Shown: positions 1 to 64,000 of the stretch, piece after piece
Numbering within the stretch: position 1 is the first letter of the stretch
How the letters are laid out: each line of letters begins with the position of its first letter
NCBI GenBank assembly: GCA_965197645.1
Contig: OZ240219.1
Coordinates: 416,001-480,000 of the forward strand
Source: Dehalococcoidia bacterium
Lineage (GTDB): Bacteria; Chloroflexota; Dehalococcoidia; Plut-88900
Direction of reading: 5' to 3'
Length of the DNA stretch: 64,000 nucleotides
Position numbers and translations under genes: made by a program
Notes under the pieces: model-generated
Told to the model about the DNA's origin: nothing
What the model saw: the letters and a program-made list of their open reading frames with translations, nothing else
The model's database searches: none

Positions 1-988
1 TCGCCCGTTCCTCCGAGTACCGATCGATCCTATTGCTCCAGATGCCGACGATGATCTTGACAAGGTCGTCATCGGAAGCGCCGGCCCTCAGATGTTCACG
101 CAGGTCACGCCCTTCCGAGGCGAACAGGCAGGTGTACACCTTCCCTTCGGCCGACAGCCGTGATCTGGTACAGTCGCCACAGAAGGGTTGGCTGACCGAC
201 GCAATGACGCCTATCTCCCCAGCGCCGTCCCGGTAGCGGTACCGATTGGCCACCTCGCCGAAGTATTCGGGGTCCACCCGCTCCAGGGGCATCTCGGCAT
301 CGATCATATCGACGATCTCGGCGGCCGTGACCACCTGCTCCGATTCCCACTGGTTCAGGTTGCCTACGTCCATGAACTCGATGAACCTCAATATGTGGCC
401 CATCCCCTTCACATGGCGGGAAAGGTCTACTATGGTGTGGTCGTTGACGCCCTTCTGCACCACCACGTTGATCTTGACCGGCGATAGCCCAACTTCCGCT
501 GCCGTTTCGATTCCCTCCAACACCTTCTTCGTGCCGAAGCCCCGGCCGTTCATCTTCCCGAAGATATCGTCGTCCAGGGTGTGCAGGCTCACCGTGATTC
601 GCTTAAGGCCGGCGTCCTTGAGGGCCTGGGCCTGCTGGGCCAGAAGATAGCCGTTGGTGGTCAGCGCCAGGTCCTCCAGCCCCTCGATCTTCGCCAGTTG
701 GGCCACCAAGACGCTTAGATCGGCCCTCAACAACGGCTCGCCGCCGGTCAACCGTATCTTGCGGACGCCGAGCCTTACGAACAGTCCTGCCAGCCGCGAT
801 ATCTCCTCGAAGGTGAGTATCTCGTCTTTGGGCAGGAACTCGTACCTCTCGCCGTATATCTCGGCCGGCATGCAGAAGGGACATCGAAAGTTGCACCGAT
901 CGGTGACGGATATTCGGAGGTCCCTCAGCGGTCTCCCGAACACGTCCAAGAGGGTGGGTGAACTGCTCTGGAGGATGGCGTCGTCCAT
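1..988 (-). CDS. moaA: GTP 3',8-cyclase (molybdenum cofactor biosynthesis radical SAM protein), 3' end truncated by window edge
   Basis: Not in ORF track (no stop in window). Manual minus-strand translation: MDDAILQSSSPTLLDVFGRPLRDLRISVTDRCNFRCPFCMP, the MoaA N-terminal CxxxCxxC; later TGGEP and PFCGDCTR..LSAEGKVYTCLF motifs. Confidence 0.93.
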   Translation of the reverse strand, partial: MDDAILQSSSPTLLDVFGRPLRDLRISVTDRCNFRCPFCMPAEIYGERYEFLPKDEILTFEEISRLAGLFVRLGVRKIRLTGGEPLLRADLSVLVAQLAKIEGLEDLALTTNGYLLAQQAQALKDAGLKRITVSLHTLDDDIFGKMNGRGFGTKKVLEGIETAAEVGLSPVKINVVVQKGVNDHTIVDLSRHVKGMGHILRFIEFMDVGNLNQWESEQVVTAAEIVDMIDAEMPLERVDPEYFGEVANRYRYRDGAGEIGVIASVSQPFCGDCTRSRLSAEGKVYTCLFASEGRDLREHLRAGASDDDLVKIIVGIWSNRIDRYSEERA

Positions 989-1121
989 GACTGGTTGTGC
1001 AACGATGTCGCCTGAAGCTACTATTTTACATCCGCACGCCTGGAAAGTACAGATAAACGCAGCCGGCCCCCCCGATTACCCAGCCGGACCCTTTGTATAA
1101 TAGCCACCGGAGGCATCTTTC

Positions 1122-2303
1122 TTGTCCCGTAACCATCTTTCCGAACTCATCATAGACCTTATCAAACGAGAGGGTCCGATTACCTTCGCTCGGTTCATGG
1201 AGATGGCGCTCTACCACGTCCCGCTCGGATACTACGCTTCATCCAAACAACGGATAGGCCCCGAGGGCGATTTCTATACCAGCCCCCTGGCTCACCCCGC
1301 CTTCGGGGCACTCGTAGCGGTCCAGCTGGAGCAGATGTGGGAGGCCCTGGACGCCCCGGCCAGGTTCGTAGTCATCGAGATGGGGTCCGGCAAGGGAGTC
1401 CTGGCCAGAGACATCATAGACTACTCGACCAACCTCTCTCCCGAGTTCTCCAATGCCCTCGACTACGTCACCCTGGACAGAATGGATCCCGATCCTCCTC
1501 CTGATCGGCGCAACATCACAGGTTGCATCCTTTCCAATGAGCTCCTCGACGCCATGCCCGTCCACCGCGTGATACAACGGAACGGCCGTCTCACCGAGAT
1601 GTACGTGGAAGTGCAGAACGATGATCTGGCGGAGCTCCACGGCGAGCCTTCTACACCCAGGCTCCAACAACGCCTGGACACCCTCGGGGTATCCCTGGTC
1701 GATGGCCAGGAGGCCGAGATCAACCTGGTCCTGGAGGACTGGCTCCGTGACATATCGGCGACGTTGGGCCGGGGTTATGCAATGACCTTCGACTACGGAT
1801 ATGCCGCCTCAGAGCTTTACTCACCCAAGCGGCGGAAGGGCACCCTGATGTGCCACTACAAGCATACTACGAACGACCGTCCTCTTGCCCGGGTGGGCGA
1901 GCAGGACATTACCGCCCACGTAGACCTGACCTCCCTTATGTCCCTGGGAGAGAGATACGGGCTCCGGCATTGCGGCGCCATCAGTCAGGCCCGGTTCCTG
2001 GGCAACCTCGGCATGGGAAGCATGCTCAAAGGGCTTCACTCTATGGCCCTTTCGCCGGGCGACCACCAGGCCAACCAGCTCGGCATGCGCAACCTGGTAG
2101 ATGGCGAGGGGCTAGGACGATTTCAGGTGGTCGTCCAGGACAAGGGCGACGTCTCGTCAAGCCTCCGCGGTCTAGACCCGGAAGGTGTCTCTCCGGTGGA
2201 GGCGCTGGACCTGCCCACGCCCCTCCTCACCGACCGCCACATCAATCTGCTGGCCGGCCGTTATCCCCACCAGGCCTGGTCACCACCCGACTGGGACGAC
2301 TAG
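1122..2303 (+). CDS. SAM-dependent methyltransferase, MidA/NDUFAF7 family
   Basis: EGPITFARFMEMALY..GYY, GDFYTSP, EMGSGKG, SNELLDAMP, DYG and QDITAHVD motifs; TATAAT at 1096-1101 upstream. Confidence 0.9.
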   Translation: MSRNHLSELIIDLIKREGPITFARFMEMALYHVPLGYYASSKQRIGPEGDFYTSPLAHPAFGALVAVQLEQMWEALDAPARFVVIEMGSGKGVLARDIIDYSTNLSPEFSNALDYVTLDRMDPDPPPDRRNITGCILSNELLDAMPVHRVIQRNGRLTEMYVEVQNDDLAELHGEPSTPRLQQRLDTLGVSLVDGQEAEINLVLEDWLRDISATLGRGYAMTFDYGYAASELYSPKRRKGTLMCHYKHTTNDRPLARVGEQDITAHVDLTSLMSLGERYGLRHCGAISQARFLGNLGMGSMLKGLHSMALSPGDHQANQLGMRNLVDGEGLGRFQVVVQDKGDVSSSLRGLDPEGVSPVEALDLPTPLLTDRHINLLAGRYPHQAWSPPDWDD

Positions 2304-2743
2304 TTCTCCAGCACCGCTTCGACGCTGAGCTCCACGTTCCCCTTCAGCGCCCCCGAGATAGGACAACCGTCTTTGGCCCCCTCGGCCGCCTTGGCGAACC
2401 CTTCCTGGTCGAGACCGGGCACCCGACCCGTGACGGTCAGCGCGCTCGAGGCCACCTTCCATCCCGCCTCCACCTTGTCAAAGGTCACCGTGGCGCTGAC
2501 CTCCAGCCTCTCCGGAGGAGTCCCACCTCTACCCAACCCCGCGGACAGTGCCATGCAGAAGCAGCTGGCGTGCGCCGAAGCCACCAGCTCTTCCGGGCTG
2601 GTCCGCCCATCCGATGATTCGGTGCGGGAGGCCCAGGTCACCGGCAACTCGTTGAAGGCCTGGCTGGTGCTGGCCGTTACGACCCCGCTGCCAGAAAGTA
2701 GGTCTCCTTCCCATACTGCTTTCGCTTCTCGTTTTGCGGCCAT
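2300..2743 (-). CDS. osmC: OsmC family peroxiredoxin
   Basis: AVWEGDL..GSG, TSPEELVASAHASCFCMAL, AKDGCPISGAL. Confidence 0.93.
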   Translation of the reverse strand: MAAKREAKAVWEGDLLSGSGVVTASTSQAFNELPVTWASRTESSDGRTSPEELVASAHASCFCMALSAGLGRGGTPPERLEVSATVTFDKVEAGWKVASSALTVTGRVPGLDQEGFAKAAEGAKDGCPISGALKGNVELSVEAVLEN

Positions 2744-2783
2744 TCGAATTCTCCTGTTCTATTCAGATATGAGTCCTTGAATG

Positions 2784-3527
2784 CTATCTCGCCACCCCTA
2801 CCAGTAGATACATAGGATCGCCTCTGTCACTCACGGGGTAGTCCCACTTCTCAAAATCGAACCCCGAAATCTCCATCAGGCGCTGCCACGTCTCCACTGG
2901 GAACAGCCCCGTAGTGTGATGGTCCTGCTCGATCCGCAGGCTGCCGCCTTCATCGAGCACAAAGAAGTACACCGTTTCGATGGTAGTATCCTTCGGGTCC
3001 GGGTCGTATGCGTACTCGATCAGGGTCAGGCTGCGACCGTCGACTTGGTTGGTGCTGTGGTCGACGTAGTGGTCTCTGTAGGTCTCCGAGTACCAGTCGG
3101 GAGCGGTAACGAAAACGCCACCGGGTTCCAGGTGGGCCTGGGCCGTGGCGAACGCCGCCAGCAGATCGTCCTCGTTCAGCATGTAGCAAATAGCGTCGTG
3201 GATCAGCACCGCATCGAACTTCCGGTCCAGCCTAAACGTACGCATGTCCCCAACGTGGTGCTCGACCCCAGGGTTGAGCTTCCGAGAGTGCTCCAGCATC
3301 TCCTCGGAGAGGTCGACAGCCGTGGCCTGGAAATCATCGACGAGGTGAGATAGGTTATGGCCGCCCCCCACCCCCAGCTCCAAAATCTTATGCCTGCCCA
3401 GACCCAGTTTCGCCCGCAACACCTTCCGCCAGTGGACGGCCTCGTCGGCGTAGTCTTCGGGAGGGCTTACCAGGGGCCACAGGTGGGCCAGGTCTGTGTA
3501 CATCCTATCCTGCTGCTCGGCCGGCAT
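2784..3527 (-). CDS. Class I SAM-dependent methyltransferase
   Basis: ILELGVGGG motif I, AVDLSEEML, GDMRTF, HLEPGG. Confidence 0.88.
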   Translation of the reverse strand: MPAEQQDRMYTDLAHLWPLVSPPEDYADEAVHWRKVLRAKLGLGRHKILELGVGGGHNLSHLVDDFQATAVDLSEEMLEHSRKLNPGVEHHVGDMRTFRLDRKFDAVLIHDAICYMLNEDDLLAAFATAQAHLEPGGVFVTAPDWYSETYRDHYVDHSTNQVDGRSLTLIEYAYDPDPKDTTIETVYFFVLDEGGSLRIEQDHHTTGLFPVETWQRLMEISGFDFEKWDYPVSDRGDPMYLLVGVAR

Positions 3528-3545
3528 CAGAGTCCCTTGACCGCC

Positions 3546-4931
3546 CTATGCTCCTCGAGGGATGAACTTGCCGTCTCCCGCCTGGCCCAGGAATCCTTTC
3601 TCCTGGACCACCGTCACCTTGCCTCTCAGCAGCACCTGCTCCACCCTGCCTGTGACCTCTCGTCCCTCGTAGGGCGTATAGTCCAGGCCCATGTGCTGGT
3701 TGCTCTGGCTGATGACATGCTTCCTCTTCGGATCGAAGATCACGAGGTCGGCGTCGCTGCCCACTGCCACAGTACCCTTCTTTGGATAGAGCCCAAACAG
3801 CTTGGCCGGCGACGTCGAAAGCAGGTCCACCATCCGATTGATGCTGATCCTACCTTGGCCCACCCCACCATCGTGGACAAGGTGCAACCGGCTCTCGATG
3901 CTGGGCAGTCCGTTGGGAATCTTGGAGAAGTCGTCCCGCCCCTCGTGCTTGCTGCCGGGCCCTTCGAAGCAGTAGGTGTTGTGATCGGTGGAGATCACGT
4001 CCAGGTCGCCGGTGGCGAGGCCGCTCCACAGCCGGTCTTCGTTACCCTTTGGTCGCAGCGGGGGAGAGCACACGTACTTCGCCCCCTCGAAGCCGGGACG
4101 GTCGTACTCCTCCTCCGAGAGGAACAGGTACTGGGGGCAGGTCTCGGCATAGACCGGCACACCCCGTTCCCGCGCATCTCGCACCGCTTCCAATGCATCT
4201 CCCGCGGAGAGGTGCACTATGTAGACCGGCGTACCGGCCAGCTCCGATAGAAATATCGCCCGGCGCGTTGCTTCGGCCTCTGCGCTCATGGGCCTGGTCG
4301 TAGCGTGATACTTGGGTGCAGTGAGGCCGGCGTCCAGCGCCTGCTTCACCAGCACGTCGATCACCTCACCGTTTTCGGCATGCAAACAGACCCTGCCGCC
4401 ATTTTCCCTGGACTGGAGCAGCGCCCGGAATATGGTGCCATCGTCAACCATGAGCGCCCCGGGGTAGGCCATGAACAGCTTGAAGCTGGACACCCCTTCG
4501 TCGACTACCCGGTCCATCTCCTTGACCCGGGATTCCGGCAGATCGGTAACTATCATGTGGAAAGCATAGTCTATGGCCGAGTTGCCCTCCGTCATCCCGT
4601 GCCATTCCTCCAGGCCCTGCCGGAGGTGTCCGCCCCGGCTCTGGGCCGAGAAATCGATGACCGTAGTGGTGCCTCCCCAAGCAGCGCCGATGGTGCAGTT
4701 TCTGAACTTCTCCGACGGACCGTTGGGATCGTCGGGAAAGGCAAGGTGAGTATGAGCGTCGACGCCCCCGGGCAGCACGTACCGGTCCTTGGCATCGATG
4801 ACTTGGGCGCCCTCGATGGGAAGGTCCAGCCCGATGGCCGTTATCACTTCGCCGCGAATGCCAACATCGGCCACCGTCGTATCCGACGCCGTCACCACCG
4901 TGCCGTCCCTGATTACCGTATCGAACTGCAT
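3546..4931 (-). CDS. hydA: Dihydropyrimidinase / D-hydantoinase
   Basis: PGGVDAHTHL, SFKLFMAYPG, LHAENG, IVHLS, ETCPQYL, STDH, IPNG; ATG start chosen at MQFDTV. Confidence 0.9.
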   Translation of the reverse strand: MQFDTVIRDGTVVTASDTTVADVGIRGEVITAIGLDLPIEGAQVIDAKDRYVLPGGVDAHTHLAFPDDPNGPSEKFRNCTIGAAWGGTTTVIDFSAQSRGGHLRQGLEEWHGMTEGNSAIDYAFHMIVTDLPESRVKEMDRVVDEGVSSFKLFMAYPGALMVDDGTIFRALLQSRENGGRVCLHAENGEVIDVLVKQALDAGLTAPKYHATTRPMSAEAEATRRAIFLSELAGTPVYIVHLSAGDALEAVRDARERGVPVYAETCPQYLFLSEEEYDRPGFEGAKYVCSPPLRPKGNEDRLWSGLATGDLDVISTDHNTYCFEGPGSKHEGRDDFSKIPNGLPSIESRLHLVHDGGVGQGRISINRMVDLLSTSPAKLFGLYPKKGTVAVGSDADLVIFDPKRKHVISQSNQHMGLDYTPYEGREVTGRVEQVLLRGKVTVVQEKGFLGQAGDGKFIPRGA

Positions 4932-4988
4932 GCTGCTGCCCTCAATCGCGATCGGCAACTTGGAGAAGAGAGGCTAGTATCTAACCAG

Positions 4989-5792
4989 CTAGAACCCGGC
5001 GATATCCTCGCCGCCGTCGACACCGATCACGGTGCCGGTGATCCAGTGAGAATCTCCCGTGACCAGAGTCGCGATCGCGGCCGCCACGTCGTCCGGAGTA
5101 GTCATCCTGCCGCTGGGGTTGCTTTGTGATGCTGTGTCGATCAGCTCCTCGTGGCCCGGTATCTTCCTCAGCGCCGGGGTGTCGGTTATCCCCGCCCGAA
5201 CGGCGTTAACTGTGATCCCTTTGGACGCCAGCTCCATAGCCAGCTGCCGTATGTGGGACTCCAGCGCTGCCTTGGCCGCCGATACCGCCCCGTAGTTGGG
5301 CACCACCCGCTGCGATCCTGCACTGGTCATGGCGTATATCCGGCCACCTTCGCCCATCAGCCCTCGATACGACAGGTCCTGTACCCAGTAGACCAGGCTG
5401 TTGGCCATCACGTCCAGGGTCATCTCAATCTGCGCCTGACTTATAGAGTCTTTGGCTTCGGGAGCGACGTAGGGCTTCAGCGTTCCGAAGGCCAGGGAGT
5501 GGACCAGCACCTTGACCGTGCCGGGCGTCTCGCTGAACCTGGCCTCGACCCTGTCCAACACCTCGGCCCGATTGTCGGCGCCGGCGGCATTGGTGTTGAA
5601 GAACTCGGCATCCCGCCCCTGGGCCTTGATCTGCTCCGACAGCTTCTCAACGTTGCCGAGGGTCGACCTTCGGTCCAGGTGCACACCGAATATGTTCAAC
5701 CCGGCCTCGGCCAGCTTCCGAGCACAGGCCGCCCCGAAGCCACTGGAGGCTCCCAGTACTAATGCCCATTGCTCTACTTTTTCTGGGCCCAC
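4989..5792 (-). CDS. SDR, enoyl-ACP reductase FabL-like
   Basis: LGASSGFG; Y-x6-K motif NYGAVSAAKAALES typical of enoyl reductases. Confidence 0.8.
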   Translation of the reverse strand: MGPEKVEQWALVLGASSGFGAACARKLAEAGLNIFGVHLDRRSTLGNVEKLSEQIKAQGRDAEFFNTNAAGADNRAEVLDRVEARFSETPGTVKVLVHSLAFGTLKPYVAPEAKDSISQAQIEMTLDVMANSLVYWVQDLSYRGLMGEGGRIYAMTSAGSQRVVPNYGAVSAAKAALESHIRQLAMELASKGITVNAVRAGITDTPALRKIPGHEELIDTASQSNPSGRMTTPDDVAAAIATLVTGDSHWITGTVIGVDGGEDIAGF

Positions 5793-5811
5793 TGATCTAC
5801 CTTTGCGGGAC

Positions 5812-6183
5812 TCAAGCTTCGCTGCCTCGCCTTCTCTGGATCTCCACGGCCGCAGATGAAAGAATGCTGCCCTTTATGGAGACCTCCGGTTTGCTGACCT
5901 TCACCTTCACCTCATCAACGGGACACGCGCCCAGTATCCGATCGCATATCTGCTGGGCCACCGCCTCGATGAGGTCGAACTGCTCATCCTCAACCACCGA
6001 TTTCACGAGCCGGTACACGTCGCCATAGTCTACGGTGTCCTGGAGATCGTCGGAGCGGCCGGCTGGCGCCAGGTCTGCGGACAACTCCACGTCGACCACG
6101 AACCGCTGGCCCCTGGTCTTCTCCTCTAGGCTGACGCCGTGGTAGCCGTAGAAGACCATCCCCTCCAGAACTATCCTATCCAG
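5812..6183 (-). CDS. folB: Dihydroneopterin aldolase (probable CTG start)
   Basis: (M)DRIVLEGMVFYGYHGV..EEK..GQRF, SDDLQDTVDY, LIEAVA, VKVSKP; GGAGG 8 nt upstream of CTG at 6183. Confidence 0.92.
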   Translation of the reverse strand: MDRIVLEGMVFYGYHGVSLEEKTRGQRFVVDVELSADLAPAGRSDDLQDTVDYGDVYRLVKSVVEDEQFDLIEAVAQQICDRILGACPVDEVKVKVSKPEVSIKGSILSSAAVEIQRRRGSEA

Positions 6184-6197
6184 GGGTTCGGCCTCCG

Positions 6198-6767
6198 TTA
6201 GCCTGCGCTTCCGTCCAGGCCCAGGTCCGAAGCAACCCCCTTCAGCGCCTCGATCACCTCTGCGACGTGATCATCCAACTCGACTCCGAGCTGCTCCGAA
6301 CCGTTGTAGATATCCTCCCTGATCACCCCTCTGGCGAAGGACTTGTCCTTCAGCTTCTTCTTCACCGATTTCACCTTGACGTCCTTGATGTCCTTGTTCG
6401 GCCGTACCAGAGCGGTCGCCGTAACCAGCCCCACCAGTTCGTCGCAGGCGAAGATCGCCTTGTCCATGGGAGTCTTCCGATCCAGACCCAGGTAGTCCGC
6501 GTGGCACTGGATAGCGTAGATGATCTCCTCGGGATATCCCTTTTCCCTCAGGATTTTCGATCCCTCGACGGGGTGCTTATCGGCGGTGGGGTGCACCTCG
6601 TAGTCGAAGTCGTGTAGAAGCCCGACAATGCCCCACGTCTCCTCGTCTCCATCGTACTTGCGGGCGTAGGCACGCATAGCGGCCTCCACCCCCAGCCCGT
6701 GCTTTCTCAGGTTTTCGCTCTTGGTGTACTCGTGCAGAAGGGCCAGCGCCTCTTCTCGGGTCTTCAT
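6198..6767 (-). CDS. HD-domain (HDIG-type) metal-dependent phosphohydrolase
   Basis: LRKHGLGVE, GLLHDFDYE, H, CH, ACDEL, KDKSFARGV. Confidence 0.85.
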   Translation of the reverse strand: MKTREEALALLHEYTKSENLRKHGLGVEAAMRAYARKYDGDEETWGIVGLLHDFDYEVHPTADKHPVEGSKILREKGYPEEIIYAIQCHADYLGLDRKTPMDKAIFACDELVGLVTATALVRPNKDIKDVKVKSVKKKLKDKSFARGVIREDIYNGSEQLGVELDDHVAEVIEALKGVASDLGLDGSAG

Positions 6768-6798
6768 TTCTGCTTCCTCCCTACGACGAGGCGCGATA

Positions 6799-7260
6799 CT
6801 ACAGCCCCTGTGCCGCCTCGATCAGCCCTTGGGTATCTGGGATCCCCCGCTCGTACACTTCGCTCAGGCGCACCACGCCCTCTTTATCGATGAGGAAGCA
6901 GGCGCGTTTGCTGTACCCATCGCCGGTCATGATCCCGAACTTCTCGGCCACGTCTCCCTTGGGGTGGAAATCGGCCAGCAAGGGGAACCATAGCTCTCCC
7001 AGGGTCAGCGAGTAGACCTTGTGGCTGAAGATGCTGTCTATGCTCACACCCAGCACCTGGGTGTTGGCCTCCGAGAACCCCCTTCGGGCGGCTCTGAGGG
7101 AGGCCAGCTCGTTGGTTCAGCCACTGGTAAAGTCGAGGATGTAGAAGGCCAGCAGCACGTTCTTATCGCCGCGATACTGGCTCAGGGTGACCTTTTCGCC
7201 GATGGTTGAATCCAGGGTGAAGTCCGGGGCTTCATGCCCTACCTCTATCTGATTAGCCAT
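6799..7260 (-). CDS. Peroxiredoxin (AhpC/TSA, BCP/AhpE-like), selenocysteine-containing (UGA at 7117-7119)
   Basis: Two in-frame ORF-track fragments join through TGA: ..APDFTL..LLAFYILDFTSG-U-TNELASLR..TQVLGVSIDS..FPLLADFHPKG..RACFLIDKEG. Confidence 0.9.
7065..7106 (-). promoter_or_regulatory. Putative bacterial SECIS element
   Basis: Hairpin starting at the 11th nt after UGA: TGGCCTCC/GGAGGCCA, AGAGCC/GGTTCT, CCC-GAA-GGG apex. Confidence 0.75.
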
Positions 7261-7410
7261 AACGTTCCTTTCTATCGACGGGGCGTTTGAAACAGATCGA
7301 CTCGGGGGATGGGTACGACGGGAATGATATAACAAAATCCGCAGCCTGTCTGCGTGTGGGACGGTGGCCGGCGCGGGGTGTGAAGGTACTATGCCGAAAC
7401 GGTCGTCGGG

Positions 7411-8556
7411 CTATCCGCGTTCCTCGATGGGCACGTACTCCAGGTCCATGGGCCCCGTGTACTGGGCCAACGGCCTGATCAGGATGTTCCGCTCCAACTG
7501 CTCCACCACCTGCAGAGTCCAGCCCGGTATGCGGCCCAGACCGAACAGGGGAATGAACAGGTCGTCGGGGATTCCCAGGAGATGATAGATCGATCCGGCG
7601 TAGAAATCGACGTTCACGAAGATGCCGTGCTTCCGATACGGCGCCATCGCCTCTTCCACGTTGGTGAGGATCTGGTACCACTTGGGCTGGCCTCTCTTCT
7701 CTCCCAGCGTCCGGGACCGCTCCTTCAGGTGCCGCGCCCTGGGGTCTTCGGCCTTGTACACCCGGTGCCCGAACCCCATGATCCGGCCGCCGTTATCGAT
7801 CCTGTTCCTCACGTAGGATTCGGCGTTTTCCGGTGTGCCGATCTCCTCGGTCATAGTCTGCGCTGCCTCGGCCGCTCCGCCGTGGGCCGGCCCCTTCAGC
7901 ACCGCTATGCCGGTGACCACCGCCGAGTGGAGATCGGATGCGGTGCCGGCGCATACCCTGGCCCCGAAGGCCGAAGCGTTGGTTCCGTGCTCCGCGTGGA
8001 GGATAAAGTCCACGTCCAACAGCTTCGCCTCCTCTTCCGTGGGGACCTTATCGAAGAGCATGCGAAGGAAGTCGGCGGCGTGACCCAAGCTCTCGTCCGG
8101 CTCCACCGGGTCCAGTCCCTCCCTGATCCGGTAGTGGGCGGCCACGATGGTGGATGCCTGGGACGTGAGCCGTATCCCTTTTCGTATCGTCGCTTCGGTG
8201 GAGTTGTCCCCCACTTCGGGGTCGAACGCCGAGAGCGCCGAAACGCCGGTCCTCATGACGTCCATCGGGTGTGCGTTCTGGACTGATCGAATAACGTCGT
8301 AGACCGCACCGGGGATAGTTCTGCTAGATTTCAGCTCCCGATCCAGCTCGTCCAGCTGACTGCGAGTGGGGAGGTCTCCATACAGCAACAGGTAGACGGT
8401 CTCTTCGAAATTAGAGTTTTCGGCCAGGTCGTGGATGTTGTAGCCCCGGTACAGGAGCTTTCCTATCTCCCCGTCAATAAAGGAGGCGGCGCTTCTATCG
8501 AAGTAGACACCCTTCAGCCCGCGATTAAGCTTGATCTCTTTCTTGGAGTCAGCCAT
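7411..8556 (-). CDS. Citrate synthase / 2-methylcitrate synthase family
   Basis: GKLLYRGY, HPMD, HAEHGTNASAF, GPAHGGA, GFGHRVYKAEDPRA, NVDFY, IRP. Confidence 0.93.
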   Translation of the reverse strand: MADSKKEIKLNRGLKGVYFDRSAASFIDGEIGKLLYRGYNIHDLAENSNFEETVYLLLYGDLPTRSQLDELDRELKSSRTIPGAVYDVIRSVQNAHPMDVMRTGVSALSAFDPEVGDNSTEATIRKGIRLTSQASTIVAAHYRIREGLDPVEPDESLGHAADFLRMLFDKVPTEEEAKLLDVDFILHAEHGTNASAFGARVCAGTASDLHSAVVTGIAVLKGPAHGGAAEAAQTMTEEIGTPENAESYVRNRIDNGGRIMGFGHRVYKAEDPRARHLKERSRTLGEKRGQPKWYQILTNVEEAMAPYRKHGIFVNVDFYAGSIYHLLGIPDDLFIPLFGLGRIPGWTLQVVEQLERNILIRPLAQYTGPMDLEYVPIEERG

Positions 8557-8765
8557 AACCAACCTCCGACATAGACTTTAACGGCGTGACGTTCGATGCA
8601 GCGGTGCGAGGACTGGTAAGCTCCGCTAAGGCATCAGTGCATGTGCCCTTTCGGTCATCTCGATAATGAGGGAAGGATTCCACCTGTCGTATATGTTATA
8701 ACGGGCCTTGGAGCCGCTACTCTCGATAAACGCGTAAGGGGTGGTTGAAGATTCCTCCATGTCGG

Positions 8766-8794
8766 ACTTTAGCACCGCCCTATATGGGTGTCAA
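8766..8794 (-). promoter_or_regulatory. Sigma70-type promoter for citrate synthase
   Basis: TTGACA-N17-TAAAGT with TGn extension. Confidence 0.65.
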
Positions 8795-9095
8795 GAACGG
8801 CGCCAATTAAGTTGACTTTGGCTATGTAAATGGGTTACTCTGTGTTGCCCGTAGACGAGTTAGGCCTTGGTGGAATATGCTCGTACAAGGTCGGGGCGCA
8901 TACCTCGACTGAGGATATCAAAGGCGATTGAAGAAAGGGTTGACAGAGGTCGCAGACCGTAACTGCAGGCTGCGTTCCCAGGTTTTTGGGCACCCAGGCC
9001 GGTTTCCCTTTTCGTTCGTAACCCCACTTCCCTTCGAGTTCACTTCCGTACCCTTGAATAGTAGCTAGCACTCTATACGCTTCTGGAGGAAACAG

Positions 9096-10811
9096 GTGGA
9101 AACCCGAGACTTTGTGGTGAGGTTTGCAGGCGAAGGTGGCCAGGGCGTGGTAACCGCCGCTGAGGGTTTGGCCCAGGCTGCGGCCCAGGTGGGCTATCAC
9201 GTTCTCACCTATGCCACCTTCCCCTCCCAGATCAGGGGAGGCCCAACCTGGACCCAGACCCGCCTGTCCCCAGAACCTGTCCTCAGTTCCGGCGACTATC
9301 TGAACGTCCTGGTGGCCTTCAACGAAGAGGCCTATAAGACCCACCTGGTGGACGTGGCCGAAGAAGGCGTCATCATCTACAACTCCGGGGACTTCCAACT
9401 GGAGTCCGACGGTCGCAGCTTCGGAATCCCCATCGAGGACATGGCCAAGTCTACCGGCAACGCCCGGGCGGCAAACTTCGTCGTCATCGGAGCCCTGGCC
9501 CACCTGGTGGACATGCCCCACGAGTACCTAGTCGATTTCGTTACCAAGCGGTTCACCCGCGGTCGTCCCAACGATCAGGAGATCATCGAGTCCAACATCA
9601 AGGCATTGCTCCTCGGCAGGGAGGGGGCCGCCGAAAGCGGCTTCAGCCTCAATCGTTTGGCTCCAGCCAACAAGCCGGAAGGCGAGCAGATCCTCCTCAA
9701 CGGCAACACAGCCATCAGCCTGGGCGCCATGACCGCCGGTCTGGACTTCTACACCGGATACCCCATTTCGCCGGCTACGACTATCCTCGTATTCATGGAG
9801 CGCAATCTCACCGGCGAAGGCAAATTCGCCTACCAAGCCAGCTCGGAGATCGAATCGATCAACGCCATCGTGGGGTCCGGCTATGCGGGCGGCAAGGCTA
9901 TGACCGCCACCGCCGGCCCGGGGTTCACCCTGATGGGAGAGGGCCTGGGCCTGGCCTGGATGGCCGAGATTCCCTGCGTAATCACCGACGTCCAGCGCGG
10001 AGGCCCGGCCACCGGCCTGCCCACCAAGACCGAGCAGTCCGACCTTCTGACCGCCCTTACCCCCGGTCACGGCGACATGAGGCTTCCGATCATCGCCCCC
10101 GGCAGCACCGAGCAGTGCTTCTACGCTGCTATACAGGCCTTCAACTGGGCCGAGAGATACCAAGGGCCCGTGATTCTCATGACCGAAATGGCCCTGGCCG
10201 AGCGTAACCAGAACATCCCCAAGCCGGACCTCCCCAAGCTGAACATCGAGAACCGGGACGTTTATCGAGGGGATAACGGATACCTCCGCTACGAGGACAA
10301 CAAGCTCTCGCCGATGCCTATTCCCAACGGGCCCGGACCCTACGTGGCCAACGCCAGCGAGCACGATCCCTTTGGCGACACCACACACCGGCCCGACCGT
10401 CACATCCAGATGACCGAGCGGCGCTTCGGCAAGCTGAAGCTGCTCGAAGAGGACGACTACGAGGTAGAGCACTCTGACGAACCGGTAGCCGTTGTTCCCT
10501 GGGGCGGCTCTCGAGGCCCGACCAGAGAGGCATACCTGACACTCATAGAGGCCGGTGACGTTGTAGGCTGGTACTTCACCATGTACCTGAACCCACTCCC
10601 GCCCCGGTTGCTGGAGGAGCTCAGGCAGAAAGAGTTGGTGATCGTCCCCGAGCTGAACTACCTGGGCCAATTTTCCAGCGTCCTCCGCTCTCAGGGCGTC
10701 AACGCAGAATCTATCACCCAGTACACTGGACTCCCCTTCAAGGTCGAAACCCTGGTGCAAAGGATAGGCGAAAGGGTTCGAGCCCACGAAGAAAGGAAAG
10801 CCCGAGTATGA
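9096..10811 (+). CDS. korA: 2-oxoacid:ferredoxin oxidoreductase alpha (gamma-alpha fusion)
   Basis: AGEGGQG, SQIRGG, GYPISPAT, TATAGPG, QRGGPATGLPTKTEQSD; GGAGG SD. Confidence 0.92.
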   Translation: METRDFVVRFAGEGGQGVVTAAEGLAQAAAQVGYHVLTYATFPSQIRGGPTWTQTRLSPEPVLSSGDYLNVLVAFNEEAYKTHLVDVAEEGVIIYNSGDFQLESDGRSFGIPIEDMAKSTGNARAANFVVIGALAHLVDMPHEYLVDFVTKRFTRGRPNDQEIIESNIKALLLGREGAAESGFSLNRLAPANKPEGEQILLNGNTAISLGAMTAGLDFYTGYPISPATTILVFMERNLTGEGKFAYQASSEIESINAIVGSGYAGGKAMTATAGPGFTLMGEGLGLAWMAEIPCVITDVQRGGPATGLPTKTEQSDLLTALTPGHGDMRLPIIAPGSTEQCFYAAIQAFNWAERYQGPVILMTEMALAERNQNIPKPDLPKLNIENRDVYRGDNGYLRYEDNKLSPMPIPNGPGPYVANASEHDPFGDTTHRPDRHIQMTERRFGKLKLLEEDDYEVEHSDEPVAVVPWGGSRGPTREAYLTLIEAGDVVGWYFTMYLNPLPPRLLEELRQKELVIVPELNYLGQFSSVLRSQGVNAESITQYTGLPFKVETLVQRIGERVRAHEERKARV

Positions 10812-11701
10812 CTACCGCAAAGGCCAAGGGCAAAGACAAGATCAAGAACCCGGAATACGACTTCAAGTGGTGTCCCGGATGCGGCGACTTTGGTGTGCGC
10901 CGCGCCGTGGAGATGGCCATGGGGGATTGGCGGATCCGCACCGAGAACCCCATCGAGAACACGGTGATCGTCGCCGGCATCGGGTGCTCCGGCAACCTGG
11001 TGCATCTGGTAGAGGGTGACCAGCCCTTCGGAATCCACGGGGTGCATGGGAGAACGTTGCCGCTGGCCTTCGGCGTCAAGATGACCCAGCCCGATCTCAA
11101 CGTGCTGATAGTTGCCGGTGACGGCGACTTTCTCAGCATCGGTGGCGAGCACATCGCTCCCCAGGCCCAGAGAAACCTGGACGTTTGCGCCGTGATCATG
11201 GACAACGGTGTCTACGGCTTGACCAAGGGGCAGAGCTCCCCCACTACGGAACTGGGCGTAAAGACCACCAGCACACCCTACGGCAAGATCGAAGGCTCAG
11301 TGAATCCGCTGGACCTCTATCTCACCTCAGATGTCTCCTTCATCGCCTCCGGATTCTCCGGCAAACCCAAGGACCTGGCCCAACTCATCGGAGAGGGAAT
11401 GGAGCACCCCGGGTTCTCCATCGTTCACGTCCAGTCCCCTTGCACCGAGTACAACGACACCTACGAGCTGCTGAAGGGCAATCCCAAAAAGGGCGTCCAG
11501 GGCGCTCTCCATCCCCTGCCCGACGACTATGACCCCTCGGACCGCAGGGCCGCCTATGATGCCATCCACAGCGATGGCATTCCCATCGGGGTCGTGTACA
11601 AGGACCCCGACTCGGTTCCGATGCAGGAGAGGCAGGAGAAAATGATCGAGCCGGTGAAGCAGAGAACCGTGGAACAGCTCATAGATAGCATTACCATCTA
11701 G
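10808..11701 (+). CDS. korB: 2-oxoacid:ferredoxin oxidoreductase beta (TPP-binding)
   Basis: WCPGCGDFG, GIGCSG, HGVHGR, GDGD..SIGG, DNGVYGLTKGQSSPT; ATGA overlap with alpha. Confidence 0.93.
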   Translation: MTTAKAKGKDKIKNPEYDFKWCPGCGDFGVRRAVEMAMGDWRIRTENPIENTVIVAGIGCSGNLVHLVEGDQPFGIHGVHGRTLPLAFGVKMTQPDLNVLIVAGDGDFLSIGGEHIAPQAQRNLDVCAVIMDNGVYGLTKGQSSPTTELGVKTTSTPYGKIEGSVNPLDLYLTSDVSFIASGFSGKPKDLAQLIGEGMEHPGFSIVHVQSPCTEYNDTYELLKGNPKKGVQGALHPLPDDYDPSDRRAAYDAIHSDGIPIGVVYKDPDSVPMQERQEKMIEPVKQRTVEQLIDSITI

Positions 11702-11738
11702 CTCCCCACATACCAACGTCTACCGGAAGGGCCGCACC

Positions 11739-12494
11739 ATGCGGCCCTTCGTCTTTCGGCAAATGAACGAGATACAGCTCCCGCCAGGTCTGCCTTTTCG
11801 ACCGGCCCACCTGACCGATCTCGGCACGGTGGAGTACGAAAGTGCGCTGGACCTCCAGACGTCCCTCAGAGACCGTCGCATCGCGGGGAACGTACCGGAT
11901 ACCCTCGTGCTGCTGGAACATCCGCCCACCATCACCATCGGTCGCTCAGGCGATACCTCCAACATCCTGGTCTCGGAGAGCCGGCTTGCTCGCCTGGGGG
12001 TGCGGCTTCTCAACACCAACCGCGGCGGCGACGTCACCTACCACGGTCCCGGCCAGATAGTCGGTTACACCATCATGGACCTCCGGCCCTATGGCATGAA
12101 TCTCAGGGCACACCTGAGGCGGTTGGAGGAGGTTATCATTCGGGCGCTTGAACCCTTCGGAATAATCGCAGGAAGAAACGCCTATTACACCGGGGTCTGG
12201 GTTGACGGCAAGAAGATAGCATCGATAGGCCTGCACGTAAGGCGATGGGTAACCATGCACGGCTTCGCCCTGAACGTGGACCCCAACCTGGACCATTTCT
12301 CCCTGATACACCCGTGCGGCATCCCCGGCAGGCCAATGACCTCCCTAGCCCGGCTCCTAGGCCGTCCCGTGGACTCGGAAACCGTTCGAGCCAAGCTGAC
12401 GAGCGCCTTCGCCCAGGTCTTCCGTCTCACCGTTGCCACTGCACCGGACTCCGGACTCACGTCTGCTCAAATCCCGACAGCCTCCGCCGTTTGA
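11739..12494 (+). CDS. lipB: Lipoyl(octanoyl) transferase
   Basis: LLEHPPTITIGR, RGGDVTYHGPGQ, KIASIG, HGFALNV, PCG. Confidence 0.93.
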   Translation: MRPFVFRQMNEIQLPPGLPFRPAHLTDLGTVEYESALDLQTSLRDRRIAGNVPDTLVLLEHPPTITIGRSGDTSNILVSESRLARLGVRLLNTNRGGDVTYHGPGQIVGYTIMDLRPYGMNLRAHLRRLEEVIIRALEPFGIIAGRNAYYTGVWVDGKKIASIGLHVRRWVTMHGFALNVDPNLDHFSLIHPCGIPGRPMTSLARLLGRPVDSETVRAKLTSAFAQVFRLTVATAPDSGLTSAQIPTASAV

Positions 12495-12560
12495 CTTGGT
12501 ATTGCTATTGTGTAATATTATGCTTGTATAGAAACAGCCCCCTCCCAATCTTCTTCAGCC

Positions 12561-13175
12561 GTGCAGCAAACAAGACGCCAAATACTGGACTGTATCAAGC
12601 TCGGTGGGTCGATGAGCATCGAGCAGCTTGGCGATGAGCTCGGCGTCATGCCCGTCACCGTACGGGCCCATGTCAACGTTCTGGAGCGAGACCAGCTCCT
12701 GCGGGGAGTCGAGCATAGGACCGGCCGGGCCGGCAGGCCGAGTAGGGTCTACTCCCTCACCGAGAAGTCCCAAGAGCTGTTTCCCAATAGCTACGACAAT
12801 CTGGCCACCCATATCCTGGACAGCGTCCGCGAGCTCCACGGTGACGAGAGCGCAGCTCGGCTCATAGATAAGGTCGGCCAGGACATGGCCGACGCCCACT
12901 CGGACGAGCTAGAGAACAAGCCCCTGAGCGACAAGGTAGAGACCGCGGCGAAGATCCTGAACGACAATGGGTGCCTGGCTACTTGGGAGAAGATAGACGA
13001 GAAATACGTGCTAACCGCCCACAACTGTCCTTATCTCCACGTGGCTGAGCACACCCCCGACATCTGTCATATGGAGGTAGCCTTTCTGGAAAAGGCGTTG
13101 CAAACTCGGGTCAGGCTGGACGATTCCCTGCCGGCCGGCAGCCCCCACTGCACCTTCGTGATCGAGGCCCAATGA
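12561..13175 (+). CDS. SufR-like winged-HTH regulator with C-terminal Cys cluster
   Basis: N-terminal wHTH (VTVRAHVNVLE..GRAGRP..YSLT), FPNSY, HNCPY..ICHME..CTF. Confidence 0.8.
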   Translation: MQQTRRQILDCIKLGGSMSIEQLGDELGVMPVTVRAHVNVLERDQLLRGVEHRTGRAGRPSRVYSLTEKSQELFPNSYDNLATHILDSVRELHGDESAARLIDKVGQDMADAHSDELENKPLSDKVETAAKILNDNGCLATWEKIDEKYVLTAHNCPYLHVAEHTPDICHMEVAFLEKALQTRVRLDDSLPAGSPHCTFVIEAQ

Positions 13176-13210
13176 TCGCAAACTCTCTTCGACAACGACG
13201 CGATGGTCCA

Positions 13211-13232
13211 GCCCCTTTCAAAAGGGGTTTTT
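13211..13232 (+). terminator. Probable intrinsic terminator
   Basis: GCCCCTTT-CA-AAAGGGGT followed by T-run. Confidence 0.45.
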
Positions 13233-13278
13233 CTTAGGGCGTACTTCATCGAAATAGCTAGCATTCGAAAGGCACGAC

Positions 13279-13587
13279 ATGGCAGAGTTCGTAACCATTG
13301 CTCAGACTACCGAAATAGCCGAAGGCGAGATGGTACAGGTTGAGTTGGGCGACTCAATCATAGCCGTGGCCAATGTCGACGGCGCATTCCACGCATTCGA
13401 CGCTGAATGCCCCCACGCCGGCGGCCCCTTGGACGAGGGCGAGCTGGAAGGAGAGACGGTAGTTTGCCCCTGGCACGGCGGCGAGTTCGATGTGAAAACC
13501 GGAGAGGTGCTGGCGCCTCCCCCTATGGAAGCGCTCACCACCTTCGAGGTACGGGTGGACGGCACCAACATCCAGATCGCCCAGTAG
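13279..13587 (+). CDS. Rieske-type [2Fe-2S] ferredoxin
   Basis: CPH..GPL..G..VVCPWHG..FDVKTG. Confidence 0.92.
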   Translation: MAEFVTIAQTTEIAEGEMVQVELGDSIIAVANVDGAFHAFDAECPHAGGPLDEGELEGETVVCPWHGGEFDVKTGEVLAPPPMEALTTFEVRVDGTNIQIAQ

Positions 13588-13748
13588 TTCTCTCCAAGAA
13601 GCTAGCCCCTTCGCAGCGCACTAAGATGCTTTCCAGCTGACCCGGAACTGCGTTAGGTTTCGGCACCCCGGGGCACCCCATTCTGAAGCGGCTGCATCCC
13701 ACCCGCCACGGATTGCATCCGATGGCTCCTCACCTTCCAAGGTATACA

Positions 13749-13798
13749 GCCAGGAAGGGTGCCAGGGGGATGTACGAAAGGGCTTTTTGGACACCCTG
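13749..13798 (-). repeat. Partial copy of MITE-like repeat
   Basis: Minus strand TTAG-CAGGGTGTCCAAAAAGCCCTTTCGTACATCCCCCTGGCACCCTTCCTGGC matches the left ends of the copies at 55141 and 62031. Confidence 0.75.
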
Positions 13799-13819
13799 CT
13801 AAGCCCCCGTTCCTTCCCG

Positions 13820-15187
13820 CTACCCAAGCAGGGGCAGCAGCAGGGCCACCAGGCCCAGGAAGCACAGGAACCCGAACACGTCGGTTATTGTGGTAACGAA
13901 GACGACGGACGCCAGCGCCGGGTCCACCCTCAGCAGCTTCAGGCCCATGGGCATCGCTACTCCGCTCAGCCCCGCCACCATCATGTTGCCCACCATGGCC
14001 AGACCCAGGGCCAGGCCGATGATCAGGCTCCCTTTCCACATCAGGGCCAGCACGCCGGCCACCAACCCCAGAATCGCACCGTTGATCAGCCCCAGCAGGA
14101 CCTCTTTGATCAGCGCCTTCTTCATCGATGCGAACTCGATCTCGCCCAGGGCTAGGCCCCGTATCATGATGGTAAGGGTCTGAGTTCCCCCCACCCCTCC
14201 TTGTCCTGCGATTACAGGAAGAAAGGCGGCGACCACGGCCAGCTGGGCAATGGTAGATTCAAACAGGCTTATGACGCCGGCGGCCAGCCCCACCGTAGCC
14301 AGGTTCAACGTCAGCCAGGGCAGCCGGTTCTGCACCGAAGCCCTCACAGAAGCCACCAGGTACTCCGGCTCGGATAACCCCACCATGTGGTACATATCCT
14401 CAGTGGCCTCCTCTTCCACAACCCCAACCACATCCTCCAGCCTGATGGTCCCCAGTAGCCGAGTCTCTCCGTCTACGACCGGTAGGGTAGAGATATCGTA
14501 GCGCTCCATAATGCGAGCGCACTCCTCCTGGTCTCTCCCCGCCTGTACGTAGATGACATCCGGATCGGCAAGGTCCCTCAGCTTAGCGTCGGGCTCGGCC
14601 AGGACCACGTCACTCAGCGCCACCACCCCTCTCAGACGGTTCCATAGATTGGTCACAAATATCCAGTTGGTCGTCCGCGGCTCCGGCCCCGATTTCCTGA
14701 GCCAGCTCAACGCCTCCGCCGCCGTGGTCTGCTCTTTGAGGGCCACGAACTCGGGGGTCATGATCCCGCCGGCCGTGTCGCCGGCGTGCTCCAGCAGAGG
14801 AGCGACGACGTCCGATTCGGCCATCCCCTCCAGGATCTCCACGCCTCTTTCCGCGGGCATCGCCCGAAGGATGTCGGCTGCTACGGTAGCGTCCGCCTGG
14901 TCCAACCACAGTGAAAGGGTTATCGCATCGGTGTTGGTGACGAGCTCCACGGCCTGGTCGCTGTCCAGGTGATTGAGAATCTCGCCGGCGGTCTCATAGT
15001 CCAGCTGAGAGAAGAGAAGGCGCTGCATTTCGGGGTCCAGAGAGGATATCACCGCGGCCTTGTCCGGACCCCGCATGTCATCGAAGGCGGCCAAAGCCTT
15101 CATCACCTCATCGTTATCGAGGTGAACTCTTATCCGCTCTGTCGCCTCAACGGCGACGCCTAGTATTTCCCGCCTACTGTCTTGCAT
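13820..15187 (-). CDS. mgtE: Magnesium transporter MgtE
   Basis: N-domain, tandem CBS (TAGGIMTPEFV, LPVVD), EEEATED, RLPWL, GGVGGTQ, VDPALAS..TTITD. Confidence 0.95.
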   Translation of the reverse strand: MQDSRREILGVAVEATERIRVHLDNDEVMKALAAFDDMRGPDKAAVISSLDPEMQRLLFSQLDYETAGEILNHLDSDQAVELVTNTDAITLSLWLDQADATVAADILRAMPAERGVEILEGMAESDVVAPLLEHAGDTAGGIMTPEFVALKEQTTAAEALSWLRKSGPEPRTTNWIFVTNLWNRLRGVVALSDVVLAEPDAKLRDLADPDVIYVQAGRDQEECARIMERYDISTLPVVDGETRLLGTIRLEDVVGVVEEEATEDMYHMVGLSEPEYLVASVRASVQNRLPWLTLNLATVGLAAGVISLFESTIAQLAVVAAFLPVIAGQGGVGGTQTLTIMIRGLALGEIEFASMKKALIKEVLLGLINGAILGLVAGVLALMWKGSLIIGLALGLAMVGNMMVAGLSGVAMPMGLKLLRVDPALASVVFVTTITDVFGFLCFLGLVALLLPLLG

Positions 15188-15203
15188 GTCGGTTAGACGA
15201 CAC

Positions 15204-15245
15204 AAAAAAGAGAGCAGCGGGGACAGCAGTCCGCCATCTACTCTC
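15204..15245 (-). terminator. Intrinsic terminator / attenuator just upstream of mgtE
   Basis: GAGAGTAG..GGAC-TGCT-GTCC..CTGCTCTC followed by TTTTTT on minus strand. Confidence 0.6.
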
Positions 15246-15390
15246 CAATTGGTCGGTTCTTCTCGTCCGTTGAAGGGCCGATTTTGATTATCGGCGCTTC
15301 CCGGACTGTAGCAATCTAGTTAACTTCGATAGACAACCCCTTCGTTATTTAGTGATCGTTAAGGGATTCTGGCACACGACGCCCATGGAG

Positions 15391-15627
15391 TCAATGGGCA
15401 TCCGCCGTCTCCCTCTCCGTACGCGTTTTCGGCAACGCGGCCCCGGTGCGCTCCTCCAGCTTGGCTATCAGGCCGGGGCCGTTAGCCAGGGAGGTCGTGT
15501 CCAAATCGATTATGTGCCCACACTGCAGGCACTGAAGGTAGCCCCCGAACCGGTCTCGGTCCCTGGACATAGTGCCCCTGCATCTGGGACATGCGTTACG
15601 TCTCAATTCTCCCCAAGACATTGCCAT
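15391..15627 (-). CDS. Small zinc-ribbon protein
   Basis: CPRCRG..YLQCLQCG; GAGGTG SD. Confidence 0.75.
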   Translation of the reverse strand: MAMSWGELRRNACPRCRGTMSRDRDRFGGYLQCLQCGHIIDLDTTSLANGPGLIAKLEERTGAALPKTRTERETADAH

Positions 15628-16117
15628 TCACCTCTTTTCGTGAGTATCAAATCTCCGTGCCGGCCAGTCCTATTCGATGTCGTCTCGGATTGTCTCCTAT
15701 ACGATTCACCAGGTAGTTAGTACGCCGTAACAGGGGATTGTACCTCATAATCTTCCTTATGTCTAGTATCGATTCGCCCTTGTTCCCTTTTGCAATCCCG
15801 TTTCACCTCTTCAAAAGGGGAATCATATCTATAACGAACAAATGAACGAAAAGTCACTCTCTTCTTGACGTGTGGTTGCGATGAAAATGGGTATCCACAT
15901 CCTCGGCGTCCTTGGAATCCAGAGAAAGCGGGAGTGCCGGCGGGGAAGTGCAAAGCCTATGTTCATCCCCTTATCCGGCCTTGCTAAGGCCGTAGAGATT
16001 CTGAAAGGAGCTAAGCGGGGTGAGGAGTCCAGAGCATCCGTCGCCCACCGAACCGGGTCTCTTTTCTGATAAACTCTACCCCGCCGTACTGTGAAGTCAC
16101 TGAGAAAGGAGACGCCG

Positions 16118-16447
16118 ATGTCACAACAGGAGATTCTACTGGTCACGTCGGACGAGGTGCCGGGAAGGAAGGTGGTCGAGGTGCTGGGACTCGTAAAGGG
16201 CACCTCGGTGAGAGCTCGTAACGTGGGACGCGATATCCAAGCCGGCCTACGCTCTCTCGTAGGTGGGCGTATCGGGGTCTACGTGGAGCTGTTGACCCAG
16301 AGCCGGGAAGAGGCGGAGTCGGAGATGGTGGAGGCGGCCCGGGTGATGGGGGCCAACGCCATCGTCGCCTTGCGGATGGCCACTTCTCAGGTTATGGGCG
16401 ATGCCGCCGAGGTGCTCTCTTATGGGACAGCCGTTAGGTTGGAGTAG
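16118..16447 (+). CDS. YbjQ / UPF0145 family protein
   Basis: LVTSDEVPG..LGLVKG..RDI.AGLRSLVGG..Y..SREEA..GANAIV..EVLSYGTAV; AAGGAG SD. Confidence 0.92.
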   Translation: MSQQEILLVTSDEVPGRKVVEVLGLVKGTSVRARNVGRDIQAGLRSLVGGRIGVYVELLTQSREEAESEMVEAARVMGANAIVALRMATSQVMGDAAEVLSYGTAVRLE

Positions 16448-16479
16448 CACTGGCTGCTCAAACTACCGTCCGGCCGGGT

Positions 16480-17241
16480 TCAAATCCAGCTTGCGCCCCT
16501 CTGGTATCCGCCGTGGATGTGCAACGCGGTGCCTGAAACCCATCGAGACGCCGGGCTAACCAGGTACCTCACCGCTTCGCCTATGTCCGTCGGCATGCCG
16601 ATACCCAGCGGGTAGTCGAACGAGGCTCTCACCCACTGCTCGGCACTGAATCCGAAGTCCCGGGACGCGATCAGCCCCGGCATTATGGCGTTGACCCTCA
16701 CCCCTTTGTGGGCCACCTGTGCCGATAGCGCCATCGTAAGCCCCAGCACACCTGCCTTGCTGGCGTTGTAGGCCGGCGAAGTCCCCTCATCGCCTATCCG
16801 AGCCGATTGAGAGCTGATGTTGACTATGCATCCGCTGCCCGCCTTGAGCATCGGTTGAAGGGCGGCTCGACAACAGTAGAACACCCCGCTCAGGTTGACG
16901 GCTATCACACGCTCCCACTCCTCGTCGGGAAGGGTGGCCACGTTGCCCCGCGGCGCATCGATGCCGGCGTTGTTCACCAGGATGTCCAGCCTGCCGTACT
17001 CCTTCATCGCCAGTTCCACCAGCGCCTCATCGTCCTGTGGAGAACTGGTGTCCATGATGGTGCTCACCGACTCTCCACCCTCGGACCTGATGGCCTCCAC
17101 CGTCACCGACGAGTCCTGCAAGTCCCCGATCACGATCTTGGCGCCGGCCCGGGCCAGTACCAGAGCGATCCCCTGACCGACCCCCTGTCCTGCGCCCGTC
17201 ACTATCGCTACCTGATCATCGAGCCTTGTGGTGTCAGCCAT
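16480..17241 (-). CDS. SDR family oxidoreductase
   Basis: TGAGQGVG, NNAG, NISS, YNASK. Confidence 0.9.
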   Translation of the reverse strand: MADTTRLDDQVAIVTGAGQGVGQGIALVLARAGAKIVIGDLQDSSVTVEAIRSEGGESVSTIMDTSSPQDDEALVELAMKEYGRLDILVNNAGIDAPRGNVATLPDEEWERVIAVNLSGVFYCCRAALQPMLKAGSGCIVNISSQSARIGDEGTSPAYNASKAGVLGLTMALSAQVAHKGVRVNAIMPGLIASRDFGFSAEQWVRASFDYPLGIGMPTDIGEAVRYLVSPASRWVSGTALHIHGGYQRGASWI

Positions 17242-18520
17242 TTTCACCGTCCTCCTTGTCAGCCGATATCCTCACGTTCGCCAGCTCCTCCGCCGGTTGA
17301 TCGGCTATCGCACCGCTCTCCTTCAACTGGTCATACTCGGTGTCGCTCTTCCCAAGCAGATCTGCGAAGACCGGCCTGTTATGCTCGGCGAAGCGAGGGG
17401 CTGGCTTTGCCGTGCCGGACGGAGTCCGGGAGAACTTTATCGGCAGGCCGAAGTGGGAGAACGTCCCGGCATCGGGGAAGTCAACCTTCTCCCAGAAGCC
17501 TCGGGCATCGAACTGCGGGTCCTCGAACAGCTCGTCGGCGAGCAGCACGGCGCCCGCCGGCACCCCCTCTTGCTGCAGCATCTCCTGGGCCTCGTAGTGG
17601 TCCAGTCCTGTCGTCCATTCACCGATGATCGCGTCCAACTCGTCCTGGTTTCGCGAGCGGCCGAGGGCATGTTCAAACCGGGGGTCTCGCGCCAGGTCCG
17701 GCCTGCTCATCGCCTTGCACAACCCTCGCCATGCTCTCTCCGAGTCCACCGCAATGGCTATCCACCTGTCCGTCCCTCGGCTGGGGTACACTCCCTGGGG
17801 CGCACGAGAGATATGTCTATTGCCCAACCGGCTCCGCACCCGGCCGTTCATCGAATAGTCCATCAAGTTGTCCCCCAGCAAGGTCAGGTACCCTTCCTGG
17901 TGGGACAGGTTCAGATAGCATCCCTCACCGGTCCGGTTCCGATTCTGGAGTGCGGCCAGGACGGCGTAGTCGGCCTGGAGGCCCGCGGCCGGATCGGTAA
18001 ACGCGCCCGAAGAGCGCATGGGTGGCCCGTCTTCGTAGCCCGTCAGGTAGGTCAGTCCGGTTACCCCTTCCAGCGCCTCCCCAAAGCAAACGTAGTCCCG
18101 ATACGGGCCGCTCCCTCCGAAGCTGGGCATGCTCACCATGATGATATCGGGCCTAGCCTTCCGGATGGTATCGTACTCCAAGCCCAGGTTCCCCATGACC
18201 CGGGCGCTGAAGTTCTCCATCACCACGTCCCCGATGGATATCAGCTCCAGGCACAGCTCCCTGCCCTGGGGATGTTGAAGGTCTATGGATATCGCCTGCT
18301 TGTTCCTGTTTGCCATGTGAAAGTAGGAGCCCCGGTTATAAGGTCTCTCTCCCGGCTCACCGTCCGGCGGGATCATGTATCGGACCGCATCGATGTACAG
18401 CGACGATTCAACCCTGATCACCTCGGCGCCCATACCCGCTAGGAGTTGAGTGGCGAAGGGGCCGGCCCAGTAGCGGGTCAGATCGATTATCCTGAGGCCT
18501 TCCAGCGGCAACGACGACAT
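17234..18520 (-). CDS. Family III (CaiB/BaiF) CoA-transferase, catalytic Asp present
   Basis: PLEGLRIIDLT..WAGP..GAEVIRVE, NRNK, ENF, FTDP; ORF-track N-terminal extension overlaps upstream gene and was trimmed. Confidence 0.9.
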   Translation of the reverse strand: MSSLPLEGLRIIDLTRYWAGPFATQLLAGMGAEVIRVESSLYIDAVRYMIPPDGEPGERPYNRGSYFHMANRNKQAISIDLQHPQGRELCLELISIGDVVMENFSARVMGNLGLEYDTIRKARPDIIMVSMPSFGGSGPYRDYVCFGEALEGVTGLTYLTGYEDGPPMRSSGAFTDPAAGLQADYAVLAALQNRNRTGEGCYLNLSHQEGYLTLLGDNLMDYSMNGRVRSRLGNRHISRAPQGVYPSRGTDRWIAIAVDSERAWRGLCKAMSRPDLARDPRFEHALGRSRNQDELDAIIGEWTTGLDHYEAQEMLQQEGVPAGAVLLADELFEDPQFDARGFWEKVDFPDAGTFSHFGLPIKFSRTPSGTAKPAPRFAEHNRPVFADLLGKSDTEYDQLKESGAIADQPAEELANVRISADKEDGENG

Positions 18521-18522
18521 GT

Positions 18523-19728
18523 CTATATCACTCCCATGGCCCCCAGCCGGGCTACCTCGTGGCTCGAATACCCCAGCACGCCGTAGTACAGCCCGTGGTT
18601 GTCCTGGCCCAGCATGGGCGCCGCCGTTGGTCCATCCGGGCGTGCGCCCACACTGAAAGCCGGCCCGGGATAGCTCAGAGGGCCCGTTAGAGGGTGGTCC
18701 AGGCTGGTAAAGAACTCCCGCTCCGCCAGGTGCGGGTCTTCCAGCAGGCGCTTGGAGGTCATCACCTTGGCCGACGGTATCCTCAACAGCTGGCACAGAT
18801 CGAACGCCTCGTCCGAGGTATTCTCTGCGAAAAAGGCACCGATGGCGTTCCACAGGAACTCCTTGGCATCTTCGTCCGTCTCTCTTGGATTGTTGAACCT
18901 CGGGTCCTCGATGATCTCTGGATGGCCGATCATCTCACATAGCGAAGTCCACTGCTGCTGGGTGAGGACGGCAATGATCATGTGGCCTTCTTTGCAATCG
19001 TACAGGTCGCAAAGGGGCGTGGGAGGACTGAGTGTGGAGCCGGTTCGCCCTCGTACCACCCCTTGATAGGTGTACAGGATGGCCGTGGTCTCCAGGAAGG
19101 TGGCCACCACCTCCATTATCGAGATGTCCAGATGTTGTCCCAGGCCGTTCATATCCCGCCACTGCAGGGCCGCCAGTATGCCTATAGCTCCCACCAACCC
19201 CGACTTGTATTGAGGCAGGAAACCGCCCGACTGTATCGGCTCCCGCTCAGGAAAACCGGTGGGGAACATGAGGCCGCTGATGGCGTTCTGGATTAGCTCG
19301 TTGGCCCGGTGCTTTCTGTAGGGTCCCGTCTGCCCGAACTGGGTTATCGAGGCCATCACCAACTTGGGGTTTATCCCCGAGAGCTCTTCGTAGGACAACC
19401 CCAGCTCACCCAGCTGCCCAGGATCGTAGCCCTCCACCACCACATCTACGTCCCTGACCAGCTCCTTCAAGATTCCGGCCCCGGCGGGCGTGTTGATGTT
19501 GAGCGTAACGCTCTTCTTGCTGGAGTTGAGGTACAGGAAGAGGCCGCTGCCCTCCCGGTGAGGCATGTCCTTGTAGAAAGGGGCCTGGGCCCTGGCCGAG
19601 TCTCCGCTTCCGGGAGGCTCTATCTTGTAGACCTCCGCTCCAAGCTGGGCGAGAAGCTTGCCACAGAAGGGCCCTGCGATGGCATCGCTCAGGTCCAGCA
19701 CCTTCAGGTGGCTCAACCAACCGGCCAT
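18523..19728 (-). CDS. Family III (CaiB/BaiF) CoA-transferase subunit, catalytic Asp apparently absent
   Basis: VLDLS..AGPFCGKLLAQLGAEVYKIEPPGSGD, NSSKKS, FGQTGPY, APMLGQDN; LPQY where the partner has FTDP. Confidence 0.9.
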   Translation of the reverse strand: MAGWLSHLKVLDLSDAIAGPFCGKLLAQLGAEVYKIEPPGSGDSARAQAPFYKDMPHREGSGLFLYLNSSKKSVTLNINTPAGAGILKELVRDVDVVVEGYDPGQLGELGLSYEELSGINPKLVMASITQFGQTGPYRKHRANELIQNAISGLMFPTGFPEREPIQSGGFLPQYKSGLVGAIGILAALQWRDMNGLGQHLDISIMEVVATFLETTAILYTYQGVVRGRTGSTLSPPTPLCDLYDCKEGHMIIAVLTQQQWTSLCEMIGHPEIIEDPRFNNPRETDEDAKEFLWNAIGAFFAENTSDEAFDLCQLLRIPSAKVMTSKRLLEDPHLAEREFFTSLDHPLTGPLSYPGPAFSVGARPDGPTAAPMLGQDNHGLYYGVLGYSSHEVARLGAMGVI

Positions 19729-19753
19729 CTAGGCCCCCCGCAGGTGAAAGAAA

Positions 19754-20758
19754 TTAGTCTTCCAGCTCAACTTCGTCGAACAGGTAGGGGCCCAGGAAGC
19801 TCATCAGGCCACTGGCGGCCAGCATGACCGTGAGCATGCCGGGGTCCCACTGAGGGGCCACCTCGCACAGGTCCAGGGCCTTGAGCTCTTTGTAGCCCTT
19901 CAGGGTGCGCATCAGCTGAAGGAACTCCGCGTTGGTTATGCCCGTCGGCTCGGGGATTCCCGTGCCCGGCGAGTAGGACACCCCGACCACGTCGATATCC
20001 ACGCTCACGTAGACGGCGTCCACGCTGTCCGCGGCAACCTCCATCGCCTTCTTGAGCACCGTTTCGATTCCGTCGGACCGGATGTCGGCCGCGGTGTGCA
20101 TCTTCAAGCCGTGCTTCCTGCGCAACCGTACCTGGTCCGCTTGCAGCCATTTGTTCAGCCCGACCCAAGCCATGTTGTTGTAGGAGATGTGGGGGTTCTC
20201 GCTGATGCGGCGCACACAGGTGCCGTGGTTGAACTTGCCGCCGAAGTCATCATAGAAGTCGGAGTGGCTATCGATGTGGATGTAGCCTATCCTGGCCCCT
20301 TCCTTCCGCTCCATGAACCCCTTGACGAACCCTTCGAATGAGGGATAGGCCACGTAGTGGTCGCCACCCAGGACCACGGGAAATCCACCCCGCTTCACTA
20401 TCTCGACCATCCCGTCCACTACGCCGGCGGTGGTCCGCTCCAGGTTGATGGGATCGATGTTGAAGTCTCCGAAATCGCCCAGCAGAGGCTTATCCTTGAG
20501 CCGCAACCCCTTCTCCGTATCGACGTCGTAGGCCGCTTTGTCCGGCGATAAGTCGTACCAGTGCCGCATGGACATGGACCACTCTCGGATCGCCCGAGGC
20601 CCGAACCTCGCCCCCTGCCGAGCGGTAACGATGGCGTTATCTATGGGCACGCCGGCCAGCACCGCCATCCCCTCTTCGACATCCTCCACCTCCACAGCGG
20701 GTGACCTGAAGAAAGAGACCAACCCTCCGTAATAGGGCATCGGTCCTCGCTGGTACAT
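19754..20758 (-). CDS. Ureohydrolase (agmatinase/arginase family)
   Basis: GARFGPRAIR, GGDH, IDSHSD, NHGT, SVDIDV, PGTG.PEPTG, EVAP. Confidence 0.9.
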   Translation of the reverse strand: MYQRGPMPYYGGLVSFFRSPAVEVEDVEEGMAVLAGVPIDNAIVTARQGARFGPRAIREWSMSMRHWYDLSPDKAAYDVDTEKGLRLKDKPLLGDFGDFNIDPINLERTTAGVVDGMVEIVKRGGFPVVLGGDHYVAYPSFEGFVKGFMERKEGARIGYIHIDSHSDFYDDFGGKFNHGTCVRRISENPHISYNNMAWVGLNKWLQADQVRLRRKHGLKMHTAADIRSDGIETVLKKAMEVAADSVDAVYVSVDIDVVGVSYSPGTGIPEPTGITNAEFLQLMRTLKGYKELKALDLCEVAPQWDPGMLTVMLAASGLMSFLGPYLFDEVELED

Positions 20759-20819
20759 GATTGTCCTCCGTCCGGTGTCAGTGGGCCGCCCGGCCTTACC
20801 GTGAATGGGCTGCAGGGTC

Positions 20820-22154
20820 TTACAGGGGCATGTTGTCTAGCGATGTCTCAACGGCGTCTATATAGGCGTCGAGATCCTCCTGGGTCATCACCGTCGAGAG
20901 GCAGCTCAAACCCCTGCCAGCGTAGACGATGCCGTGGCCAAGCATCTCGTGGGTGAACTTGTTGAACACCGACTGGTCTGGCCCGGCATTGACGAAGGAC
21001 CGGAAGTCGGCAAACTCCTTGTCGGTGAGGTGCAACCAGAACATGGAGCCTTTGCCCGTAACCTGGGCCGGAATCTCCCTCTTGGTGATGATCTCGTTCA
21101 GCCGTCCCCTCATCTGGTCGCCCATCTCTCCCAGCCTGTCGAAGGCCTGGGGTGTCATCATCTTCATCGTCTCCAGCCCGGCCACCATAGTGATCGGATT
21201 GGCGTTGAAGGTGCCACCGTGGTGCACCTGGTGTCCGCGCCGGTGATCGAAGACCTCCATGACCTCGTCGCTGCCGCCGATGGCGCCGACGGGGAACCCT
21301 CCGCCGATGATTTTGGCCAGCGCGGTAATGTCCGGCTTGATGCCGTACTCGGCGCAGGCGCCATTATAGGATGCTCGGAAGCTGATCACCTCGTCGGCGA
21401 CCAGCAATATGCCGAGGTTGCTGGTGATCTCTCTGAGTCCTTCCAGGAAGCCGGGCGCCGGTTCGGTCCAGCCCAGGGCCGCTGGGAAGGGGTCTATAAC
21501 CACTGCTGCCAGCTCGTCCTTGTGCCTATCGATGATCTCGGTGCAGACCTTGAGATTGTTCCACGGCATCACGATAACGTCCGATGCCACGTTGGGGGAT
21601 ACGCTGGGTTCGATAACGCTGGCGGGCAGGTCCGGGTCACCCCAGTTGTCCGGCGCTGGGCCTTCCGATACCTGCGCGTAGTCGTAGGTGCCGTGGTAGG
21701 CCCCCTCTATCTTGGCGATCTTGGAGCGGCCGGTGAAGGCCCTGGCCGCCTTGATGGACATCATCACCGCTTCGCTGCCCGAGTTGCAGAACCGCAGCTT
21801 GTCGATATAGTCCACTCGGTCGGTGAGAAGCTGGGCCAGTTCCAGCTCCGGCTCAGTGGGCATGGCGAAGGCGGTGCCCTTCTCCAGCTGCTTGGTCACT
21901 GCCTCGACAACCGCCGGGTGAGAGTGGCCGTGTATGAGGGAGGTCATGTTGTTGATGTAGTCGACCCGCTCCTCACCCTCTACGTCGATGATACGGGACC
22001 CTTTGCCGCTGCTGACGTAGATCGGGTACGGCTCCATAGCTATCGAGTGCCTGCTATTGCCACCGGGCAGGACGCTCAACCCCTGTTCGTACAGCTGTTT
22101 GGAACGGGAGGTTTCCGACCTATAGGCGATGGTCTCCTTGGAAGAACCGGACAT
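20820..22154 (-). CDS. Class III PLP aminotransferase (glutamate-1-semialdehyde aminomutase-like)
   Basis: LPGGNSR, GHSHP, NSGSEA, GAYHG, DEVISFR, AKIIGGGFPVGA, GTFNANP; AGGAGG SD before ATG 22154. Confidence 0.88.
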   Translation of the reverse strand: MSGSSKETIAYRSETSRSKQLYEQGLSVLPGGNSRHSIAMEPYPIYVSSGKGSRIIDVEGEERVDYINNMTSLIHGHSHPAVVEAVTKQLEKGTAFAMPTEPELELAQLLTDRVDYIDKLRFCNSGSEAVMMSIKAARAFTGRSKIAKIEGAYHGTYDYAQVSEGPAPDNWGDPDLPASVIEPSVSPNVASDVIVMPWNNLKVCTEIIDRHKDELAAVVIDPFPAALGWTEPAPGFLEGLREITSNLGILLVADEVISFRASYNGACAEYGIKPDITALAKIIGGGFPVGAIGGSDEVMEVFDHRRGHQVHHGGTFNANPITMVAGLETMKMMTPQAFDRLGEMGDQMRGRLNEIITKREIPAQVTGKGSMFWLHLTDKEFADFRSFVNAGPDQSVFNKFTHEMLGHGIVYAGRGLSCLSTVMTQEDLDAYIDAVETSLDNMPL

Positions 22155-22488
22155 GGGACTTACCTCCTGCGGCGTGCGCCTAAAATAGAGGAGCCTGGAA
22201 GCGGGTGAAGAATAGCAACTCCCCGGCGGCAACGTCAAGCACAGCAGAGCTGGGGTAGTACATGTTTTGCAATTGTGGATTTTCGCCAACGCGAACGTGG
22301 ATGTTGGTTTCACCAACGCTTTACAGCCTGATGTAATCGTATCGTTACGATGGGATGCGCGATGGCCTTCCGAGCCTCGCCAAGTCCCATTGCTTACGTT
22401 TGCTTTTTCCTCATACAATCAACTAGCATAAGGAAGGCGTCCCCGAACTGATAATGTGGGGCTCTGCTTTCATCAAGGGAAAAGGCTG

Positions 22489-22782
22489 ATGGTATCAAAG
22501 TTTACAAAGGCGGAACGACAAGCGCTAAAAGAAGTGGGTACCGCCGCCGATGTAAGTCAACGCATCCATGCGTACACGGAGGCTGTCAACCGGCTATCAT
22601 CGAGGCATGAAGAACTGGTTGCACAGTATCCTGGGCATTGGGTGGCGTTATATAACGGTAACGAGATTTGCACTGGAGAATCCCTGGCCGAACTCCTCCG
22701 GCAATGTGACGAACAAGAGGTCGACAGAGACGCAATCGTGATACGATTTCTCGACACTGACAACCAAGTACTCATCCTGTAG
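22489..22782 (+). CDS. Small DUF5678-like protein
   Basis: EELVAQYPGHWVALYNG..GESLAELL..VIRFL..VLIL C-terminus resembles the DUF5678 pattern (recognised from memory, not searched). Confidence 0.7.
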   Translation: MVSKFTKAERQALKEVGTAADVSQRIHAYTEAVNRLSSRHEELVAQYPGHWVALYNGNEICTGESLAELLRQCDEQEVDRDAIVIRFLDTDNQVLIL

Positions 22783-22787
22783 TTGTC

Positions 22788-23215
22788 GTGATAATTGGGA
22801 GTTTCGACAAAGGAAGCCCTTTAATCGAAGGGCTTCTTGTATTTCCGGAACTTGCTGTCGAAGGTTCCCTATCGTTCCTCTTCGACACCGGCGCCGATGA
22901 GACGTGCATTATGCCGGCGGATGGACATCGGCTCGGTATTGATTACAACCAGCTTACCGGGAAGCCAGTTAGCATTCGAGGAGTGAGTGGCCGTATCACT
23001 TCAGTAATGCAACGAGCACTTCTCTTCTTCACTGAGGATACTGGGAAGGTGGAGTGTATCGACTCGACATCAATGTTATGCCTGATCTAGCTGAGTTGCA
23101 CGGATTACATTCTTTGTTGGGACAGGATGTTCTTTCCCATTGGCGCACTGTTCATGACCCGACGAGAAAACGGTTGCAAGCCACAGTATTGTCAGCTGAC
23201 CTAACTCTTCCGTAG
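22788..23215 (+). pseudogene. Retropepsin-like (clan AA) aspartic protease, frameshifted (-1) near 23035-23060
   Basis: FLFDTGAD catalytic motif and flap GVSG in frame 0; SLLGQDVL motif and stop at 23215 only in the -1 frame. Confidence 0.75.
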
Positions 23216-23319
23216 CGGTAACCGTTCAACAGAATCCTCGACCAGCCTACACTTCTGCACCGGGTACCGCTGACAGGCATCGGAACCGGTAATGTCGGAG
23301 AGGAAGTTAGAGGCTGGCC

Positions 23320-24237
23320 CTACCTGAAGAAGGGCAGCACCTCTTGGGCAAACCGCTCCAGCTGGGGCATCGTTTCCTCCCGTGTGGCCGCCGGGCTTAT
23401 CACAAAATGCTCCACCCCTATCGAGACGAACCTGTTCAGCGTATCGATACAGTCCTGCACGGCGCCTAGCGCACAGCTGAAATCGGGCTCCAGGATTGGT
23501 GACCCGAGCCGTCGTACCAGGGCATCGTTGCCCTTATCGAGAGCGGTTTCGGAGCTGGAGTCGAACCGAAAGTAGACGTGTATTCCCATCTTGATATCCG
23601 AGGCGCTCCTTCCATACTCCTCGGCGTAATGGCGTATTTTGGCCGCGGCCGCTTCGTAACGGGTCGGGGTGATGCCGGCCGGCAGAAAGCCGTTGCCCCA
23701 GCGCGCCGTCCGGCGCAGGGCGGCATCCACGTCTCCGCCGACCCAGATGGGAGGATGAGGCCGCTGGACAGGCTGCGGGTCTATCACGATATCCTCGAAG
23801 CTATAAAAATGTCCCCGATGACTGGCGGGTCGATCCGTCCACAGCTTGATGAGTACCTCCAGCATCTCTTCAGTCCGGGCGCCCCGCTCTCTCGGGTCCA
23901 CCCCCGATGCCTCAAACATCTTGCTCGGGCCCCCGGTGGCTATCCCTAGCACGATGCGGCCGTTAGACAGGAAGTCCAGCGTGGCCACGTGTTTTGCCAG
24001 CATAGCCGGACTGTAGAGCGGTGCCAGGAGCGCACACGTGCCCAGGGTTACCCGTTCCGTCGCTTGGGCGAAGGCCCCCAGGGTCGTGAGGCAGTCTAGG
24101 GCCGGTTCCGGCGTCACCGGCGTTTCAGGGACCCAGATGGAGTCGAAGTCCAGTCCCTCCACCATCTCGGCGAACCCTCTCACGCCGACGAGATTGTGCA
24201 TGCGGGTGTAGTTGGGTCCGAACTTGACTCGGGGCAC
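23320..24237 (-). CDS. LLM-class flavin/F420-dependent oxidoreductase
   Basis: FDSIWVPE, TERVTLGT, AKHVATLDFLSNGR, PQPVQRPHPPIWVGG. Confidence 0.9.
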   Translation of the reverse strand: MPRVKFGPNYTRMHNLVGVRGFAEMVEGLDFDSIWVPETPVTPEPALDCLTTLGAFAQATERVTLGTCALLAPLYSPAMLAKHVATLDFLSNGRIVLGIATGGPSKMFEASGVDPRERGARTEEMLEVLIKLWTDRPASHRGHFYSFEDIVIDPQPVQRPHPPIWVGGDVDAALRRTARWGNGFLPAGITPTRYEAAAAKIRHYAEEYGRSASDIKMGIHVYFRFDSSSETALDKGNDALVRRLGSPILEPDFSCALGAVQDCIDTLNRFVSIGVEHFVISPAATREETMPQLERFAQEVLPFFR

Positions 24238-24240
24238 GGA

Positions 24241-25362
24241 TTACATCCCATGCACAGGGAAAACGGTGCTTTTCAGCTCTTCGACGCTGTTTCGAGCGAA
24301 CTCCCAGACCGTTTCCTTGACCTTCTCCTCGAGGGCTCGGCCCTGGGCATCCCGAAGAGCATCCAGCCTGTAGCTCTCCCGGTAGGCGGCCGGAATCTCG
24401 TCGGGCAACTCTTGCTCCGTCATTACCCCGTAGGCCAGCGTCCAGCAACGAGCGACGGCCCCCTCGTCGTATCCCCCACCGCCCAACGCCAGCCACCTGG
24501 GGCAGAGCTCACCCAGTTTCGATATGGCCTCTGTGTAGGCCGCGCTGGTTAGATTGAGATGGGCCAGCGGGTCCGAGTAATGGGTATCGATTCCCAGCTG
24601 GGTAACCAGCACGTCGGGACCAAAACTTTCGATGAGGGGTGGGACTATCTCGCCGAAGGCCCACAGGTAGACCTCGTCGTCGGAGTAGGGGGCCAGCGGC
24701 AGGTTGACCGAGTATCCTTTCCCATCTCCCGTCCCGGTCTCGTCCACGCCGCCGGTCCCCGGGAACAGGAATCTGCCCGATTCGTGCACCGAGACGGTGA
24801 GAACGGCATCTGTGTCGTAGAAGCCGTTCTGCACGCCGTCGCCGTGATGGGTGTCTATGTCCACGTAAGCTACCTTCAGCCCCTCCTCGACCATCCGCTT
24901 GATGGCGATAGCTGCGTCGTTGAACACGCAGAACCCCGAGGCGTAGCCAGGCGCGGCATGATGCAACCCTCCCGTCGAGTTGAAGGCCACGTCCACTTCA
25001 CCTCCGAGCAACATCTCCGTCGCCAGCAACGAGCCTCCGGCCACGAGAGCCGCCGCCTCGAACATCCCCTGATAGGTGGGATTGTCGCCATGGTCGTTGA
25101 AGTTACAAGTGACCGGATCAACCAGAGCGTCGCCCCGGCTGAACGCCTTGACCGCGGACACGTAGTCCGGGGTGTGGAAGGTCAGAAGTTCGTTGTCGGT
25201 GGCCGGTCTAGGTTTGACAAGTCGAGAGTTCTCCGGCTCGAAGGCGCCGTAGGAGTCCAGCAGCTCGTAGGTGTACCTCAACCTGCTAGGAACGAAGGGG
25301 TGTCCCTCTCGGAGCACGTGACGGGACATCACGTCTTCGTAGATATAGGCCCCGCGCCTCAT
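24241..25362 (-). CDS. acuC: AcuC-like / histone deacetylase family Zn-dependent deacylase
   Basis: HPFVPSR, GGLHHA, SGFCVFND, DIDTHHGDG, SVHE..FPGTG, GIDTH..DPL, GGGGY. Confidence 0.9.
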   Translation of the reverse strand: MRRGAYIYEDVMSRHVLREGHPFVPSRLRYTYELLDSYGAFEPENSRLVKPRPATDNELLTFHTPDYVSAVKAFSRGDALVDPVTCNFNDHGDNPTYQGMFEAAALVAGGSLLATEMLLGGEVDVAFNSTGGLHHAAPGYASGFCVFNDAAIAIKRMVEEGLKVAYVDIDTHHGDGVQNGFYDTDAVLTVSVHESGRFLFPGTGGVDETGTGDGKGYSVNLPLAPYSDDEVYLWAFGEIVPPLIESFGPDVLVTQLGIDTHYSDPLAHLNLTSAAYTEAISKLGELCPRWLALGGGGYDEGAVARCWTLAYGVMTEQELPDEIPAAYRESYRLDALRDAQGRALEEKVKETVWEFARNSVEELKSTVFPVHGM

Positions 25363-25865
25363 GTCAGGCCGACTCTTTCCCGGCCCACCAGATCCATCTT
25401 CTCCTTCATTTGTTGCCAGTGGGTGCCTTTCCAGTAGACCTTTCGACAGGAGGGACACCGAGAAAAGGCCGGCTGTGTGTTATACACGTGATGCGGGACC
25501 ACGCCGTACACCTCTTCCTTCTTCACCGGTTCCAGCGCTTCGTTACATTCGATACAGCGGGAGAACGGTCGAGCCTGGGAGTCCAGGTCCAACGCGTCCA
25601 CCACCTGGCCAAGCTGATCCAGAACGTTGCCCTCCTCGATCAGTACCGTCTTCAGCTATCCCGTGACGACCGCTCGGCGTTCCAGGATCCCTGCATCCCT
25701 GGTGAGCAGTACCCTTCGGTCCCGAAGGCCGATCCTGACCAGCTCGTCGTCATCGGCGGAGTTATCGTACAGGGCATCGTAGCCCAAAGCCCGGAGCCAT
25801 TTCGCCAGCGCCCCCACGTTAACGTCCACCACGAACCTGGGCTCGACGGGACACTCTCGGGTCAA
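25359..25865 (-). pseudogene. Mut7-C (PIN + Zn ribbon) RNase-domain protein interrupted by one in-frame TAG (25656-25658)
   Basis: RFVVDVNVGALAKWLRALGYD..LLTRD..VVTG*LKTVLI..PFSRCIECN..CPSCRKVYWKGTH, all in one frame. Confidence 0.8.
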
Positions 25866-26626
25866 AGCTCTATTTCCAGTCCTTCGTGGGCCACCGATAC
25901 ATCAGCCTCCAGCCGCTGGGCCACCTCGCTTACCTGCGTTCGGACTTCATCTTCGTGGCGGGGGTTTACGTGCACGGCCAGCACCTTGGGCAGATACCCG
26001 TTGACTTCCCGGAACCGGGTGAGCACCGACTCAAGCGCTCTGGGCGTCATATGACCGTGTTCCTCCGCCATCGATGACTCCCGGTTGGCGTAGCTCACTT
26101 CTATTAGCAGCAGCGCCGGCTGTATATGGGGCCAGGCCGATGAGCATCCGGGGCCCGTGTCACCGGTGTAGAAGACCGCTTTGCCCTCGCCGTTCTTCAC
26201 CTGGTAGCCCACCGTGGGCGGGCCGTGGGGGACCGGAAGGGCCAGCACCTGGTATCCCTGAATCTCGGTGGTCTGCCCGGCCTCCACGGGCTTGAACCTC
26301 AGCGACGGCGTATCCGATGGGTCGTCGATGAACCGGGGGTACAGCGTTCCCGTCAACAGGTTGTCCGAGAGGCTGTCCAGGACCTCGCTGGTGGAGTAGA
26401 CGTCCGTCGTTTTAGCGTCGGTGTTCATCCCCAGGGTAAGCAGGTCCCGCACGTGATCGAAGTGGTGGTGGGTGATCAGAACGGCTTCCACCGCCTCCTG
26501 TTCGGCAATGGTGAGGGTCGAACTGATGCTCCCTGCATCGATGGCAATGGCCCCGTCCACCAAGAACGAGGTCAGCCGGGCATCTCTACTCTCCAGCTGG
26601 TGTGCCCCGAGGACTCTTACTCTCAT
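25862..26626 (-). CDS. MBL-fold hydrolase, class II cyclic-nucleotide phosphodiesterase-like
   Basis: AIDAGS, THHHFDH, VPH, YTGDTGP, IEVS, GHMTP, VH. Confidence 0.82.
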   Translation of the reverse strand: MRVRVLGAHQLESRDARLTSFLVDGAIAIDAGSISSTLTIAEQEAVEAVLITHHHFDHVRDLLTLGMNTDAKTTDVYSTSEVLDSLSDNLLTGTLYPRFIDDPSDTPSLRFKPVEAGQTTEIQGYQVLALPVPHGPPTVGYQVKNGEGKAVFYTGDTGPGCSSAWPHIQPALLLIEVSYANRESSMAEEHGHMTPRALESVLTRFREVNGYLPKVLAVHVNPRHEDEVRTQVSEVAQRLEADVSVAHEGLEIEL

Positions 26627-26719
26627 CGGCTGGCCTCCGGATACGGATTCAGCAATTCGTGGAAGTACGCACTATAGATACCGGGAAGGAGTCCAATTCT
26701 AGCACACTGCGTTTGGGCC

Positions 26720-29011
26720 CTATGCCTTCAGCAGTGCCCTCAGAAGGAGCCTCGCCCCCTCCTTGTCCAGCGGCTCGTTGTTGTTGCCGCACTTGGGGGA
26801 TTGGACACAGCTGGGGCAGCCGTCCTCGCAGGGGCACCCTTCCAGGGTATCCAGGGTCACCCTCCAAAGCTGCTCCATCAGCTCGTACCCCTTCTCGGCG
26901 ATGCCGATGCCTCCCGGATGCCCGTCGTAGATGAAGACCTGGGGTCGCCCCGTGTCGGGGTGCATCGGGGTGGACAGACCGCCGATGTCGTTGCGATCAC
27001 AAAGGGCAAACATCGGCAGTATCCCGATGGCCGTATGCTCGGCGGCGTGGAGAGACCCGGAAAAGTCCAGCCTCTCACTTCGCATATCGACCTTGATTCC
27101 CTCGGGAATATCGAACCACAGGGCCATCGTATCGAAGACCCTGGGTGGCAGGTCCAGCATCTCCTCGCTGATCATCTCCTCGGTCAGCTGGGCCTTTCGC
27201 CGGTATCCGGTTACCTGGTTGGACACCTCGACCCGACCGAAGTAGGCGGTCACACTCCCCGCCGATCGCTTCTCCTTCACCTTCGTTATGCGGATATCGG
27301 TCAGGTCCATCGCCTGGGTGTAGTAGTTCACCTTGGTGGGAACGGCCTGGGCCACCCGGGCCTCTATGTCCAGCTCGGTGATCAGGTACGGCTCGCCCTG
27401 GTGGAGGTAGACGGCGCCCGGGTGTATCTGAAAGAAGGCGGTGGACTCCTCGATGGTCTCCAGCACGGCGCCCGTGTCCTCCAGGACTATTACGTAGTTG
27501 TCCGATGAGGCGGAGCGTATGCTGACCTCTTCCGCCGGATATGTCACCTCGGTCGATAGATACCACTTGCCTCTGTTGGACTTGACCAGTCGCCGTTCCT
27601 CCAACCCTTGAAGTTGTTCGATGGAGCCCTCGCCAAAGAGCTGCTCGTCCCAGGAGGTCAACGGCCACTCGTAGGCGGCACACAGGAGGTGCGGCGCCAG
27701 GATGTAGGGGTTAGCCGGCGATATGAGGGTGTGCTCCTGGGGCTTCTCGAAGAAGTCCCTGGGATGCCTCATGTAGTACTGGTCGAGCGGGTTGTCCAAC
27801 CCGATGAGAAAGCTGAGAGACCTGTACTCCCGGCGTCCGCTCCGGCCGGCTTGCTGCCATGCGCTGGCTATGCTTCCGGGATAGCCGGTGAGGATGGTTG
27901 CATCCAGGTCTCCGATGTCTATGCCCAACTCCAGCGCGTTGGTGGCGCAGACCCCCAGAAGTTCGCCCTCGAACAGCCCCTTTTCGATTCGGCGGCGTTC
28001 CTCGGCCAGGTATCCGGCCCGGTAGGGCATTATTCGTTGCGTCAGATACGGCTCGGTGGACTGGAGCTGATTTCGAGCGTACATGTAGATCAGTTCCGCC
28101 ATCCTGCGGCTCCGGGCGAAGGTGAGGGTGCGAATATCCCGCCGCACCAGGTTGGTAAAGAGGGTCGCGGCCTCCGTGTTAGCGCTCTTCCGCGCGCTCC
28201 GCGCCTCGTCTACGAAGGGCGGATTCCAGAACACGAACTCCTTTTCTCCACTGGGAGAACCGTCCCTAGCCACCACCTGGAAAGGTTGGCCGGTCAGCGC
28301 CTCCGCGTGTTGCTCAGGATTGGCGATGGTGGCGGAGCTGAGCACGAACCGGGGCGACGAGCCGTGCAGCCTGCACAGCCTGACCAACCTTCGCACGATG
28401 TTTGCTACGTGGGACCCGAAAACTCCCCGGTAGACGTGGGCCTCATCAATGACCACGAACTCCAACCTTCTGAGGAACTTGGTCCACGATTTATGGTTGG
28501 GCAGTATCCCCATGTGGAGCATGTCTGGATTGGTGATCAGGACATGGGCCGACCGGCGAACCCATCCCCGCTCTTCATAGGGCGTGTCTCCGTCATAGGT
28601 CGCTGTGTTGATTCCAGCAAGAGCAGGCTCCGACCCGATCAGATTCTTCAACGCTCTCCACTGGTCCTGGGCCAGCGCCTTGGTGGGAAACAGGTAGATC
28701 GCCCGGGCGCCCGGTGTTGCCAGCAGCGCGTCCAGGACCGAGGCGTTGTAGACCAGGCTCTTGCCGCTGGCCGCCGGTGTCACCATCATCACATTGTTGC
28801 CGGCCTTCAAGGCGTCGACGGCCTGGGCCTGATGGGTATACAGGGGCAACAGTCCCGACCTTTCCAAGGCCCGGGTCAGCGCGGGATGGAATCTGGGCCG
28901 CGAATCGCCGTACTCAGGCGACTTGGGAGGAATCTTTTCCAGATGGACTATCTGGTTTTCGTACTCGGGATGAGCGCGTATGCCCTCGATTACTCCTGAT
29001 CCATCTATCAT
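26720..29011 (-). CDS. DEAH-box helicase with C-terminal DUF1998 (MrfA/SftH/Hrq1-like)
   Basis: LYTHQ, TPAASGKS, DEAH, SAT, ALELGIDIG, QQAGRSGR, HAAEH, CPCEDGCPSC. Confidence 0.93.
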   Translation of the reverse strand: MIDGSGVIEGIRAHPEYENQIVHLEKIPPKSPEYGDSRPRFHPALTRALERSGLLPLYTHQAQAVDALKAGNNVMMVTPAASGKSLVYNASVLDALLATPGARAIYLFPTKALAQDQWRALKNLIGSEPALAGINTATYDGDTPYEERGWVRRSAHVLITNPDMLHMGILPNHKSWTKFLRRLEFVVIDEAHVYRGVFGSHVANIVRRLVRLCRLHGSSPRFVLSSATIANPEQHAEALTGQPFQVVARDGSPSGEKEFVFWNPPFVDEARSARKSANTEAATLFTNLVRRDIRTLTFARSRRMAELIYMYARNQLQSTEPYLTQRIMPYRAGYLAEERRRIEKGLFEGELLGVCATNALELGIDIGDLDATILTGYPGSIASAWQQAGRSGRREYRSLSFLIGLDNPLDQYYMRHPRDFFEKPQEHTLISPANPYILAPHLLCAAYEWPLTSWDEQLFGEGSIEQLQGLEERRLVKSNRGKWYLSTEVTYPAEEVSIRSASSDNYVIVLEDTGAVLETIEESTAFFQIHPGAVYLHQGEPYLITELDIEARVAQAVPTKVNYYTQAMDLTDIRITKVKEKRSAGSVTAYFGRVEVSNQVTGYRRKAQLTEEMISEEMLDLPPRVFDTMALWFDIPEGIKVDMRSERLDFSGSLHAAEHTAIGILPMFALCDRNDIGGLSTPMHPDTGRPQVFIYDGHPGGIGIAEKGYELMEQLWRVTLDTLEGCPCEDGCPSCVQSPKCGNNNEPLDKEGARLLLRALLKA

Positions 29012-29313
29012 AGAGCGTCCATAATCTCGATCTCGTAGTCCACCAGCTCGGCGTCTCCCCTGCTGTATCCGATGAAGTTGACTACCTCAGACATCATCTC
29101 GTTGACGTGCGAGGCATCGTTGCCGACACAGGAGAAACCCACCGTGGCCAGCTGCCACAGCTCCTGGTCTTCCACCTCGGCTATCGAGATGTTGAACTTG
29201 TTCGACGCCCGAGAGGTGAGCGATTTGAGCACCCTTCGCTTACCCTTGAGAGACTCGTTCTCGGGGATCCTGAGCTGGACCCTACAGACGCCTACTTTCA
29301 TGTTTCCAGCCAT
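29008..29313 (-). CDS. DUF503 / YlxP family protein
   Basis: SLKGKRRVLKSL..KFNISIAEVEDQELWQ. Confidence 0.9.
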   Translation of the reverse strand: MAGNMKVGVCRVQLRIPENESLKGKRRVLKSLTSRASNKFNISIAEVEDQELWQLATVGFSCVGNDASHVNEMMSEVVNFIGYSRGDAELVDYEIEIMDAL

Positions 29314-29352
29314 CCGGGGAGTGTGCTTGCCATTATAGAGCGATGGGACGCC

Positions 29353-30621
29353 CTATAGTACTATGAAGGTGACCCCCAGCACCGTCACAGTCACCCCAAG
29401 CATCGTCTTCCAGGTCAGCCGCTCTTTGAGGAATACCGGAGATAGTAGAGCGATCCACAGCAGCGATGTATTCCCCAAAGCGAAGGACACCGCCAACCCC
29501 GCCTTGTCTAGGGCTATCAGCAGCAGCAGGCTGCCCAGACCGAAGGAGAAGAACCCGTTGACTATCGTCACCAGGAACGTTTTACCGTCCGGCCTGATCA
29601 CGCTCTCAAGGGGTCCTCTTGCCGCGGGCTGGGACGCAGTCGACGGGCCGGCAAGGGTCAGCTCTATCCGGCGAGACATGGGCCAGCGCCCGACTCCCGT
29701 CGCCGTGGCCACCGCGGCGAGACCGCCCAGCATAGACTGAAAGTGGATACCTGCCGGGGTCTCCATGTAGAGATATGTTCCCCTGCCGTTCGGCTCCGCT
29801 CCGCCGTCGTAGACGGCCACGTTGGCGTCGTTTAGCTCGTCTTTCAGGCTCTCGATCTGTCGGTCGTCGACGGGTCCGCGCACCAGCACCCGGGTCCGCC
29901 CATCCTGCTTTGAGGGGACGGCTGCTTTGGGTGCTTGCGGACCGTCATCGGCCTGCTTTTCATCGGCTCCGGCCGGCAACCGAAGAAACTTTCCGACGCC
30001 CGCCGCATTCAGGACGCCCAGAAAGATGAAGATGCCGGTCATGCGGGCGGCATTGGCCGTGAATACGTCCACCTTTTCAATCGCTATCGTCTGAATGGTA
30101 AAGCCGCCCACCCAGAAACTGGTTACGAATACAAGGAATATCATCCCCTTGACACCCAGCCACGTCGCCTGGGTCAACTCGGTTTCCTTGCGTTGGGAGA
30201 AGCTCAGGGTGTAGATGCCGGTCAGGACTACCGCTATCCCGACGAGGGTCAGGGCGGACAGGTCTTCGTTCAGGATGAAAAGCCCTGAGATCACCGAGAG
30301 AATCGCTGTTATACCGCTGGAAAGGGGCGCCGCCTTGTTTACGTCCACATACCCGAGGAAGAACAGGTAGAGAGTGAAGCCTATACCGGCCGACGTCAGC
30401 CCCCCGATTATGCTGAGAATCAGGTAGGTGACGTCGACATCTGGCAGGTCCAGGAACTTACCCGATATCAACCACACGATAATGCTGAAGATCGCTCCTC
30501 CGAGCGTGGCCAACGACGCTTGGGTCAACGGCTTCAACCGCCTCGTCAGCGATTTGTCCACCAGCGACGAAAACGCGTGGGTAACCGATGAACCTAAGCC
30601 GGCCAGCTCGCCTGTCGGCAC
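29353..30621 (-). CDS. DMT/EamA family transporter with inserted soluble domain
   Basis: About 10 hydrophobic segments, ILNEDLS and FLKERLT EamA repeat ends; long hydrophilic insert in the second repeat. Confidence 0.8.
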   Translation of the reverse strand: MPTGELAGLGSSVTHAFSSLVDKSLTRRLKPLTQASLATLGGAIFSIIVWLISGKFLDLPDVDVTYLILSIIGGLTSAGIGFTLYLFFLGYVDVNKAAPLSSGITAILSVISGLFILNEDLSALTLVGIAVVLTGIYTLSFSQRKETELTQATWLGVKGMIFLVFVTSFWVGGFTIQTIAIEKVDVFTANAARMTGIFIFLGVLNAAGVGKFLRLPAGADEKQADDGPQAPKAAVPSKQDGRTRVLVRGPVDDRQIESLKDELNDANVAVYDGGAEPNGRGTYLYMETPAGIHFQSMLGGLAAVATATGVGRWPMSRRIELTLAGPSTASQPAARGPLESVIRPDGKTFLVTIVNGFFSFGLGSLLLLIALDKAGLAVSFALGNTSLLWIALLSPVFLKERLTWKTMLGVTVTVLGVTFIVL

Positions 30622-30712
30622 CTTCTGCCCTCTGCTACTGAATTACATGTCATGCTGATGCTGCAATGGCCACAAAAAATACCACGCCCCACTCTTGAAG
30701 ACAACGATTCTA

Positions 30713-30758
30713 TTGACGGTTTACCCCAGCAATAATACAATTGTGCCAGATAGCACAA
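30713..30758 (+). promoter_or_regulatory. rex promoter with overlapping Rex operator
   Basis: TTGACG(30713)-N17-TACAAT(30736); TTGTGC-CAGATA-GCACAA (30741-30758) fits TTGTG-N8-CACAA. Confidence 0.8.
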
Positions 30759-30854
30759 TTGGTTTCCTTTGCCCGCCGGCGGAATCGTGGCGAGGTGGGG
30801 GTCCAACTCTTCTCGTGGTGCTTCTAGACTCTTCTAGACGAGAGGTGCCTACCG

Positions 30855-31475
30855 ATGGCAGAGGCCATCCCCGAAGTAGTGATTCTGAGGTTGCCCCTCT
30901 ATGTCAGAGCACTGGCTCAGCTTAGCTCGTCGGGCATAGAGGTGGTCAGCTCCCACGCCTTGGGGGATAAGCTCTTGATCACCCCTGCTCAGATCAGAAA
31001 AGACCTGAGCTACTTCGGCCGGTTCGGTAAGCAGGGACGGGGCTACAGCGTCCCCTACCTTTTGTCCGAGCTGAGATCGATCATGGGACTGGACCAGGAA
31101 TGGAACGCCGCCCTGGTGGGGGTGGGCCGGTTGGGACGGGCCATCATCACCTATCCCGGCTTCCCAAGAGAGGGCTTTCACGTAGTTGAGGTCTTCGACA
31201 TAGCCGACGAGCTGGTGGGTACAACCGTCGAAGGACGGACCGTCCGAGGCATGGCGGACATGGACAACATAATCAAAGAGCGGGACATCCACATCGGCAT
31301 AGTAGCCGTCCCGGAGAACCATGCCCAGCGAGTGCTGGACCAGCTGGTGAGTAGTGGCGTGCAGGGGATCCTGAACTATGCTCCCATCTCGCCCCAGGTG
31401 CCCGAAGGGGTATGGGTAAGAAACGTGGACCCTGTACTGGCCCTCCAGACCCTCACCTTCCACCTCAAGGTCTAA
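30855..31475 (+). CDS. rex: Redox-sensing transcriptional repressor Rex
   Basis: RLPLY, SS..L, AQIRKDLSYFG.FG..G.GY, VGVGRLGRA, GILNYAP. Confidence 0.96.
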   Translation: MAEAIPEVVILRLPLYVRALAQLSSSGIEVVSSHALGDKLLITPAQIRKDLSYFGRFGKQGRGYSVPYLLSELRSIMGLDQEWNAALVGVGRLGRAIITYPGFPREGFHVVEVFDIADELVGTTVEGRTVRGMADMDNIIKERDIHIGIVAVPENHAQRVLDQLVSSGVQGILNYAPISPQVPEGVWVRNVDPVLALQTLTFHLKV

Positions 31476-31502
31476 CCTGCCTATCCCGGCTCAATAGAGC
31501 GC

Positions 31503-31551
31503 AAAAGCAACGCCGCTCCCGGTCAACCAGACCTGAGTGAGCGGCGTTTTT
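31503..31551. terminator. Probable bidirectional terminator between convergent rex and atpC
   Basis: AACGCCGCTC..GAGCGGCGTT stem with flanking A and T runs. Confidence 0.65.
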
Positions 31552-31571
31552 CTACCTGTATGTACGTAAGA

Positions 31572-32012
31572 TCAGGGCTCGGTCCGAGGCTGGCCTGGAC
31601 CACCTCTGCGTCCTCGCCTGCCCGCCACCTTTATGCGCATCCTGGACCGCCGCAACGAGGCCAGCGCCACGGCCAAGTCCTTATCAGTCGAGGCCGTCTT
31701 GACCCTCTCTTCGGCCCGCTTCATTGCCGTTTCGGCCCGCTCCATGTCGATATCGTCGGCCCGTTCCGCGGCGTCGGCCAGAATGGTTAGCTTGTTCTGA
31801 AACACCTCGAGAAAACCGCCGCTAATGGCCATGGCGGTCTCGTCGTTGTCTTTCTTGATCCGTAGCTCGCCGGGCTGGAGAGCGGTGAGCAACGGGGCAT
31901 GCCGGGGCAATATGCCCAGCTCACCCATGATGCCGGGCGCCACGACCATGTCCACTTCGTCGGAGTAGACTATCCGTTCCGCCGTGACTATCTCCAGTTG
32001 TAGTATGGCCAC
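31572..32012 (-). CDS. atpC: ATP synthase F1 epsilon
   Basis: LEIVTAER, GELGILPRHAPL, SGGFLEV, LADAAE. Confidence 0.95.
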   Translation of the reverse strand: MAILQLEIVTAERIVYSDEVDMVVAPGIMGELGILPRHAPLLTALQPGELRIKKDNDETAMAISGGFLEVFQNKLTILADAAERADDIDMERAETAMKRAEERVKTASTDKDLAVALASLRRSRMRIKVAGRRGRRGGPGQPRTEP

Positions 32013-32059
32013 TGTAGTGTCAGCTCCAGACTTGCCAAGCTATGGAAAAGGCCTCTCGC

Positions 32060-33472
<1,413 letters not shown>

Positions 33473-33576
33473 TCAGAAATTTAGCTGGGACCGATGGGAC
33501 AGATGCTCTATGCCTCTGATAGTTCTTGCCTATGAATCCCCAACTTCAGCCGCTGTATCTACAGATGAAATCAGGT

Positions 33577-34440
33577 CTACCCCTCCAGTGCCGCCACCCC
33601 GCCGGTGATATCGAGTAGGTCGGTTGTGATTGCCTCTTGCCGGGCCTTGTTGTACACCAGGGTAAGGTCCTGGATCATATCGTTGGCATTCTCGGTTGCG
33701 TTGCGCATCGCCACCATCCGGGCCGACTGCTCGCTGGCGATGGCCTCCAGCACGGCCTCATAGACCTGCATCTCTACGAACCGGGGCAGCAACTCGCCCA
33801 GCACCTGGAGACTGTCGGGCTCGTAGATGTAACCGGCCCCGACGGACCCCTCGGCTGTCACCGGCTCTATGGGAAGAATCCGGGTCATCATAGGCCGTTG
33901 GACGGCGGTGGTCACAAACTTGGGGTAGGAGAGGTATACGCTGTCGGCGGAGCCCTTGGTGTAGTCGTCTATCACAATACGGGCGATAGGCAGAATGTCC
34001 AACAAGGCCGGCCGATCGCCAAGATCGGTGAAGACCGCCTTCACGTTCCGCCCGAACCGGGTCATGAAGTCCCGGCCCTTACTCCCGACGGTAACCAGGG
34101 TGGACTCGGCGCCGTTCCCGTTCAGCATGAAGCTGCTGGCCGATCGGTTGACGTTGGCCACCAGCCCTCCGCACAGGCCCCTATCCGGGGTGATGTGTAT
34201 GATCTCCGTGTTACGGATCTCCCGCTTCTCCAGGAGGGGATGAGCGCCCTCTCCCTCCTGGGGTTGGGACGCCAGGTGGGAAAGCATTTCCACCATCTTC
34301 TCGGCATACGGCCTGGCGGCCAGGACCCGCTCTTGGGCACGTCTCATCTTAGACGCGGCCACCAACTCCATCGCCCGGGTTATCTTCGCCGTATTTTCGA
34401 CGCTGCGGATGCGCCGTCTTATCAGTCTTATATTGGCCAT
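33577..34440 (-). CDS. atpG: ATP synthase F1 gamma
   Basis: KITRAMELVAASK, DRGLCGG, ASEQSARMVAM, NKARQEAIT. Confidence 0.97.
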   Translation of the reverse strand: MANIRLIRRRIRSVENTAKITRAMELVAASKMRRAQERVLAARPYAEKMVEMLSHLASQPQEGEGAHPLLEKREIRNTEIIHITPDRGLCGGLVANVNRSASSFMLNGNGAESTLVTVGSKGRDFMTRFGRNVKAVFTDLGDRPALLDILPIARIVIDDYTKGSADSVYLSYPKFVTTAVQRPMMTRILPIEPVTAEGSVGAGYIYEPDSLQVLGELLPRFVEMQVYEAVLEAIASEQSARMVAMRNATENANDMIQDLTLVYNKARQEAITTDLLDITGGVAALEG

Positions 34441-34455
34441 CTACAGGTCTCTGTG

Positions 34456-35964
34456 CTAGTAGGTCCCAGCCTGCTTGAACTCTTCGATAGCTTTGTCCAG
34501 CGATTCGGCCACGTCATCGGGAATGTCCTTGGATTCGGCAACCTTTTTGGCTATGTCCGGGTGACTGGCCTGCATAAACTGGTGGAATCCGGTCTCGAAG
34601 CCGCTCACCTTCTCCACGGGTACGTCGTCCATGTAGCCGTTGATAGCAGCGTATATGATCATCACCTGCTGCTCGAGGGGCACCGGCACGTACTGGCCCT
34701 GCTTCAGGATCTCCGTTATCCTCTGGCCTCTCTCAAGCTGCCTTCGAGTGGCGGCGTCCAAGTCCGCCGTGCCGAACTGGGCAAAAGCGGCAAGCTCTCT
34801 GAACTGGGCCAGGTCCAGCCGCAGCCTTCCCGCCACCTTCTTCATAGCCCTGGTCTGGGCCGCACCGCCAACCCTGGACACCGAGAGACCCACGTTCATC
34901 GCCGGCCTCTGACCGGCGTTGAAAAGGTCGGTCTCCAGGTAGATCTGTCCATCGGTGATGGAGATGACGTTGGTCGGTACGTAGGCCGACACGTCGCCGG
35001 CCTGGGTCTCGATTATCGGCAGCGCCGTAAGCGACCCGCCACCCAATGACTCGTCCAGCTTGGCCGCTCGCTCCAGCAACCGGCTGTGAAGGTAGAACAC
35101 GTCGCCGGGGTAGGCTTCACGGCCCGGCGGCCTGCGCAGAAGCAGGGACACCTGCCTGTATGCCCAAGCGTGCTTCGATAGATCGTCGTAGATGATAAGG
35201 GCGTCCTTGCCCTCTTCCATGAACTGCTCGCCGATGGAGCAGCCGGCGTAGGGAGCTATGTACTGCATGGGCGCTGGGTCCGAGGCGTTGGCCGAGACCA
35301 CCAAGGTGTGCTCCATTGCCCCATACTGCTCCAGCAGGGCCGCCGTCTGGGCCACTTTGGAAGCCTTCTGCCCGATGGCGACGTAGATGCAGACCAGGTC
35401 TCCGCCTTTCTGATTGATAATGGTGTCTATGGCGATGGCCGATTTGCCCGTGGAGCGGTCTCCGATGATCAGCTCCCGCTGTCCCCTGCCGATGGGAATC
35501 ATGCTATCGATGGCCTTGATCCCCGTCTGCACCGGCGTGTCCACCGAGCTCCGGCTAACGACGTTGGGCGCTACAATCTCCACCGGCCGGGTCTTGCTTG
35601 CGTTGATGGGCCCTCGTCCGTCGATGGGCTCGCCCAGCGAGTTGATCACCCGGCCTATCAGACCTTCCCCTACCGGCACCTCTGCGATACGGCCCGTAGA
35701 GCGGACTTCGTCACCCTCCTTGAGCTCCGAGTCCTCTCCAAGGATGATGGCCCCCACAGTCTCTTCCTCAAGGTTCAGGGCCATGGCCGTGACGCCGTTG
35801 GGGAACGTAAGGAGCTCGTTGGACTTGACGCCCGATAGGCCGTGGATCCTGGCGATGCCGTCCCCAACCTCCACCACCGTCCCCACGTCCACCATCGCCA
35901 CTTCGGCGCCGAACTCCTCTATCTGCTGTTTGATTATGGAAGCTATGTCTTGAGAACCTACCAT
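34456..35964 (-). CDS. atpA: ATP synthase F1 alpha
   Basis: [40 protein letters not shown]. Confidence 0.98.
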
Positions 35965-36025
35965 GGTCCCAGCCTTTCCATCATCACTGTAGTCTTCAGC
36001 TCAGTCGGGTTTACTCGGGTCAAAA

Positions 36026-36556
36026 TCAGCTAACGAGGGTCTTCTTCAGCTCTTCGAGCTTCGTTCTGGTGCTGCCGTCCAGAAGCCGGTCGCCTATCTT
36101 CACCACCAGCCCACCGATCAGGTCAGAGTCGGTATCGGTAGACAGGGAAATCTCCTTACCCGTCGCCTGCGCCAACTGTTCGGCGATGTGCCCCTTGGTT
36201 GTATCGTCCAGGGGCAGGGCTGCGGTGACCTCCACCGATTGAAGACCGCGGTGGGCGTTGACCAGGTTTCGGAATTTATCGGCGATCTGGGGCGCCAGGC
36301 CTGCTCTGAGCTTGGTAACCAGCAGACTGGCCAGGTTCAGCGCCAGCGGCGACGATCCGGAAAGCTGTTTCTGTACAAGCTCCAGCTTCACGTCCGGTCG
36401 CACTTTGGGACTCTCCAGGACCGATCTGAACAGGGCGTTCTGCATGGCGGAGGCCAGAGCGTCCAGATCGCTCTGCCACTGGTCCATGTCGTCCCGCTCC
36501 AGAGCGATCTCGAAGACCGCCTGGGCGTACCTTCTCGCCGAGCCCCTGCCTGCCAT
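36026..36556 (-). CDS. atpH: ATP synthase F1 delta
   Basis: ARRYAQAVF, DSDLIGGLVVKIGDRLLDGS. Confidence 0.95.
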   Translation of the reverse strand: MAGRGSARRYAQAVFEIALERDDMDQWQSDLDALASAMQNALFRSVLESPKVRPDVKLELVQKQLSGSSPLALNLASLLVTKLRAGLAPQIADKFRNLVNAHRGLQSVEVTAALPLDDTTKGHIAEQLAQATGKEISLSTDTDSDLIGGLVVKIGDRLLDGSTRTKLEELKKTLVS

Positions 36557-36604
36557 ACCAGCTACTTCCCTGTTCCTTCTTTCGTGCTCCCGGCCACCGG
36601 TCCC

Positions 36605-37138
36605 CTAATCCTCGTTCTTTGCCGCTTCCCGGCCATTACCGTTCGTCTTGGCGCCGATGTTCTCCTCCAGCACGTCCTCGATCAGCCTGCGATGCTGCTC
36701 CTCGTCCAACGAGGCGTTTATCACCTTCTCGGCGGCGGAGATAGCCAGTCCGGCGAATTCCTGGCGTACCTTTTCGACGGCGTCGTCCCGTTCTCTCTGT
36801 ATCTCACCCCGGGCGCGAACGATCAGGGCCTCGCCTTCCTGCTGGGCCTGGTCCCTCGCCTCACCCTTGATCCGCTCCCCGATTTCTGCGGCCTCGCCGA
36901 TCAGCTTCTGGCCTTCCCTGCGGGCCTCGTCCAGGCTCTTCTTGACCTCTTCCTCGCTCTTCGCCGTCTCCTGCTGCATCTTCTCGGCGGCTTCAAGGCT
37001 CTCCTTGATCCGGCCCGAGCGCCGTTCCAGCATCCGCAGTATGGGTTTGTACAGGATGAGGCGAAGTATGATCAGCACCAACAGAACGTTTATCACCTGG
37101 ACGATGAGACCAGGCAGGTTTATTCCCAACTCACCCAC
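36605..37138 (-). CDS. atpF: ATP synthase Fo subunit b
   Basis: LGINLPGLIVQVIN TM, YKPILRMLERR, long coiled coil. Confidence 0.95.
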   Translation of the reverse strand: MGELGINLPGLIVQVINVLLVLIILRLILYKPILRMLERRSGRIKESLEAAEKMQQETAKSEEEVKKSLDEARREGQKLIGEAAEIGERIKGEARDQAQQEGEALIVRARGEIQRERDDAVEKVRQEFAGLAISAAEKVINASLDEEQHRRLIEDVLEENIGAKTNGNGREAAKNED

Positions 37139-37185
37139 TTGCCTCTCCTCTCAGCCAACATACGTCTTTCGTCATCTTTGTCCCA

Positions 37186-37479
<294 letters not shown>

Positions 37480-37494
37480 CTACGTGTTTGGTCC

Positions 37495-38715
37495 TTAGCC
37501 CTGTTCGTTCTCCGTTACGGGCTCAGGCGTCTCGTCTTCATGGGTCTCTTCACCGTGTCCATTGTGTGCCGCCATCGCTATCATCGCGAATATGAGCACC
37601 AGTATCGAGAATATAACGGCCTGGATGAAGCCGACAAATAGCTCCAGCCCGTAGAAGGGCACTACCAGCGCCAGCGGAATCAGGAAGCTCATGACGAAGA
37701 TGAGGATCTCCCCGGCGAACATGTTGCCAAAGAGACGGAAGGTGAAGCTGATCACCCTGGCGATCTCACTGACGCCTTCCAGCAGTCCCACAAAGATGTT
37801 CATCAGGCCCGTTCCGATGCCCTTTCGCAACGAGCCTATAGCAACGAACTTGCTGGCGTAGCCGAAGAAGCCCAGCGCTCGAATGCCCCAGAACTCCACC
37901 ATGACCATGCCGATAATCGCTATGGCCAGCGTCGTGTTCAACGCCGTGTTGGTGTTTCTGAAGAAGGGCACTATCAGCCCGACGTTCTTGCCTTCCTCCG
38001 GGGGATGTTCCAGGTACTCGGCCGCGGACATGGTCTGATCATGGAGGCTCAGGGGGAGGATGGAGAAGACGCTCACCTCGTCCAATAGCTGTAGCTCTTT
38101 CTCCTCCAGCTCCTCGAATATCGCCGCGCCTACGGGCAGCTCCTCCTGGTGGGCGATCCGGTCCTCGGGACTCAGGTGCACGTACTCCTCCAGCTGCTCC
38201 TCGGCCTCGTGCAGAGTGAGGTGGGGCTCGGCTTCCTCGGCCTTCTCCTCCACCACGTGCTCTATGACCACGTCCGCCGATTCGATGACTCCGACAGTGT
38301 TAAAGCCGGGGAGGAGGCTGATCCAGTTGTTGACAATGACAAAGAGGAAGATGGTGGCTACCAGCGGGAAGAATTTACGTGCGTTCTTGGGCCCGGCTAT
38401 CGCCTCTACCAGCCCGTAAAACCACCCGATGACCGCCTCGACGAAGTTCTGCCACCCGTTGGGAATCAGGCCCATCTTCCGCGTGGCAAAGAAGGCCATG
38501 AGGAGCAGGAGGGCCATGCCAACCCACGCAGAGATCATGGTGTTGGTGATGTTGAAGTCGCCCAGTGGGCCCAGGGGGAACAGATGGTGGGCTATCTTTT
38601 CGGGCTTGACGGATATCGGCGGGAAGGGAAATCTGAGGAGGGTCTGACCCAATACCAAAGAGCCCAGCGCCAAGATTACGATCGCCAGCACCTTTGGTCG
38701 GAGCAGTATGCCCAC
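37495..38715 (-). CDS. atpB: ATP synthase Fo subunit a with long acidic/His-rich insertion
   Basis: ITNT, QNFVE, NNWISLLPG, SFTFRLFGNMFAGE, VGFIQA; GTG start overlaps upstream TAG. Confidence 0.95.
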   Translation of the reverse strand: MGILLRPKVLAIVILALGSLVLGQTLLRFPFPPISVKPEKIAHHLFPLGPLGDFNITNTMISAWVGMALLLLMAFFATRKMGLIPNGWQNFVEAVIGWFYGLVEAIAGPKNARKFFPLVATIFLFVIVNNWISLLPGFNTVGVIESADVVIEHVVEEKAEEAEPHLTLHEAEEQLEEYVHLSPEDRIAHQEELPVGAAIFEELEEKELQLLDEVSVFSILPLSLHDQTMSAAEYLEHPPEEGKNVGLIVPFFRNTNTALNTTLAIAIIGMVMVEFWGIRALGFFGYASKFVAIGSLRKGIGTGLMNIFVGLLEGVSEIARVISFTFRLFGNMFAGEILIFVMSFLIPLALVVPFYGLELFVGFIQAVIFSILVLIFAMIAMAAHNGHGEETHEDETPEPVTENEQG

Positions 38716-38948
38716 TAGCTGTTCTCCTTGCCTCGTCGGTTTGTTTTGAGCAGCGGGGCTATCATCCGGTATATCCCGAAGCAAGCTACCGTCAGCCCCA
38801 AGGCCAGTCCCAACAAGGTAAAGAGGGGAGAGACTTCAATCCAGCCGTCCAGCAACAGTCCCAGGACCAGTCCGCCTATCAGCGCGGCGACTACAAACCA
38901 CCCCAGTCCCAAAAGCCGCAAGACCTCCGCCCACTGATTGTTTCTCAC
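38715..38948 (-). CDS. AtpZ/AtpI-family small membrane protein
   Basis: Two TM helices with GLLLDGW..SPLFTLLGL; first gene of the atp operon. Confidence 0.85.
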   Translation of the reverse strand: MRNNQWAEVLRLLGLGWFVVAALIGGLVLGLLLDGWIEVSPLFTLLGLALGLTVACFGIYRMIAPLLKTNRRGKENS

Positions 38949-38963
38949 CTCTCCCGCTCCAGT

Positions 38964-38997
38964 TCGTGCATTGTATCACATACTTTCGTCAAGTCAA
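38964..38997 (-). promoter_or_regulatory. atp operon promoter with Rex-like operator over the -10
   Basis: TTGACT-N16-TACAAT with TGn; ATGTGATACAATGCACGA resembles TTGTG-N8-CACAA. Confidence 0.6.
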
Positions 38998-39002
38998 TCA
39001 AC

Positions 39003-39026
39003 AAAAAAGCGCTCCTCTTGGAGCGC
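39003..39026 (-). terminator. Intrinsic terminator after DUF151 gene
   Basis: GCGCTCC-AAGA-GGAGCGC + TTTTTT. Confidence 0.8.
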
Positions 39027-39076
39027 CGTCTGTAACCGAGCGAGATGTACGAGGGAAAGATCGCCGGACCGTCCGC

Positions 39077-39667
39077 TTACTTCTCCTCCTCGTTCCCCTT
39101 GCCCTCCTCTTTTTCCGCCTCCTTAGAACCGCTTTTGCCGAAGTCTTCCAGGTCCAGGCCATCGACGAAGTCCTGGAACGCTGAAAGCCGCTTCAGCTCC
39201 TCCTCGCTCAGCGGTTTGGTCGGGTCCTGGTCCGTCTCTGAGGCGATGATCGGCTTACCGGTCTCCTTGTCCAGGATGACCCCCGCCTTGTCCAGCACTG
39301 CCTCTTCTACGAAGATGGGCACCTTGACCCGGACCGCCAGAGCGATGGCGTCGCTGGGCCTGGAGTCCACCTCGACGGTGCTGCCGTTTTTCTCCAGCAT
39401 GATCTTGGCGTAGAAGGTATCGTTGCTCAGATCGGACACGATGATGGAGCTGACGGCGCCCCCCAGGTCATTGATGACCGATTGCAGAAGATCGTGGGTG
39501 AGAGGCCGGGGAACGGAAACGTCCTGGAGCTTGACGGCTATCGCATCGGCTTCTGCGGGCCCAATCCAGATGGGGAGGTATCTATCCGATTCCTTCTCCT
39601 TGAGAATGACCACGCGCTGATAGTTCATCAGGCTTACGCGAATGCTCTCTATGCTCATCTCCTGCAT
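39077..39667 (-). CDS. Bifunctional nuclease family (DUF151) protein
   Basis: LPIWIGPAEADAI, RPLTHDL, TFYA, DSRPSDAIALAVR. Confidence 0.93.
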   Translation of the reverse strand: MQEMSIESIRVSLMNYQRVVILKEKESDRYLPIWIGPAEADAIAVKLQDVSVPRPLTHDLLQSVINDLGGAVSSIIVSDLSNDTFYAKIMLEKNGSTVEVDSRPSDAIALAVRVKVPIFVEEAVLDKAGVILDKETGKPIIASETDQDPTKPLSEEELKRLSAFQDFVDGLDLEDFGKSGSKEAEKEEGKGNEEEK

Positions 39668-39703
39668 TGAGTGGCTCCTCCGGGCCTTAGACCCGCTCAG
39701 ACA

Positions 39704-39732
39704 ATTCTAAATCTCCCCCTCTGGGGTGTCAA
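39704..39732 (-). promoter_or_regulatory. Sigma70-type promoter for DUF151 gene
   Basis: TTGACA-N17-TAGAAT. Confidence 0.7.
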
Positions 39733-39786
39733 CGACCGCTGCCATTGACGGTAGTACCGTATGACTCTACTCATCACTTCCGAGGC

Positions 39787-40989
39787 CTATTCATCGCTCC
39801 CTGGGATGGGACTGGGCAACGCCTCGATCTCCTCGTCCGATAGGCTCAACAGGTCCGTCAGAACCTGGGCGGTATGCTCTCCCAGGGCCGGAGCGGCGGC
39901 CTCCGGCTTTGGATTGGAGCGGGACATCTTCAGCGGCGAATTGACCACCTTCAGCGGGCCCAACCGCGGGTGTTGGACCTGGGCGATCATGCCCCGTTCC
40001 AGGACATGAGGATCGTTGGCCACCTGCTCGATGTTGTTGATAGGCCCGCAGGGAATCGCCGCATCGGTCAGCTCCTTCAGCCACTCCTCGGACGTCTTTT
40101 GCTTCAGCGCATCGGTCAGGATGGGTATCAGCTCGTCGTAGTTGTTCGTTCGGGACCAGCTGGTCTGGAACCGCTGGTCGTCTATCAGGTCCACCCTTTC
40201 GATGATGGCGCAGAACAGGGGCCACTGGTCCTTGGCCCCGCCAACAAATGCGATGGTGATGTACCCGTCGCTGGTCTCGAATGCCTGGAATGGCGTGGTA
40301 ACCGGATGCCTGGTCCCCAGCGGGCCGGGCACCTCGCCGGTGGCAAAGTACCTGGCGAAAGCGTTCTCCAGCACGGCCAGCTGACAATCGAGCATGGAGA
40401 CATCGATGTACTGGCCCTCGCCGCTTTCCTCCCGCTCTCGCAGGGCGGACAGGATCCCGATCACGGTGAACAGGCCCGCCACGATATCTCCGAAGGATGA
40501 TCCCGGCCTGACGGGCGGCCCGCCAGGCTCACCCGTAATGCTCATCACACCGCCCATGCCCTGCACTATGATATCCAGGGCCGGACGATGGGTGTAAGGA
40601 CCCGTCTGTCCAAACCCCGAGACCGATGCGTAGATAATGCGAGGATTCCGCTCCCTCACCGCTTCGTACCCCAGGCCCAGCCGGTCTATCACTCCCGGCA
40701 CGAAGTTTTCCACCAGAACGTCGCACTGTTCTATCAGGTCCAGCAGTATTTCCCTCCCCCCGCTTGACTTCAGATCAAGTACCACGCTCTTCTTGCCCCG
40801 GTTGAGGCTGAGGAAGTAGGAGCTCTCTCCACCTATGAAGGGGCCGGTACCCCGGGCCATATCACCGCCCTCCGGCCTTTCCACTTTGATCACCTCCGCC
40901 CCAAGATCGGAGAGCACCATTGTGGCGTAAGGCCCTGCCAGGACCCGTGTCATATCCAACACCCTGATCCCTTCGAGTGGTCCAGCCAT
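39787..40989 (-). CDS. Family III (CaiB/BaiF) CoA-transferase
   Basis: GPLEGIRVLDMTRVLAGP, NRGKKS, ENFVPG, GFGQTGPY, FGD (catalytic Asp), APALGEHT. Confidence 0.93.
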   Translation of the reverse strand: MAGPLEGIRVLDMTRVLAGPYATMVLSDLGAEVIKVERPEGGDMARGTGPFIGGESSYFLSLNRGKKSVVLDLKSSGGREILLDLIEQCDVLVENFVPGVIDRLGLGYEAVRERNPRIIYASVSGFGQTGPYTHRPALDIIVQGMGGVMSITGEPGGPPVRPGSSFGDIVAGLFTVIGILSALREREESGEGQYIDVSMLDCQLAVLENAFARYFATGEVPGPLGTRHPVTTPFQAFETSDGYITIAFVGGAKDQWPLFCAIIERVDLIDDQRFQTSWSRTNNYDELIPILTDALKQKTSEEWLKELTDAAIPCGPINNIEQVANDPHVLERGMIAQVQHPRLGPLKVVNSPLKMSRSNPKPEAAAPALGEHTAQVLTDLLSLSDEEIEALPSPIPGSDE

Positions 40990-41040
40990 CAGCTTCTCCT
41001 AGTCTTTCCAAGAATATGCCGTCATAATAACCGATGCCCC

Positions 41041-42321
41041 TCACTCCGCCAGCAGCTTCAGGAGCTCCTTATGGCTGCCTAAGCCGGACACCATCTCGAT
41101 GAACTCCTTGATGGTGTTGCTGCGCCCCCGCACCGCGGCCACCTGACCGCCTATGGGGCTCACGACCGAGTGGTCGTCGGCGTAGGTCCCGTGAAAGGCG
41201 AACCAGGCCTGGTTGAGCCTCCGAAAGTAGTACCCGTTTTCCTGGAGGAACAGCCGGCGCTCCTCCAGGTATTGCTCCGCTTCATCTATCTTTCCCTGGG
41301 CCAACAGCCCGTCGGCACGAATCCGGGTCTTCCTCATCTCCATAACGTAGTCGAAGGGGTCACCCTCGGCGGCGTGCCCACCGCTATCGATGGGTTCGGG
41401 CATCAGTTCGGCGTAGTATGTCTCGTATACGATGGCGCCGACCTCGTCGCCTATGACGTTGGCGATGGTCTCGTTGATCGTGGTCATGTCCACCGTCTTC
41501 CAGTAGCTCCGGCCCAGCGGGAAGAACACCATGTAGTGATGGACCCACTCGTGGGCTACTATCCGCAGCGTACGTCTAATCGATTGGGACCGGGATATGA
41601 CGCTGGGAAAGGTTGCCACTCCCCCGGGACCGGCCACCAGGGCTGAGAGCTCCCCTCCCTGCTCAATCCCGTCCTCGATATCCTGGGCATCCTCCAGCCC
41701 GATCCCCGGTTCCAGCAATCGGGTGGCCACCAGCTCGATCCTCTCTCGCGGCGAAACGGCAAGCAGCCGCGGCGAATCTCCGAACCGGAAATCCACCGGT
41801 GGGAAAAGGTACCCGTCCGAGCCTCCGAAAGGCAGATTCCAGGATAGCCCCAACTCCGATAGCACCTTGCTGACCTGCCCCTCTATGGTCTTCTCCACGT
41901 CTGCCTGCAGATCACTCCGCCGGCTGTCCAGCTCGTCCCTCGCCAATACCGATCCACTCAAGTCCCCTAGACCGGTCGATGCTGCCCGCTCTATCTCTCG
42001 GTCTAGCACCGCAATCTCGGCGCTCAACCTGAAGTATTCCCGCACCTCGAGCAGCCGCTGCTCCTCGGTGCGGTCCCCTATCCCGAACAGCGACGTGAGC
42101 TCATGGGTCCACTTATCGAGAAAGTTCCTCAGCTCCCAGGAAACCAGGCGGTAGCCGCGGTCCCCTATCGCACTGCTCAAGACGTCCCGTTTTTCGGGCC
42201 CGCTGGCGAGGAAGACGGCCGGCAGCACGAATACCAGGGCCAGCAACAACCACCGCACTCCTGGAGTCCGGAGTGCCGCCCAGACGGCTCGGCGAGCCGG
42301 TTGCCACGCCCTAGCGTTCAC
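41041..42321 (-). CDS. Membrane-anchored/secreted hypothetical protein with HExxH zincin motif
   Basis: N-terminal hydrophobic segment; VAHEWVHHY followed by INETIA; RRLNQAWFAFHGTYAD. Confidence 0.7.
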   Translation of the reverse strand: MNARAWQPARRAVWAALRTPGVRWLLLALVFVLPAVFLASGPEKRDVLSSAIGDRGYRLVSWELRNFLDKWTHELTSLFGIGDRTEEQRLLEVREYFRLSAEIAVLDREIERAASTGLGDLSGSVLARDELDSRRSDLQADVEKTIEGQVSKVLSELGLSWNLPFGGSDGYLFPPVDFRFGDSPRLLAVSPRERIELVATRLLEPGIGLEDAQDIEDGIEQGGELSALVAGPGGVATFPSVISRSQSIRRTLRIVAHEWVHHYMVFFPLGRSYWKTVDMTTINETIANVIGDEVGAIVYETYYAELMPEPIDSGGHAAEGDPFDYVMEMRKTRIRADGLLAQGKIDEAEQYLEERRLFLQENGYYFRRLNQAWFAFHGTYADDHSVVSPIGGQVAAVRGRSNTIKEFIEMVSGLGSHKELLKLLAE

Positions 42322-42397
42322 GAAGTAGCACCTCCCGTATCCATCTTAACGAACTTAACGAATTCGAAGTGGCGCGAAATTCCTCCAACGGCCAACC

Positions 42398-42426
42398 TTG
42401 CGGGGAGGAAACGGCTAGACTAAAAT
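42398..42426 (+). promoter_or_regulatory. Promoter for EF-G-like gene
   Basis: TTGCGG-N17-TAAAAT. Confidence 0.55.
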
Positions 42427-42461
42427 AATCGTGCCCTATACCCCCAGCGAAGGTGGCATTC

Positions 42462-44525
42462 ATGCGAGACTACAAGACCGAAGCTATCAGGAACGTCGTC
42501 CTTCTATCCCATAGCGGCGCCGGCAAGACCTCATTCTCCGAGGCAGCCCTCTTCAACTCCGGTGCTATCGGCCGCCTGGGCAGTGTGGACGCCGGCAACA
42601 CCACCTCAGACTACGAACCCGAGGAGATAAAGCGGGGGACGAGCATCCAGCACTCAGTCCTGCCCACCGAATGGAACAACACCAAGGTAAACATCATCGA
42701 CACCCCCGGTTACGCCGACTTCCTAGGTGAAGCCATAGCCGCCCTGAGGGTCGCCGATGCCGCCATCATAACCATCTGCGCCGCCTCGGGCGTAGAGGTC
42801 GGGACCGAGCTGATGTGGAAACACGTAGAAGCCGTGGAGCTCCCCGCCCTGATCATCCTGAACAAGATGGACCGGGATAACGCCAATTTCCGGAAGACGC
42901 TGGAAGAGGTGCAGGAGAAGCTGGGCCGAAAATGCACCGCCATCCAGATGCCTATGGGCGCCGAGGCGGATTTCAAGGGTGTGATAGACCTCATCTCGAT
43001 GAAGGCCTACGGCGCCGACGGCGCTGAAGAACCGGTCCCCGACGCCCTCTCCGGCGAAGCCCAGGACGCCCGCGACGAAATGATCGAGAACATCGCCGAG
43101 GTCAACGACGATCTGACTACCAAGTACCTGGAGGGCGAGGAGCTAACCGAAGACGAGCTTCAGGAGGGGCTGACCGAAGGCGCCAGAGCCGGCACCATCG
43201 TCCCAGTGATGGCGGCCTCGGCCCTCAAGAACCTGGGTGTGCACAGGGTGATGGACGCCATCTCGTCCTACCTTCCATCACCTCTCGATAGGCCTGCGCC
43301 CACCGGCCGGGACCTGGTCAACGATAGTGAGGTGAACCTGAGCGGAGATGGCAGCGCCCCCCTTTCAGCCCTCATCTTCAAGACCACCGCCGACCCTTAC
43401 GTCGGCAAGCTCTCTTACTTCCGAGTCTACTCCAACACACTGCACAGCGATTCCCAGGTCTGGAACTCCAACCGCTCTTCCGACGAGCGGATAGCCCAGC
43501 TCTTTACGCCTCGCGGGAAGACCCAGGAAAACGTGAGCCAGGTCGTAGCCGGCGACATCGGGGCCGTGGCCAAACTGGGAGAGGCTAATACCGGAGATAC
43601 GCTCTGCAACAAGGACCGACCCGTTGCCCTGGACAAGATCGATTTTCCGCCTTCCCTCTACAGCGTCGCCGTCACCGCCAGGACCAAGGCAGACGTGGAC
43701 AAGATGGGCTCCTCCCTGATCAAGCTGGTTGAGGAAGACCCCAGTCTCAAGCTGGAAAAGCAACCCGATACCGGAGAGATGGTTCTCACCGGCATGGGCG
43801 AAGCCCACGTAGACGTCACCGTACAGAAGCTCCAGAGGAAGTTCTCCGTGGCCGTCGACACCAAGACCCCGAAGGTGCCTTACAAGGAGACCATCGGCAA
43901 GGCCACGCAGGCGGAGTACAAGCACAAGAAGCAGACCGGCGGGCACGGGCAGTACGGCCACGTCATGATCAGGCTGGAACCCAAGGAGCGGGGTGGGGGA
44001 GTCGAATTCGCCCAGAAGGTGGTCGGCGGCAACGTACCGAAGAACTACATTCCCGCGGTGGAGAAGGGGATCATGGAGGCGGCCAAGGAGGGCGTCATAG
44101 CTCAGTTTCCCATGGTCGACGTCAAGGTGACCCTCTACGACGGCAGCTCTCACCCCGTAGACTCCTCCGATATGTCGTTCAAAATCGCCGGGTCCTTCGC
44201 CTTTAGAAAAGGAGCCGCCGAGGCGTCTCCAACCCTCCTGGAGCCAGTCATGAAGATGCAGATCACCGTTCCCGATAGCTACACCGGTGACGTCATCGGC
44301 GATCTGAACACCAAACGGGGCCGGGTGCAGGGCATGAACCCGGTCAACGGGATGACGGTGGTCGAGGCCGAAGCGCCCCTATCGGAGGTGGTGAAGTACG
44401 CCGTAGACCTGCGGTCCCTGACCCAGGGCCGAGGCACCTTTACTCAGGAGTTCATCCGCTACGACGAGGTGCCGGCCCACCTGGCCCAGAAGGTAGCCGA
44501 AGAGATGGCCGCGGCCGGCGGTTAG
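42462..44525 (+). CDS. fusA: Elongation factor G paralog (EF-G II / EF-G2 type)
   Basis: SHSGAGKTS, RGTSI, DTPGYADF, NKMD, KKQTGGHGQYG, HPVDSS; stand-alone, outside the str operon. Confidence 0.93.
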   Translation: MRDYKTEAIRNVVLLSHSGAGKTSFSEAALFNSGAIGRLGSVDAGNTTSDYEPEEIKRGTSIQHSVLPTEWNNTKVNIIDTPGYADFLGEAIAALRVADAAIITICAASGVEVGTELMWKHVEAVELPALIILNKMDRDNANFRKTLEEVQEKLGRKCTAIQMPMGAEADFKGVIDLISMKAYGADGAEEPVPDALSGEAQDARDEMIENIAEVNDDLTTKYLEGEELTEDELQEGLTEGARAGTIVPVMAASALKNLGVHRVMDAISSYLPSPLDRPAPTGRDLVNDSEVNLSGDGSAPLSALIFKTTADPYVGKLSYFRVYSNTLHSDSQVWNSNRSSDERIAQLFTPRGKTQENVSQVVAGDIGAVAKLGEANTGDTLCNKDRPVALDKIDFPPSLYSVAVTARTKADVDKMGSSLIKLVEEDPSLKLEKQPDTGEMVLTGMGEAHVDVTVQKLQRKFSVAVDTKTPKVPYKETIGKATQAEYKHKKQTGGHGQYGHVMIRLEPKERGGGVEFAQKVVGGNVPKNYIPAVEKGIMEAAKEGVIAQFPMVDVKVTLYDGSSHPVDSSDMSFKIAGSFAFRKGAAEASPTLLEPVMKMQITVPDSYTGDVIGDLNTKRGRVQGMNPVNGMTVVEAEAPLSEVVKYAVDLRSLTQGRGTFTQEFIRYDEVPAHLAQKVAEEMAAAGG

Positions 44526-44611
44526 GATTCGAGCGCTTACCGGGTTTTCCCTCGGCGGGAACCGCCGTCGCTTCTTGCATCCCTGATCGAAGCTGTACAG
44601 AAGAACAAACT

Positions 44612-44648
44612 TAAAGGGTCTGAACCGGTGGCCGGTTCAGACCCTTTA
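44612..44648. terminator. Bidirectional terminator (17-bp perfect stem)
   Basis: TAAAGGGTCTGAACCGG-TGG-CCGGTTCAGACCCTTTA between convergent genes. Confidence 0.8.
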
Positions 44649-44674
44649 TCTATCGGATTCGGAAAAAAGAGCCG

Positions 44675-45112
44675 CTACCTGGGGGCCTCCCAGAGGGTGT
44701 AGTAGTTCTCCCCGGTTATCACGGCTGCCAGCTCGGCCTGGTCATGCTCCAGCAAGACCTCGAAGCAGTTCTCGCATTCGCGAATCGCCTGCTGCACGCC
44801 GGTAGAGGCCATCCGTTCGGATATTCGGTCCCATATACCCAGACGCTTCAGGCTGTTGACGTGTTTGGGCCAGGGAATGACTATAATGCTGTCCGGTTTG
44901 GGCAGCCTGGGCCTCATCCGTTTCAGCACCCGGAACCGCTCCTCTACCGAGTCTACCATGGGCACGACCTTGACCATTGGGCCGTCTTCAATATCGACTC
45001 TGGTGTCCAGGAGGAGCGTCTTCCTCAGCAGTGGGAAAAACAGCGAGATAACCTCGGAAGAGTCAATGTTTCGCACGATCTCGTCCATGTCAAATCGATA
45101 ATCGCCGTCCAT
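44675..45112 (-). CDS. Hypothetical protein
   Basis: Protein-like composition (VISLFFPLLRKTLLLDTR..RPR..IPWP..GENYYTLW); co-oriented downstream of etfA. Confidence 0.7.
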   Translation of the reverse strand: MDGDYRFDMDEIVRNIDSSEVISLFFPLLRKTLLLDTRVDIEDGPMVKVVPMVDSVEERFRVLKRMRPRLPKPDSIIVIPWPKHVNSLKRLGIWDRISERMASTGVQQAIRECENCFEVLLEHDQAELAAVITGENYYTLWEAPR

Positions 45113-45214
45113 ATCGCCTAACCCCCTGCAGTCTAGGTATCGGTCCCTTCGGAAAGGAGCCGAGGTATAGCATCCCAAATTGAGGCCCCGATCAGGCCCC
45201 AATTTACGCCTAGA

Positions 45215-46216
45215 TTAAGACGAGAGCAACTCTTTTACCTTCTCGGCGAAGGCGGGCAGTACCTCTTTGAAATCGCCGACCGCACCGTACTGGGAATCCT
45301 TGAACACGTTGGCGTCCGCGTCCCGGTTGATGGCCACGATGACCTTGGAACCCAGGACGCCGGACATGTGCTGGCTGGCCCCGGACAATGCTACGGCTAC
45401 GTAAAGATCGGGACTAACGACCTTTCCGGTAATGCCTATCTGGACTGCCGGGGTGATGTACCCCGAGTCACAGGCCGCTCGGGTTGCGCCCACCATGCCG
45501 CCGAACAGTTTGGCCAGGTCCTCCAACTCGTTGAACGCATCGGCGCCGCCAAGCCCTCTGCCACCACCGATTATCACCGGGGCGTCCTCCAGCCTCATCC
45601 CCTCGGCCTGCGCCTCCACCCGGTCCACAACTTTGGCCCGAGCGGTGGAAGCGTCTACGCCGGGCGACCAGGACACGGTCTCTCCCGATCTCGAGTCGTC
45701 CCTCTCCAGCGGCGTCATCGTCTTGGCCCTGACCGTCGCCATCTGGGGCCGGGACGATTCCACAACCACCGTCGCCTGGGCGTTGCCGCCGTACACCGGC
45801 CGTGTTTGCACCATCAGCTTGGAGTCCGGATCGATGGACAGATCCGTGCAGTCGGTGCCAACGCCGGTGTCGAGCCGGAACGCCACTCTTGGCGCCAGCT
45901 CTCTGCCCTGGGCCGTATGTCCTACCAACAATATGTTCGGGGAAGCTTCATTGCAGAAATTGGCCGCTGCTGCTGTATAGGTATCAGCGTTGAACTCCTC
46001 CAGCGCCGGGTCCTCGCCCACGTAGACCTTGTCCGCTCCATGGGCGATCATCGCCTGAGCAGCATCGCCGGCCTGACCGGCCAGCACTACACCGATGACC
46101 TCTTCACCCAGTGCATCCGCCAGCTCTCGCGCCTTGCCCAGCATCTCCGTCGTCATGCCGCTGATGGAGCCGTCGGTGACTTCGGCAAGGACCGCTACCC
46201 CTGCGCTATCGGCCAT
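45215..46216 (-). CDS. etfA: Electron transfer flavoprotein alpha
   Basis: RPVYGGN, GGGRGLG, GATRAACD, QIGITGKVVSPDLY, SGASQH, AINRD. Confidence 0.95.
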   Translation of the reverse strand: MADSAGVAVLAEVTDGSISGMTTEMLGKARELADALGEEVIGVVLAGQAGDAAQAMIAHGADKVYVGEDPALEEFNADTYTAAAANFCNEASPNILLVGHTAQGRELAPRVAFRLDTGVGTDCTDLSIDPDSKLMVQTRPVYGGNAQATVVVESSRPQMATVRAKTMTPLERDDSRSGETVSWSPGVDASTARAKVVDRVEAQAEGMRLEDAPVIIGGGRGLGGADAFNELEDLAKLFGGMVGATRAACDSGYITPAVQIGITGKVVSPDLYVAVALSGASQHMSGVLGSKVIVAINRDADANVFKDSQYGAVGDFKEVLPAFAEKVKELLSS

Positions 46217-46248
46217 TTCTGTATCCTCCTGAGCATCGGTGCGGGTGA

Positions 46249-47049
46249 CTAGATTACTTTGGCTTCACGGAGCTTCAGCGCCAGGTTCGCTCCTATTTCG
46301 GCGCTCGACTCGCCTTCGATGAACTCGCACTGGGACACCTTTTCCGGCTGGTCCAGTTTGAGAAGCTTCACCTTGGCGCCGGAGGCACCTATCTTGGACG
46401 AATCCAGGCCCAGGTCCTGGGCACTCCAGACGGTGGGCTGCTTCCTGCCGGCGGCCATGATCCCTTTCAAGGTGGGATATCGGGGCTCGCCCAGCTCGTT
46501 GCTTACCGTGACGACGACGGGAGGACTGGCCTCTACGACTTCGTAGCCATCCGGTACCACCCGCTCTACGCGGACAGTCCCGTTCTCCATCTTGACGTCC
46601 CGGGCGAAGGTGATCACGGGCAGGCCCAGTATCTCGCCGACGCCCGAGCCCACCTGTCCGGCATCGAAGTCCGATGCCTGGCGACCGCAAATGACCACAT
46701 CGTACTCGCCGACTTTACTGATGGCCGCTGCCAGCGCGTGAGCTGTAGTATAGCTGTCTCCGTCCTCGAACGCATCGTCCTGCAGCAGGACCAGCTCGTC
46801 GGCGCCCATCGAAAGGGGCTTCTTGATAACGTCGGATACCAGGTCAGTGCCGAGGGCTATGGCAGTCACGGAACCATCGTTGGACTCTTTCAGCCTGAGA
46901 GCGGCCTCCACACCCTGCTCATCGTACCCATTGATGACGGGCGGTATGCCGGGACTGGGCACCAGCTTGTTCGATCCGGGATCGATCTTGAAGCTGGCGG
47001 CGGGCATTTGGGGATCTGGCACCTGTTTGACACAGACTATGATTTTCAC
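46249..47049 (-). CDS. etfB: Electron transfer flavoprotein beta
   Basis: KIIVCVKQVPD, SMGAD, GRQASDFDAGQVG, EPRYP. Confidence 0.95.
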   Translation of the reverse strand: MKIIVCVKQVPDPQMPAASFKIDPGSNKLVPSPGIPPVINGYDEQGVEAALRLKESNDGSVTAIALGTDLVSDVIKKPLSMGADELVLLQDDAFEDGDSYTTAHALAAAISKVGEYDVVICGRQASDFDAGQVGSGVGEILGLPVITFARDVKMENGTVRVERVVPDGYEVVEASPPVVVTVSNELGEPRYPTLKGIMAAGRKQPTVWSAQDLGLDSSKIGASGAKVKLLKLDQPEKVSQCEFIEGESSAEIGANLALKLREAKVI

Positions 47050-47136
47050 AGGAACAATCCTCCGCATCCGTTCAAGAGCATGGTTTGACCACCATCGTGT
47101 AAACCTGGGAGCTGAATGGAATGAATACTGGGAAAA

Positions 47137-47166
47137 ATTCTAGCACCCGCTAAATTCGGGTGTCAA
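47137..47166 (-). promoter_or_regulatory. Sigma70-type promoter for etfBA
   Basis: TTGACA-N18-TAGAAT with TGn. Confidence 0.65.
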
Positions 47167-47177
47167 GCAGAAATCGG

Positions 47178-49631
47178 CTACTTTGAAACAATATTCACAA
47201 GACGCCCGGGCACGTAGATAACTCTGTTCAGCGTCTTGCCGTCCAGCTGGGACTTTACCCGCTCGCTACCCAGCGCCAGCTCCTTGGCTTTCTCCTCCGT
47301 CACCTCGGCCGAGACCATAATCCGGTCTCTCACCTTCCCGTTGACCTGGATGACGAGGGTGATCTCCTCCTCCTTGGCCAGCTCCTCGTCCCAGTCGGGA
47401 AACGGCTGGTTGTGAATGCTGTAGGGGTGGCCCTTCTCTCCCCACAGCTCCTCGGCCAGATGAGGGGCCGTCGGGGCGAGAAGCGTCAGCAGAGACCCGA
47501 TGGCATTCCGCCATGTATCGGCCCCCACCGATTGCGCTTCCCACACCTTGCCCAGGTAGTTGGTCAGCTCCATCAAGCTGGCCAACATGGTGTTGAACCG
47601 GAACTGCTCCAGATCGTTGCTCACCTTCTTGATGGTGCGATGGACCACATGAAGCGTCTGCTTGACCGCCACATCATCGGTAGGGCTGCGGTCCATCTCC
47701 GCCGCGTCCAGCAACACCAGGTCCCACAACCGGTTGTACCAGCGTACTATGCCGTTGATTCCGGAGTCGCTCCACTCTCCTCCCTGGTCCCACGGCCCCA
47801 CGAACATCAGGTAGGCCCGGACCACGTCGGCGCCCAGCGTTTCCACGTACGGATCGGGGGTAATCACGTTCCCTCGTGACTTGCTCATCTTCTGCTTATC
47901 GGCCGCTATGACACCCTGATTGAACAGCCTGGTAAACGGCTCGTCGAAATCGACCAGCCCCATGTCCCGCAACGCCTTTATGAAGAACCGAGCGTAGAGC
48001 AGGTGCATGACGGCATGCTCGGCGCCTCCCGTGTACTGGTCCACGGGCATCCAGTGCTTCACCTTCTCGGCCTCAAAAGGACCCTGGTCGTAACCCGGCG
48101 AGGTGTACCGGATGAAGTACCAAGAGGAGCACATGAACGTGTCCATCGTGTCCGTCTCCCGGCGAGCGGGAGACTGGCACTTGGGGCAGGTGGTGTTGAC
48201 GAATCCTTCGTGGTACTTGAGAGGCGATTCCCCGGTGGGTCGGAACTCGGCGTCTTCGGGGAGCAGGACGGGCAGGTCCTCCTCGGGTACCGGCACCACG
48301 CCGCAGCCCTCGCAGTAGACCATGGGTATGGGCGCTCCCCAGTATCGCTGCCTAGATATCAGCCAGTCTCTCAGCCTGTACGAAATCGTCCGGTTGCCGA
48401 AGCCCGATTTTTCCGCTTCCTCGGCTATCGCACTCTTGCCCTCATCGCTGGTCCGGTCGTCGAACCTGCCCGAGTTGACCATGGTGCCCGGTTCAGTGTA
48501 AGCCTCTTCCAGCTCTTCGCCGCCGTACCCTTCCGGAGCGATCACCGTTTTGATGGTGAGATCGTACTTTTTGGCGAAGGCGAAGTCCCGGGTGTCGTGG
48601 GCGGGGACTCCCATCACCGCCCCGGTTCCATAGGTGAGCAGGGCATAGTCAGCGATGAAGACGGGCACACGATCGCCGTTGAGCCTGTTGACACAGTAGG
48701 CCCCGATAAAGACCCCGGTCTTCTCCTGGTCCTGGGACAGGCGCTCCACTTCCGTTGCCCTACGAGCATTCTCCACGTAGGCCTCTACGTTGGCCCTCCT
48801 GTCATCGGTGGTGAGCTTGTCCACCAGCGGGTGCTCCGGAGCAAGCACCATGAAGGTCACCCCGAAAATGGTGTCGGGGCGGGTGGTGAAAACGCGGATC
48901 TCCTTCTCCTCCAGCCCGTACTCTTCTATGCCGAAGCCTATCTCGACGCCTTCACTCCGGCCTATCCAGTTGGTCTGCATCGTCTTGATGCGTTCCGGCC
49001 ATTGGATGCCGCCGAACTCCAGCAGCTCGTCGGCGTACTTAGTGATGCGGAAGAACCACTGCTCCAGGTCCCGATGGGTAACCTCGGCGCCGCAACGCTC
49101 GCACGTGCCGTCGCCCAGCACCTGCTCGTTGGCCAGCACCGTCTTACAGCCCGGACACCAGTTGGCGGGGGCCTGGTCACGGTAGGCCAGATCATGATGG
49201 TGGAGCTGGAGGAACAGCCACTGGGTCCACTTGTAATACTCGGGGAGCGAGGTTATCGCTTCCTTGGACCAGTCGTAGATGGCGCCGATAGTCTTGAGCT
49301 GCTCGCGCATATTCTCGACGTTATCCATCGTCCACTTGTGGGGATGGATGCCGTGGCGTATCGCAGCGTTCTCGGCGGGGAGTCCAAATGCATCGAAGCC
49401 CATGGGATGGAGGACGTTGTACCCCTTCATGCGAAGGAACCGGGCGTGGGCGTCCGAGGGCGCCATCACGTACCAGTGGCCAATGTGCAGGTCCCCCGAG
49501 GTGTAGGGAAGCATGGTGAGGTCATACCACTTGGGCTTGGACGGGTCCTCGGTGACCTCGTACAGCTTGTCTTCGGCCCACCGCCGCTGCCACTTCCTCT
49601 CTATCTCCTGGGGGTTATATCTCAGCGCCAT
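47178..49631 (-). CDS. leuS: Leucine--tRNA ligase
   Basis: MLPYTSGDLHIGH, FTTRPDT, GTGAVMGVPAHD, KMSKS. Confidence 0.98.
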   Translation of the reverse strand: MALRYNPQEIERKWQRRWAEDKLYEVTEDPSKPKWYDLTMLPYTSGDLHIGHWYVMAPSDAHARFLRMKGYNVLHPMGFDAFGLPAENAAIRHGIHPHKWTMDNVENMREQLKTIGAIYDWSKEAITSLPEYYKWTQWLFLQLHHHDLAYRDQAPANWCPGCKTVLANEQVLGDGTCERCGAEVTHRDLEQWFFRITKYADELLEFGGIQWPERIKTMQTNWIGRSEGVEIGFGIEEYGLEEKEIRVFTTRPDTIFGVTFMVLAPEHPLVDKLTTDDRRANVEAYVENARRATEVERLSQDQEKTGVFIGAYCVNRLNGDRVPVFIADYALLTYGTGAVMGVPAHDTRDFAFAKKYDLTIKTVIAPEGYGGEELEEAYTEPGTMVNSGRFDDRTSDEGKSAIAEEAEKSGFGNRTISYRLRDWLISRQRYWGAPIPMVYCEGCGVVPVPEEDLPVLLPEDAEFRPTGESPLKYHEGFVNTTCPKCQSPARRETDTMDTFMCSSWYFIRYTSPGYDQGPFEAEKVKHWMPVDQYTGGAEHAVMHLLYARFFIKALRDMGLVDFDEPFTRLFNQGVIAADKQKMSKSRGNVITPDPYVETLGADVVRAYLMFVGPWDQGGEWSDSGINGIVRWYNRLWDLVLLDAAEMDRSPTDDVAVKQTLHVVHRTIKKVSNDLEQFRFNTMLASLMELTNYLGKVWEAQSVGADTWRNAIGSLLTLLAPTAPHLAEELWGEKGHPYSIHNQPFPDWDEELAKEEEITLVIQVNGKVRDRIMVSAEVTEEKAKELALGSERVKSQLDGKTLNRVIYVPGRLVNIVSK

Positions 49632-49691
49632 CTGTGTTTCTTTGCGTTATTTATTTTTCTCTGTCCCCTAGGGGACACGCCTTGGCCTTTT

Positions 49692-49720
49692 AAGTTAGCA
49701 CCAGCCCGAATACCTTGCAA
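49692..49720 (-). promoter_or_regulatory. Promoter for leuS
   Basis: TTGCAA-N17-TAACTT with TGn. Confidence 0.5.
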
Positions 49721-49863
49721 GCAGCCGGAGCGCGTTGGGATCATCAGGAAATTGGGCGCTCTCCGTCATTCGGTGCAATGGGCCCAGGCGCGTTCCTCGG
49801 CCGCCCCTCTGCTATAATTGACCTCGCTCACGACGAATCATTCTAGCCACCGAGGTACCGCCG

Positions 49864-51267
49864 ATGCCCCCCAAGACGATGTTCAAGAAGATCTGGGAGA
49901 CCCACGTGGTTCACCAGGAAGCCAATCAGGACCCCATCCTGTACGTGGACCTTCACCTCGTCCACGAAGTCACCTCTCCCCAAGCCTTCGAGGGTCTCCG
50001 GCTGGCCGGCCGCCAGGTCCGAAGACCCGAGCTAACCATCGCCACTGTTGATCATAACGTGCCGACCACCGATCGCTCCCTGCCCATTAAGGACGAGATC
50101 TCCGCCCGGCAGATCCATGCCATGAACAGTAACGCCAAGGACTTCGGCGTCACCCTGTACGACATCCACAGCGACGGCCAAGGCATCATTCACGTCATCG
50201 GCCCCGAGCACGGCTACACCCAGCCCGGCAAGCTGATCGTGTGCGGCGATAGCCACACCTCCACCCACGGCGCCTTCGGCGCCATCGCCCTCGGCATCGG
50301 TTCCACCCAGGTCGAGCATGTGCTGGCGACCCAGTGCATCGTGCAGTCCTCGTTGAACACTATGGAGATACGTGTCGAGGGAGAGCTCCCCAACGGCGTC
50401 ACGGCCAAAGACGTGATCCTCGGCATTATCGGCCGCATCGGGGTGGATGGGGCTCGAGGCCACGCCGTCGAGTACACCGGCTCCGCTATCCGTGACCTGT
50501 CGATGGAAGGCCGTATGACCGTGTGCAACATGTCCATCGAGGCCGGCGCCCGCATTGGGATGGTCGCCCCCGATGAAAAGACTTTCGAATATCTCGAAGG
50601 CCGCCGGTTCGCTCCCCAGGGAGACGCCTGGGACGAGGCCGTCCAACACTGGAGCGGTCTCCCCTCCGATGAAGGGGCCGTATACGACCGTGTGGTCGAG
50701 ATAGACGCTTCGGAGCTTCAGCCCTACGTCACCTGGGGCACCAACCCCGGCATGGTCGCCCCCGTCACCGATTCGATCCCCAACCCCGAAGCGCAGCCCT
50801 CCGCCGCAGACCGTGAAGCGACGGAACGGGCCCTGGAGTACATGGACCTGCAGCCCGGCACGCCCATCCGGGACATACCCCTGGACCGGGTGTTCATCGG
50901 CTCCTGCACCAACTCCCGCATCGACGACCTTCGAGCGGCCGCAGAGCTGATAAAGGGCCGGAAGGTAGACCCCAAGGTGCTCGCTCTCGTCGTACCAGGC
51001 TCGTGGATGATCAAGGCCCAGGCGGAACAGGAAGGCTTGGACCAGGTCTTCAAAGAGGCCGGCTTCCAGTGGCGAGAGGCCGGCTGCTCCATGTGCTTGG
51101 GCATGAACCCCGACATCCTCAGCCCTGGCGAGCGCTGCGCCTCCACCTCCAACCGTAACTTCGAGGGCCGCCAAGGCAAGGGGGGACGCACCCACTTGGT
51201 CAGCCCCCAGATGGCCGCCGCCGCCGCCATCGCCGGCCACTTCGTGGACGTCCGGGACTGGGAGTAA
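49864..51267 (+). CDS. leuC: 3-isopropylmalate dehydratase large subunit
   Basis: [54 protein letters not shown]; TGCTATAAT upstream at 49810. Confidence 0.97.
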
Positions 51268-51308
51268 GCACGGTTTACCACCAGCCCAACCGCCTCAAGG
51301 AGATGTAA

Positions 51309-51920
51309 ATGCAACCCTTCACCAAGCTCACCAGCGTAGTGGCCGCCCTAGATAGGCCCAACGTCGACACCGACCAGATATGCCCTGCCCAGTTCCTCAA
51401 ACGCATCGAGCGTACCGGGTTCGGCCAGTTCCTGTTCCACACCTGGCGTCAGCTGGCCGATGGCTCTTCCAATCCAGATTTCGAGCTGAACAACCCCGCC
51501 TATAAAGACGCAGGCATCCTCGTTGCCGGTCGTAACTTCGGCTCCGGGTCCTCGCGTGAGCACGCCGTGTGGGCCCTGTACGACGCCGGATTCCACGTAG
51601 TAATCTCGTCCGGCCTCGCCGAGATCTTCCACAAGAACTGCTTTGAAAACGGCCTCTGCCCGGTGATCCTGCCCGAAGACCAGGTAGCGCAGATCATGGG
51701 CAGAGCCAAGGAGTCGCCGGGCTTTAAGCTGACGGTGGACCTGGAGGCGTGTGAAGTATCTGACGACGAGGGTCTCCGCTTTCCCTTCGTCGTCCACACC
51801 GATCCCCAGACCCATGATTACCGCAGGCACTGCCTGCTCAACGGCATCGATGAGATAGGCCTGACCCTGCAGCAGGAGGACAAGATTCTAGCCTACGAAA
51901 AACAGCACGGCCTTGTTTGA
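51309..51920 (+). CDS. leuD: 3-isopropylmalate dehydratase small subunit
   Basis: NVDTDQI.PAQFLK, NFGSGSSREHAVWAL, LLNGIDEIGLTL. Confidence 0.96.
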   Translation: MQPFTKLTSVVAALDRPNVDTDQICPAQFLKRIERTGFGQFLFHTWRQLADGSSNPDFELNNPAYKDAGILVAGRNFGSGSSREHAVWALYDAGFHVVISSGLAEIFHKNCFENGLCPVILPEDQVAQIMGRAKESPGFKLTVDLEACEVSDDEGLRFPFVVHTDPQTHDYRRHCLLNGIDEIGLTLQQEDKILAYEKQHGLV

Positions 51921-52056
51921 TTGTCCAATACTGTCGTTCCATCACACAAAACGAGAGGCATAGCTAGACCTCCGGGCCGCTTCGGAGACCGGAATCGCGA
52001 GGAACACCGAGCAGAGTACCCCGCAGGTCTTCGAGCAATAGATCCCACCCGATGTC

Positions 52057-53535
52057 ATGAACTGGCGAGAAGAATATAAACGCAAGCTCGGGTCGGCGGA
52101 GGACGCCGCTCGCCTGGTCAGGCCCGGCGATCACCTACACACCGGTCTGTTGCCCATGCCTCGGCTCATAGCCGACGCCATCTCCGCCCGCCGCGAGGAG
52201 CTGGGACAACTCCGGATTACCATGGTGGAGCCCGAATACGACCCGGGCTTTCTAGATTCGGGCTGGGAGGAGAAAGCCCCCGTCACCGTGGAAATCCACA
52301 TCGGCTCGGTGGCCGTAGGCGCCCTGGACGAAAGGCGCATCGATTACTCTCCCGTCCTGTTCAACACCTGGTTCAAGCCGTTCCACGAGCCGAACCGAGA
52401 CCTTGCCCCGCCCGACGTCTTGATCTGTACCGTCTCGCCTCCCGACGAAAACGGCTACTGCAGCTTCGGGGCGGACCTGTGGAACAAGAAGACCTTCGCC
52501 TCGTTGTCCAGGACCGTTCTGGTCGAGGTGGATGCCAACTTTATCCGCACCTATGGCGAGAACTACATACACGTCTCGGAGATCGGTGCCTTCGTCGAGA
52601 ATACCCCCACCATGATGACCGACGATGAGGTCGAAGAGATAGTAGGCGACGTCGAAGAACCCGACCGAAGGGAAGAACTACGCAAGATAGCTTTCGGCAT
52701 GGAGGCCGAGCGGCGTCGGGAATTCGTGCCCCAGCTTGCCACCCTGGAGCTGTCCCAGATGCGCAGCTGGGCCGCCTTCTACGCCGGCCTCTCGGACCCG
52801 GGGCCCGATGTGCGGCGAATGGCCGGCTACGTCTCTGAACTGGTCCCCGATGGCGCCACCATCCAGATAGGCGCCGGCACCCCCAGCACCCTCCTCCCCA
52901 CCCTTGGCGCCTTCGATGACAAACGAGACCTGGGCATCCACTCGGAGATGGCGGCCCCGGGGCTGATCGATCTCGTCGAAAGAGGGATCGTCACCGGGGC
53001 GCACACCAAGACCCATCCGGGCCGGGCCCGGCTGTCAGCCCTGACCGCAACCACAATTCGCGAGCAGAAGTGGGCCGACAACAACCCCATGGTCGAGCTT
53101 CTCGAGTCCCAGAACGTGGTCAAGATCCAGGACGTCGCCGCCATCGACAACATGGTCACCATCAACAACGCCCTGTCCATCGATCTCAGCGGGCAGATCA
53201 ACTCCGAGACCGTCTTTGGGGGCAGGCTGGTGGCCGGTACCGGCGGCCAGACGGAGCTGCACATGGGAGCCGTCCTTTCCAAGGGCGGAAGAGGTATAAT
53301 CCTGCTCCGTTCCACCGCCTTGGGAGGATCCATGTCCCGCATAGTGCCCCATCACGAGACGGGCGCTGTGGTCACCATTCCCCGTACCTACGCCGACACC
53401 GTGGTCACCGAGTACGGAGTGGCACAGCTTCTGGGCAAGTCGATACGGGAACGGGCCGAGGAGCTTATCGCCGTTGCCCACCCCGATTTCCGCTCGGACC
53501 TTCGGAAGAAGGCCCAAGAGCTGCTGTACCCCTAG
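52057..53535 (+). CDS. Acetyl-CoA hydrolase/transferase family (4-hydroxybutyrate CoA-transferase-like), paralog 1
   Basis: WREEYKRKL, VSPPDENGYCSFG, IQIGAG, GIHSEM, SIDLSGQINSE, GTGGQ, VVTEYGVA, AHPDFR. Confidence 0.9.
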   Translation: MNWREEYKRKLGSAEDAARLVRPGDHLHTGLLPMPRLIADAISARREELGQLRITMVEPEYDPGFLDSGWEEKAPVTVEIHIGSVAVGALDERRIDYSPVLFNTWFKPFHEPNRDLAPPDVLICTVSPPDENGYCSFGADLWNKKTFASLSRTVLVEVDANFIRTYGENYIHVSEIGAFVENTPTMMTDDEVEEIVGDVEEPDRREELRKIAFGMEAERRREFVPQLATLELSQMRSWAAFYAGLSDPGPDVRRMAGYVSELVPDGATIQIGAGTPSTLLPTLGAFDDKRDLGIHSEMAAPGLIDLVERGIVTGAHTKTHPGRARLSALTATTIREQKWADNNPMVELLESQNVVKIQDVAAIDNMVTINNALSIDLSGQINSETVFGGRLVAGTGGQTELHMGAVLSKGGRGIILLRSTALGGSMSRIVPHHETGAVVTIPRTYADTVVTEYGVAQLLGKSIRERAEELIAVAHPDFRSDLRKKAQELLYP

Positions 53536-53654
53536 CCCCCGCGTCGTTCCAACCCGTCCTTCGAAACACCCGGCGCAAACAGGCGGGCGCGACTCTCCTA
53601 AACCGGGCCGGCAAGAAGAATGTTAAAGATGGACTGGCAAGAGGGATGCCAAAA

Positions 53655-55136
53655 ATGGACTGGCAAGAGGAATACAGGCGAAAACTGGTCTCCGCCGATG
53701 AAGCCGCCCGGCTGGTGAAGTCCGGCGATAGGGTGGAGATCTCCATCTACCCCACCCCAACCCCTATCCCCGAAGCCATCGCCAGACGCCGGAACGAGCT
53801 TCGGGGTGTCGAGACGGTCATGCCCGAGCCGGCCCACCCTCTTCCCTGGTTCCAGCCCGGCTACGAAGACTCTTTTTCGACGACCCTGGAGGTTCACGTT
53901 GGCATGGGCGGCGGTCGGCCCCTCATGGACGATAAGCGAGCCGACTACTATCCCACGCTCTTTTCGCTGTGGCACAAACCCCAGAGGGAAAACCGGGCCG
54001 GCGCTCCTTCCATAGACGTGTTTATATGCGTCGTCTCCCCGCCGGACAGTAACGGATATTGCAGCTTCGGCGCTCATCTGTGGAACAAGCGCGTCCTGGC
54101 TGAACAGGCCAGAGTCGTCCTCGCCGAGGTGGACAGCACCGCTATACGGACCTACGGCGCCAACTACATCCACATGTCCGAGATCGACTGCTTCGTGGAG
54201 AACACTCCCGAAGTGATGTCGGATGAAGCCCTAGGCCGGCTGATCGAGAGTGTCGCTGACCCCGATGCCAGGGAGGAGCTTGCGGCCCTGGGTCAACGAG
54301 TCGAACCGGAGCGTAGATACGATTTTCTTCCTCCCCTCGCCGGACTGGACGCCGCCACCATCCGCTCCTGGGCCCAGGTATACGGATACCAGCCGGAACC
54401 GGAAGAGGTGGTAAAGACCATCGGCGGCTACGTCTCCGAGATCGTGCAGGACGGAGATACCCTGCAGATCGGGGGCGGCACGCCGACGACCCTCCTTCCC
54501 GGCATTGGCGTCTTCGACGATAAGCACGACTTGGGCATACACTCCGAAATGGCTGCTAGAGGCCTTATCTCGCTGGTAGAGAGGGGGGTGATCACCGGAA
54601 AACGGAAGAACTTCCACGCCGGGAAAGCTGTCCTATCGGCCCTTACTGCCTGCTCTGAAGAAGAGATCCGGTATGCTCACAACAACCCTCTCATCGAGCT
54701 TTACGATACCGACTATGTGGTCAATATCACCAACGTGGCCAAGAACGATGCTATGGTGAGCCTCAACAGCGCCCTCTCCATCGATCTCACGGGTCAGATC
54801 AACGCCGAGACGGTCTTCGGAGGCCGCTATATCGCCGGAACCGGGGGACAGCCGGAGCTTCACATGGGCGCCATATCGGCAAGGGGAGGCAAGGCCATCA
54901 CCTGCCTCCGTTCGACGGCCATGGCGGGCGTAGTTTCTCGCATCGTTCCCCAGCACGAAGCCGGGGCCAGCGTTACGGTTACCAGGGGGTTCGCCGATCA
55001 CGTCGTCACTGAATACGGTATCGCCCGGCTTTTCGGAAAGACATTCAGACAACGAGCTGAAGAGCTTATCGCCGTCGCCCACCCTGATTTCCGTTCAGAC
55101 CTTCGCAAAGAGGCCCGGAAACTCTTCTACCCATGA
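53655..55136 (+). CDS. Acetyl-CoA hydrolase/transferase family, paralog 2
   Basis: Same motifs as the upstream paralog; start MDWQEEYRRKL. Confidence 0.9.
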   Translation: MDWQEEYRRKLVSADEAARLVKSGDRVEISIYPTPTPIPEAIARRRNELRGVETVMPEPAHPLPWFQPGYEDSFSTTLEVHVGMGGGRPLMDDKRADYYPTLFSLWHKPQRENRAGAPSIDVFICVVSPPDSNGYCSFGAHLWNKRVLAEQARVVLAEVDSTAIRTYGANYIHMSEIDCFVENTPEVMSDEALGRLIESVADPDAREELAALGQRVEPERRYDFLPPLAGLDAATIRSWAQVYGYQPEPEEVVKTIGGYVSEIVQDGDTLQIGGGTPTTLLPGIGVFDDKHDLGIHSEMAARGLISLVERGVITGKRKNFHAGKAVLSALTACSEEEIRYAHNNPLIELYDTDYVVNITNVAKNDAMVSLNSALSIDLTGQINAETVFGGRYIAGTGGQPELHMGAISARGGKAITCLRSTAMAGVVSRIVPQHEAGASVTVTRGFADHVVTEYGIARLFGKTFRQRAEELIAVAHPDFRSDLRKEARKLFYP

Positions 55137-55140
55137 CTAA

Positions 55141-55328
55141 CAGGGTGTTGAATAACCCTTTCCGACCATCCCCCTGGCCCCCTTCCTGGCCAGGAAGGGG
55201 GCAGAAGTTATTTCTGAGGGACACCCCTTCGGCGGGCTCAGGGCAGGCTCTCAGACTCCCGGCCCCCAGCAGGCAGTCTGAGAAGAACTTGCTTCGCCCC
55301 TCTGCACAACCCATTGCCCATCAGCCCG
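55141..55328 (+). mobile_element. MITE-like composite repeat with CTAA target duplication
   Basis: CTAA (55137-40) | CAGGGTGTTGA ... CATCAGCCCG | CTAA (55329-32); internal palindromes; long near-identity to 62031-62201. Confidence 0.75.
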
Positions 55329-55362
55329 CTAATCGATTATTCCCACCCGGCGGTCTCGATTA

Positions 55363-56703
55363 ATGCGCGATCTCCTCGGCTCCCTGCCCATCCCCTTCCT
55401 GCACCTGCTCAAGGGTCGCCGGCTGCCTGACGACCTTCTCACCACCCAGCTGGAAAGAGCCTCCAACAACGACCTCTGTCCCATCTGCTACATGGACGCC
55501 GAGACTAGGTACACCTGGCTGTGGAGCCTGATGTGGGAGAGTGTCAACGATCCCGATTCCCGGGACGAGTTCATAGAGGCCGGCGGTCTTTGCCGTGCCG
55601 ACAACTGGGCCATGGTGGAGGTGGCCCTGGTGCAGATAAAGAGCAGCCTGGGCGTGGCTATACTCTTCGAGCACATGGCTCGACTTATCGAACGGGCGAT
55701 AACCGGGAGCGGCGCCTCCCCCGAACCGTGGATCGATGCCTCTCGCCTCCACTTCGATCTCGGCAGAGGCTGCCGGGCCTGCTCGACGGGTAACAGCGCT
55801 GCGCACCGAAGCATTGACCGTCTCGCCCTCGCCGCCCTGGTCCCGGACACACCGCTGTGGCTGGAACGGGCCTTCCCCATGTGCCACGACCACATGCGGT
55901 TGCTCATAAAGAGGACCTCGTCGGCCCGGGCACGAGAAACCTTCGCCGGCCTACAGATGGCCGGCCTGAGACACCTGAGCTCCACGGACCGGCCACCCCC
56001 CGACAAGCTGAAGAAACGCCCTCCCAGGCTGGACGCAGCCCTATTCTCTCGAGGCGACCGGTTTCCCGTCCCCCACGGCGCCCTGAACCTCCACCGGACG
56101 GCAGTGGAAAGATGCCCCATATGCGAATCGCTGGCCTCAGGTGAAAGGGCGCTCATCGAGGACGAACCGTGGTCCGAGGATAGCTTCCAGCCCGACCTGC
56201 CCTGCCTGGGCCATCACCTCCAGCTCGGCGCAGGGAACGATAGACTGGCCGATTCCCTCCGGTCCACGGCCCTCGAGGCACAATCACAACAACTCGGGCT
56301 ACCTCGCACCTCCATCCCTGTCACCCGATGTCCCATCTGCCAGCGAGCAGCCGACCTGGAAGGCGAAATCGTTCAAACTAGAGCAAACCGGTGGACCAAG
56401 GCGGTCAACGGGGATGATCTGATCTGTGTCCGGCACCTGGAATCGATGGCCGGCAGCGAGGTCCTGAAAGATAGAGGGGGGCTGCTGGAAGTACAGGGGG
56501 AACGGTTGGCCTATCTGATCAGAGAGCTCCAGGGATTCATCGCCCTGCACGATTACCGTTCGGCGCAACGCCCTCCGGAGGGCGCCGACTCCCCCTATCG
56601 CTGGGCGCTCCGCTTCTTCACCTCGGAACCGGCGGGCATGGCGCAGCTGTTGAGCGTAGGTGTCGCTGAGCACTTCCTGCCCTCCCGCCGCTCCCCCCAT
56701 TGA
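55363..56703 (+). CDS. Hypothetical protein with four CxxC..CxxH repeats (DUF6062-like, doubled)
   Basis: CPIC..ESVNDP..GGLCRAD; CRAC..PMCHDH; CPIC..PCLGH; CPIC..ICVRH; C-terminal FIALHDYR..WALRFF. Confidence 0.7.
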   Translation: MRDLLGSLPIPFLHLLKGRRLPDDLLTTQLERASNNDLCPICYMDAETRYTWLWSLMWESVNDPDSRDEFIEAGGLCRADNWAMVEVALVQIKSSLGVAILFEHMARLIERAITGSGASPEPWIDASRLHFDLGRGCRACSTGNSAAHRSIDRLALAALVPDTPLWLERAFPMCHDHMRLLIKRTSSARARETFAGLQMAGLRHLSSTDRPPPDKLKKRPPRLDAALFSRGDRFPVPHGALNLHRTAVERCPICESLASGERALIEDEPWSEDSFQPDLPCLGHHLQLGAGNDRLADSLRSTALEAQSQQLGLPRTSIPVTRCPICQRAADLEGEIVQTRANRWTKAVNGDDLICVRHLESMAGSEVLKDRGGLLEVQGERLAYLIRELQGFIALHDYRSAQRPPEGADSPYRWALRFFTSEPAGMAQLLSVGVAEHFLPSRRSPH

Positions 56704-56741
56704 TAACTTTTCCCGGTGGAAGCCTGCCTCAGGGTTAACGC

Positions 56742-59456
56742 TCACCCATCGGAATGGAGCCCGCTTCTCTGATTCGTAATAGAGGGTTCCCGCGCCAGCT
56801 CTTGCCGTATGTTGGCAACCCATTCGGGGTCGAGGCCCAACGCTTTGATTACCGCATCATCGATCTGCTCGCGTACGGGGTCCCAGTCCATTTGGGGGAG
56901 GGGCAGCAGGGTCTCGTTTTCCAGCCAGCCAAACCAGCTGTTCAGCAGGTCGAGCTCGGCTGGTCCCAAAGCGGGGAAGTCAGGCACCGGTAGGGACCGA
57001 AGAGTGTCCAGGGAGAAGGAAGGGTAGGATGGCACACGATTGTCGCGTCCGCCCAACAGAGACAGCAGACCGGGCGTGGAGTTCAGATAGAAGCATAGAG
57101 CCTTGGCGATGTCCGGGTCGTGAACCCGGCAGGGCGTCCAACGCGAGCCGACGGCCCGCTCCGGCAACATCACCGCACCGACTCGCGCAAGGTTCAGCCG
57201 TAGCCGGTGCGGCAAAAGCAGGTCGCTGCGCTGCTCCCAATAGCGGTCAGCCAGGTGACGTTTGGACTCTTTGGGCTCTATGTAAACGTCGGTCTCCGCC
57301 CGCATCGACTGGATAACGTCGGTCTTGTGATACCAGAGCGCGCGGCGGCCCGACGAGGTAGGCATATCCGAGGGCGTGTAGGAATCTCGTACTCGTCTTC
57401 CTTCCGGACCGACGTCGGCCAAGCCGCTCAGTGGTACGGTTGTAACCGAGCCCGGGCTGTCCTCGCTGAGTGTCCTGTAAGCGTCTACGAGAAACGGCGA
57501 CAGGAAGTTGACGGCGAACCAGTCGCCTCGTTCGATACGGCCGGAGTCCACCTGCTGGACTGTAAAGTCATGGGAAACAGAGGTGCCAGTTTCGCCTGCC
57601 CGCTCTATCCTTGCTACGGTGTCCAGCGCTTCCAGGGGCGTCGCCGGGTTGCGAGCTAGATTGACCACCTGCGTGGGAGGCTTCAGCCCCGCGTCCTTCC
57701 ACTCTCGACATACCAGCAACACATCACCGATTTTGGTGTTTTCGGAGAAGAAGATACGGGCAGGGTCGTGGGAGCTGACGATGGTGTCAACGTGATAGCG
57801 AGTTCCCAAAAACTTACGAATCTCTAGGCCTGATCTGTCAGTCATTCCCATGAGAGGCAAAATTGCTGCAATCGTCCCCGTACCGGTTTTACTAAGATGA
57901 TCGGCCAAAACCACGAATGCCCCGCTATTCCCGGCCATGTAGGTGGGCCTGTCTGCAAACAATTCCTTCTCTCGCCTTTTAATTGCCTGCTCGTCAGCGC
58001 GGCTGAACTGGTCGTGGCGCAGGCTGTCCCGGGTGAAGGGCGGGTTCATGATTACCAGGTCCATCGGTGGGGGAGGTCCAGTCATCCCTTCCTCGCTCTC
58101 CACCTGCTGAGTGGTCGATGGCCATGCGGAGAGCCGGGCCTGACCGGAGAGGAAGTCCAAAGAGCCGAGATAGGGCTCACCATCGACGACTCCCAGCAGC
58201 GCCCGGTGAATGTTCATCCGGCTGAACATGGTGGTGGGAGAGAGCATCCCCAGTGTACTGGCAGCCATGTGGGTCGCGGTCAAGTTGACGTCGTAGCCCC
58301 ATAGAACGTCTTCGACAAGCACAAGGCCAAGGGCTTCTTCGTCCTCGGGGTCGCCGGGTCCAGCGGCATTGCGCAGATCGCGGATGCGTTCGGCTGCGGC
58401 CATCAGGAGCGTGCCGGTTCCGCATGCTGGGTCACAGATACGGAGAGCAGCAGCCGCATTTGGGTCGGACCAGTCGGCATCCTGCTCACGTAGGGCCAGG
58501 GAGGCCAACAGCACGGCCGCGGCGGTAGAGGTGTAGTAGGAGCCGTCATAGCGGGCGGTATCCAGCACCTTGTGAAAGATGCGCCCCAGCAGGTCATGGC
58601 GTAGACCAGCCACTTTCTCCGCGATTCGCGCCACCACCTCGGCCAAGCTGCTCACAGCCCGGCCGGTATCGATGTCTGCCGGCAGTGCAGCCAACGCCGT
58701 CCGGCCAGCCTCGAAGACAGGGCGGTAGTCCACTGCTAATATGCCGCGCCAAGCCTCCCGGAAGGCGTTAATCGTCTCTTGCTGTTCGGCGCATATGTTG
58801 GCGCTGGCGGGCGGCCAGTCCCCATTGTACTGGCCAGGGCACTCGGTAGGCAGGTAGCTCTGGACGCGCTGGTGGAACAGCATTGCGGTAGCCACAACCA
58901 GCATTCCCCGCTTGGCGGCCACGAAATAGCGATCGCTTTGCTGTCCTTTCATGGTCTTAGTAGCGGGGAGGTCCAGGGCTCGCGCCAGCGCCCGCCGGAC
59001 GGGCGTTTTCATCCCCTGCACCACGACGTCCAGTCCTTCCGAAAGCATCTGCGCCGCCACGTCCGCACCGCTCAGGGAGCGCGGCGTCTGCTGAATTGCA
59101 TGCGCGAGTTGTGTGACGCCGCCGGTGGACCATTCCCCGGACGGCTCCCCAGCTTTGACTCGGACGGTCCAGGTCAGCGTCGCCTTGGCTAGATTATCCT
59201 CGGTAACGCCTTCGGGATAGCAGACAGCAAACACCACCGTTGCCCGCTTCTGACGCAGACGCATATCGGCGTCCTTGATTGCTTGTGCCTTGCGGTGGAA
59301 CCCGGTTTCCGCCTCGAGAACAACTCGTAAGCCCTCCACCTCCGCCACAACATCCATCCGTTTGCGTCCACTCCGTTGTTCGAAGTCCGCAGCTACTCCT
59401 CGCTTGGTAAGGAGGTGGGCCAAAGCTCGGTTCTGGAACTCCTCTTGCTTCCCCAT
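56742..59456 (-). CDS. Single-chain restriction-modification enzyme (Type IIG/IIL-like; N6-adenine MTase + N-terminal nuclease-like domain + TRD)
   Basis: HDLLGRIF..GSYYT, ICDPACGTGTLL (motif I), DLVIMNPPF (motif IV), N-terminal RMDVV..VLEAE. Confidence 0.8.
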   Translation of the reverse strand: MGKQEEFQNRALAHLLTKRGVAADFEQRSGRKRMDVVAEVEGLRVVLEAETGFHRKAQAIKDADMRLRQKRATVVFAVCYPEGVTEDNLAKATLTWTVRVKAGEPSGEWSTGGVTQLAHAIQQTPRSLSGADVAAQMLSEGLDVVVQGMKTPVRRALARALDLPATKTMKGQQSDRYFVAAKRGMLVVATAMLFHQRVQSYLPTECPGQYNGDWPPASANICAEQQETINAFREAWRGILAVDYRPVFEAGRTALAALPADIDTGRAVSSLAEVVARIAEKVAGLRHDLLGRIFHKVLDTARYDGSYYTSTAAAVLLASLALREQDADWSDPNAAAALRICDPACGTGTLLMAAAERIRDLRNAAGPGDPEDEEALGLVLVEDVLWGYDVNLTATHMAASTLGMLSPTTMFSRMNIHRALLGVVDGEPYLGSLDFLSGQARLSAWPSTTQQVESEEGMTGPPPPMDLVIMNPPFTRDSLRHDQFSRADEQAIKRREKELFADRPTYMAGNSGAFVVLADHLSKTGTGTIAAILPLMGMTDRSGLEIRKFLGTRYHVDTIVSSHDPARIFFSENTKIGDVLLVCREWKDAGLKPPTQVVNLARNPATPLEALDTVARIERAGETGTSVSHDFTVQQVDSGRIERGDWFAVNFLSPFLVDAYRTLSEDSPGSVTTVPLSGLADVGPEGRRVRDSYTPSDMPTSSGRRALWYHKTDVIQSMRAETDVYIEPKESKRHLADRYWEQRSDLLLPHRLRLNLARVGAVMLPERAVGSRWTPCRVHDPDIAKALCFYLNSTPGLLSLLGGRDNRVPSYPSFSLDTLRSLPVPDFPALGPAELDLLNSWFGWLENETLLPLPQMDWDPVREQIDDAVIKALGLDPEWVANIRQELAREPSITNQRSGLHSDG

Positions 59457-59644
59457 CAATCCTCGCCTTCGAACTGGGGTTCTGCTGCTGTACTGACTAG
59501 CTGGCAGACTAGCTTACATTATCTTTGACGCCAAATGTATGTAAATGCCGTCAGCCGAGCTTTTCCGTTTGTCGTGCGCCAGTTCGTCGGAATCTTCAAC
59601 CCAATCACCTCATCAAGCGTTACAATAGACTGAGGAGACCGGAA

Positions 59645-60280
59645 ATGAAGTTCTTGACCCAGATGTCCCTGCTGCAAAAGCGAATAATCTTCTCCATCGG
59701 GTTGGCGGGTATCGCCGCGTTCGTGTTCACCTTCAATAATCCCCTGGCAGGCGGGCCGGCCAGCACCATGGTCTCCGAGGCCGGCGAGACGATGTCGGTC
59801 ACGCTGGGCATAGTCGACAACGTCAACCTCGATAGCACCGACGAAGGCGTGGGGGTGGACGTGGGGCAGGCGGCCCCCAACTTCAACCTCGAGGACGAGT
59901 CCGGCGAACTTGTCCAGCTCTCCCAGTACCTGGGCGAAAAGGCCGTGGTCGTGAACTTCTGGGCGAGCTGGTGTGCCTTCTGTCTAGAGGAGATGCCCGA
60001 TCTTCAGAGGATCGCCGAAGAGTTCGAGGACGATCTGGTTATCATTGGCATCAACAACATGGAGACGCCACAACAGGGCGACTCCTACGCCGTCGAGCGC
60101 GGCGTGACCTACCCCACCGTTTACTTCCCCAGGGACGCCGCAGTGGTGCAGGCCTACGAGGTGCTGGCCATGCCCACCACCTACTACCTCTCCAAAGACG
60201 GCGTCGTAGTGGTCAGGAAGATCGGCTTCGATACCTTTGAGGGGATAAGGGAGAAGGCCCTTACCGCCATAGAAGGCTAG
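59645..60280 (+). CDS. TlpA/ResA-like thiol-disulfide oxidoreductase, membrane-anchored
   Basis: N-terminal TM, GQAAPNFNL, VVNFWASWCAFCLEEMP, MPTTY. Confidence 0.9.
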   Translation: MKFLTQMSLLQKRIIFSIGLAGIAAFVFTFNNPLAGGPASTMVSEAGETMSVTLGIVDNVNLDSTDEGVGVDVGQAAPNFNLEDESGELVQLSQYLGEKAVVVNFWASWCAFCLEEMPDLQRIAEEFEDDLVIIGINNMETPQQGDSYAVERGVTYPTVYFPRDAAVVQAYEVLAMPTTYYLSKDGVVVVRKIGFDTFEGIREKALTAIEG

Positions 60281-60302
60281 TCCACGCTTTCAGTGCCCCG
60301 CG

Positions 60303-60390
60303 GAGCCTGTTTCAGAACCCTGCGTAGAGGGAGTCCGGAGGGAAACTTCCCTCTGGCAGGGGGTATGGGGGATGTGCCCCCCAACCCCTT
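60303..60390 (-). repeat. Diverged GC-rich palindromic repeat related to the MITE core
   Basis: GGAGTCCGGAGGG-AAACTT-CCCTCTGGCAGGGGGTATGGGGGATGTGCCCCCCA resembles the reverse complement of the GGGACACCC..AGACTCCCGGC..CCCCTCTG modules. Confidence 0.5.
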
Positions 60391-60462
60391 ACCTGCCCAC
60401 GTCCACTAAGCTATACTGGGCGCACATCCACGCACGAAGCAAGTTTCATTGGAGGTGAACTG

Positions 60463-61188
60463 ATGGCTGGACACTGGGAGGACCTGAACGTAAACAAGAG
60501 CACTATGGGGGCTTACATCACCCAACCGGATGGTGATGGCCCCCGTCCGGGCGTAGTGGTCATCATGGAGGCCTTTGGAGTCAACGGCCACATAGAATCG
60601 GTGGCGGACAGGCTCGCCGGCGAAGGCTACACAGCGATAGCGCCGGACCTCTTCTACCGGCAGAGCCCTCGCCAGGTCTGCGGTTACGACGAGCTCGACA
60701 AGGCCATCGGCTGGATAGGAAACCTGAAGGACGACGAGGTTATAGCCGATGTCGGCGCCGCTATCGACCATCTCAAATCGCTGTCCAGCAGTCAGGGCGA
60801 TAAGGTGGGCATCGTCGGGTTCTGCGTAGGCGGCCGCATCTCCTACCTGATGGCCGGCAGCAACGACTCGATAGGGGCGGCGTCGGTCTACTACGGCGGG
60901 GGCATCATGGCCGAGTTCGGCGGCCCTCCCACACCCTTCGATCGCACCTCCAACATCAAGGCGCCGGTCCTGGGCTCCTTCGGGGAGAAGGACACCCACC
61001 CCTCCCCCGATGAGGTGCGCCAGATAGAAGCCGAGCTGAACAAGCACGGCGTCGCCAACGATATCCAGATCTATGCCAATGCCGACCACGGCTTCCACTG
61101 CGATGAGCGGGACAGCTACGAGCCCAACGCGGCGAAGGACGCCTGGGCCAGGACCCTGGACTGGTTCTCAACCCACCTGTCCGCTTAG
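60463..61188 (+). CDS. Dienelactone hydrolase family protein
   Basis: VVIMEAFGVN, APDLF, GFCVGG nucleophile, GEKD, HGF. Confidence 0.93.
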   Translation: MAGHWEDLNVNKSTMGAYITQPDGDGPRPGVVVIMEAFGVNGHIESVADRLAGEGYTAIAPDLFYRQSPRQVCGYDELDKAIGWIGNLKDDEVIADVGAAIDHLKSLSSSQGDKVGIVGFCVGGRISYLMAGSNDSIGAASVYYGGGIMAEFGGPPTPFDRTSNIKAPVLGSFGEKDTHPSPDEVRQIEAELNKHGVANDIQIYANADHGFHCDERDSYEPNAAKDAWARTLDWFSTHLSA

Positions 61189-61214
61189 CCGGGCACCATC
61201 AACGGAGGGCACAA

Positions 61215-62030
61215 ATGCTGGAAGCCTTTAGCTTAAAGGGCAAGACCGGCCTGGTAACCGGTGGGGGGAGGGGTATCGGCAAAGCGATAGCCCTGACCTT
61301 CGCCGAGGCCGGCGCCGACGTGGCCGTCGCTGCTCGAACGAAAAGAGAAATAGACGAGGTCGCGGCCGAGCTTCAGGCGTTGGGCAGGCGGGCCATCGCC
61401 ATCCAGGCCGATATCTCCGACTCGCAACAGGTCGACGAGATGGTAGCCCGGGCAACCGACTACCTGGGTCGCATCGATATCCTGGTGAACAACGCCGGCA
61501 CCGGACGAGGGGGTACCATCGCTCCGATTCCCGACCCCGTTGCCGAATGGCCAGACGCCGACCATAAGGGCGGCACCACCGACGAAGACTGGGACGTGAC
61601 CATGAGGGTCAACCTGGACAGCGCCTTCTACTGCAGCAGAGCCGTCGGCGCCCAGATGATCGAACGTCGCTACGGCAAAGTGATAAATATATCCTCCACC
61701 AACGCCATCATCGCCTACCCTGGAGTAGGGGCCTACAGCGCCAGCAAGATCGGTATGAACATGTTGACCAAGATTCTGGCCGGCGAGTGGGCTCGTTACA
61801 ACATATGCGTAAATTGCATCGGTCCGGGCTGGTTCATGACCGAGATGAGCCGGGAAGGCTTCGAAGACCCGGAGATCTCCAAGGTCAGGATGAGCCAGAT
61901 CCCCATGGGTAGGCTAACCGACGTCAAGGACCTGGGCTACATGGCCGTCTATTTGGCCAGCCCGGCCGCGGACTGGCTGACGGGCCAGATCATCTACCTG
62001 GATGGCGGAGAGTCCGCTAAGGTGATCTAG
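61215..62030 (+). CDS. SDR family oxidoreductase
   Basis: TGGGRGIG, NNAG, NISS, YSASK. Confidence 0.9.
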   Translation: MLEAFSLKGKTGLVTGGGRGIGKAIALTFAEAGADVAVAARTKREIDEVAAELQALGRRAIAIQADISDSQQVDEMVARATDYLGRIDILVNNAGTGRGGTIAPIPDPVAEWPDADHKGGTTDEDWDVTMRVNLDSAFYCSRAVGAQMIERRYGKVINISSTNAIIAYPGVGAYSASKIGMNMLTKILAGEWARYNICVNCIGPGWFMTEMSREGFEDPEISKVRMSQIPMGRLTDVKDLGYMAVYLASPAADWLTGQIIYLDGGESAKVI

Positions 62031-62201
62031 CAGGGTGTCGGAGCACCCTTTCGCGACCATCCCCCTGGCCCCCTTCCTGGCCAGGAAGGGGGCCGAAAAA
62101 GAGATAGTTTCTGAGGGACACCCTCAGACTCCCGGCCCCCAGCAGGTAGTCTCAGAAGAACTTGCTTCGCCCCTCTGCACACCCCGTGCATCATCGGCCG
62201 G
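62031..62201 (+). mobile_element. MITE-like composite repeat filling the gap between convergent stop codons
   Basis: CTAG | CAGGGTGTCGG ... CATCGGCCGG | TTAG; near-identical to 55141-55328. Confidence 0.75.
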
Positions 62202-63368
62202 TTAGAGGACGTCGAGGTACTTCAACCCCGACCCGGTGTTGATGAGCAAGACAGTATCGGTGGGTGACACGGAGCCCGCCTTCAGCAGCTTCTTGAGCCC
62301 CGCCAGAGTCGCCGCACCCTCCGGGCAGGCGAAGATCCCTTCCGTCGAGGCGATCTCCCCGACACATCCGGCCATCTCCTGGTCAGACACTGTGAGCGCC
62401 GTTCCCCCGCTGCTCCTGACCGTATCCAGTATCAAGTAGTCGGCCACGGGCGAAGGGACCCTGAGTCCAGCAGCCATGGTGGAGGGATCGGGCCACGGTT
62501 CCGCCGACTCCGTTCCCTCCTCGAACGCCTTGACGATAGGTGCGCACCCCTCCGCTTGTACGGCCACCATGCGAGGTCTTTCGCTCCCTATCCAACCTAT
62601 GGCTTCCATCTCCTCGAACCCCTTCCATATTCCGAGCAGGCCGGTGCCGCCACCCGTTGGATAGACGATGACGTCCGGCAGCTTCCAGCCCATCTGCTCC
62701 GCTATCTCCAGTCCGAGGGTCTTCTTCCCCTCCAACCGGTACGGCTCACAGAGGGTGGACACATCGAACAGCCCCCGCTTCTCGGCCCGTAGACGCATCT
62801 CCCTTCCGGCATCGGCGATGGACCCTGGAACGAAGGCCAGCTTCGCTCCGTAAGCCCTGCACTCCTCAACGTTTGCCCTGGGGGTGGTATCCGGCAGCAC
62901 CACGTATGCCTCGATCCCTCCTCGAGCGCAGTAGGCCGCCATCGATCCGGCCGCGTTTCCCGCCGAGGGCATACCCAGCCGGTCCGATCCCAGCTCCCAA
63001 GCCCTGGAGACCGCAGCGGAGAGACCTCTATCCTTGAAGGAACCGGTGGGATTCAGTCCTTCGTCCTTGATGTACAGATCGGCGCACCCGATCCGCGTTC
63101 CCAGGCGCTGGGCCTTGGCTATGGGGGTGAACCCCTCTCCCAGGCTGATGACCCGGCCGGGGTCTCGCACCGGCAGCAGCTCGTGGTAGCGCCACATAGT
63201 GGAAGGACGCCCCGAAAGCTGCTCCTTGGTGAGGTCTTGAGCTATCTGCGTCAGGTCGTACCGGGCGTACAGCACCTTGTCGCAGTCGGGACACAGGTTT
63301 TGCGGTACATCCGCGGAGTGGGACTTACCGCAGCCGGTACACTCAAGGCGAGAGAGGTAGCTATACAC
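62202..63368 (-). CDS. thrC: Threonine synthase family PLP enzyme
   Basis: CxxC..CxxC N-terminus, MWRY, LGEGFTP, NPTGSFKDRG, SAGNA, EGKKT, PTGGG, NTGSGLKY. Confidence 0.88.
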   Translation of the reverse strand: MYSYLSRLECTGCGKSHSADVPQNLCPDCDKVLYARYDLTQIAQDLTKEQLSGRPSTMWRYHELLPVRDPGRVISLGEGFTPIAKAQRLGTRIGCADLYIKDEGLNPTGSFKDRGLSAAVSRAWELGSDRLGMPSAGNAAGSMAAYCARGGIEAYVVLPDTTPRANVEECRAYGAKLAFVPGSIADAGREMRLRAEKRGLFDVSTLCEPYRLEGKKTLGLEIAEQMGWKLPDVIVYPTGGGTGLLGIWKGFEEMEAIGWIGSERPRMVAVQAEGCAPIVKAFEEGTESAEPWPDPSTMAAGLRVPSPVADYLILDTVRSSGGTALTVSDQEMAGCVGEIASTEGIFACPEGAATLAGLKKLLKAGSVSPTDTVLLINTGSGLKYLDVL

Positions 63369-63376
63369 GTTCGATG

Positions 63377-64000
63377 CTAGGACGACTGCTTGGCTTTCCG
63401 GTAGTGCTTACGGGCCTTGGCTCGATTGCCACAGCCCTTCATGTCGCACCAACGCCGGCTTCGGTTTTTCGTGAGGTCCATGAACAAGGAGTTGCAGTCT
63501 TCCGCGGCGCACTTGCGCACCCGTTCCAGCCGCTCCGAGATCAGCAGGTAGCTGGCGGACTCGATCATCGGCCATAGGACCCTATCCAGGGTCTCGTCGT
63601 CGTTGGTCCAGTCCCACTCAAACCCGGCTCCCGTGAAAACGATTCCTGTCTTCCCCATCAGAAACACCAACTCGTCGTTGAACATATCCAAGGCCGATTC
63701 ATCGGGCTCTTGGTTCTCGGCAATGGATGAGAATATGCGGTAAATCGCCTCCCGGAGCAATACGGCCCGGTTCAGGACTGCCTTGGCATGAAGAGGATAC
63801 TCCTCGGCCCTTTTGGATAGCGCCTGGGCCTCGGTATCTGTGATAAAACCCTCCGTTTCGGCCCATGTCACAATGCAAAAGTAGCTCTTAAGGTAGTCCT
63901 TTGGCTTGGTCCTCCCGGATCGATGGTCGAGGGTTCCGGTGAACTCCAGGCAACAAGGGCCGTCCGAGTTACCGAAGGTTATGGCGATCTCGTCTCTGTG
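63377..64000 (-). CDS. ABATE/CGNR zinc-finger domain protein, 5' end beyond window
   Basis: Frame is open to the window edge (..GPCCLEFTGT..DYLKSY..TWA); LREAIY; C..C..LFMDLTKNRSRRWCDMKGCGNRAKAR. Confidence 0.9.
   Translation of the reverse strand, partial: HRDEIAITFGNSDGPCCLEFTGTLDHRSGRTKPKDYLKSYFCIVTWAETEGFITDTEAQALSKRAEEYPLHAKAVLNRAVLLREAIYRIFSSIAENQEPDESALDMFNDELVFLMGKTGIVFTGAGFEWDWTNDDETLDRVLWPMIESASYLLISERLERVRKCAAEDCNSLFMDLTKNRSRRWCDMKGCGNRAKARKHYRKAKQSS

Follow-up and report, generated by a model that had tools for sequence, protein, structure and literature searches.

In a Dehalococcoidia bacterium, a stretch of 64,000 nucleotides (hereafter the window; positions 416,001 to 480,000 of contig OZ240219.1) contains two neighbouring open reading frames on the minus strand, 7117..7335 (72 aa, ending in ..FYILDFTSG followed by TGA) and 6799..7056 (85 aa). 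The question raised by this locus is whether the two frames are independent or whether they are the halves of one gene in which an internal UGA is decoded as selenocysteine (Sec). An earlier note on the sequence had joined them into one frame split by a single TGA, and this was borne out: both frames were found, and when TGA is translated as Sec (U) the stretch 7260..6799 gives one frame of 153 residues whose sole internal stop is U48 in ..FYILDFTSG-U-TNEL.. With a probability of about nine in ten we regard the locus as a single functional gene for an AhpE-like peroxiredoxin (Prx) with UGA codon 48 read as Sec, and the catalytic residue is almost certainly the Sec encoded by this UGA.

The complete gene (6799..7260, minus strand) consists of 153 codons and a TAG stop (6799-6801). 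The ATG at 7258-7260, rather than the TTG at 7335, was taken as the start because the homologues share it; all of them begin with MA(N/D/E)Q. A Shine-Dalgarno-like AAAGGAA (7265..7271, minus strand) lies 4-10 nt ahead of the ATG. A consensus scan returned a sigma-70-like promoter match, CAGACA-17-TATCAT (7324..7352, minus strand), in the 150-nt gap after the upstream citrate synthase gene; it agrees with 9 of 12 consensus positions and, with one match found against 0.3 expected, is weak evidence for a promoter. In each of the 11 other genomes of the family to which the window belongs, the citrate synthase gene (7411..8562, minus strand; PF00285, 414 bits) likewise lies next to the Prx gene. 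The same holds for the downstream gene on the minus strand, which encodes an HD-domain protein (6198..6767; PF01966, 34.8 bits) and begins 31 nt past the Prx stop; in a Sec clade at 52-54% identity it lies within about 1 kb at four loci (L061-L064) out of five.

The joined protein is a peroxiredoxin. Residues 7-131 matched the AhpC-TSA profile PF00578 with 111.8 bits (cut-off 26), and U48 (codon 7117..7119, minus strand) aligned with the peroxidatic Cys of Mycobacterium tuberculosis AhpE and of 2-Cys peroxiredoxins. Thr45 of the TxxU motif (7126..7128, minus strand) is conserved and aligns with the Thr in FTGIC of AhpE. Arg119 (6904..6906, minus strand), the conserved active-site Arg of peroxiredoxins, aligns with that of ..ANRGTF.. 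in AhpE, and both its column and the U/C column at position 48 are invariant in the homologue alignment (A2). The Pro of the canonical PxxxTxxC is absent, its site being occupied by Ile41 (7138..7140, minus strand). Across the clade this column holds I, V, P, R or L in Sec and Cys forms alike, while passages of a review term the motif PxxxTxxU highly conserved (PMC13188914). Translation and alignment thus agreed exactly with the earlier description of a TxxU protein of 153 aa with Ile in place of Pro. The only Cys of the protein, Cys121 (6898..6900, minus strand), lies two residues past the catalytic Arg; each of the 12 sequences from the window's family has the motif RAC, the other rows of the alignment having A, V, I, S or T at this position. 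A role of Cys121 as resolving residue is speculative.

Among families of solved structure the family profile scored best against AhpE (168 bits, next family 135), whereas in single-sequence comparison AhpE and a 2-Cys Prx tied with 88.8 and 90.2 bits. The AlphaFold model (mean pLDDT 95.9, pTM 0.91) has a thioredoxin-type fold with residue 48 at the start of helix 46-57, so that the peroxidatic residue is placed in the first turn of helix alpha2. It superimposes on AhpE with a TM score of 0.94 in both directions and an rmsd of 1.4 A over 153 columns, and the best 50 fold matches were all peroxiredoxins. The gene product belongs to the short AhpE-like branch of the peroxiredoxins. No equivalog name can be given because none of the 15 NCBIfam families listed reached its cut-off, the best being PrxU (NF040737) with 74.1 bits against 270.

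It might be supposed that the TGA is a true stop and that the locus is a pseudogene or consists of two short ORFs without relation to each other, the N-terminal one coding for a peptide of 47 or 72 residues. The frame is indeed split under translation table 11, and in public gene calls this gene and its relatives at 64-79% identity appear only as the C-terminal piece of 85 aa; such fragments are, however, also what one expects when a Sec codon goes unrecognised. The distribution of the TGA among relatives speaks against a stop. A homologue was found at E<=1e-20 in 28 of 61 related genomes, and the 32 matches in the 61 genomes comprised 24 with exactly one TGA and 8 Cys forms with none, which supplies the Cys/Sec homologue pairs that the earlier note had called for. 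In the 30 homologous loci that were read through, every one of the 24 TGAs fell in the T/S-x-x-U column, and the other six loci have Cys there. The recurrence of TGA in the same column in 24 of 30 loci is far beyond chance. The Sec form occurs in every one of the 12 genomes of the window's family (69-73% identity), where the protein is conserved on both sides of the TGA. The 24 loci keep the TGA column even where protein identity has fallen to about 40%, a distance over which a nonsense mutation would not persist. Moreover, the variants seen in contigs of other strains, at 7135/7137 and at 7078, are synonymous by codon reading, and the genome has the full Sec machinery described below. We therefore consider a true stop extremely unlikely. 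The lineage in question is that of uncultured Dehalococcoidia: the named records place the loci in this class, with 16 Sec and 6 Cys forms among 22 loci. A tree of the Sec and Cys homologues requires at least six changes between the two states, four of which are forced by well-supported branches.

A sequencing or assembly error is a second way in which a TGA could arise in place of TGC or TGT, the protein then being an ordinary Cys peroxiredoxin. Judged by the records of its relatives and a contamination estimate of 6.35%, the genome seems to have been assembled from a metagenome, which lends this idea some weight. It is opposed by the 11 other genomes of the family, which carry TGA at the same place, and by contigs from other runs; reads with TGC or TGT were among the findings that the earlier note had listed as refuting its reading. 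In four of four runs examined (two DNA, two metatranscriptome; three further studies) contigs cover 7117-7119 with no listed difference. Contigs of the DNA runs X3 and X5, from two other studies, carry the TGA unchanged. Contigs of the RNA runs X7 (6861-7216) and X9 (6917-7293) carry it as well, and a further one (X7 record 17, 6631-6881) crosses the junction between the Prx gene and the HD-domain gene, these RNA data being assembled contigs of one study in which carry-over of DNA is possible. An error at the codon is accordingly so improbable as to be practically negligible. The Prx gene and the HD-domain gene are possibly co-transcribed. Separately, we observed that runs labelled as sponge metagenome contain near-identical contigs.

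Directly past the UGA the mRNA is predicted to form a SECIS-like hairpin of 42 nt (7065..7106, minus strand). In the minimum free energy (MFE) fold calculated with ViennaRNA, the lower stem UGGCCUCC/GGAGGCCA (7106-7099 / 7072-7065) is followed by an internal loop, the upper stem AGAGCC/GGUUCU (7095-7090 / 7079-7074), an unpaired G and the apex CCC-GAA-GGG (7088-7080; loop GAA at 7085-7083), which can be written CC(C)-(C)GAA-GG(G). The hairpin starts at the 11th nt past the UGA, after a gap of 10 nt, and its apical loop lies 30-31 nt past the codon. Stems, bulged G and starting point are the same as those in the earlier note, every sequence element of which was confirmed to be present where it had been placed. 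According to passages of PMC13188914, the consensus bacterial SECIS model (bSECIS; bSECISearch) calls for a small loop at the apex that has G in position 1 or 2, an upper stem of 4-16 bp, a distance of 16-37 nt between UGA and loop, and an MFE <= -7.5 kcal/mol. On all four counts the hairpin falls within the model: its loop measures 3-4 nt with G as first or second nucleotide, its upper stem 8-9 bp, its spacing 30-31 nt and its MFE -29.2 kcal/mol. It differs from the common form in that the loop is G-A-A instead of G[G/U].

How far the stability of the hairpin exceeds expectation depends on the control. A 76-nt piece was unremarkable against 200 dinucleotide shuffles (z = -1.37; 20 of 200 folded as well), a weak control, while the 51-nt piece that holds the hairpin gave z = -2.91 against the same number of shuffles. 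Against synonymous recodings drawn with the codon usage of the genome, z was -2.99 (12 of 2000 recodings as stable) and, in a repeat, -2.77 (9 of 1000). A hairpin past the codon is specific to the Sec genes, and the Cys forms do not have one. Over the 51 nt past the codon, 28 distinct Sec genes had a mean z of -2.19 and 12 Cys genes one of -0.09 (Mann-Whitney p = 4.6e-5, a value that is overstated as the rows are kin). A search of Rfam with the hairpin gave no SECIS and no other matching family; the one hit, to the Pseudomonas sRNA P35 (E 0.45; 22.9 bits, gathering score 70), was dismissed as a chance match to a GC-rich hairpin. We infer that the hairpin acts as the SECIS, i.e. as the ligand of SelB.

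The earlier note had predicted selA, selB, selC and selD elsewhere in the genome, and the complete set was found. The genome, a single contig of 3.2 Mb, holds a tRNA-Sec (66.4 bits; called tRNA-SeC with anticodon tca by ARAGORN), selA (547.7 bits, cut-off 268), selB (346.8 bits, cut-off 242) and a Sec-type selD (379.7 bits, cut-off 125) that itself contains one TGA; all matches lie above the curated cut-offs. TGA otherwise serves as stop in this genome, the frames of selA and selB being open and free of internal stops. At least five PF00578 genes with an in-frame TGA are present, among them a paralogue with the motif SWUDGC (G000:C1:742063-742431). Together with SelD, they fit the reported richness in selenoproteins of Dehalococcoidia, whose metagenome-assembled genomes rank among the selenoprotein-richest bacteria in passages of PMC13326102.

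The UGA might still be read through by other means, either as Cys or Trp by a near-cognate tRNA or as Cys on tRNA-Sec when selenium is scarce, or the hairpin might not be the element read by SelB. The identity of the residue at the UGA is derived from sequence comparison. The hairpin differs between sister genera and lacks the GU in the loop that is typical of the other candidates in the genome, none of which is individually significant in stability. Read-through as another residue is countered by the use of TGA as stop elsewhere in the genome, and Sec decoding is favoured because a UGA in the column of the catalytic Cys, Cys homologues, a hairpin restricted to Sec forms and a full set of sel genes make up the accepted signature of a selenoprotein gene, as set out in passages of PMC13188914. 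We judge these alternatives together very unlikely, and the interpretation of the earlier note is supported.

The comparison of hairpins bears on a further claim of the earlier note, namely that the locus offers a SECIS model for this lineage, which finds support in part. The hairpin of the window does fit bSECIS, but those of sister-genus orthologues and of the other candidates in the genome are different. Long hairpins with a loop beginning with G about 31 nt past the UGA occur in the genus of the window, in genus g3 and in distant clades, where the stems are in different registers. The sister genera g2 and g4 of the same family lack the exact hairpin of the window. They have a hairpin of 19 nt (21 nt where it is closed by one more U-A pair) with a UUC or UUA loop 19 nt past the UGA. 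This loop does not conform to the bSECIS rule, as neither of its first two nucleotides is G. The short hairpin varies too little for covariation to lend it support: 69 of 70 cells are paired and five of seven pairs are invariant, one pair varies as C-G, U-G and U-A, and 71 of 500 shuffles reached the covariation score. Among the five other candidate selenoprotein genes of the genome, stems are short (6-8 bp) and four have GU-containing loops: a stem of 7-8 bp is capped by GUA, GUG, GUA or AGUU 17-27 nt past the UGA, while the fifth (1308912) has a 6-bp stem and an ambiguous loop. Their hairpin energies range from -12.9 to -15.0 kcal/mol, and in stability none of the five stood out significantly from synonymous recodings (z -0.12 to -1.85). 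Compared with these, the hairpin of the window is unusually long and stable. No statistical model could be built from these candidates, and among them the hairpin of the window is atypical. As sister genera use a different, shorter hairpin, there is no single SECIS model for the lineage.

The two types of hairpin in orthologous genes amount to a small natural experiment on SECIS evolution. If both are functional, the SelB of this lineage might read something other than the canonical loop G, and the SECIS would turn over rapidly under coding constraint. Moreover, Cys121, which is specific to the family and close to the catalytic Arg, might add a 'resolving' partner to form a Sec/Cys Prx that has no canonical Pro. 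This combination is doubtful, and we offer it tentatively.

We infer Sec insertion, binding of SelB to the hairpin, peroxidase activity and the nature of the reductant. If the gene behaves like those of bacterial systems that have been characterised, SelB loaded with Sec-tRNA(Sec) would bind the apical part of the mRNA hairpin and deliver Sec once the ribosome reaches UGA codon 48. The selenolate of U48, situated in the first turn of helix alpha2 and presumably activated by Thr45 and Arg119, would attack a hydroperoxide and be converted to the selenenic acid. A thiol partner, which might be thioredoxin or a glutaredoxin-like protein, would then reduce it back, or reduction may proceed via Cys121.

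The selenoprotein type has been known for more than 20 years, and what has been achieved here is a correct annotation rescue. The main value is one of annotation: because the public proteins consist of the 85-residue C-terminal fragment, they miss, for a conserved antioxidant enzyme of uncultured Dehalococcoidia, both the catalytic half and the dependence on selenium. The term 'hidden selenoprotein' holds with respect to gene callers but not to the family, as peroxiredoxins with TxxU are long-known selenoproteins (passages of PMC13188914 and PMC1794560), for which repeated exchange of Cys and Sec has been described, with five Cys-to-Sec events in Table 1 of PMC1794560, a study that covers 12 Sec forms of Prx. 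Dehalococcoidia selenoproteomes have likewise been catalogued already (passages of PMC13188914 and PMC13326102). The selenoproteome surveys lump all PF00578 TxxU proteins as 'Prx', and a literature search on AhpE and selenocysteine, at the level of listings, found no paper that names an AhpE-type Sec branch.

The protein resembles the TxxU Sec-peroxiredoxins in its PF00578 domain, the UGA at the peroxidatic position, the existence of Cys homologues and the SECIS hairpin directly past the UGA, and it differs from their motif PxxxTxxU in that the Pro is missing. PrxU of Eubacterium acidaminophilum, on which Sohling and colleagues worked in 2001, is said to be the experimentally shown prototype of a Sec-Prx. 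The gene described here is not orthologous to it; besides the low NF040737 score, that model spans 233 positions versus 153 residues here. The Prx-like thiol:disulfide oxidoreductase selenoproteins with UxxC, to which the SWUDGC paralogue in the same genome belongs, are members of the same Pfam family, but they have a thioredoxin-like redox pair whereas the gene studied here has a peroxidatic T-x-x-U with no CxxC-type partner. Among solved structures, the closest resemblance is to M. tuberculosis AhpE (Rv2238c; PDB 1xxu, 1xvw, 4x0x and 5id2), a 1-Cys peroxiredoxin of the same length (153 aa) with 35-36% identity. Both share the active-site context F-T-G-x-C/U and neither has a C-terminal extension with a resolving Cys. 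M. tuberculosis AhpE is reduced by mycoredoxin-1 and mycothiol, a reductant system that belongs to Actinomycetes, and some of the Cys homologues carry the JGI name 'mycoredoxin-dependent peroxiredoxin'; the host here is a Dehalococcoidia bacterium. The protein differs from AhpE in having Sec for Cys, Ile for Pro and an extra Cys two residues past the catalytic Arg. Its gene extends the known TxxU selenoperoxiredoxins by a branch of AhpE type.

The peroxiredoxin gene (Prx) occupies 7260..6799 on the minus strand of the window, where the table-11 open reading frames 7117..7335 and 6799..7056 lie in one common frame. Translation with TGA as selenocysteine (U) gives 153 residues, of which the sole internal stop is U48 (7117-7119), in the context ..NVLLAFYILDFTSG-U-TNELASLR... 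The ATG at 7258-7260 is common to all close homologues, which open MA(N/D/E)Q, and direct reading of the sequence places a Shine-Dalgarno-like AAAGGAA before it; the TTG at 7335 is not shared in this way. An earlier note had described a frame split by a single TGA and a hairpin beginning at the 11th nucleotide thereafter, and translation and folding reproduced that description in all details. Gene callers shorten the gene. In the protein collection it is represented by no more than an 85-aa C-terminal piece (P0002), and relatives at 64-79% identity are present there solely as pieces of 85-102 aa. Full-length entries, some of which carry the names 'peroxiredoxin' or 'mycoredoxin-dependent peroxiredoxin', begin at ≤52% identity, and each one used in the tree has Cys.

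The protein matches PF00578 (AhpC/TSA) in Pfam with 111.8 bits. In single-sequence alignments to solved structures, M. tuberculosis AhpE (..FFPLAFTGICQGEL..) and 2-Cys peroxiredoxins have their peroxidatic Cys opposite U48, and their catalytic Thr and Arg opposite Thr45 and Arg119. Assignment to a subfamily from the single sequence ended in a tie (AhpE 88.8 versus 2-Cys Prx 90.2 bits); with a profile of 24 homologous sequences AhpE came clearly first (168 bits, against 135 and 127 for the solved families that followed). An AlphaFold2 model built from the same alignment (mean pLDDT 95.9, pTM 0.91), in which residue 48 opens helix 46-57, had AhpE as its best fold match (TM 0.94 in both directions, rmsd 1.4 Å, 153 columns). 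Orthology to PrxU, an experimentally known selenoperoxiredoxin, was rejected, since the protein scored 74.1 bits with NF040737, whose cut-off is 270. Translation and alignment to solved structures thus bear out the earlier reading of a TxxU selenoperoxiredoxin of 153 residues which differs from the PxxxTxxC peroxiredoxins in having Ile for the canonical Pro. In the relatives this column holds I, V, P, R or L among Sec and Cys forms alike, so loss of the Pro is a trait of the clade unlinked to Sec. The sole Cys of the protein, Cys121 (6898-6900, minus strand), is located in R-A-C two residues past the catalytic Arg. Each of the 12 sequences from the window's family has it; the remaining homologues in the alignment all lack it. 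Judged from its sequence context it may be a resolving residue, which could form a selenenylsulfide with U48.

Decoding of the UGA as Sec implies that selA, selB, selC and selD are present elsewhere in the genome. The source genome, a single contig of 3,211,320 bases, possessed every Sec-decoding component, each above its curated cut-off: tRNA-Sec (66.4 bits, cut-off 47; tRNA-SeC with anticodon tca in ARAGORN), selA (547.7 bits, cut-off 268), selB (346.8 bits, cut-off 242) and selD (G000:C1:941844-942767, plus strand, locus L017; 379.7 bits, cut-off 125). The selD gene contains one in-frame TGA and SelD is a selenoprotein itself (..HCAGUASKF..), with an 8-bp stem and a GUA triloop 27 nt past its UGA.

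A six-frame search of 61 genomes, including the window's own, revealed Prx homologues at E≤1e-20 in 28 of them. The 32 matches comprised 24 with exactly one TGA and 8 without, so that Sec/Cys homologue pairs do exist. In the 30 loci that were read through (the other two matches being Cys-type rows without a locus), all 24 TGAs fell in the T/S-x-x-U column, and Cys was found there in 6. Within the window's family the Sec form was present in 12 of 12 genomes, at 69-73% identity to the window and with the protein conserved on both sides of the codon. Going by named records, these relatives are Chloroflexota/Dehalococcoidia MAGs; Cys forms occurred among others in Actinomadura, Spirillospora, a Sporichthyaceae MAG and Acidobacteriota MAGs. 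A maximum-likelihood tree was calculated for 27 Sec and 57 Cys rows, 84 in total. Its database entries were the first 45 full-length proteins (≥140 aa) with the motif out of 120 listed, with fragments and later rows omitted. In this tree the window fell into a clade whose 11 rows are all Sec (SH-aLRT 99). At least 6 changes of the Sec/Cys label are required, 4 of them forced by well-supported branches, in agreement with the repeated Cys/Sec exchange that Table 1 of PMC1794560 gives for Prx.

It might be thought that the TGA is an assembly error and that reads would show TGC or TGT in its place. This is ruled out by independent contigs: positions 7117-7119 were covered without a listed difference in DNA runs from two other studies (X3 and X5) and in two metatranscriptome runs (X7 record 19, 6861-7216; X9 record 23, 6917-7293). 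Nearby listed differences at 7135/7137 and 7078 were synonymous on a reading of the codons. Because the RNA contigs come from a single study and may reflect DNA carry-over, they are weak evidence, and of Prx transcription only. Contigs of these 'sponge metagenome' RNA runs matched 6600-7500 with 2-8 differences per 251-377 nt. The DNA runs represent related strains (X5: 20 differences over 901 nt of 6600-7500).

The SECIS-like hairpin folded by ViennaRNA (7106..7065, minus strand, 42 nt) begins at the 11th nucleotide after the UGA. It consists of a lower stem of 8 bp (UGGCCUCC/GGAGGCCA), a small internal loop, an upper stem of 6 bp (AGAGCC/GGUUCU), an unpaired G and the cap CCC-GAA-GGG, which ViennaRNA draws as CC-CGAA-GG. 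Compared with dinucleotide shuffles a 76-nt piece was unimpressive (z -1.37, 20 of 200 folding as well), and a 51-nt piece gave z -2.91. Synonymous recodings with the genome's own codon usage ask whether the hairpin exceeds what the coding sequence imposes. The 51-nt piece folded at -29.2 kcal/mol versus -18.8 ± 3.5 in such recodings (z -2.99, 12 of 2000 as stable; in a repeat z -2.77, 9 of 1000); by this control the hairpin does go beyond it. Its stems use low-frequency Arg codons (genome shares: AGA 0.07, CGA 0.12, AGG 0.18). Over the same 51 columns mean z was -2.19 in 28 distinct Sec genes versus -0.09 in 12 Cys genes, a difference overstated by the Mann-Whitney p of 4.6e-5 because the rows are kin. 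With 30-31 nt from UGA to loop the hairpin fits the model of bacterial SECIS elements in the legend to Fig. 2 of PMC13188914 (apical loop 3-9 nt with G at position 1 or 2, upper stem 4-16 bp, UGA-loop distance 16-37 nt, MFE ≤ -7.5 kcal/mol). Rfam contained no family matching it.

The hairpin had also been proposed as a SECIS model for the lineage. This was borne out only in part: the hairpin does not extend to the relatives, in which hairpins are either short or shifted in register. The genera g2 and g4, which form the closest sister group of the window in the tree, are without the long hairpin (L022-L031). They carry a short GGCC-A-CCC-UU(C/A)-GGG-C-GGCC at 11-33 nt past the UGA, with its apex at 19 nt (for example L026:1654-1674). 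Here 69 of 70 cells were paired and one pair appeared as C-G, U-G or U-A, too little variation for covariation, 71 of 500 shuffles reaching the score. In genus g3 and distant Sec clades the hairpins were long and had their apex about 30-35 nt past the UGA, in shifted registers and with unrelated sequences. As a modest side point, predicted hairpins of two different kinds thus occur among orthologues of a single family. Five other candidate selenoprotein genes of the genome had stems of 6-8 bp, in four of them with caps (GUA, GUG, GUA or AGUU) 17-27 nt past the UGA; none of the five was distinct from its synonymous recodings (z -0.12 to -1.85).

Citrate synthase (7411-8562, PF00285) lies on one side of the Prx gene; on the other, an HD-domain gene (6198-6767, PF01966) begins 31 nt past the Prx stop. 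All three are on the minus strand. This order (6198-8562) was kept in 11 of 11 other genomes of the family, and an HD gene was found within about 1 kb of Prx in four of the five loci (L061-L064) of the Sec clade at 52-54% identity. The 150-nt gap after citrate synthase contains a putative sigma-70-like match (7352-7324, minus) and a putative terminator-like site (7354-7340), both from consensus only. In the genome as a whole PF00578 matched 11 times, and five of these matches have one in-frame TGA: Sec-Prx, a second TxxU form, a GGGNU-T form, a UxxC Prx-like gene and a 503-residue protein. The second TxxU gene (L074; G000:C1:1308912-1309280, minus; ..FYSKDFTYGUTREV..) probably encodes a BCP/PrxQ-like selenoperoxiredoxin. 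The PF00578-like GGGNU-T gene (L077; G000:C1:2313118-2313504, plus) has its TGA in the unusual ..YTSSGGGNUTRMAL.. and, 17 nt further on, a GUA triloop that caps a 7-bp stem. The 503-residue open frame (L081; G000:C1:2802513-2802866, minus), a candidate selenoprotein, has ..FWTYCUINCMH.. (C-U-x-x-C motif) within an N-terminal redoxin domain, and its long C-terminal part is rich in repeats. A Cys-type redoxin paralogue lies in the window at 59861-60211 (G000:C1:475861-476211, plus; PF00578, 79.7 bits) in a 255-residue frame with no internal stop.

By analogy with the bacterial Sec pathway (PMC13188914), SelB with Sec-tRNA(Sec) would bind the apex of the hairpin and decode UGA48. Peroxiredoxin chemistry suggests that U48, placed in the first turn of helix alpha2, would act as a selenolate activated by Thr45 and Arg119 and reduce a hydroperoxide, the oxidised Sec then being regenerated by a thiol partner. 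With a single frame, an aligned active site, the AhpE fold, complete machinery, a conserved codon with Sec/Cys pairs and a hairpin confined to the Sec forms, we put the probability of a genuine Sec-decoding peroxiredoxin gene at a little over nine in ten. Its main interest lies in annotation rescue. The prototype TxxU Prx reportedly came from Eubacterium acidaminophilum. TxxU Prx appears in PMC13188914 among the experimentally supported prokaryotic selenoproteins, and Sec Prx counts in genome surveys rose from 12 in 2006 (PMC1794560, Table 1) to 91 in 78 organisms in 2016 (PMC5029168). According to the account of BSepDB in PMC13326102, two Dehalococcoidia MAGs, with 49 and 46 selenoprotein genes, are in the top ten bacteria by number of such genes. 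Titles and abstract openings on AhpE and selenocysteine described no Sec-containing AhpE-type enzyme. Since TxxU Sec peroxiredoxins are already catalogued, the gene represents another case of this known type, on an AhpE-like branch.
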